A stretch of DNA of 21,941 nucleotides, from UHGV virus genome UHGV-0143306; one strand, given 5' to 3'. Of the stretch, positions 1 through 21,941 are shown piece after piece; positions within the stretch are counted from its first letter, which is position 1, and each line of letters starts with the position of its first letter. A program made the position numbers and the translations under genes. The notes beneath the pieces are model-generated. The model saw only the letters and a program-made list of their open reading frames with translations. It did not search any database and was not told the origin of the DNA. Origin of the DNA: a virus.

Positions 1-76
1 GCTGATAGAAACAGAAGCCACTGGAGCACCTCAAAAACACCATCATACACTAAATCAGTAAGTTGGCAGCATCACC
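1..76 (-). mobile_element. IS1: IS1 insertion sequence, terminal 76 bp only; the element continues beyond the window start
   Basis: Reverse complement of 1-76 matches the IS1 left end from memory (GGTGATGCTGCCAACTTACTGAT... through GTGGCTTCTGTTTCTATCAGC). The 23-bp terminal inverted repeat lies at 54-76 and the first codons of insA (GTG start) at 1-21 on the minus strand. Confidence 0.88.
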
Positions 77-184
77 TGCAATCCAGTACAAAACTTTGTT
101 TGTCTCATCAAACATAGCAAGTCATCGATCGATTGAGACTTGGATGATAGACTTCATGCCTTTGATTATTAGCTGATAGAAGAA
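77..184 (+). promoter_or_regulatory. gtr operon upstream region, probably a truncated promoter/regulatory region
   Basis: 108-bp AT-rich non-coding stretch between the IS1 terminus and the gtrA ATG. It contains a single GATC (127-130) inside TCGATCGAT. Promoter elements were not mapped. Confidence 0.35.
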
Positions 185-547
185 ATGTTAAAACTATTTG
201 CAAAGTACACCTCTATTGGCGTGCTGAACACCCTTATACACTGGGTGGTTTTTGGTGTATGTATCTATGCCGCGCATACCAATCAGGCTCTGGCAAACTT
301 CGCAGGTTTTGTTGTGGCTGTGAGTTTTAGCTTCTTCGCGAATGCAAAATTCACATTCAAAGCATCAACTACAACGATGCGCTACATGTTATATGTCGGG
401 TTCATGGGAACACTGAGTGCAACTGTTGGATGGGCTGCTGATAGATGTTCACTTCCTCCAATTGTCACTCTCGTCACCTTCTCCGCCATCAGCTTGGTGT
501 GCGGTTTCGTCTATTCAAAGTTCATTGTCTTTAGGGATGCGAAATGA
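185..547 (+). CDS. gtrA: GtrA, bactoprenol-linked glucose translocase (flippase), 120 aa
   Basis: 120-aa hydrophobic protein, the same length as P22 GtrA. It is first in a three-gene operon and its stop overlaps the gtrB start (ATGA). Confidence 0.88.
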
Positions 548-1470
548 AGATATCTCTTGTAGTTCCTGTCTTCAATGAAGAAGAAGCGATACCAATTTTT
601 TATAAAACGGTACGTGAGTTCGAAGAGTTGAAGCCATATGAAGTGGAAATTGTTTTCATAAATGACGGAAGCAAAGACGCTACGGAGTCAATTATTAATG
701 CTCTGGCTGTTTCAGACCCGCTGGTTGTTCCGCTGTCATTTACACGAAACTTTGGTAAAGAACCAGCATTGTTTGCAGGGCTAGACCATGCAACCGGAGA
801 TGCTGTAATTCCAATTGATGTTGACCTGCAAGATCCGATTGAGGTTATTCCCCACCTCATCGAAAAGTGGCAGGCAGGCTCTGATATGGTGCTGGCTAAG
901 CGAACTGATCGCTCAACTGACGGACGACTGAAACGCAAAACGGCAGAGTGGTTTTATAAATTGCACAACAAAATAAGCAACCCAAAGATCGAGGAGAATG
1001 TCGGCGATTTCCGGTTAATGAGCCGTGAAGTTGTCGAAAACATTAAGCTTATGCCAGAGCGCAACCTTTTTATGAAAGGTGTGCTGAGTTGGGTTGGCGG
1101 TCGCACAGATGTTGTCGAGTATGCACGCGCAGAACGAGTGGCAGGCAGTACTAAATTTAATGGATGGAAACTGTGGAACCTGGCACTTGAGGGGATCACA
1201 AGCTTCTCTACTTTCCCGTTGCGCATGTGGACTTACATTGGCCTGTTCGTAGCTGGAGTGGCGTTTCTGTACGGTGCTTGGATGATTATCGACACACTGG
1301 CCTTCGGCAATGCTGTGCGTGGATATCCATCCCTGCTTGTCTCTATTCTGTTCCTTGGTGGCGTGCAACTTATTGGCATTGGCGTTCTTGGTGAGTACAT
1401 TGGCAGGATTTATGTTGAGTCCAAGCAGCGCCCGAGATTTATTCTGAAGAAAAGGAATAAAGATGTTTAA
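544..1470 (+). CDS. gtrB: GtrB, bactoprenol glucosyltransferase (GT2 family), 308 aa
   Basis: Translation [22 protein letters not shown]...DGSKD...DVDLQDP closely resembles P22/Shigella-phage GtrB as recalled, with a C-terminal hydrophobic anchor. Start overlaps the gtrA stop. Confidence 0.92.
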
Positions 1471-2893
1471 GTTGAATAGATTTGATTGTGGGTGCTGGGT
1501 AATTGTTTGCGTTACCGCTCTCTTTGTATTGCCTATCCTGCTTTCAGGTGTTTTGTATCAGGACGATATACTAAGAGCGGCAAATGGTGAGGCGTATTGG
1601 GGGGTGCTTGGACGTCCTCTGTCTGACGTTGTTGTTATGGCGCTTGGGTTTGGTTCAGGATTCGTTGTTGATTCTTTTCCATTGTCTCTAATACTTGCTG
1701 GCGCATTACTTGGCGCTTCTTCAGTCATGCTTTACTGTCGGTTCGCGATCAGTCGCGGCATTGCATCTGGCCTAGTTTTTTCTTTATTTTCATTAAGCCC
1801 TTTCTTCCTTCAAAATCTTTCTTATCACTTTGACTCCCTCCCCATGATGCTTGGAGTTTTCCTTGCCGTTTTACCTTACTCTAAAATGGCAGCATCATGG
1901 AAGTTGGCGTTTAGGGTGCTATTTGGGGCTGTATGCCTTGTGCTTGCCTTGAGTCTCTATCAAGCAACAATAAATGTGTTCCTATCTTTGTGCGCCATAG
2001 AAATAGCTTACGTACTTTACAGTAGGGGAAGCGGAACAGATGCATTGCGAATGTCTGCCGAAAGAGCGGCCAGCGCAATTATTGGGATTATAATCTACAT
2101 GAAGGGTGTGACCCCATTCTTCTTGTCGAAGAATGTTCACTCAGATCTTGTATTAAAAGCTGATGATCCGGCTAAAAGCCTGCTTTACAACTTTGAAAGA
2201 TTCTGGAATATCGCATCAAGCCTCATGAATGACTCGCTTTACATGGCTTGGGTACTGATTATTGTAGTTGCGACTGTTGGCTTGATAATTCTGTCTTTCA
2301 GAGTGGCAAAGTCTGAGCTTTCTTTAACATCAAAAATTATTGGTTTTGCTGTGTTTTCTTCGGGCATTGCAGTGACACTGTTCTCAATTGCTGGGCCATT
2401 TATATTTATAGATAAGACTGTGGTTGCTCCTCGCGTAATGATGGGAGTTCCGGGGTTTATGCTGCTTATCGGCTATCTGGCATCAATGTTGCCATCAAAA
2501 AGACTAACAACTATCGCATGCATTATTCCTGTAATGTTCTCCTTGTCTTACTCGTCTGCATATGGAAATGCAAGTAAGCATCAGCGCTCGCTCGAAGATA
2601 AGGTGTTCTATGATATAGCATCTTCGTTGCCACCTAAACTGGATGGCAAAAAGGTGTTTATCTCTGGCCAGATATCTACCGCCGTCTCTACTGACATGGA
2701 ATTTAAGAGATTCCCTTCCCTTAAGTGGATGGTAATGCCTTTGTATAACTGGTCAGGAATGATAATGCTGAAACATTATGGAATTTTTGCAGAGATGGAA
2801 TCAATGAAAAATAATAACGACACTACTGTATTTAAGGATAGCCGTTACTTCATAATCCACTCAGGCAACCATTTTCATGTAATGCTTAAATAA
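1463..2893 (+). CDS. Type-specific O-antigen glucosyltransferase (GtrC position), polytopic membrane protein, 476 aa
   Basis: Third gene of the gtr operon, overlapping the gtrB stop. Strongly hydrophobic multi-helix translation, AT-rich, no family match recognised, consistent with the variable serotype-specific gtr gene. Confidence 0.72.
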
Positions 2894-2911
2894 GGCCCGT
2901 AAGGGCCTTTA
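2893..2911. terminator. Hairpin between convergent gtrC and tailspike genes, candidate bidirectional terminator
   Basis: AGGCCC-GTAA-GGGCCT (6-bp GC-rich stem, 4-nt loop) at 2893-2908. It sits between the gtrC stop (2891-2893) and the tailspike stop (2909-2911) with short U-rich flanks in both directions. Confidence 0.5.
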
Positions 2912-4888
2912 CAATGTTGGCTTAACCCACAATTTATAGTTAATACCATAGGACGCGTTAGCTGTAGTTTGTAGGACTATAGACGCATCGCTTCTAGATT
3001 TTATTCCAACTCCGGATGGCTGAGTATTTGTGCTGACACCTACCATAGCCGTAAAATCGACTATTTTAAAGTTTTCTGGAGCTGTTATGGTAACAGTGCC
3101 ATCAGCAGCAATCTTAGCTCCCTGCCACGAATTATGCACAGATACAGATCTCCCTGCATAATCGTATGAGGAGCTTGGCTTTAAATAGCGCTCTATGTAC
3201 ATCCCGCCTATAGCCTCTATATTAGCGTAGTTAGCTGGTGCTAGCTTGAGTCTAGCATCACCGCCGCCGAGTGCAGGAGCGCCGCCTAAGTTTACTCCGC
3301 AATCCTGGAAGGTCACTTTGCTTGTTGTGTCAACAGATGTAACATATTTCGTTGTTCCATCTGTCGGCCATGGCTTCACAACGGGCTGCCAGTGCTTAAT
3401 CGTTACGGTGCTGTATCCGTTAACATAAGACAGACTTCTATCAGCGTTAGGTATCGCCGTCTCATCAGTTGCAGACATTAACGACCTTACGCGATACGCA
3501 ACCCCCTGCGTACCTAGTCCCGATGGTAGAATCTCACTAGGAAGCATCGCAAAAGAAAACTCAGCCTCAACGGAACCTATGCAATTCAGTAAAGCTCCTT
3601 GCCACGCCTCTACTCCCATATCAAAAATTACCCCGTCACACGAATCAAGGGTAATGCCCATTGCAGTCTCGTTTGTGTAATCATAGTGAGCCATCGACGT
3701 CAAGGCTCCTTCGAACCAGCCGTGGAATTTAGCGTAGTTACAATTTCTAAGGTAGACAGGGAAAATCGTATGGTCGATTTGTAATTCAATATTATGCGAC
3801 GTTGTGCTGCCTCCCTCTGTGGATTTTTCCGGGGTTTTACTCACGGCATCCCAATATATCCCCTTATGGCATGAGTCAATTTTTATACTACCCTGAGTGC
3901 CCCAGCATGAGTACCCGAAAGCAGCGAACTCACCGCCATAAAGGCAAACATCAAGATTCATCTTCATGGCATTATTCATATGCAGGCAGATGGTCCCAAC
4001 GCCCTTAGAAGGAGTGTGTCTGGCCACATCCCATCTAAGCTGAAACCCCTTAAAGGTAATATTTCGCACATTGCTTCCGGTAACGCCATCACCAGTAAAT
4101 TCTGACGCGTCACCGACTCTAACAATGCACAACTGCCCAAATGCGTATGAGGAATAATCTGTAGGTACGCTGCGGATAAATCCTGTATCCCATACGAAGT
4201 CATTTAACGGTGGGGCAATCCATGTAGAATATGGGCCCAACTTGAGATAGTTGTCACCAAGGTGATATTTTTTAAACTTGGCAACATGAATGGGCCTAAC
4301 CTTCCTGTTAAGGTTTTCTGCCAACTGGCATGCAGCCCAGTCAATTGTCTGGGTCAGAGATGTTACGAATGGGTATACAGCCTGCGCTGCTGCAAGAGTC
4401 GCATAACGCTCAGATAATGGATGAACCGTACCATCTCCGATGGCGCCAAACTGCTCTGGAGATACAAACTGAATGACTTGCGAAAGATTTCCTTGTGGTT
4501 GCACGCCTACAAGCTCAGCGCCTGTTGGAAGCGCTAAATCCTGTCGCAATCTGTCAGGATCGTACTTCAGAACATTCGGAAAATAAAACTGCTGAGCACC
4601 GTATGCATCATAAACAGCCATAGAATGGCCTTGCACAGTTACGAACTTGGCAATCTGCCCGTTATATACAGGATAACCAGCAGCGTTAATGATAATTGGT
4701 TGCGAAACAGGAACGTGAGAACCGTCTTCGTTTTCCACATAAACCCGAATCTGGTTTTCAGGATTTACCGGGTCAGTGTCAATTTTACCGATATAAATTT
4801 TTCCATTGGCTACGGCTTTAAAAGAACGAGCCATAGTGAAGAGTTGCGAAGGCATAGATACAATCACATTGGCTGTAATGTCTGTCAT
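2909..4888 (-). CDS. Tailspike protein, 659 aa, P22-type head-binding N-terminal domain with a divergent receptor-binding domain
   Basis: N-terminus [47 protein letters not shown]... closely matches the P22 gp9 head-binding domain as recalled; the rest does not resemble P22 gp9. GGAG lies 9 nt upstream of the ATG. Confidence 0.88.
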
Positions 4889-5023
4889 TTAATTTGCTCC
4901 AGATACAAGGAATCGCCGCAGCATGGCTACGGTTGGAATTTGTTACATACCGAAACGGTGCGATTGTTGATTTGTACAGTAGGTTTTACGATGCCATTCC
5001 ACCCAACTGGTGAGGCATCAAGG
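4889..5023. promoter_or_regulatory. Divergent intergenic region between tailspike and mnt with candidate promoters and operator
   Basis: 135-bp non-coding gap between divergent starts. Contains an imperfect inverted repeat CCGCAGC-ATG-GCTACGG (4914-4930), a TGTACA palindrome (4973-4978), and a possible plus-strand -35 TTGTTG / -10 TACGAT with 17-nt spacing. None of these is verified. Confidence 0.3.
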
Positions 5024-5284
5024 ATGTACAGCAAATACGACGAGGCGCAGTTTCACTTGAGACTTCCGCATGAACTTCACGCGAAAATTAAACAGCGTGC
5101 GAAGATGAATAACAGGTCGCTGAACTCAGAGATAATTGCAGCGATTGAAGAATCATTGGCTAAACAAAGCTCTGCATCTGTTTACATTGACGATGCAGAG
5201 CGTATGGCAGAACAACAATCTGAGATGGTTAAGAAAATTGTCTTTGATACGCTCAAGGAGCTATATAAAAAAGACAGCAGCTAA
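5024..5284 (+). CDS. mnt: Mnt-like ribbon-helix-helix repressor, 86 aa
   Basis: C-terminal region DAERMAEQQSEMVKKIVFDTLKELYKK matches P22 Mnt (DAERLADEQSELVKKMVFDTLKDLYKK as recalled), and the N-terminal RHH region is similar. Start chosen at the internal ATG at 5024; the longer track ORF (4625-) overlaps the tailspike gene. Confidence 0.8.
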   Translation: MYSKYDEAQFHLRLPHELHAKIKQRAKMNNRSLNSEIIAAIEESLAKQSSASVYIDDAERMAEQQSEMVKKIVFDTLKELYKKDSS

Positions 5285-5304
5285 CTATCAGTTACGGAGG
5301 ATTT

Positions 5305-5382
5305 ATGCAAAGAGATATGCTGAATATTGCGTTCTACATATTTGGTTTTTGCACGTTCCTGGTGTTTGCGAAGCTATTCTGA
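5305..5382 (+). CDS. Hypothetical 25-aa hydrophobic peptide (MQRDMLNIAFYIFGFCTFLVFAKLF), single predicted transmembrane segment
   Basis: GGAGG (5296-5300) lies 4 nt upstream of the ATG at 5305, 20 nt after the mnt stop; TGA at 5380-5382. Not in the ORF track because it is too short; the translation was done by hand. Confidence 0.3.
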   Translation: MQRDMLNIAFYIFGFCTFLVFAKLF

Positions 5383-7371
5383 CAACGCATCAGACTTGGC
5401 ACCTTGAGTCAGGGCGTTAATGGCCTTTTGCGCCTGCTGCATGGCTTTCTCAAACGCTGTTGATCCGCGTGGGGTGTTTGCCATTCGGAGCATTGCATTT
5501 CTGAATGGCTCGCTCTCATAGGCGCGAGTAAGAAGTCCGTAGCTTACCGCTGCGCCAGTTGTCGCCGGGTTCATTGCCGTCCCATATCCGATAATGAACG
5601 GGATGGTTTGCTGCCCTGTTGGTGTTGTTACTGCCGATTTTGCAGCCTGCTGCGTGGATTGCAGGTAGTTTTTCAATCCTTTCAGATAAGCAGCATCCTG
5701 CCCCTTAAATATTATTCCAGTCTGGTTTTGCATGATGTTAAGCTGCCGAAGGAACTGGTCAGGGGAACCACCTGATTTCTCCATCGCCTTTCCAATGATG
5801 CCATTGCGCATTTGCACCCTACCAACACGACCAACTGAGTTATACAGAGCCTTAATTTCAGATTTGTTCTTGCTGAATAGTATGTTGTTGACAACTTCCG
5901 GCGTCAGGTCGCCTTTCATGAGAACATTCTTCAGCCTGGTATTCTTTAGTTTCGCCGCTTCGTCAGCGTAGACGGCATTGGCCTGCTGATATTTACGGAG
6001 AGTATCGTTGCCAAGATTCTGACCAATGGCACCATTGATATCGTCTGTCATCGCCTTGTAAACGCGCTGAATGGCGGCATCGGAACGGTTTGGTAACACT
6101 GGTCGCTCACCCTTCACGTCCATTCTGAACTGGCTGCGCAGGTCGCTTAATTGCTTCAGATCCAGATTTACCGGACCATCAGGACCAGCATTGCGAACAA
6201 GCTCATCACGATATGACTGAAGTTTTGAAATAGTCTCGTTATCAGCAACCTTACCAAGCTTCTGCAGGTTAGATATTTCTGTATCAATCTGCTGAATTGC
6301 TCGCGCAGGCTGAATGTTTACTCCAGCCATAGCATTCTGAACCTGCTCAAGACGGTTCCCTGCAGCACGACGAATTCCTGATGTTTTCGCTTTAAGGCTG
6401 TCAATAACAACAGCTGGATCATACTCACCGAATTTATCAGCAAATCTCTGCACCAACTGGCTTCTCGCTTCCTGTTGCGTTGCTCTCATTCCGCTTGTGC
6501 CAGCCAGGGGGATATTTTCTGCTGTAGTCTGCGCCATTTTCCCGACGCGGGAAGTAGGCTGTAACAGGTCTGTGGTGTGCAGAGGAACTCCTTCACGCTC
6601 TGCAAATCTGATAGCCTGCTGCGCTTCTGGCGCAATAGCACCACGAACGCCACGATAAGCAGCACCTAATCCACGTCCGGCAGCGTTAATAGCACCGCCA
6701 GCCAGCACACCAACGCCTAAATCGGTGGCGAGTGCTTCCGCATCATCTTTCGCACTATTTGCAGCAAGTGATCCAACTGCGTTTTCTGCGAGAAGTCGTG
6801 TTGCCCCCTGAGCAATTCGACCAGCAAGTGTTGGTGCCTGTGCTGCCGCTCTCTCAACGCCAGCAGGAGTGAGGTAAGGCAATGCTTCAGCAAATACCCT
6901 TCCCTCTGTCGTTTGTGGAGTGAGCGCGCCTTGCTGAAGACCAAAGTCCTGCTCTAACCCCTGCGTTGTTACTCGTGGCGCTGGTTGATATGTACCATCG
7001 CCAATGCCGAGTTTACCGCCAGCCCATGCCGCCGCGCTTGTTACAGCATCGGCAACTGATGCAGGTATGTTTGCCACGTTCACGCCAGCCTGCACCAGTC
7101 CACGACCAGTCTCTTTTACTGCTTCACCAAGATCAGACATAAACCCACTTTGCTGTGGTTGTTGCTGTGCTTCTGGTTGTTGTGTCTCCACTGGCTGCAC
7201 AGATGGCAATGGATAGGTAGCATAGAAAGCTTGCTTAGCCTGCTCTGCATTTTCTCCGGCTTGCGGGGCCACGACTTCATTGAAGTATTGCTCCTGAGCC
7301 TGCGCTTTTTGTTCTGGTGCTAACGCCTGATACTGTGGAGAGGCGATAACATCTTTCCATGCTTTAGCCAT
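5374..7371 (-). CDS. Ejection (injection) protein, P22 gp16 homologue, 665 aa
   Basis: Last gene of the gp7-gp20-gp16 block in conserved P22 order. Start overlaps the gp20 stop (TAATG). Confidence 0.8.
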   Translation of the reverse strand: MAKAWKDVIASPQYQALAPEQKAQAQEQYFNEVVAPQAGENAEQAKQAFYATYPLPSVQPVETQQPEAQQQPQQSGFMSDLGEAVKETGRGLVQAGVNVANIPASVADAVTSAAAWAGGKLGIGDGTYQPAPRVTTQGLEQDFGLQQGALTPQTTEGRVFAEALPYLTPAGVERAAAQAPTLAGRIAQGATRLLAENAVGSLAANSAKDDAEALATDLGVGVLAGGAINAAGRGLGAAYRGVRGAIAPEAQQAIRFAEREGVPLHTTDLLQPTSRVGKMAQTTAENIPLAGTSGMRATQQEARSQLVQRFADKFGEYDPAVVIDSLKAKTSGIRRAAGNRLEQVQNAMAGVNIQPARAIQQIDTEISNLQKLGKVADNETISKLQSYRDELVRNAGPDGPVNLDLKQLSDLRSQFRMDVKGERPVLPNRSDAAIQRVYKAMTDDINGAIGQNLGNDTLRKYQQANAVYADEAAKLKNTRLKNVLMKGDLTPEVVNNILFSKNKSEIKALYNSVGRVGRVQMRNGIIGKAMEKSGGSPDQFLRQLNIMQNQTGIIFKGQDAAYLKGLKNYLQSTQQAAKSAVTTPTGQQTIPFIIGYGTAMNPATTGAAVSYGLLTRAYESEPFRNAMLRMANTPRGSTAFEKAMQQAQKAINALTQGAKSDALSE

Positions 7372-8726
7372 TAATCACCCCATAGTGAAGAAAAGTTACT
7401 GCTGGCTGCTGGCTGTGATACCTGTGCAGGTTGAGATTGATGCCGCTGAGATTTACCAACATTAACGTTATATTGTTGGTTGTAATTGTTGGTGTATTCC
7501 TGAATCTCACGAATCGACTGCTGCATAGCCTCCGGGCTTGAATAGTCAACCTGCGGCATCCCCTGAAAATACATCTTCGCTTCTGCAACAGTGTTAATAC
7601 CACTGGCACCCATGTCCCTTGCTGCCGCCACACCCTGATTCTGCATTCTGCCCTGAATCCGTTGTGCTGAGTTATATAACTGGCGCTGCTCTTTTCCTGT
7701 TAATCGGCTGCGAACATCAGCACCAATTGCTGGATTACCTGCACCGCCTGTCATTCCTGTCATGAAATCGAGAGCAGAAGCGTCTGCATTTGCGATCGCG
7801 TCGATATCCTTCTTCATGGCATAGTTTTGTGCTGATGCAGACGATGTTGCAGGCGCTGCGATTGAACTGGCAGGAACGCGAACCATATTCCCCTCGTTGT
7901 CGATGCCTTCGTAGAACGCATTAGCCCCAGCGCCATGAAGCTTCCCGCCGACAGTTACAGTTCTGCCATCTGATAACTGAACTGTACGCTCATCATTCCC
8001 AGCAGTTCCTCTTGTTGACGCTCGCTGCATTGCCAAATCCTGCCCGCGCATCGTGATGTTCTGACCTCGTGCTGTTAGCGCCTCTCCGGCCTGATTGCTG
8101 CGGATTGTCTCTGCCAGCCTGCCTCGGTCAATCTCACGACCAGCCATCTTGTCCTGAACATTGAAGTAGTCAATCGGACCGAGAGCAGCCATCCCAAGGT
8201 GATCAACAAACTCACCAAACCCTGAAGGGTTCTGCTGATACATCTGAGCAACGTTATTAGGGTCAACACCGACGCGAGTCAGTTCCTTGGCGTTGTTTTG
8301 CAGCCATGATTGCATTGCTTCTGGAGACGATGACGCAAGGCGTGCGCCAGCCGCTAAGGTGCCGATAGAATTACGCTGCTCTTCATCAATGAATCCCATG
8401 CCTTTACGAACGGATTCAATCTGGTCTGGATATTGAGTAGCCAACTGACGCAAAGCACCGCGATCACCAGACGCATAAGCATTAGCGTACGCCTGCTGAA
8501 ATTCTTTCTGCCGCTGAGCCTGCTTTTCCTGCTGAAAAACACCCGCAATACCTGAAAGACCTTGCAAAGCAGTCAGCCCAACATTGTTAGCGCCTGAACG
8601 CTCAATATCATTGTTCTGCCTGATAAGCTGAAGCGTATTGCCGATGTCATTTACGCTCGGAGCGTTTGAGTTTACGCCGCCGATACCAGCCAACAATCCG
8701 CCGTTTGTTCCTTGCCAAGTAGCCAT
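7371..8726 (-). CDS. Ejection protein, P22 gp20 homologue, 451 aa
   Basis: Position and size (451 aa versus roughly 471 in P22) in the conserved gene order; Ala/Gly/Gln-rich composition typical of ejection proteins. Confidence 0.78.
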
Positions 8727-8735
8727 GATTACCCC

Positions 8736-9428
8736 TTAAAACAACGAGCCAAGCAATCCGATACCAGCACCAATGCCAGCGCCCCAAGGCGTTGATGTTC
8801 CCAAAAGGCTGGCAAGACCTGCACCGGCAATCGCACCAGACGTGCCACCGCCAATTGCAGTCTGAAGACTTGATGGTTTATTGGCATTAGCAGCGGCAAG
8901 TGCTGCGCTTTGCTGTGCAATGCTGCTCATGTTGTTGGCGTATGTCTGCCCAGCGTTTGCCTGACCTTGCAGCGCACCAAGCCCAACGTTTGCCAGATTG
9001 TTGTAATTGCTCATCTGGTTTGATAACCAAGACTGACCGAGAGTCGGCGCGATCGTAGCCAGTTGATTGCTTGTGGCTGTCGAACCAAGTCCACCCGTCG
9101 CCTCCGCAGCAGCAAGACTCTGGTAACGCGCCTGACCTGCAAGGTCTTTATACTGCTGAGAATTGTAATACTGATTAAGTGCCTGCCCCTGACCTTCTAA
9201 ACTGGAAAGATTCTGAAGCTGGTTAACATACTGCTCCGCAAGCGGCGTGAACGGAGCAAGGTTTTTCATGATCGTCTGCCACTGCTGATTTTGCAGGTCT
9301 GCGGCATACTTCTGAGCTTCTGCTGCATACTTTGCGCTTTTATCAGAGCTGCCACCTTTCCCGCCTTTTTCAGGGCAATAAGGTTCCTCGCCGCGCAGTT
9401 TTCTGCCCAGCTTAAATGCATATAACAT
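8736..9428 (-). CDS. Ejection protein, P22 gp7 homologue, 230 aa
   Basis: 230 aa versus 229 in P22 gp7, in the conserved position between the gp14-position gene and gp20. Confidence 0.78.
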   Translation of the reverse strand: MLYAFKLGRKLRGEEPYCPEKGGKGGSSDKSAKYAAEAQKYAADLQNQQWQTIMKNLAPFTPLAEQYVNQLQNLSSLEGQGQALNQYYNSQQYKDLAGQARYQSLAAAEATGGLGSTATSNQLATIAPTLGQSWLSNQMSNYNNLANVGLGALQGQANAGQTYANNMSSIAQQSAALAAANANKPSSLQTAIGGGTSGAIAGAGLASLLGTSTPWGAGIGAGIGLLGSLF

Positions 9429-9430
9429 GG

Positions 9431-9886
9431 CTATCTCCCGTGATTCAGGAAGTCGATTAGTTCTTCGCGTGTGGCGCTGTAAAAAGTCACGTCATCCACG
9501 CCTTTGAAGTATTTCTTGATGGTTCCGACACGCTTAAGGCCAATCATTGCGCAGTAAATCTGCCCGTGGCGGAATTTGCGTGCGGCGAACGATGTGACGC
9601 ACTGAACGGTGGTGTTAGTCAGAATGTATCGCCAGAACGCCAGCCCGATTTCCTTGCTGAATCCGCGAATCTCTGGCAGGTACATGGCGTGGCAATCGAA
9701 TGTCAGCGGCTGAATCTCCTGATAGTAAACAATGCCGCCAAACTGACCGTGCACGTTCACCTCAAAGTAACGGCAATCAGGTTTGTAGTCGTATCCATCA
9801 CCGTTGTTGCTCCCGGCGATGATGTCAGGGTGATTTCCTACTGCTTCGATCAGGTCGATGTTTCGCGTTGGTTTGAATGTAATCAT
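9431..9886 (-). CDS. Protein at the P22 gp14 position, 151 aa, function uncertain
   Basis: Tightly packed between gp26 and gp7 with a 1-nt overlap to the gp26 stop. Assignment is by position and size only; I cannot recall the P22 gp14 sequence. Confidence 0.6.
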   Translation of the reverse strand: MITFKPTRNIDLIEAVGNHPDIIAGSNNGDGYDYKPDCRYFEVNVHGQFGGIVYYQEIQPLTFDCHAMYLPEIRGFSKEIGLAFWRYILTNTTVQCVTSFAARKFRHGQIYCAMIGLKRVGTIKKYFKGVDDVTFYSATREELIDFLNHGR

Positions 9887-10587
9887 CAGTCAATCAGCCC
9901 ATGTAATCTAAGTGCCGTTTCAAGCGCCAGAATACGCTGCCGCGCCTGCTGCAAACCTGTAGCGAGTGCTGCGACTTCGGATTGCGTGTACGTAGTGCCG
10001 ACAGTGTATGACTGGTTAGCGTTGAATGCGCCGAGGAGTGCCGTTCCGGTTGCCGCTGTCCATCCTGTCTGACGAGCACCGATAACCTTGGTGCCGCCGA
10101 CTGAATAGGATGTTGTTACGTTGAGGGGGGATGCCAGCGATTGTGTTGCTGTTGCTGTTTTCGATACGTAATCGTTCTGCAATGCAGAAATATTTCCTTC
10201 AGCCTCCGTCACTCTACCATCAAGAGCACTGACATCAGCCTGCAAGGTGACTATTTCACCTTCAGCCGTGGTTAGTCTGACATCCAGCGACGCGATTGCA
10301 TTGGTATTTGCAGTAATACGGATTTCATGGTCGTCTACGTCGATGCGGAGCTGACGAATTCTTTCTTCGTGATCGACCAGAATAACATCCTGCTCATCAT
10401 TCCTGACCTGTGCATCATAAGCGCCCTGTCCGGCCTCGTTGGCCTTGTTAGCCACGTTACCAACGTCAGTGCCCTGTGCGATAACGTAAAGCAGATACGA
10501 CTGCGAGAAGATATTGCGTGGAAGGACTGATGTGTCGAGCCGTGTAGCCTGAATGATTACCGGCACATTGAGATTCGAATCCGCCAT
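9886..10587 (-). CDS. Tail needle protein, P22 gp26 homologue, 233 aa
   Basis: [43 protein letters not shown]... closely matches P22 gp26 as recalled, and the length is identical (233 aa). Confidence 0.9.
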
Positions 10588-12005
10588 TACTCAATCCTTA
10601 TCTGAGCGCCAGACAGAGTGACAGGTGACTTCGTGATAACGCGCAATTTGAAGCCGACATTTTTCCTGATGCGCCCGACTCGCTTCCACAAAACACGTTT
10701 GTCGTAAACGAACGGTTCATTCTGCTCAATCATCTGCTCACGTCCGTAATTGATGCCGTCAGTGGTTGCAGAGAGGAACAGGCGGTCAGCGTACTGCGCA
10801 ACTCCAGTTGACGATTCAACTTCAAGGTCGAAAACTCTGGCGTTATCCGCTTTGAACAGTGGAGTAAACAGCAGGTGTTCCTGTTGCTTGTCGTACTGGC
10901 TGCTGATGTCGAATTGCAATTTCCCGGTCACGGACTCCAGTTTATCGCCGCACGTTATCTGATTGCCTTCGTAAATGAAGTCGATAGCGCGGTACACATC
11001 GTCATACAGACCTGTTTTCAGCACACACCATTGCGGACCATTGGCGCTTGAAGATGCGTCGTACACGAGAACATGGCGCGGAAGGTGGATAATCAGCAAC
11101 TCATGAGCATCAAATCGCAGCGATTCCATCACACCATCAGCCAGTTCATCAGCAGTGTAGGAGCGGAGGATTTTCTCAATGCTCGCGCTGGCGATTGGTG
11201 ACACCTGACCGGAGCCGATGATGTATACAGACGGCGCACCCGTTGCCGGATTGCTGATGAACGCATAGGAATCAGCAAACGGCGTTTTGCAGTAAGTTCC
11301 GGCAATGCCTTTCTGCACCATCAGCGATGGCTGTGCGACATACAACGCGGCACCAACAGTGGTTGCACCAGTCAGGGAGAAATATTCAATCGTTGATGAA
11401 CCAAAGCAGACGATGAAGTCTCGCCATGTGCCGATACCGATGATGCCGTCCGGCTGCGATTCTGCGCGATATTGTGCGCTGTAACGGTCAGGATGCGATT
11501 CGTCTTCAAGGTCAGTGATAAACCATGAATCAGTGCCGTCTTTTGACCACGCATAACGCCCACGCAAGCGCGTAATGTCACGAACCGAACCTAACTCATA
11601 CTGCGTGAATCCGCTGTCCGTAGGCCAGTTTGAGACGGTTTTAACCGTGCCATCATAACGATACTCGATCAGTTGACCATTAACGCCTACCGCCTGTGAT
11701 GTCCGACCATGCGCCATTGATACGCGACCACTTCCGGCAACATCACCGACTTCACTTTCTCCTTTGTACAGTTTGCCACCACACACGCGATAAACAGCAC
11801 TCTGCGCCATGTTGTACTCGACGCCTCGAGATATACCGTTCACATCAGAACGTTTGGCAATGCCCGGGAATGAGCGAAGATATCCGCTGCTGTTCAGGAT
11901 TTCTTTGGGTGTAGCCAGCATATTCACTGGGAGATAGTCGATATAGTCGGCGTTTCGAAAGTCTTTGCCGACACCTTTCATAAGCGGAAGTTGCTGAATC
12001 GGCAT
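10587..12005 (-). CDS. Tail accessory / head-completion protein, P22 gp10 homologue, 472 aa
   Basis: [37 protein letters not shown]... matches P22 gp10 as recalled; same length (472 aa). Confidence 0.85.
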
Positions 12006-12506
12006 TTATTCGCCCCCGTTATCGCAAGGTTCCTTCCGGTGGAAGTAATTCCAACCATTCCACTTCGCCAACTGGTTACCGCTACCAACAGGCATACGGT
12101 TTGGATAACCGGACTTACATTTAGCGGCTTTTGCTCTGTCCATTGCAGACAGTTTGACGAGTCGCTCTTTCCCGTATCTGGCAGTGGTTATAAGTTTTGC
12201 TGGCGCTTCCAGCGCATAATCTGGAGCAATGCGGCAGGCAAGGTTGAAAATGACGGCATTTATAGCGTTATTTGATAATCCGTGCTCATCGCCAGGATCC
12301 GGAGCAACATCTGCATCAGCAAAAATGTAGCCAACGTTGATACCAGGTGACGCATCACCGCCAAGCCATTCAGCCATCATCATTTCAAGGTCGTTGACGC
12401 CGTCTTCCATAGACTGCGGTTCGACATCGGTTAACGTGGCATTTGATGCAACACCGAGCTTACGTAATGCTGCAAGGACTAAATCACCCTTCGTTGTCAG
12501 GTTCAT
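12006..12506 (-). CDS. Tail accessory factor, P22 gp4 homologue, 166 aa
   Basis: From the internal Met: [33 protein letters not shown]... matches P22 gp4 ([33 protein letters not shown]... as recalled), 166 aa as in P22. The track ORF's upstream extension (SQ repeat) is judged spurious. Confidence 0.85.
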
Positions 12507-12744
12507 CTGCTGCCGCCTTAGGTTTTCGACCAGGCTTTTTACGCTGTTTTTCTTCTGGCTCTGGCTCTGGCTCTGGCTCTGGCTCTGACTCTGACTCTGC
12601 AACATCCTTCAGAAGGTCATCGGGATGTGCAAACCAGCCAGCATCCAGATATTCCTGAAGCTCTTCGGCTTTCACGATTTCAAAGTCGTATCCAACGCCT
12701 TTCCACTTCTTCATGTCTCCATGACGAAAGATCATGTGTGTCAT
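12484..12744 (-). CDS. Hypothetical small acidic protein, 86 aa, with an (E-P)/(S-E) repeat and a basic C-terminal tail
   Basis: Start chosen at the ATG at 12744, which has GGAG 6 nt upstream and lies just downstream of the coat terminator. Translation [16 protein letters not shown]...[28 protein letters not shown]. Overlaps the gp4 start by 23 nt. Confidence 0.5.
12555..12599. repeat. Hexanucleotide tandem repeat: CTGGCT x5, CTGACT x2, plus CTG (45 bp)
   Basis: Counted directly in the sequence. In the small acidic ORF's frame on the minus strand it encodes [15 protein letters not shown]. Confidence 0.95.
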
Positions 12745-12758
12745 GCTTGTCTCCAGAT

Positions 12759-12780
12759 AAAAAAGGGAGCCGAAGCTCCC
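12759..12780 (-). terminator. Intrinsic terminator just downstream of the coat gene
   Basis: On the minus-strand RNA: GGGAGC-UUCG-GCUCCC (6-bp stem, UUCG tetraloop) followed by UUUUUU, starting 8 nt after the coat stop codon. Confidence 0.7.
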
Positions 12781-12788
12781 TCTGGTTA

Positions 12789-14084
12789 TCACGCGGTCTG
12801 GTTAGGCAGACCAACACCAATTGCCTCTGGTCGTACAGCACATGCTGAATACCACACAGCAATACGGCACTTACCAGACAGAGTATTGATATCACCCTGC
12901 GTTGCGAAGATGCCGTTAACACCAATACCAGGAATGCTGAAGGAAGAAGTTTTCATGCCAGCAAACAGTTCATGGGTTACCGGGATCGGCTGAGACAGCA
13001 GACGGATTGAGTCATCAGCCCAGAACACGTTAGCGGTGGTTGTTGCCACGTTCAGAACGTTTACCGGAGTGGCATCAGCAAGATGGGTGTTTACGTTAGC
13101 GTAAGCCTTCTCTTCTTTTGTCAGTGACGCGTCATCCAGCGCAATCGGCTTCGGCGTGATTTCGATGTGAGTACCATCGATCACACGGGTGATTGAGAAA
13201 GTCGCATCATCAGTCAGCACGTTCTTCGCCATCTGAGACAGGAATTTCACACCAGTGAAGCTGATTTTGTCGCCGCGCTTAAATCCGGTGGTGGAGGATA
13301 CGGTCACCGTTGCAACACGGTTATCGACGTTCTCTTTGTTACCATCGGTATCAAGGGTGTATGCCTGCGGCTTAAACTTCTGCGCACCAGAAACAGTTAC
13401 ACCAGTAGCGGTTGACTTGGTAACTGCGGGAAGTTTCGGTGAGCGAAGAATTTCATCAAAGCCAGCAATCTGACGCTGAATAGTACCGTTGTGATACGCG
13501 TCTTCAGTAACGCGCCCGAAGATGTCACCATCTACCAGGTTGCGGCCTGCTTTGCGGTAATCGTCAGGGTTCAGGAAGTAACTGATGCCCATATCGCGGT
13601 TTAGCTCACGGGAGAACATCAGGCGCTCTGCATCAGACACAAAATCCCAGCCAGACAGGCCAGTAGATGGACCAATTGCGCGGGTATCGTGAACAACAAG
13701 CGAGCCCATTTCAGTTGCCTGTTTGGCAATTGCTGACTCAATGTTATTCGCCAGTTTTTTGGCGGATGCCTGGATGCGACGACGGTAAGAACGCTCATCA
13801 CGCAGGTCATCTGCACGAAGCTCGAAGAAATCGTTATCCGGATCGCCCATGTTGCATTTCACGGAGAGTTCCAGAATCCCGGTTGCGTTGCCAGTTAAAT
13901 CCCAGCCAGTCTGAGTTGGCGCTTCCTGCTCAACAGGCATCCACACGGTGTTGCTTGAACGTTGCATGGACTCTGCCGGAGGGGTGTATTTTGTCACTTT
14001 GGACGCCATTGGCGTCAGATTCTGGACGGTTTCGATGATTTCATCCAGAGCATACGTGACCAGTTGACCTTCATTTAATGCCAT
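12789..14084 (-). CDS. Major capsid (coat) protein, P22 gp5 homologue, 431 aa
   Basis: [54 protein letters not shown]... closely matches the P22 coat protein as recalled (430 aa in P22). Confidence 0.95.
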
Positions 14085-14995
14085 TATCGAATTCCTTTAT
14101 TCAGTTGCGCCTTAAGCTTGCGGTACGTCTCTACATCCCCTTTGTTTGCTGCCGCTTCCATCTGCTTTTCAATCGCAGAGATATTTGCAGCAACAGCGTG
14201 TCCCTGAATGGGTTCATCAGGTAGCGGGGCTTCTGAAACAGGTTTGGCTCGAGGCTTGAGAGTTAAACGTTCTGACAGTCGAGTGAGTTCAATCAACGCG
14301 GATTGCCCGTCCATCGCCAGCAACTGGCGTGTCTTCTCAGGATTAGCACCAAGGTGATACATGAGAGCAGCGGATTTCTCCGGGAAGAGGCGCATGATGT
14401 CGGCACCGACTGCTGGCGGCACCAGTTGCATGAATGCATCCTCTTTCTCCTGATAGTCAGGGATATTGAGCTTTTCCGCTGCGTCGTAGTGCTTACGGGC
14501 TGCCTCGACGTATTGCGCTGATTGCTGGGTGAACTCCTGAGTTTTGCGGCCCTGCTCGGCTACAGCCTGGCTTCGTGCGTCCATAGCCTTGATCTGCCAT
14601 TCACTGTTTGCATGCTGGAAGGCAGCCAGTGCGCGGCTCTGGTCATAGTCGTACTTAGCCAGTGCGTCTTCGGAAAGATAATCGTTAGGGTCTGGTTGTT
14701 TTGGTAACTCAGGGTTCACCCGCAGGTGCTCCGGCAACTCTCCACGCTTAACCGCTTCCATCTGCTGCTCAAGCTCGCGCTGGCGTTTGCGTTCGATGCG
14801 GCGACGGGCAAATTCAGCATTAGTTGCCGGGTCTTGTTTTGGTTTCTCATCGTCTTTCAGGACAATCTCGAAGCCTTCTTCCTGACCTGCGTTGTCGTTG
14901 GCATTATCGACAACTAAGCCATCAGCAGATGCCGCTGCATGATTGCCGGGCAGGGTTAATTCTTCAGAAGCCTGAATGTCGGTGGTTTGGTCCAT
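14084..14995 (-). CDS. Scaffolding protein, P22 gp8 homologue, 303 aa
   Basis: Near-identical to P22 gp8 as recalled (...[18 protein letters not shown]...[10 protein letters not shown]...), and the same length (303 aa). Confidence 0.93.
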
Positions 14996-15008
14996 GATTA
15001 ACTCTCTC

Positions 15009-17177
15009 TTATTGAGGTGTCTCGGCTACTCCGCCGGAGGGGATTTGAACTTGACGCATAAGATTCGCGAAATCCATGCGTTGTGAATGAGTCTGGTCTG
15101 CATCTTTAAGAAGCAGCTCAGCGTTAGCACGAGCATCTTTGCTGCGCTGTTGCTGGAATTGACCTACGAGCTTGAGGTACTCACGCAGTTCTGCCTGCTT
15201 GTCGAGGTCCATATTGTTGAAGATTTCTGCAATCTTCGCGGCATTGAGTTGGTTTTGGGCTTCAACCTTGGCGGCTTCAACCTGAATCTGCGCCTGTTGG
15301 TTCTCTGCCTTGAGCAATTCAGCCTGACCTTGCAGAAGGATACCCTGCGCCTGAATTTGCTCTGCTGATGGCTGCTGCGGCTGTTGTTGTGCCTGCTGTA
15401 CCATCTCCATCTCTTCAGGTGTTTCTGGTTTCTTCAGCCCCATCATCACCAGTTGCTTGTTCGCGTACTCTCGCATCATCTCGACTCCTTTACCGTCAAG
15501 CAGCGTGAAGTATTGCAGCATCAGCATCTGGAACTCTGGAGTACCTTGCGGAACCTTGGTGAGCAACTCCTGAATCTCTGCGCGGTTCTGTTCCTTCATA
15601 CTCTGGAAGGATGGTCCGACGTCTGTATAGCACTCATAGCGACCGCGAATGTCGTTGAGTGTGACCACATTGCCGGACTGGTAATCGACAACTTGCGCAT
15701 AGAGTTGAACGTCTTTCTCGCTTCCATCTTCAAGTGTCAGCGTTACATGACGAGGAACGTCATAAATATCGTTGACCATTGAGGCATAAATCTCGCCATC
15801 ACGTCGCATTGCGGTAGCCAGGTTATCCTGAAACACGTATGTCTCAAGGTCTGCCCGCATGTTCAGTTGATTGACGGTATCAAAAGCGACCTGACCATTT
15901 GCCGCCTGCGCATCCACGCCAAGACTAGCCACTTCTTTCACTGCGTTGGTGGCAGCCTCAAGCATGTAAGCGTTGGCTTGCGGCACTTCAGGGTTTTCCA
16001 TGTAGGAGATTGGACCAATCGGCAGGTCGCTACCGTTTTCATCGGTCCTGTTCTGCAGATAGTACGGATAGTCATCATTTCCACCGTACATGTATTCGTA
16101 GCCTTCGATTTGCTCAGGGAAGAAGGTCGGTTTCTTCTTCGGTGAGCGAGCAACAATATCGGCGTTGAATGACATGATCATGTTACGAAGGCGTTGACCG
16201 TCTTTCGTCAGCCTTACCACGCCCTCGTAGCACTCCTTGTCACCAGCGAATGACCATTCGCCGTACACAGGAACGATTGGGATATGCTCTCCGGCTATCT
16301 TCTCGCGGTCTTTCAGTATCTGCGTGCAGGTGATGATCGACTTATACACACGCCGACGCTTGACCTTACGCTCTGCTACCTTAATGAATCCACGATTAGC
16401 CAGGTCGTCGATGACGTCTTTGATATCCTGCTGGTAATAGCTGACCGGCTCACCTGTCAGCGGGTCGCGGTAGATGAAGACTTTCTCTTTCTTCTCTTCG
16501 ACCTCGTAATACTCAGCGACGTAGACGACATCATTCGATACCCACGGAAACAGCCATGTGTCGTTCGGATTCTGGAAAGATGGCAGGGTGTCCGGATCAA
16601 TACCGTAATCCTCTGCGAACTCTTTCCAGCCATTGCGTGACAAAGCGTTAATCACCGTGCAGTGCTTAGCGTCGCTCTTATCCATCTGCTTGCTATTGGC
16701 GTCCCATATGACGTGTGAGCAGGCTTCATGGATTGGAAGGCGTCGGATTACCTGATTGTTGCTTGTTGGGTCGTTGTCTTCGTACTGCGTGACCAGACGC
16801 CATGCGCCAACGCCAGACTCTATCTGCTCACGAACGCCAACGTTAACGGCAATTTTTGCCGTGTTATGGCGCATATCAGTACGATACATCCCCATCAGCA
16901 CATCGGCAGCATCAGGATTAGCGCCGTCTTTTGGTCTGAAGAGAACGTCGATAGGGTTCCGGCGCATCTCTGCGACCAGCTTCCTGACCACCGGGCGAAC
17001 AACATCGAATTGGCCGCGATATTGCAGGGTCGTGTAGTTTGATAGCCAGTCATCCCATTGCGACACTCGGCTAAAATACAGGTCATTTGTCGCCTCGGTT
17101 CTGGCTTCATCGCTCGCCATCCAGTCCGCGTCAAACCGAAGGAGAATGGTTCGCAATTTGTCGTCTTGGTCGGCCAT
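15009..17177 (-). CDS. Portal protein, P22 gp1 homologue, 722 aa
   Basis: ...[35 protein letters not shown]... matches P22 gp1 as recalled (725 aa in P22), including the Gln-rich C-terminal barrel region. Confidence 0.95.
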
Positions 17178-18637
17178 TATCTACCTCTGGAAATTGGACG
17201 AATTGGAGCCGGTAATGGCTTAGTTGGTTTGTTTTTGACTACCGGGAATGCAAACGTCAGGGCTAACGCATCAGCGCGGTTTGGTGAAGGAACCCCACGG
17301 CGCTTCATGTCCTCTTTGGCCTCAAGGACGATGCGCCCATCGAGCTTAACCCTGTACTCAGGAGCAACGATTTCGTCAGCTGTTTGCTGATCATCGATAC
17401 TTCCCCCTTCTTTGAGCCATGACTTCATTGAGTTCCACATCTCACCGCGCTTGTTCAGCATGCCGGGGTCTTTGGATTCACCCCCAAAGTTAACCAGCTG
17501 CCACTTCCTTCCCCACGACCTACCTATTGAGTGAATTCCGGTGCCATACCCGAAGTCTATGAACACTGCATCTGCCTTATGCTCATCCTCAAATCCTGCG
17601 ACGATTTGCGCGAACTTAACGTCGTCATCTGTTTTCGGGTAGGTGCCAAGCAGGCGCGCATGAAGACCCTGGCGAAGGTAAATTGATGCCTCATCACTAC
17701 CTGTGTAAGCAGGGTCAACGCCGATTATTTTGGATGCGAATGTGTAAGACCCGGGCTCAAGCGTGCGAGACATGGCCTCATCCACATATGCCTGAGGTAT
17801 GAACTGGACTTCTGATGTCGATGGGAATAGACCGCGAACACGTACTTTAAAGAAGTCGCTGTCTTCACCGTAATCCTTGCGCCACTCTTCGATGAGCTCT
17901 TTGTTGGTCATCTTTGCCAGGCGGCTATCAATTTGACGTCGACGCCATCGGTGTTTGAACTTGCGGAAGCACTCTCGGAATCGACCGGTGTTACGGGTCG
18001 GGTTCCCAAATGCAAACCAGAAAGGCTCGCCGTCAGTAAGGCCGCCCTCTGCTACTTCCCAAATTTTGTCAGGAACCGCTGAGGCTTCATCGAAGATGTA
18101 GAACGGGCTTGAGTTAGCTGCATGCAGGCCAGCAAATGACTCGCTGTTCTCTTCCCGACACGTCTGGCCGTCACAGCGCCATGATTCCATGTGATCCACA
18201 TGGTAGATGTTCATGTTGCCTTTGCCGTTGTTGTACTCAAACCAGTGACCAGTGATGCACCGCTTCTTCCACTTGCCCAGCTCGCCCCATGTTTTGGTGC
18301 GAAGCTGTTCAGAGGTATTGGCTGTCACGACGCCCTTGCAGAAAGGACGAGTGCTGAGGATGTACAGAATGACCCAGGCAGTTAGAGCACTTTTACCGAT
18401 ACCGTGACCAGAGCTGGTAGCGCAACGATAGGCTTCAACAGGTTTAACACCGTCGAAGTTATTAGTCCTGATTGCGTCTCCCCAATCTGTCAGAAACTCT
18501 TTCTGCCATTCATCGGGTCCGTCAAAGCCCTCAAGCTCACCAGTTCCCCAATCAAACGCATACATAACGAAGCCAAGCGGATCGTAAAAGAATCGCCCCA
18601 TATCATCGGCAAGCATTGCCTCGAATTCTGACGACAT
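17177..18637 (-). CDS. Terminase large subunit, 486 aa
   Basis: Walker A-like motif SGHGIGKS near the N-terminus; positioned between small terminase and portal with overlapping stop/start codons. Confidence 0.92.
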
Positions 18638-19074
18638 TACTCACCTCTCGCGCGTTTTCTGGCCTCCTGAATGCGCTGAATCAGGTTAACCTCTCCGGTG
18701 TGTTCAACTTCTTGCTTATCGCGCCATTTATCCTTCTGTCGGTTCTTAAGCCAGAAGATGGCAGCGGTTGTATCAGGCGGGTAATACTTCTCAAGCGGAG
18801 TTTCGACAATTCTGTTTTCAATAACACGAATATCGATGTCTGGAGCCACGAAGCCCATAGCGCGTTGATAAAGACGATCACTAACTTCTGCATCAGCGAC
18901 GGCCTTACCCTTTTTTATGGACTCTAAAAACTCCGGATATTCCAATTTCCAATTGTTGATTGTTGCCTCGCTAACTTCAAAGAAGTCCGCGAGTTCGGCG
19001 TCTGTATAGCCCAGCAAGCACAGTTTGCGTGCCTGTTCGGCATACGCCTCTTGATACTTCGTTGGGCGCGCCAT
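18637..19074 (-). CDS. Terminase small subunit with N-terminal helix-turn-helix, 145 aa; not P22 gp3-like
   Basis: Immediately upstream of and overlapping the large terminase gene. N-terminal HTH-like segment LGYTDAELADFFEVSEATINNWK. Does not resemble P22 gp3 as I recall it. Confidence 0.72.
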   Translation of the reverse strand: MARPTKYQEAYAEQARKLCLLGYTDAELADFFEVSEATINNWKLEYPEFLESIKKGKAVADAEVSDRLYQRAMGFVAPDIDIRVIENRIVETPLEKYYPPDTTAAIFWLKNRQKDKWRDKQEVEHTGEVNLIQRIQEARKRARGE

Positions 19075-19076
19075 GT

Positions 19077-19319
19077 TTATGCTCCGGTAGTGAACAGGTC
19101 TAACGCTTCCTTCGATTTACGCACCGCTTCGATAGTTCGGGTCGTGATATCTGAATTAGCGCCACCTGACTGGAAGTGAATTTTGAATAGCTCAAGCTTC
19201 AACTCGTCAGTACCAATGAACTGAAATGCTTCTTCTGCGGCTGCGTTCTGGTTCATGACCAGTTTATATATCTCTAACTGGAATTTCTGTTCTTCAGTCA
19301 TGGGAATAATCTCTGCCAT
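19077..19319 (-). CDS. Hypothetical protein, 80 aa, immediately upstream of the terminase genes
   Basis: GGAG 8 nt upstream of the ATG; 2-nt gap to the small terminase start; acidic, helical-looking translation. Same size and position as the P22 80-codon ORF as I recall it. Confidence 0.55.
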   Translation of the reverse strand: MAEIIPMTEEQKFQLEIYKLVMNQNAAAEEAFQFIGTDELKLELFKIHFQSGGANSDITTRTIEAVRKSKEALDLFTTGA

Positions 19320-19619
19320 TGTTGGCTCCGTTTATCCGTTAAAAGGGATATCAGTTAAGTTATCCCGTGTAGGGTATAAGCCATTGTCGAGACCACTCAT
19401 TGAATGGTCTCTGCAATAACCGATGTCTTTCCATCAGTCCGCCACCACAAAGAATCTTTTTTGCCATAAGGCTGGAGGTTCATCTTTCAGTGGCTGCCAG
19501 TGTTATTTCCCCACTTACTGGCTTGGGTTGTTTCGCTGTACTGCCGTTAATTAGTGACCAGAAATTAACTCCGGTTTCATTATCAAGCCCACCCGTAGAT
19601 GGGCTTTGTAATGACATCT

Positions 19620-20144
19620 TCAATTAATCAGCAGTTCAGGCTGTGTCACCTGCAAGATGTATTCATGCTCGACAGTCAGGACACGCTTCTCTTTCTTCCG
19701 TTCGTTCATTAACCGACTGCCGATCGTACCTTTCAGCTTTGAGCGTGTTTCTTTGATGGCGTAGCGGTGCTGCATTTCTTCGCCAATTGCCATGCGGCGG
19801 CTCAGTTGTTCTGCCATCCAGTTGAATGCTGCGATATAGCTCTCCTTGATTGCCGCAGCAGCTTTCCCGGTGAACCCCATCACAACCATGATCCAGCCAT
19901 CTTTCGTCAGGCTGTACATCGGGCGAACCTTGCCCTGCTCATCGATATAATCAGCCGACGCAAAATTGCGTTGGCTAAACTCACGCGAGCAATCAGCCTT
20001 AACCTGCTCGATTTTCCTGAGAACATCACCGTGTCGCTTGCCGAAGTACTTGGCAATTTTTCTGGATGTGGTAACGACCTCTCCGTTTTTGGCTTGCACC
20101 ATTTCTCGGAAGTCGAAGGCTGGAATAACTGAATGATTATTCAT
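19620..20144 (-). CDS. rha: Rha-family phage regulatory protein, 174 aa
   Basis: From the internal Met: MNNHSVIPAFDFREMVQAKNGEVVTTSRKIAKYFGKRHGDVLRKI...MYSLTKDGWIMVVMGFTGKAAAAIKESYIAAFNWM fits Rha-family motifs as recalled. The track ORF's N-terminal extension would span a terminator and is judged spurious. Confidence 0.78.
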   Translation of the reverse strand: MNNHSVIPAFDFREMVQAKNGEVVTTSRKIAKYFGKRHGDVLRKIEQVKADCSREFSQRNFASADYIDEQGKVRPMYSLTKDGWIMVVMGFTGKAAAAIKESYIAAFNWMAEQLSRRMAIGEEMQHRYAIKETRSKLKGTIGSRLMNERKKEKRVLTVEHEYILQVTQPELLIN

Positions 20145-20286
20145 AGCGTCTTTACCTTTTAGAAAGTGAGCCTGTCTCACAGAAAAGCCGCCCGAGAGAG
20201 GTCGCCACCTATAACGGCATTTCTCAGGCTCGCTTACTGAAAGGCTCTCGTTAATATGCGCGTGAGATGCGCTGTGAAATTCAGAT

Positions 20287-20311
20287 ATAAAAAGCCCCGC
20301 GAATGCGAGGC
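20287..20311 (-). terminator. Intrinsic terminator downstream of the lysis cassette
   Basis: On the minus-strand RNA: GCCUCGC-AUUC-GCGGGGC (7-bp GC-rich stem with one G-U pair) followed by UUUUUAU, about 175 nt after the Rz stop. Confidence 0.6.
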
Positions 20312-20486
20312 TAAATCCTGGTATTTGTAATGAACTGGCTCTTATCTCAACGCAGCCCCTTACTGCGCGCCAGATGCTCAATATCAAGCATCAGCAATGA
20401 GATGTTTAATCTGGATTTACTCCAGAAGTGATCACCACCCTGTCTACAGAGCCAGATGTGAAGGATGATGAGTAAAATTATCGCTA

Positions 20487-20954
20487 TCATCGAAGGCATT
20501 GCGTCCTAATGTATTCCTGAAGCGTTCTCAGTGCTGTTTGGTCGCGGATAATTCCGTCCCGGATATCGAGAACGTTTCGTCCAGCAACTGGAGAGAGTTC
20601 GACGGTGGCATCATTGCCCATGCCGGAGGCGCTGGAGGTTTCGGCAGAGGATGGCACAGGGCATTTTCCTTTGACGAGCACCCTGCCACCATTATCAAGC
20701 TTCCGCAGAAGAGCATCATTTTCAGCTTTCGCATCAGCTAACTCCTTCGTGTATTTTGCATCGAGCGCAGCAACATCACGCTGACGCATCTGCATGTCAG
20801 TAATTGCCGCGTTCGCCAGCTTCAGTTCTCTGACATTTTTGTCGCGCTGGGCTTTGTAGGTAATGGCGTTATCACGGTAATGATTAACAGCCCATGACAG
20901 GCAGACGATGATGCAGATAACCAGAGCGGAGATAATCGCGGTTACTCTGCTCAT
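20487..20954 (-). CDS. Rz: Rz i-spanin, 155 aa
   Basis: [40 protein letters not shown]... is near-identical to the lambda Rz N-terminus as recalled. Start chosen at the Met overlapping the endolysin stop (ATGA). Confidence 0.9.
20528..20734 (-). CDS. Rz1: Rz1 o-spanin lipoprotein, about 68 aa, embedded out of frame within Rz
   Basis: [21 protein letters not shown]... has a lipobox (VAGC) followed by a Pro-rich segment PKPPAPPAW, matching the lambda Rz1 pattern as recalled. Exact start is uncertain. Confidence 0.78.
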
Positions 20955-21448
20955 TGTTTCCCCCACAAACAGACTTCACGCTCAATCTCACGGCGAGTCA
21001 TCAGTCCTTTCCATTGATTACCGCCAGCGTATGTCCAGCGCCGTAGCTGATCACATGCGCCTTTGATATCACCGTGGTTTATTTTGCGAAGAAGCGTCGA
21101 TGTTCTGAAATTGCCAGCACCCACGTTGTAGACGAACGAGTAAAGAGCGCCGCGCGTTGTTTCCGGTATATCAACTTTTATGTACGGGTTAATTTGTCTG
21201 GCGACCGTGGCAAGGTCTTTATTCAGGAGGGCTTTGCATTCTGCTTTGGTATACGTTTTACCGAGCATGATGTCTTTTCCTGTATGCCCGTGACATACAG
21301 TCCATACACCAACAATATCTTTGTATGGTATGTAGCTGACACCTTCCAGACCATCGTTACCACTTGGGCCAGTGATTAACACTGATGCTATAGCAATTGC
21401 TCCGCCACCAATAGCAGCAGCAACGGCTTTTCGTAATGATGGAGGCAT
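20951..21448 (-). CDS. SAR endolysin (T4-type lysozyme with signal-anchor-release domain), phage 21 R-like, 165 aa
   Basis: N-terminal Gly/Ala-rich weakly hydrophobic segment [20 protein letters not shown], followed by a lysozyme catalytic region (GLEG...YKD...GVWT), strongly resembling phage 21 endolysin as recalled. Confidence 0.9.
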
Positions 21449-21663
21449 TATTCACCTCTCGCAGCCTTGCGCTTATCTTCTTTAATCTTGAAATAAAGGT
21501 TTGTCAGGTACGTCAGCAGGCCAAATACCAGGCTACCCAGCACACCTATTGCTGCCCACTGTGAGGGCGTGACTTTATCGAGCAGCTGTAAAAACCAGTA
21601 ACCGGCACTACCTGCTGAGGTGCCATAGGCGACACCCGTTGTTAACTTATCCATGGATTTCAT
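21448..21663 (-). CDS. Pinholin, phage 21 S21-like, 71 aa, with dual-start motif MKSM
   Basis: [71 protein letters not shown] closely matches S21 as recalled. GAGGTGGG RBS upstream; overlaps the endolysin start. Confidence 0.88.
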
Positions 21664-21941
21664 AACCCCACCTCGCAGACAAAGCGGGTGTAAATTGAGG
21701 GAATACAACGTATCGCAAAAAAGCAGAAACGTAACAGACTCGGAGTCAGTGAATAACTCAGGTATTGAGTTATCAGCTAATATCGAGACTCAAAAAATGG
21801 AAAAACCAGCTCGACGGCGGGTTTAAGCTGTGTGACGAAGTAACCACTCTTAACAGCATAACCAATTTTTTACGTACGTAAACCACTGAATGATATTTAT
21901 GAGAATGCTACCGAGTGTTCAAAACACCACCACAAATACAT

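Follow-up and report, generated by a model that had tools for sequence, protein, structure and literature searches.

In phage P22, the immI region (BK000583, 14.2–16.2 kb) lies between gene 16 and the tailspike gene (gene 9) and comprises, in addition to mnt with its operator and its promoter Pmnt, the promoter Pant, Oarc, arc, the antisense RNA sar, ant with its terminator Tant, sieA and orf59a. The Mnt operator lies over the Pant start, and the hexamers of Pant are situated inside the Pmnt region, on the other strand. A reduced form of this module has already been published as the 'mnt-only ant moron' (Villafane 2008, PMC2629481; Zaworski 2020, PMC8022706), and the layout, in which a solitary mnt and the tailspike gene point away from each other, is an ordinary one, being found also in ST160/SE1, L/ST64T/ST104, Gally, 720R6, VSe13, JEP4 and the Proteus phage Brookers. 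In the group of L, ST64T, ST104, SE1 and ST160, the tailspike leader, operator, Pmnt and mnt follow each other in this order, the annotated gap of ST160 and L measuring 135 bp; arc and ant are absent, the Pant hexamers are lost and a GATGCC...GGCATC repeat extends over the mnt leader, all of which is shared by the locus described here. With regard to the role of the lone gene, the papers on phages L and epsilon34 speak of 'another function or a remnant', and Zaworski et al. (PMC8022706) left it possible that the mnt of phage L is a function-less remnant. For the mnt of the DNA analysed here, an earlier note had offered either a Mnt-regulated promoter reading directly into the tailspike gene or a remnant of a deleted immI region; these are the two alternatives already in print.

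The window, by which we mean the whole stretch of 21,941 nucleotides under analysis (UHGV virus genome UHGV-0143306), derives from a P22-like (Lederbergvirus) prophage, of which it represents the late region, with the following features:

Left end of the window, plus strand: gtrABC
Minus strand, in this order: holin, lysozyme, Rz, Rha-domain gene, terminase ... gp7, gp20, gp16, tailspike gene
2909–4888, minus strand: tailspike gene, 659 aa (Pfam Head_binding, 1.1e-66)
4889–4944, minus strand: tailspike leader, homologous to the P22 gene-9 leader
4946–4962, no strand assigned: putative Mnt operator, 17 bp, CATACCGAAACGGTGCG, with the dyad ACCG/CGGT centred on A4954
4964–4992, plus strand: Pmnt-like promoter, −35 TTGTTG (4964–69), 17-bp spacer, −10 TACGAT (4987–92)
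4990–5019, plus strand: inverted repeat GATGCC-N18-GGCATC (inner arms CACC/GGTG) that overlaps both the −10 and the mnt Shine-Dalgarno region
5024–5284, plus strand: mnt homologue, 86 aa, ribbon-helix-helix N-terminal domain and Mnt tetramerisation helix
5305–5382, plus strand: hydrophobic ORF, 25 aa, MQRDMLNIAFYIFGFCTFLVFAKLF, unannotated, with a GGAGG ribosome-binding site
5374–7371, minus strand: homologue of gene 16 (DNA ejection protein), immediately preceding the moron in the late operon

The mnt unit is placed inside the late operon, between the homologues of gene 16 (whose match in RefSeq is named 'P22-gp16 family phage DNA ejection protein') and of the tailspike gene, and it contains mnt and a small companion ORF, with neither arc nor ant, which are the position and the content of an mnt-only ant moron. 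Identity of the tailspike to P22 gp9 (75%) is confined to residues 1–113: its N-terminal head-binding domain is of the P22 type, and its receptor-binding part is a different one. As the earlier note had recognised, mnt on the plus strand and the tailspike gene on the minus strand diverge from a gap (4889–5023) of exactly 135 bp, which is too small for arc. The coordinates confirm this, and so do tblastn searches of the 21.9-kb window, in which the best E values were 1.3 for P22 Arc and 0.88 for P22 Ant, and homologues of sieA and orf59a were not found (all E > 0.8). Apart from the Rha-domain gene (19620–20387), near which no operator is located, the window contains no relative that is Ant-like. 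No Rfam match to the sar RNA was obtained at E ≤ 1 in 4400–5800 (P22, as a control, gives RF00262 at 97.8 bits). With Pant, which is treated below, arc, sar and ant, four hallmarks of a functional P22-type immI immunity region are missing from the window.

This arrangement is common. The 801 bp from 4700 to 5500 recur at a coverage of at least 80% in at least 140 of 5,426 complete E. coli genomes, the window-type stretch is also carried by the phages IME10, Sf101 and ECO26.1, and nearly all of 80 IMG/VR relatives, which were fetched via the protein, show the order gene 16, mnt, tailspike gene with a gap of either 121 or 135 bp. Shigella phage Sf101, coliphage IME10 and E. coli prophages encode a Mnt allele 96–98% identical to that of the window and share its operator class, its gene order and the 25-aa ORF, whereas their gap of 121 bp contains another tailspike leader and a Pmnt spacer that is 2 bp shorter.

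The assignment of 5024–5284 to the Mnt family, which the earlier note had made, is firm. The family was tested as Pfam PF11423 and PF03869 and as PDB 1MNT and 1QEY: the Arc ribbon-helix-helix domain of Pfam matches residues 7–49 (6.5e-15) and Repressor_Mnt residues 57–82 (2e-15), while the structures of the N-terminal domain of P22 Mnt (1MNT) and of the Mnt tetramerisation domain (1QEY) match residues 6–79 (E 1.3e-19) and 56–84 (E 6.5e-9), respectively. Both the N-terminal domain and the C-terminal tetramerisation helix that characterise the family are therefore present, and the protein is 50% identical to P22 Mnt. Mis-annotation of its relatives is widespread: the RefSeq record of Sf101 labels mnt 'partition protein ATPase' and IME10 leaves the gene without annotation, and in both cases Mnt is the correct designation. 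A toxin–antitoxin reading, in which a ribbon-helix-helix protein is paired with a small hydrophobic peptide, was set aside, as the C-terminal part of Mnt is the tetramerisation helix and the peptide has no link to known toxins; PADLOC and NCBIfam searches with Mnt and the 25-aa ORF yielded nothing useful.

Each element in the 78 bp from 4946 to 5023 has its homologue in the mnt half of the P22 immI control region, and the gap can be described as a tailspike leader fused to this half at a junction 1–2 bp from the operator. In P22 the equivalent sequence reads AGGTCCACCGTGGACCT-A-TTGAGA-17-TATCAT, the first element being annotated as the Mnt operator and the hexamers as Pmnt. The 17-bp dyad of the window shares its register with the annotated P22 operator and with the palindrome of ST160 and L, each of them situated 1 bp from the Pmnt −35, and by position and comparison it corresponds to the cognate operator that members of the Mnt family have beside their own promoter. 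In relatives, the site reads CATACCGAAA(T/C)GGTAC, the closest ones possessing the perfect palindrome TACCGAAACGGTA; the window differs by a private A-to-G change at 4960, in the right half-site. When eight diverged control regions were aligned, whose Mnt proteins are just about 50–65% identical to one another, the invariant columns included C4951, G4957, G4958, A4963, the TTG of the −35 and the TA..AT(G) of the −10. The Pmnt-like hexamers are the positional homologue of the annotated P22 Pmnt, with a start predicted near 4999 and 31 bp of leader after the −10. By consensus this promoter is weak (7/12), and it consequently lies below the threshold of the promoter scan. In the 121-bp gap of the commonest relatives, a 2-bp deletion places the Pmnt hexamers 15 bp apart.

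The earlier note had proposed that imperfect inverted repeats in the gap could be the operator and had suggested the comparison with P22 given above. Such repeats do exist, namely ACCG (4949–52)/CGGT (4956–59) and GATGCC (4990–95)/GGCATC (5014–19), but they are not in excess of chance: a short-loop repeat as good or better was present in 94% of shuffled gaps and a long-loop one in 39%, and a dedicated repeat search of the gap reported none. It is hence comparison, rather than symmetry, that carries the operator call, and on this basis the first repeat, within 4946–4962, is probably the Mnt operator. A second copy of it was found neither in the window nor in the whole Sf101 genome; an operator-like site at 19121, with three mismatches, was discarded as being at the level expected by chance. 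The second repeat (4990–5019) is common to most lone-mnt types (the window type, ST160/L and Gally), is reduced in the Serratia locus L009 to its outer arms, as GATGC/GCATC, and is absent from the control regions of P22 and of the Proteus phage Brookers. Its folding z-scores are −1.5 to −3.3, and taken alone the repeat does not exceed chance. The leader hairpins of both mnt and the tailspike gene fold just marginally better than shuffles, and Rfam returned no hit here.

In contrast to this conserved half, the promoter that opposes Pmnt in P22 has disappeared. Pant, with TTGACA-17-TATATT (11/12 to the consensus), is kept in every arc-ant locus examined, and its TTGACA is gone in all lone-mnt types; at the homologous place in the window stands ATGGCA-15-TACAAA. 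A promoter scan of both strands of the gap yielded no sigma-70-like site, and the best minus-strand match in the gap region lacks both key −10 bases. These findings speak against the first alternative of the earlier note, a promoter in the gap that reads into the tailspike gene and that Mnt, bound at 4946–4962, would repress as it does Pant in P22. The operator, which is 57 bp upstream of the tailspike ATG, does occupy exactly the place from which Pant is blocked by Mnt in P22, and the 121-bp variant of the gap has at the Pant-homologous place a weak match, ATGGCA-17-AATACT (8/12), that keeps the key A and T of the −10; matches of 8/12 are, nevertheless, expected by chance, and the TTGACA missing from every lone-mnt type is invariant wherever arc and ant exist. 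We consider such a promoter improbable, and one controlled by Mnt should not be assumed for the tailspike gene of this prophage.

The tailspike leader itself resembles that of P22. Positions 4944–4835 are 82.7% identical to the gene-9 leader and 5' end (blastn against P22 immI), the Shine-Dalgarno GGAG is the complement of 4897–4900, and a 7-bp hairpin, CCGUAGC-CAU-GCUGCGG (4916–4932), is predicted in both the window and P22, although its fold z of about −1.0 to −1.5 is weak by itself. The P22 gene-9 leader falls in a 101-bp feature of CUS-3, bsq1, that is annotated as a 'boundary sequence'. A scan of the minus strand between 5374 and 4889 found no terminator-like site. With neither a promoter-like site in the gap nor a terminator-like one between gene 16 and the tailspike start, read-through of the late operon, antisense through mnt, would by analogy with P22 be the simplest route of tailspike expression.

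If the tailspike is reached in this way, Mnt might act on the passing transcript instead of on a promoter: bound Mnt, as a roadblock, and/or convergent transcription from Pmnt might reduce the transcription that enters the tailspike gene from the late operon or from moron genes upstream. Villafane et al. proposed for P22 that the ant moron, possibly via Mnt and Arc, influences the frequency with which late transcripts arrive at the tailspike gene. The absence of a terminator would suit this idea, and so would the constant adjacency of the mnt unit and the tailspike leader, on the far side of which gene 16, small ORFs or a second immI-like unit may be found; that adjacency can, however, be explained by descent combined with insertions on the far side. 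Moreover, the Q-modified late transcription complexes of lambdoid phages generally pass obstacles. An effect on read-through is, in our estimation, an unlikely role for Mnt.

The account that we favour, with moderate confidence, is that of an autoregulated relic unit, composed of operator, Pmnt, mnt and the 25-aa ORF, beside a tailspike gene that is served by late-operon read-through. The unit is what survives, namely one half, of the P22-type immI module or 'ant moron' that is located between gene 16 and the tailspike gene. All that Mnt controls in P22 is gone: Pant, which opposes Pmnt, arc, the antisense RNA sar, and ant with its terminator. A Mnt tetramer would bind the single operator, centred about 45 bp upstream of the predicted start site of its own gene, and tune its own small operon from there, while the late transcript would run from gene 16 across mnt in antisense into the tailspike gene, with no Mnt-controlled promoter involved. 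That Mnt binds the operator, in which direction it affects Pmnt, where transcription starts and how the tailspike gene comes to be transcribed are predictions. Small ribbon-helix-helix proteins with a dyad operator at their own promoter are also known in Arc and CopG, but their operators overlap the promoter core, whereas that of the window is upstream of the −35, so that the sign of any autoregulation cannot be predicted from sequence. Several observations weigh against this account: Pmnt matches the consensus in just 7/12 positions and its hexamers stand 15 bp apart in the 121-bp relatives, the window operator has its private change at 4960, and a site upstream of the −35 is unusual for simple autorepression. 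P22 Mnt was reportedly seen by Vershon and co-workers in 1987 to stimulate Pmnt, an effect usually ascribed to the removal of competition from Pant; this competitor is no longer present in the window.

Further insight into the module can be gained from the residues with which Mnt reads its operator. In P22 Mnt, the operator contacts are said to be Arg2, His6, Asn8 and Arg10 (a result attributed to Knight and Sauer, 1989), and positions 6, 8 and 10 are taken here, from mutagenesis in the Sauer laboratory, to lie on the DNA-reading beta-strand. According to the alignment, P22 H6/N8/R10 correspond to Q9/H11/R13 in the window, only the equivalent of Arg10 (R13) being retained, and the N-terminal arm reads MYSKYDEA instead of MARDDP. 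Alterations in contact residues argue for a different DNA specificity, not for exclusion from the Mnt family, and the half-sites change with them: operator half-sites co-vary with the class of the beta-strand residues, as follows:

H-N-R Mnt, operator GGTCCAC.GTGGACC: P22, epsilon34, UPF_BP1 and a Pluralibacter locus
H-N-R Mnt, left operator half AGTCC: a Pectobacterium locus
Q-N-R Mnt, operator AGACCAC.GTGGTCT: ST160/SE1, L/ST64T, Gally and the contig L326
Q-H-R Mnt, operator ATACC-N5-GGTAC: the window, Sf101, IME10, VSe13, JEP4 and a Serratia locus

The specificity of the window Mnt thus appears to differ from that of P22 Mnt, with ATACC as its half-site instead of GGTCC. Compared with the L/ST160 group, whose Mnt proteins are 49–59% identical to that of the window, the latter differs in residue class (Q-H-R versus Q-N-R), in the operator (AAGACCACGGTGGTCTT in that group) and in what follows mnt, namely the 25-aa ORF without a terminator in place of orf62/orf64 and a bidirectional terminator. 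Since it lacks Pant, arc and ant and its specificity is changed, the window unit cannot act as a second immunity region in the manner of P22 immI.

The ST160-type and window-type lone mnt have derived features in common, the GATGCC...GGCATC repeat and the loss of TTGACA, that are not found in full immI loci. These shared leader features suggest that operator and protein changed together after Pant had been lost, and the most economical history would be a single loss of Pant-arc-ant followed by a joint change of operator and recognition residues, for which selection would have had to keep acting on binding. The same pattern could, however, be mimicked by two separate recombination events. If it holds, the locus would exemplify a repressor and its binding site that are retained, with their specificity shifting jointly, after the genes they controlled have gone. 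To the layout known from the literature, the present comparison adds a dissection at the level of single elements. It also distinguishes three specificity classes of Mnt, each with an operator to match, shows that Pant is systematically lost where mnt stands alone, and draws attention to an ORF of 25 codons that is conserved but has escaped annotation.

One activity that would account for selection on both the protein and its specificity is immunity exerted in trans, Mnt silencing the antirepressor promoter of superinfecting or co-resident phages with an operator of its own type and so preventing induction of its own prophage, with the local operator merely setting the level of Mnt. P22 Mnt does this to superinfecting P22 (PMC2629481), and a target exists for the sister class: L326, an IMG/VR contig of the AGACC type, is a complete unit of mnt, Pant with operator, and arc-ant, and its operator is that of the lone mnt of ST160 and L. 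For the window class, however, no ATACC-type operator linked to an antirepressor was encountered: a scan of IMG/VR for Pant plus operator, which demanded an exact TTGACA-17 promoter and which variants would escape, returned 106 contigs of the P22 type, serving as positive control, one of the AGACC type and none of the window type. In addition, JEP4-like phages that have ant beside a window-type mnt use a second, different Mnt/Arc pair. Taken together, these results leave trans-acting immunity unlikely, if somewhat less so than a gap promoter or an effect on read-through. Fifteen metagenome hits of the window-type pattern were rejected, none of them being near Mnt, Arc, Ant or tailspike genes, and two-copy operator patterns 515 bp apart in five IMG/VR contigs (L105 among them), which had the appearance of promoter-plus-operator units, belong to an unrelated HK97-like group that has neither a Mnt homologue nor a match in the phage collection and were regarded as coincidence. 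Every Mnt-linked operator hit examined adjoins a tailspike gene.

Evidence that the unit has been maintained comes from the relatives of the window. The mnt gene is intact in 116 of 118 window-type copies, with a pN/pS of 0.25 over 67 alleles (the copies are not all independent), and the operator core and the Pmnt hexamers have been kept while the interleaved Pant hexamers have decayed. On these figures mnt is under purifying selection and the unit is not inert. The second alternative of the earlier note, a remnant of a deleted immI region, is consequently right as a description of the anatomy, given the 78 bp of homology, and wrong if 'remnant' is taken to mean something inert, in view of the selection on mnt and of a conserved operator that co-varies with the protein. 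The same distinction applies to the 'common inert deletion derivative' against which that note had measured its proposal: the layout is common, in E. coli genomes, in named phages and in print, but it is not inert.

A decaying remnant without present function has, admittedly, a certain appeal, for the canonical target is gone, the window operator has acquired a private mutation, and the mnt of Kapi1 shows no detectable expression in a lysogen. Further arguments of this kind are provided by the Gally prophage of E. coli LF82 (Misson et al. 2023, PMC9928086), the sole lone-mnt prophage with both expression and deletion data. Its mnt is at background level in LB, and in the one assay available, survival of the lysogen in macrophages, deletion of mnt caused no change (PMC9928086), which is what would be expected if no antirepressor depends on mnt. 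Against this stand the selection on mnt just described, the invariance of operator core and hexamers next to decayed Pant hexamers, and the joint change of operator and recognition residues, and we judge absence of function to be very unlikely.

Gally resembles the window in that its lone mnt and its tailspike gene diverge and that operator and Pmnt occupy equivalent positions, and differs in its Q-N-R Mnt (60% identical) and in two moron genes between gene 16 and mnt that are strongly expressed (PMC9928086) and missing from the window. In macrophages, its mnt rises 40-fold (tables in PMC9928086) and its tailspike gene about 20-fold (log2FC 4.42; PMC9928086), whereas the upstream late injection genes remain at background level (PMC9928086). 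As the late genes are silent, the tailspike gene of the Gally prophage can evidently be transcribed without the late operon, which would favour a promoter in the gap; the rise is explained just as well if transcription continues from moron gene 14, which is strongly expressed, upstream of mnt and on the same strand, and mnt and the tailspike gene go up together and not inversely, as repression would have it. The window has no counterpart of gene 14. The joint rise of mnt and tailspike with late genes silent is likewise not predicted by plain autoregulation. It hints at another reading, which we put forward tentatively and regard as about as unlikely as immunity in trans, that the pair of Mnt and operator was kept and re-tuned for a new job once its antirepressor target had been lost. 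If so, it may represent a condition-responsive switch, independent of the lytic programme, for genes on the tailspike side or for the 25-aa membrane peptide.

Finally, the 25-aa ORF begins 20 nt past the mnt stop codon, and it shares its final 9 nt with the 3' end of gene 16, which runs on the other strand; it is probably co-transcribed with mnt. No match to it was found in Pfam, PHROGs, PADLOC or NCBIfam, it is not annotated in the RefSeq record of E. coli M9, and it is unrelated to the orf62 of phage L. The ORF is nonetheless retained in about 98 of 118 relatives, with a pN/pS of 0.21 over 29 alleles.

The commonest variant of the spacer between tailspike gene and mnt, found in relative L026 and in most E. 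coli and IMG/VR relatives, measures 121 bp, and it differs from the window both in its tailspike leader and by the deletion of 2 bp from the Pmnt spacer (window 4970-4986). As a consequence of this deletion, the Pmnt hexamers lie 15 bp apart and a weak match on the opposite strand, ATGGCA-17-AATACT, is found at the position homologous to Pant.

More elaborate arrangements were also found. In the relatives L139 (flipped 6000-11000), L123 and L176, in phage JEP4 (L004) and in the Serratia locus L009, the tailspike gene is adjoined by a window-type Mnt N-terminal domain, and on the far side of this tailspike-proximal mnt there is a second complete immunity-I-like unit, so that each moron carries two Mnt paralogues. 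In this second unit, a further Mnt-like gene and a set of arc-like, ant/Rha and KilA genes are read in opposite directions away from each other, the latter toward the tailspike-proximal mnt. The window-type operator (ATACC-N5-GGTAC class) occurs only once in each of these loci. The sole contig found with a complete unit, made up of mnt, Pant together with AAGACCACGGTGGTCTT, and arc-ant, is L326 (IMGVR_UViG_2795385501_000005), which shows that a full immI region also has the operator class (AGACC) of the lone mnt in ST160, L and ST64T.

An operator look-alike was encountered in the IMG/VR contigs L105, L110, L136, L147 and L171, where the exact 16-mer CATACCGAAACGGTAC is present in two copies 515 bp apart. 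It sits in a repeated element, composed of TATATA, the palindrome and then a ribosome-binding site with ATG, which precedes two small genes upstream of terminase in an unrelated HK97-like phage group (GC 0.54). No Mnt homologue lies near the copies in these contigs, the phage collection gave no match, and the pair was treated as a coincidence.

On the other side of the operator, the 5' end of the tailspike gene looks like a hotspot of insertion and recombination. In some relatives (the IMG/VR contigs L018, L054, L067, L074 and L091, plus phage Kapi1, L097 743-1243), a homing-endonuclease gene of the HNH type (165-180 aa) interrupts the tailspike gene after its first ~5 codons; what remains beside the Mnt operator is a stub comprising the tailspike leader, ATG and 5 codons. 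The tailspike gene proper starts again farther along. A comparable stub is retained in JEP4 and relative L058, where AT-rich DNA continues for ~280 bp after it. The leader itself contains a conserved hairpin:

4916-4932, - strand RNA: CCGUAGC-CAU-GCUGCGG, located 5' of the tailspike ribosome-binding site

Its folding beats that of shuffled sequences only marginally. The hairpin falls inside the region annotated as 'boundary sequence' (bsq1) in CUS-3, and the P22 spacer between ant and gene 9 (L003 ~4560-4690) has two copies of the motif AAAATTCACCGTAGCCA, one at each end of a stretch of about 100 bp.

Two further reading frames of the window deserve mention:

5305-5382, + strand: hydrophobic 25-aa ORF (MQRDMLNIAFYIFGFCTFLVFAKLF) with a GGAGG ribosome-binding site, directly 3' of mnt
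19620-20387, - strand: gene for a regulatory protein with a Rha domain (Pfam Phage_pRha, 3.7e-28)

The last bases of the small ORF run over the 3' end of gene 16, which is encoded on the opposite strand. The ORF has no family match and is unannotated, RefSeq having no entry for it in E. coli M9; it is conserved, being present in ~98 of 118 relatives with a pN/pS of 0.21 (29 alleles). The Rha-domain gene is placed between the lysis and terminase genes, with no Mnt operator near it.

The mnt gene itself is widely misannotated. It is left wholly unannotated in IME10, and many RefSeq phage records, including NC_027398 (Sf101), NC_002371 (P22), NC_014900, NC_011802 and NC_011976, label it 'partition protein ATPase', a wrong label also carried by PHROG 795, the best PHROG match of the window Mnt (1e-35).

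Follow-up and report, generated by a model that had tools for sequence, protein, structure and literature searches.

The window, by which we mean the whole 21,941-nt stretch of viral DNA that was analysed, is P22-like prophage sequence with the gene order gtrA/gtrB/GtrII, tailspike, mnt, a small ORF, gp16, gp20 and gp7 (Table 1). The variable 'ant moron' region (a concept taken from PMC2629481) accommodates mnt and the small ORF and is bounded on its other side by the tailspike gene. The RefSeq product name at mnt is Arc family DNA-binding protein, and the 3′ end of mnt lies 20 nt ahead of the ATG of the small ORF on the same strand. The ORF encodes the 25-aa peptide MQRDMLNIAFYIFGFCTFLVFAKLF, which begins with the polar N-terminus MQRD and continues with a hydrophobic segment of ~ 15–17 residues. 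Its best hydrophobic stretch comprises residues 8–22, for which the summed Hessa free energy is favourable (−1.6).

The initial annotation had described a 25-codon hydrophobic ORF with GGAGG ahead of its ATG, one predicted transmembrane helix, and a 9-nt overlap with the convergent gp16 stop. All of this is borne out by the window sequence, in which the 3′ ends of the two genes overlap at 5374–5382. The assignment to the sieA position also holds: in P22, the gene that converges on gene 16 at this place is sieA, which lies 22 bp from the gene 16 stop. A 94-aa ORF with a TTG start that overlaps the region (5136..5420) was set aside; its frame gathers stops in relatives.

Table 1. Features of the window around the small ORF.
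Feature	Position	Strand	Remarks
gtrA, gtrB, GtrII gene	185..2893		Part of the P22-like prophage context
Tailspike	2909..4888	-	Head_binding N-terminal domain (Pfam PF09008, 1.1e-66)
Tailspike start-mnt intergenic region	4889..5023	+	Presumed mnt promoter site
mnt	5024..5284	+	Arc/Mnt-family repressor, 86 aa; Pfam Repressor_Mnt 2e-15, Arc 6.5e-15
Shine-Dalgarno GGAGG	5296..5300	+	4-nt spacer ATTT before the ATG of the small ORF
25-codon ORF, proposed exclusion peptide	5305..5382	+	ATG at 5305; TGA ends at 5382
gp16-type DNA ejection protein, Sf6/L type	5374..7371	-	665 aa; RefSeq names; proposed peptide target
gp16 glycine-rich hydrophobic segment, residues 586–605 (PFIIGYGTAMNPATTGAAVS...)	5557..5616	-	Aligned with escape residues

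Upstream contexts and coding signature

In comparisons with other phages, homology breaks off precisely at the ATG (window 5304), and it does so in three distinct upstream contexts. In about half of the loci, the ORF is preceded by the 3′ end of mnt, as in the window. Loci of the Sf6 type have a bare tailspike-proximal spacer instead, and in Gally, 720R6, and VSe13 the upstream neighbor is a 161-aa lipoprotein gene. Breakpoints of this kind, at the start codon in three contexts, are what is usually seen where the boundary of a mosaic module coincides with a gene border. The initial annotation had taken mnt as the neighbor of the ORF; mnt is directly upstream here but is one of at least three upstream contexts, and what the peptide gene is linked to is the 3′ end of Sf6/L-type gp16, not mnt. 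The 161-aa protein of Gally and VSe13 was also considered as a possible SieA and rejected, since it is a lipoprotein.

The block GGAGG(A/G)TTT-ATG was found again in most contexts of both peptide types described below, although the ribosome-binding site (RBS) is weak in the Sf6-type and lipoprotein-linked contexts, that is, in two of the three contexts of the 25-aa type. A simple sigma-70 scan of the sequence ahead of the ORF gave no canonical promoter in the window, Sf6, L, or L269, and a simple promoter scan of 4889..5023 gave no match. A conserved GTTATAAT block is present ~ 21 nt ahead of the RBS in the canonical context. We regard it as a candidate promoter element only, because no −35 element is located at 16–18 nt from it. 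In a terminator scan, we detected none between mnt and the ORF and none at the gp16 end. The 20-nt gap, the RBS, and the lack of a terminator suggest that the window ORF is probably carried on the mnt transcript. A reading of the region as a structured RNA or terminator was rejected: folding z-scores were −0.6 to −1.7 (both strands), no terminator was found, and an Rfam search of 4400–6000 gave no match.

Related loci were collected in two ways. A scan anchored on a 17-mer spanning the gp16 stop returned 124 P22-like loci, and in 124/124 the ATG, the 25 sense codons, and the same TGA were kept with no indels. The matches of this 17-mer in genome contigs were mostly due to chance, the relevant ones coming solely from E. 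coli and E. whittamii. Because the 17-mer includes 12 nt of the ORF, we repeated the sampling with the gp16 C-terminal protein as the sole anchor. DNA past the gp16 stop was available for 78 of the 79 loci obtained in this way, on contigs that overlap those of the first sample, and the ORF was intact in all 78.

The 124 loci correspond to 48 nucleotide haplotypes and 32 peptide variants, among them peptides with Arg14 in the middle of the hydrophobic stretch (VSe13 type) and many with Glu at position 22. When substitutions were counted on a minimum-spanning tree of the haplotypes, we obtained 80 changes, distributed over codon positions 1/2/3 as 21/18/41. Synonymous changes numbered 33 and non-synonymous changes 47, and no stop arose. 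As the random expectation is 19–28% synonymous, this is an excess of synonymous changes (p = 4e-6 to 8e-3 for a transition bias of 1 to 8). In each of the two other forward frames, the 25-aa clade would have acquired 9–10 stops.

A 23-codon ORF was found at the same convergent, overlapping position in all phages with L/BTP1-type gp16 that we examined: Salmonella L, ST64T, ST104, MG40, SPN9CC, g341c, and BTP1, Klebsiella phiKp_30, and E. coli HF4s. The C-terminal region of their gp16 is ~ 75–83% identical to that of the window gp16, and the overlap with gene 16 is 12 nt in L and BTP1 vs 9 nt in the window. In phage L, the product is MNRDLLNFAFLIFGIVVGRLLFA. With the L-type gp16 protein as the anchor, the 23-codon ORF was intact in 84/84 loci (38 haplotypes, no indels). 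Here, 239 changes were counted, 59/16/164 at codon positions 1/2/3, of which 169 were synonymous and 66 non-synonymous, where 23–34% synonymous would be expected at random (binomial p ≤ 3e-30 even at kappa 8). The count includes four apparent stops, which arise artefactually from codons that differ by two steps; none of the haplotypes has a stop. Across both clades, 9–34 stops would have arisen in the alternative frames.

The two types have the motif M-x-R-D-x-L-N-x-A-F-x-I-F-G in common. A profile of the 23-aa type searched against 814 six-frame ORFs of the window matched ORF 5269–5379 with E = 5e-7, the next match being at 3.4. In the reverse search, the window-type profile found the L, BTP1, and phiKp_30 ORFs at ~ 3e-5, with the next match at 0.7. 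The upstream intergenic regions of the two types can be aligned as well. Taken with the shared motif, the profile matches identify the 25-aa and 23-aa types as homologs. The window and BTP1 peptides are identical at nine of the first 14 residues, whereas their C-terminal halves differ.

On this comparative evidence, we regard the 23–25-aa ORFs as a bona fide protein-coding gene family missed by annotation, and ORF 5305..5382 is very probably a translated gene. The initial annotation had proposed a genuine small gene overlooked because of its length and had made the case depend on whether frameshifts or stops are tolerated in relatives. We found no disrupted copy in ~ 290 locus retrievals (the two 25-aa samples share contigs) and strong purifying selection; the ORF was intact in all related loci with substitutions of the coding type, and it was unannotated everywhere we inspected. 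This covers RefSeq E. coli, Sf6, IME10, Sf101, 683R2, 720R6, Gally, and VSe13 for the 25-aa type and L, MG40, ST104, BTP1, and HF4s for its 23-aa homolog. Neither peptide type had a match in Pfam, PHROGs, NCBIfam, or PADLOC. An exact look-up of the eight commonest peptide variants in a collection of 15 billion proteins found none of them, and a full-text literature search for the peptide strings yielded nothing. Of 5,426 complete E. coli genomes, 269 (~ 5%) nevertheless carry the 25-aa type, with strain G3/10 showing 100% identity to the window across 5296–5420, and the family extends to Shigella Sf6 and to Salmonella L, ST64T, ST104, MG40, and BTP1, including the epidemic ST313 lineage.

The BTP1 homolog within STnc6030

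The BTP1 prophage of S. Typhimurium ST313 D23580 encodes the 23-aa homolog MERDLLNFVFLIFGLVVGKLLFA at BTP1 14082..14011, which corresponds to D23580 404321..404250. [quoted passage not shown] STnc6030 is abundant in lysogens, with a mean TPM of ~ 90, and was termed non-coding since it contains no ORF longer than 60 aa; shorter ORFs were not screened (PMC7067206). Expressed in a BTP1-cured host from a plasmid with the constitutive PLlacO-1 promoter, it conferred total immunity to BTP1 and none to P22, and no toxicity was reported (PMC7067206). Spontaneous induction of the resident prophage was not lowered, a result that the authors flagged as unexplained under the antisense model (PMC7067206).

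Phages that escaped this exclusion carried single SNPs. Four unique SNPs were reported, all of them non-synonymous and located at D23580 404041–404078, which places them in gene 16 (STMMW_03891, 402294..404261) at gp16 residues 583–595 of 655 (PMC7067206). Selection for escape was applied with the complete STnc6030 fragment, and gp20 was not sequenced in that study; four SNPs are too few for their all being non-synonymous to decide the matter statistically.

We mapped the published cloning primers NW_295 and NW_296 on BTP1 and obtained an insert of exactly 786 nt. MERDLLNFVFLIFGLVVGKLLFA is encoded at insert nt 407–478 with GGAGG ahead of it; among the ORFs of 15 codons or more in the insert, no other begins with ATG and has a consensus RBS upstream. 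No conserved coding capacity is expected of a cis-antisense RNA, and STnc6030 contains a conserved ORF under selection. A review from 2025 (PMC12197685) continues to list STnc6030 among antisense RNAs, and in the literature on STnc6030 and on the peptide strings we found no paper proposing a peptide.

STnc6030 and the window ORF share the same slot, from the tailspike start to the gene 16 end, and both are antisense to the late operon. They differ in that the BTP1 locus has been described as an antisense RNA, whereas the window carries the 25-aa peptide type and the STnc6030 promoter, which in BTP1 is inside the tailspike gene, is not conserved there. The window ORF also lacks the tailspike-proximal leader, as mnt separates the upstream 400 nt of STnc6030 from the ORF.

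The gp16 escape segment and related exclusion systems

In tblastn searches, the C-terminal 250 aa of the window gp16 matched the same part of IME10, Gally, and 720R6 gp16 at 97% identity, that of L and ST104 at ~ 75%, and that of the P22 gene 16 product at 36%. An alignment of gp16 from P22, BTP1, L, and the window pairs BTP1 residues 583–595 with P22 residues 540–552. In P22, SieA is overcome by the two gp16 substitutions G532W and P546S (PMC10883804); in our alignment, P22 G532 corresponds to BTP1 G576 and P22 P546 to BTP1 V589. By this alignment, escape from STnc6030 exclusion and escape from SieA exclusion appear to involve the same glycine-rich hydrophobic segment of gp16, to which residues 586–605 of the window protein correspond.

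Peptide type and gp16 segment co-vary: the 25-aa type occurs with PFIIGYGTAMNPATTGAAVSYGLL and the 23-aa type with PFILGIGTVTNPALVGVGGGYGLL, a pattern that is confounded by linkage, since the two elements are only ~ 200 bp apart and this proximity is enough to produce it. The peptide gene is strictly tied to one gp16 family (78/78 and 84/84 loci). We did not find it with more distant gp16 relatives: a Proteus phage has a hairpin terminator at this place, and Vibrio phages, whose gp16 is more diverged, have unrelated small ORFs of 41–61 aa at the site. Nor is it present in P22 and HK620, which have other gp16 types and carry sieA and hkcB in the slot. P22 hybrids in which genes 7, 20, and 16 have been precisely replaced by those of Sf6 are viable (PMC10883804). 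Such hybrids lack the full ORF, and the peptide is therefore not needed for gp16 function.

[quoted passage not shown] Its gene has the same position and orientation as the peptide gene, in the gap between gene 16 and gene 9, converging on and abutting gene 16; prophage expression of the peptide gene is known for the BTP1 homolog only. The proteins themselves are different. P22 SieA has 162–164 aa and three transmembrane helices, and members of the SieA family (types A, B, or C) have ~ 160–200 aa and three to four such helices, whereas the peptide has 23–25 aa and one short hydrophobic segment. The specificities differ as well: SieA excludes phages that have the E-proteins of P22, L, Sf6, and CUS-3, whereas the STnc6030 fragment excludes BTP1 and not P22, and full escape from SieA also requires changes in gp20. 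We considered whether the peptide might be a SieA homolog or fragment and rejected this, as the top hits of the peptide profile were all shuffled SieA sequences with real SieA not among them.

The slot in HK620 is taken by HkcB, which likewise converges on and abuts gene 16 and has an N-terminal transmembrane helix. HkcB is, however, 109 aa long with a coiled-coil tail, is associated with a different gp16 type, and by eye shows no similarity to the peptide. HK97 gp15, T4 Imm, TP-J34 Ltp, and Tuc2009 Sie2009 are membrane-associated proteins that stop DNA entry after adsorption (PMC10883804). They are several-fold larger than the peptide and presumably unrelated to it in sequence. The prophage-encoded HK97 gp15, Ltp, and Sie2009 act on long-tailed phages, with escape mutations in the tape-measure protein reported for TP-J34, and T4 Imm acts on T-even phages.

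Membrane peptide or antisense RNA

On balance, we lean toward the reading that the peptide mediates superinfection exclusion directed at gp16 and does so as a membrane peptide, in a SieA-like manner without being a SieA homolog. The prophage would express in the lysogen a 25-residue single-pass inner-membrane peptide, in the window probably as the second cistron of the mnt transcript. In the inner membrane, the peptide would hinder the C-terminal hydrophobic segment of gp16, either in its membrane insertion or in conduit formation. Incoming P22-like phages with Sf6/L-type gp16 would be the targets, and their DNA would stay out. An induced resident prophage would be unaffected, because it does not need DNA entry. 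That the peptide and not the RNA is the effector, that it is inserted into the membrane, that the 25-aa version of E. coli acts like its BTP1 counterpart, and that it is co-transcribed with mnt are all things we infer.

A peptide effector of this kind would explain why a single SNP is sufficient for escape, why the escapes change amino acids, and why they do so where they do. It would also account for the insensitivity of P22, whose gp16 is of another type, and for the strong purifying selection on the peptide. In older genetics, phage L lysogens were without P22-type sieA exclusion, which is consistent with a peptide effector because P22 would not be a target. We further counted in its favor that P22 and HK620 each encode a membrane protein (SieA and HkcB) in this slot. 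Against it we counted the short hydrophobic stretch (~ 15 residues), the Arg and Glu variants, the weak RBS in two contexts, the negative outcome of the sigma-70 scans, the loss of the BTP1 STnc6030 promoter from the window, and the published reading of the BTP1 phenotype as the work of an antisense RNA.

The published alternative is that the effector is an antisense RNA of the STnc6030 kind, which pairs with the incoming gene 16 and tailspike mRNA, while the ORF plays no part in exclusion and is translated for an unrelated purpose or just stabilizes the transcript. We consider this improbable but still worth serious attention. The transcript is abundant, the escape SNPs are within the region under its 3′ end (PMC7067206), P22, which is not excluded, has no nucleotide similarity there, and, whatever the locus, the transcript must enter gene 16 in antisense orientation. 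What is difficult to reconcile with RNA pairing is that one SNP in ~ 320 nt of perfect complementarity should barely weaken it and yet gives escape, that the induced prophage is unaffected, which is the paradox noted by the authors themselves, and that every escape SNP alters a gp16 residue coinciding with the SieA-escape segment. Pairing also leaves the strong amino-acid-level selection on the ORF unexplained; moreover, in the window and in the lipoprotein contexts the 5′ 400 nt antisense to the tailspike gene are uncoupled while the ORF is kept, and the folding z-scores and the Rfam search point to no structured RNA. A peptide with another function, such as a membrane modulator or lysogenic-conversion factor that targets a membrane protein of the host, as MgrB, MgtS, or AcrZ do, or else the phage's own processes, seems to us somewhat less probable still. 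The coding signature and the hydrophobic core would suit any small membrane protein, the 'ant moron' region carries assorted accessory genes (PMC2629481), and conservation of the N-terminal motif RDxLNxAFxIFG hints at a specific partner. However, the BTP1 fragment with the ORF gives clear exclusion with escapes in gp16, the gene occurs strictly with a single gp16 family and is absent with other or more diverged gp16, and P22/Sf6 E-protein hybrids lacking the full ORF are viable (PMC10883804).

Type I toxins such as Ibs, ShoB, DinQ, and TisB resemble the peptide in size (19–35 aa), in their hydrophobic helix, and in convergent or antisense transcription. By this analogy, the peptide might be a membrane-damaging toxin for which the late gene 16 transcript, overlapping its 3′ end, serves as the antisense antidote, or else an abortive-infection effector. 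Type I toxins are, however, translationally silenced and toxic when expressed, whereas the peptide ORF has a short leader with no significant structure and a consensus RBS, and the BTP1 transcript is abundant in healthy lysogens (TPM ~ 90), the opposite of tight translational repression. Constitutive expression from PLlacO-1 came with no report of toxicity, the late transcript that would act as the antisense is absent in lysogens, and 'total immunity' with escapes in a virion protein does not suit an abortive phenotype. We therefore judge a toxin or abortive role to be very improbable. Of the roles named in the initial annotation (toxin, exclusion factor, or modulator), exclusion is the one that gains indirect experimental support, from BTP1 STnc6030 (PMC7067206), and the consensus RBS together with expression in lysogens makes that of a toxin unlikely. 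Just as improbable in our view is a chance ORF in a conserved non-coding spacer that is not translated, even though the ORF has just 25 codons and is in no gene caller output or database. Such an ORF would hardly be intact in every locus of three samples, show a third-position and synonymous excess in two clades, keep its motif across clades that have diverged in nucleotide sequence, retain its RBS, and have mosaic junctions at its start codon.

Returning to exclusion by a membrane peptide, what was already known is that a prophage membrane protein can block DNA entry, with SieA as the positional and functional analog. New is a family that is unrelated to SieA in sequence, is about seven times smaller, and is encoded inside a locus published as an antisense RNA. 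More tentatively, and with rather less confidence than we place in gp16-directed exclusion itself, we propose that the 23–25-aa peptides may be the actual effectors of STnc6030 and smaller than any superinfection-exclusion protein known so far, each matched to its linked gp16 segment, so that peptide and segment would form co-evolving, type-specific pairs for 'DNA-entry immunity'. If this is true, the high variability of gp16, which ranks with the most variable genes of the virion, would be accounted for.

The peptide gene illustrates concretely how a functional gene can fall below the length limits of gene callers and be lost. If the peptide is the effector, an example of phage antisense-RNA exclusion that is on its way into the textbooks needs to be reinterpreted, and the paradox of a resident prophage that is immune to its own 'RNA' would be resolved. 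A peptide of 23–25 residues would then be the minimal known inhibitor of the trans-envelope DNA conduit of a podovirus, and it would offer a tractable probe of the insertion of gp16 into the inner membrane.

A membrane-protein slot convergent on gene 16

A membrane protein, in the case of the short peptide a predicted one, occupies the convergent slot directly downstream of gene 16 in all P22-like types examined. SieA fills it in P22, HkcB in HK620, and a short peptide in Sf6, L, BTP1 and the window (see table). The hkcB gene abuts the gene 16 stop, and its product may be a candidate third exclusion protein.

In Gally, 720R6 and VSe13, the peptide ORF lies 21 nt downstream of a gene for a lipoprotein of 161–171 aa. 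The lipoprotein carries an LAGC lipobox and matches phrog_6067 (unknown function), and a Pfam search of the three phages' copies returned no match. Lipoprotein and peptide may form a two-gene membrane module.

Features of the gene 16–tailspike region and of related loci
Feature	Locus	Coordinates	Description
gtr cluster	window	185-2893	gtrA, gtrB, GtrII-type; O-antigen glucosylation
STnc6030 promoter counterpart	window	4530-4600	
mnt	window	4889-5284 (region; gene 5024-5284)	
Slot peptide (Sf6, L, BTP1, window)	window	5374 region	23–25 aa
gp16 homologue	window	5374-7371	
sieA	L009 (P22)	2337-2831	SieA, three transmembrane helices
hkcB	L326 (HK620)	2814-3143	HkcB, 109 aa; N-terminal transmembrane helix and coiled coil
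Lipoprotein gene	L006 (VSe13)	695-1180	same strand as peptide ORF
Lipoprotein gene	L007 (720R6)	665-1180	same strand as peptide ORF
Lipoprotein gene	L008 (Gally)	695-1180	same strand as peptide ORF
Canonical tailspike–peptide ORF spacer	L269	2314-2400	minus strand; from alignment
Inverted repeat	L237 (phage L)	2330-2350	
STnc6030 start site	L325 (BTP1)	1035-1125	

Candidate regulatory sequences upstream of the peptide ORF

Alignment of the upstream regions revealed two strongly conserved blocks, ACTTGCGCAGCGTTGCGTT and GTTATAAT, in the canonical spacer that separates the peptide ORF from the tailspike ATG. They may serve as the peptide's promoter, act as an operator, or form a late-mRNA signal upstream of the tailspike gene; no −35 element was found at standard spacing for them in this spacer. 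In phage L and ST104-type loci, the perfect inverted repeat AGATCA-AAGAA-TGATCT precedes the peptide RBS by ~ 20 nt and looks like a candidate operator.

The start site of STnc6030, the BTP1 lysogen transcript published as an antisense RNA, has the promoter TTGAAT-17-TTCAAT, which falls within the tailspike gene at codon ~ 104. Because the window counterpart, TCGCAA...TTCAGA, is a poorer match than the BTP1 promoter, the window prophage may, judging from its sequence, lack the long antisense transcript.

Flanking genes and their annotation

RefSeq product names for the gp16 homologue differ between genomes and include "lytic transglycosylase domain-containing protein", "P22-gp16 family phage DNA ejection protein", "DNA transfer protein" and "hypothetical protein"; the window copy had no match in Pfam. 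Neither arc nor ant accompanies mnt in the window; mnt is divergent from the tailspike gene, with 135 nt to the tailspike start codon. The same Mnt protein is labeled "partition protein ATPase" in Sf101, in PHROG 795 and in the RefSeq entries for P22 and ST104; this label looks like a mis-annotation that has been propagated. The gtr cluster adjoins the tailspike gene and runs convergently toward the 3′ end of that gene, an arrangement shared with other serotype-converting P22-like prophages.
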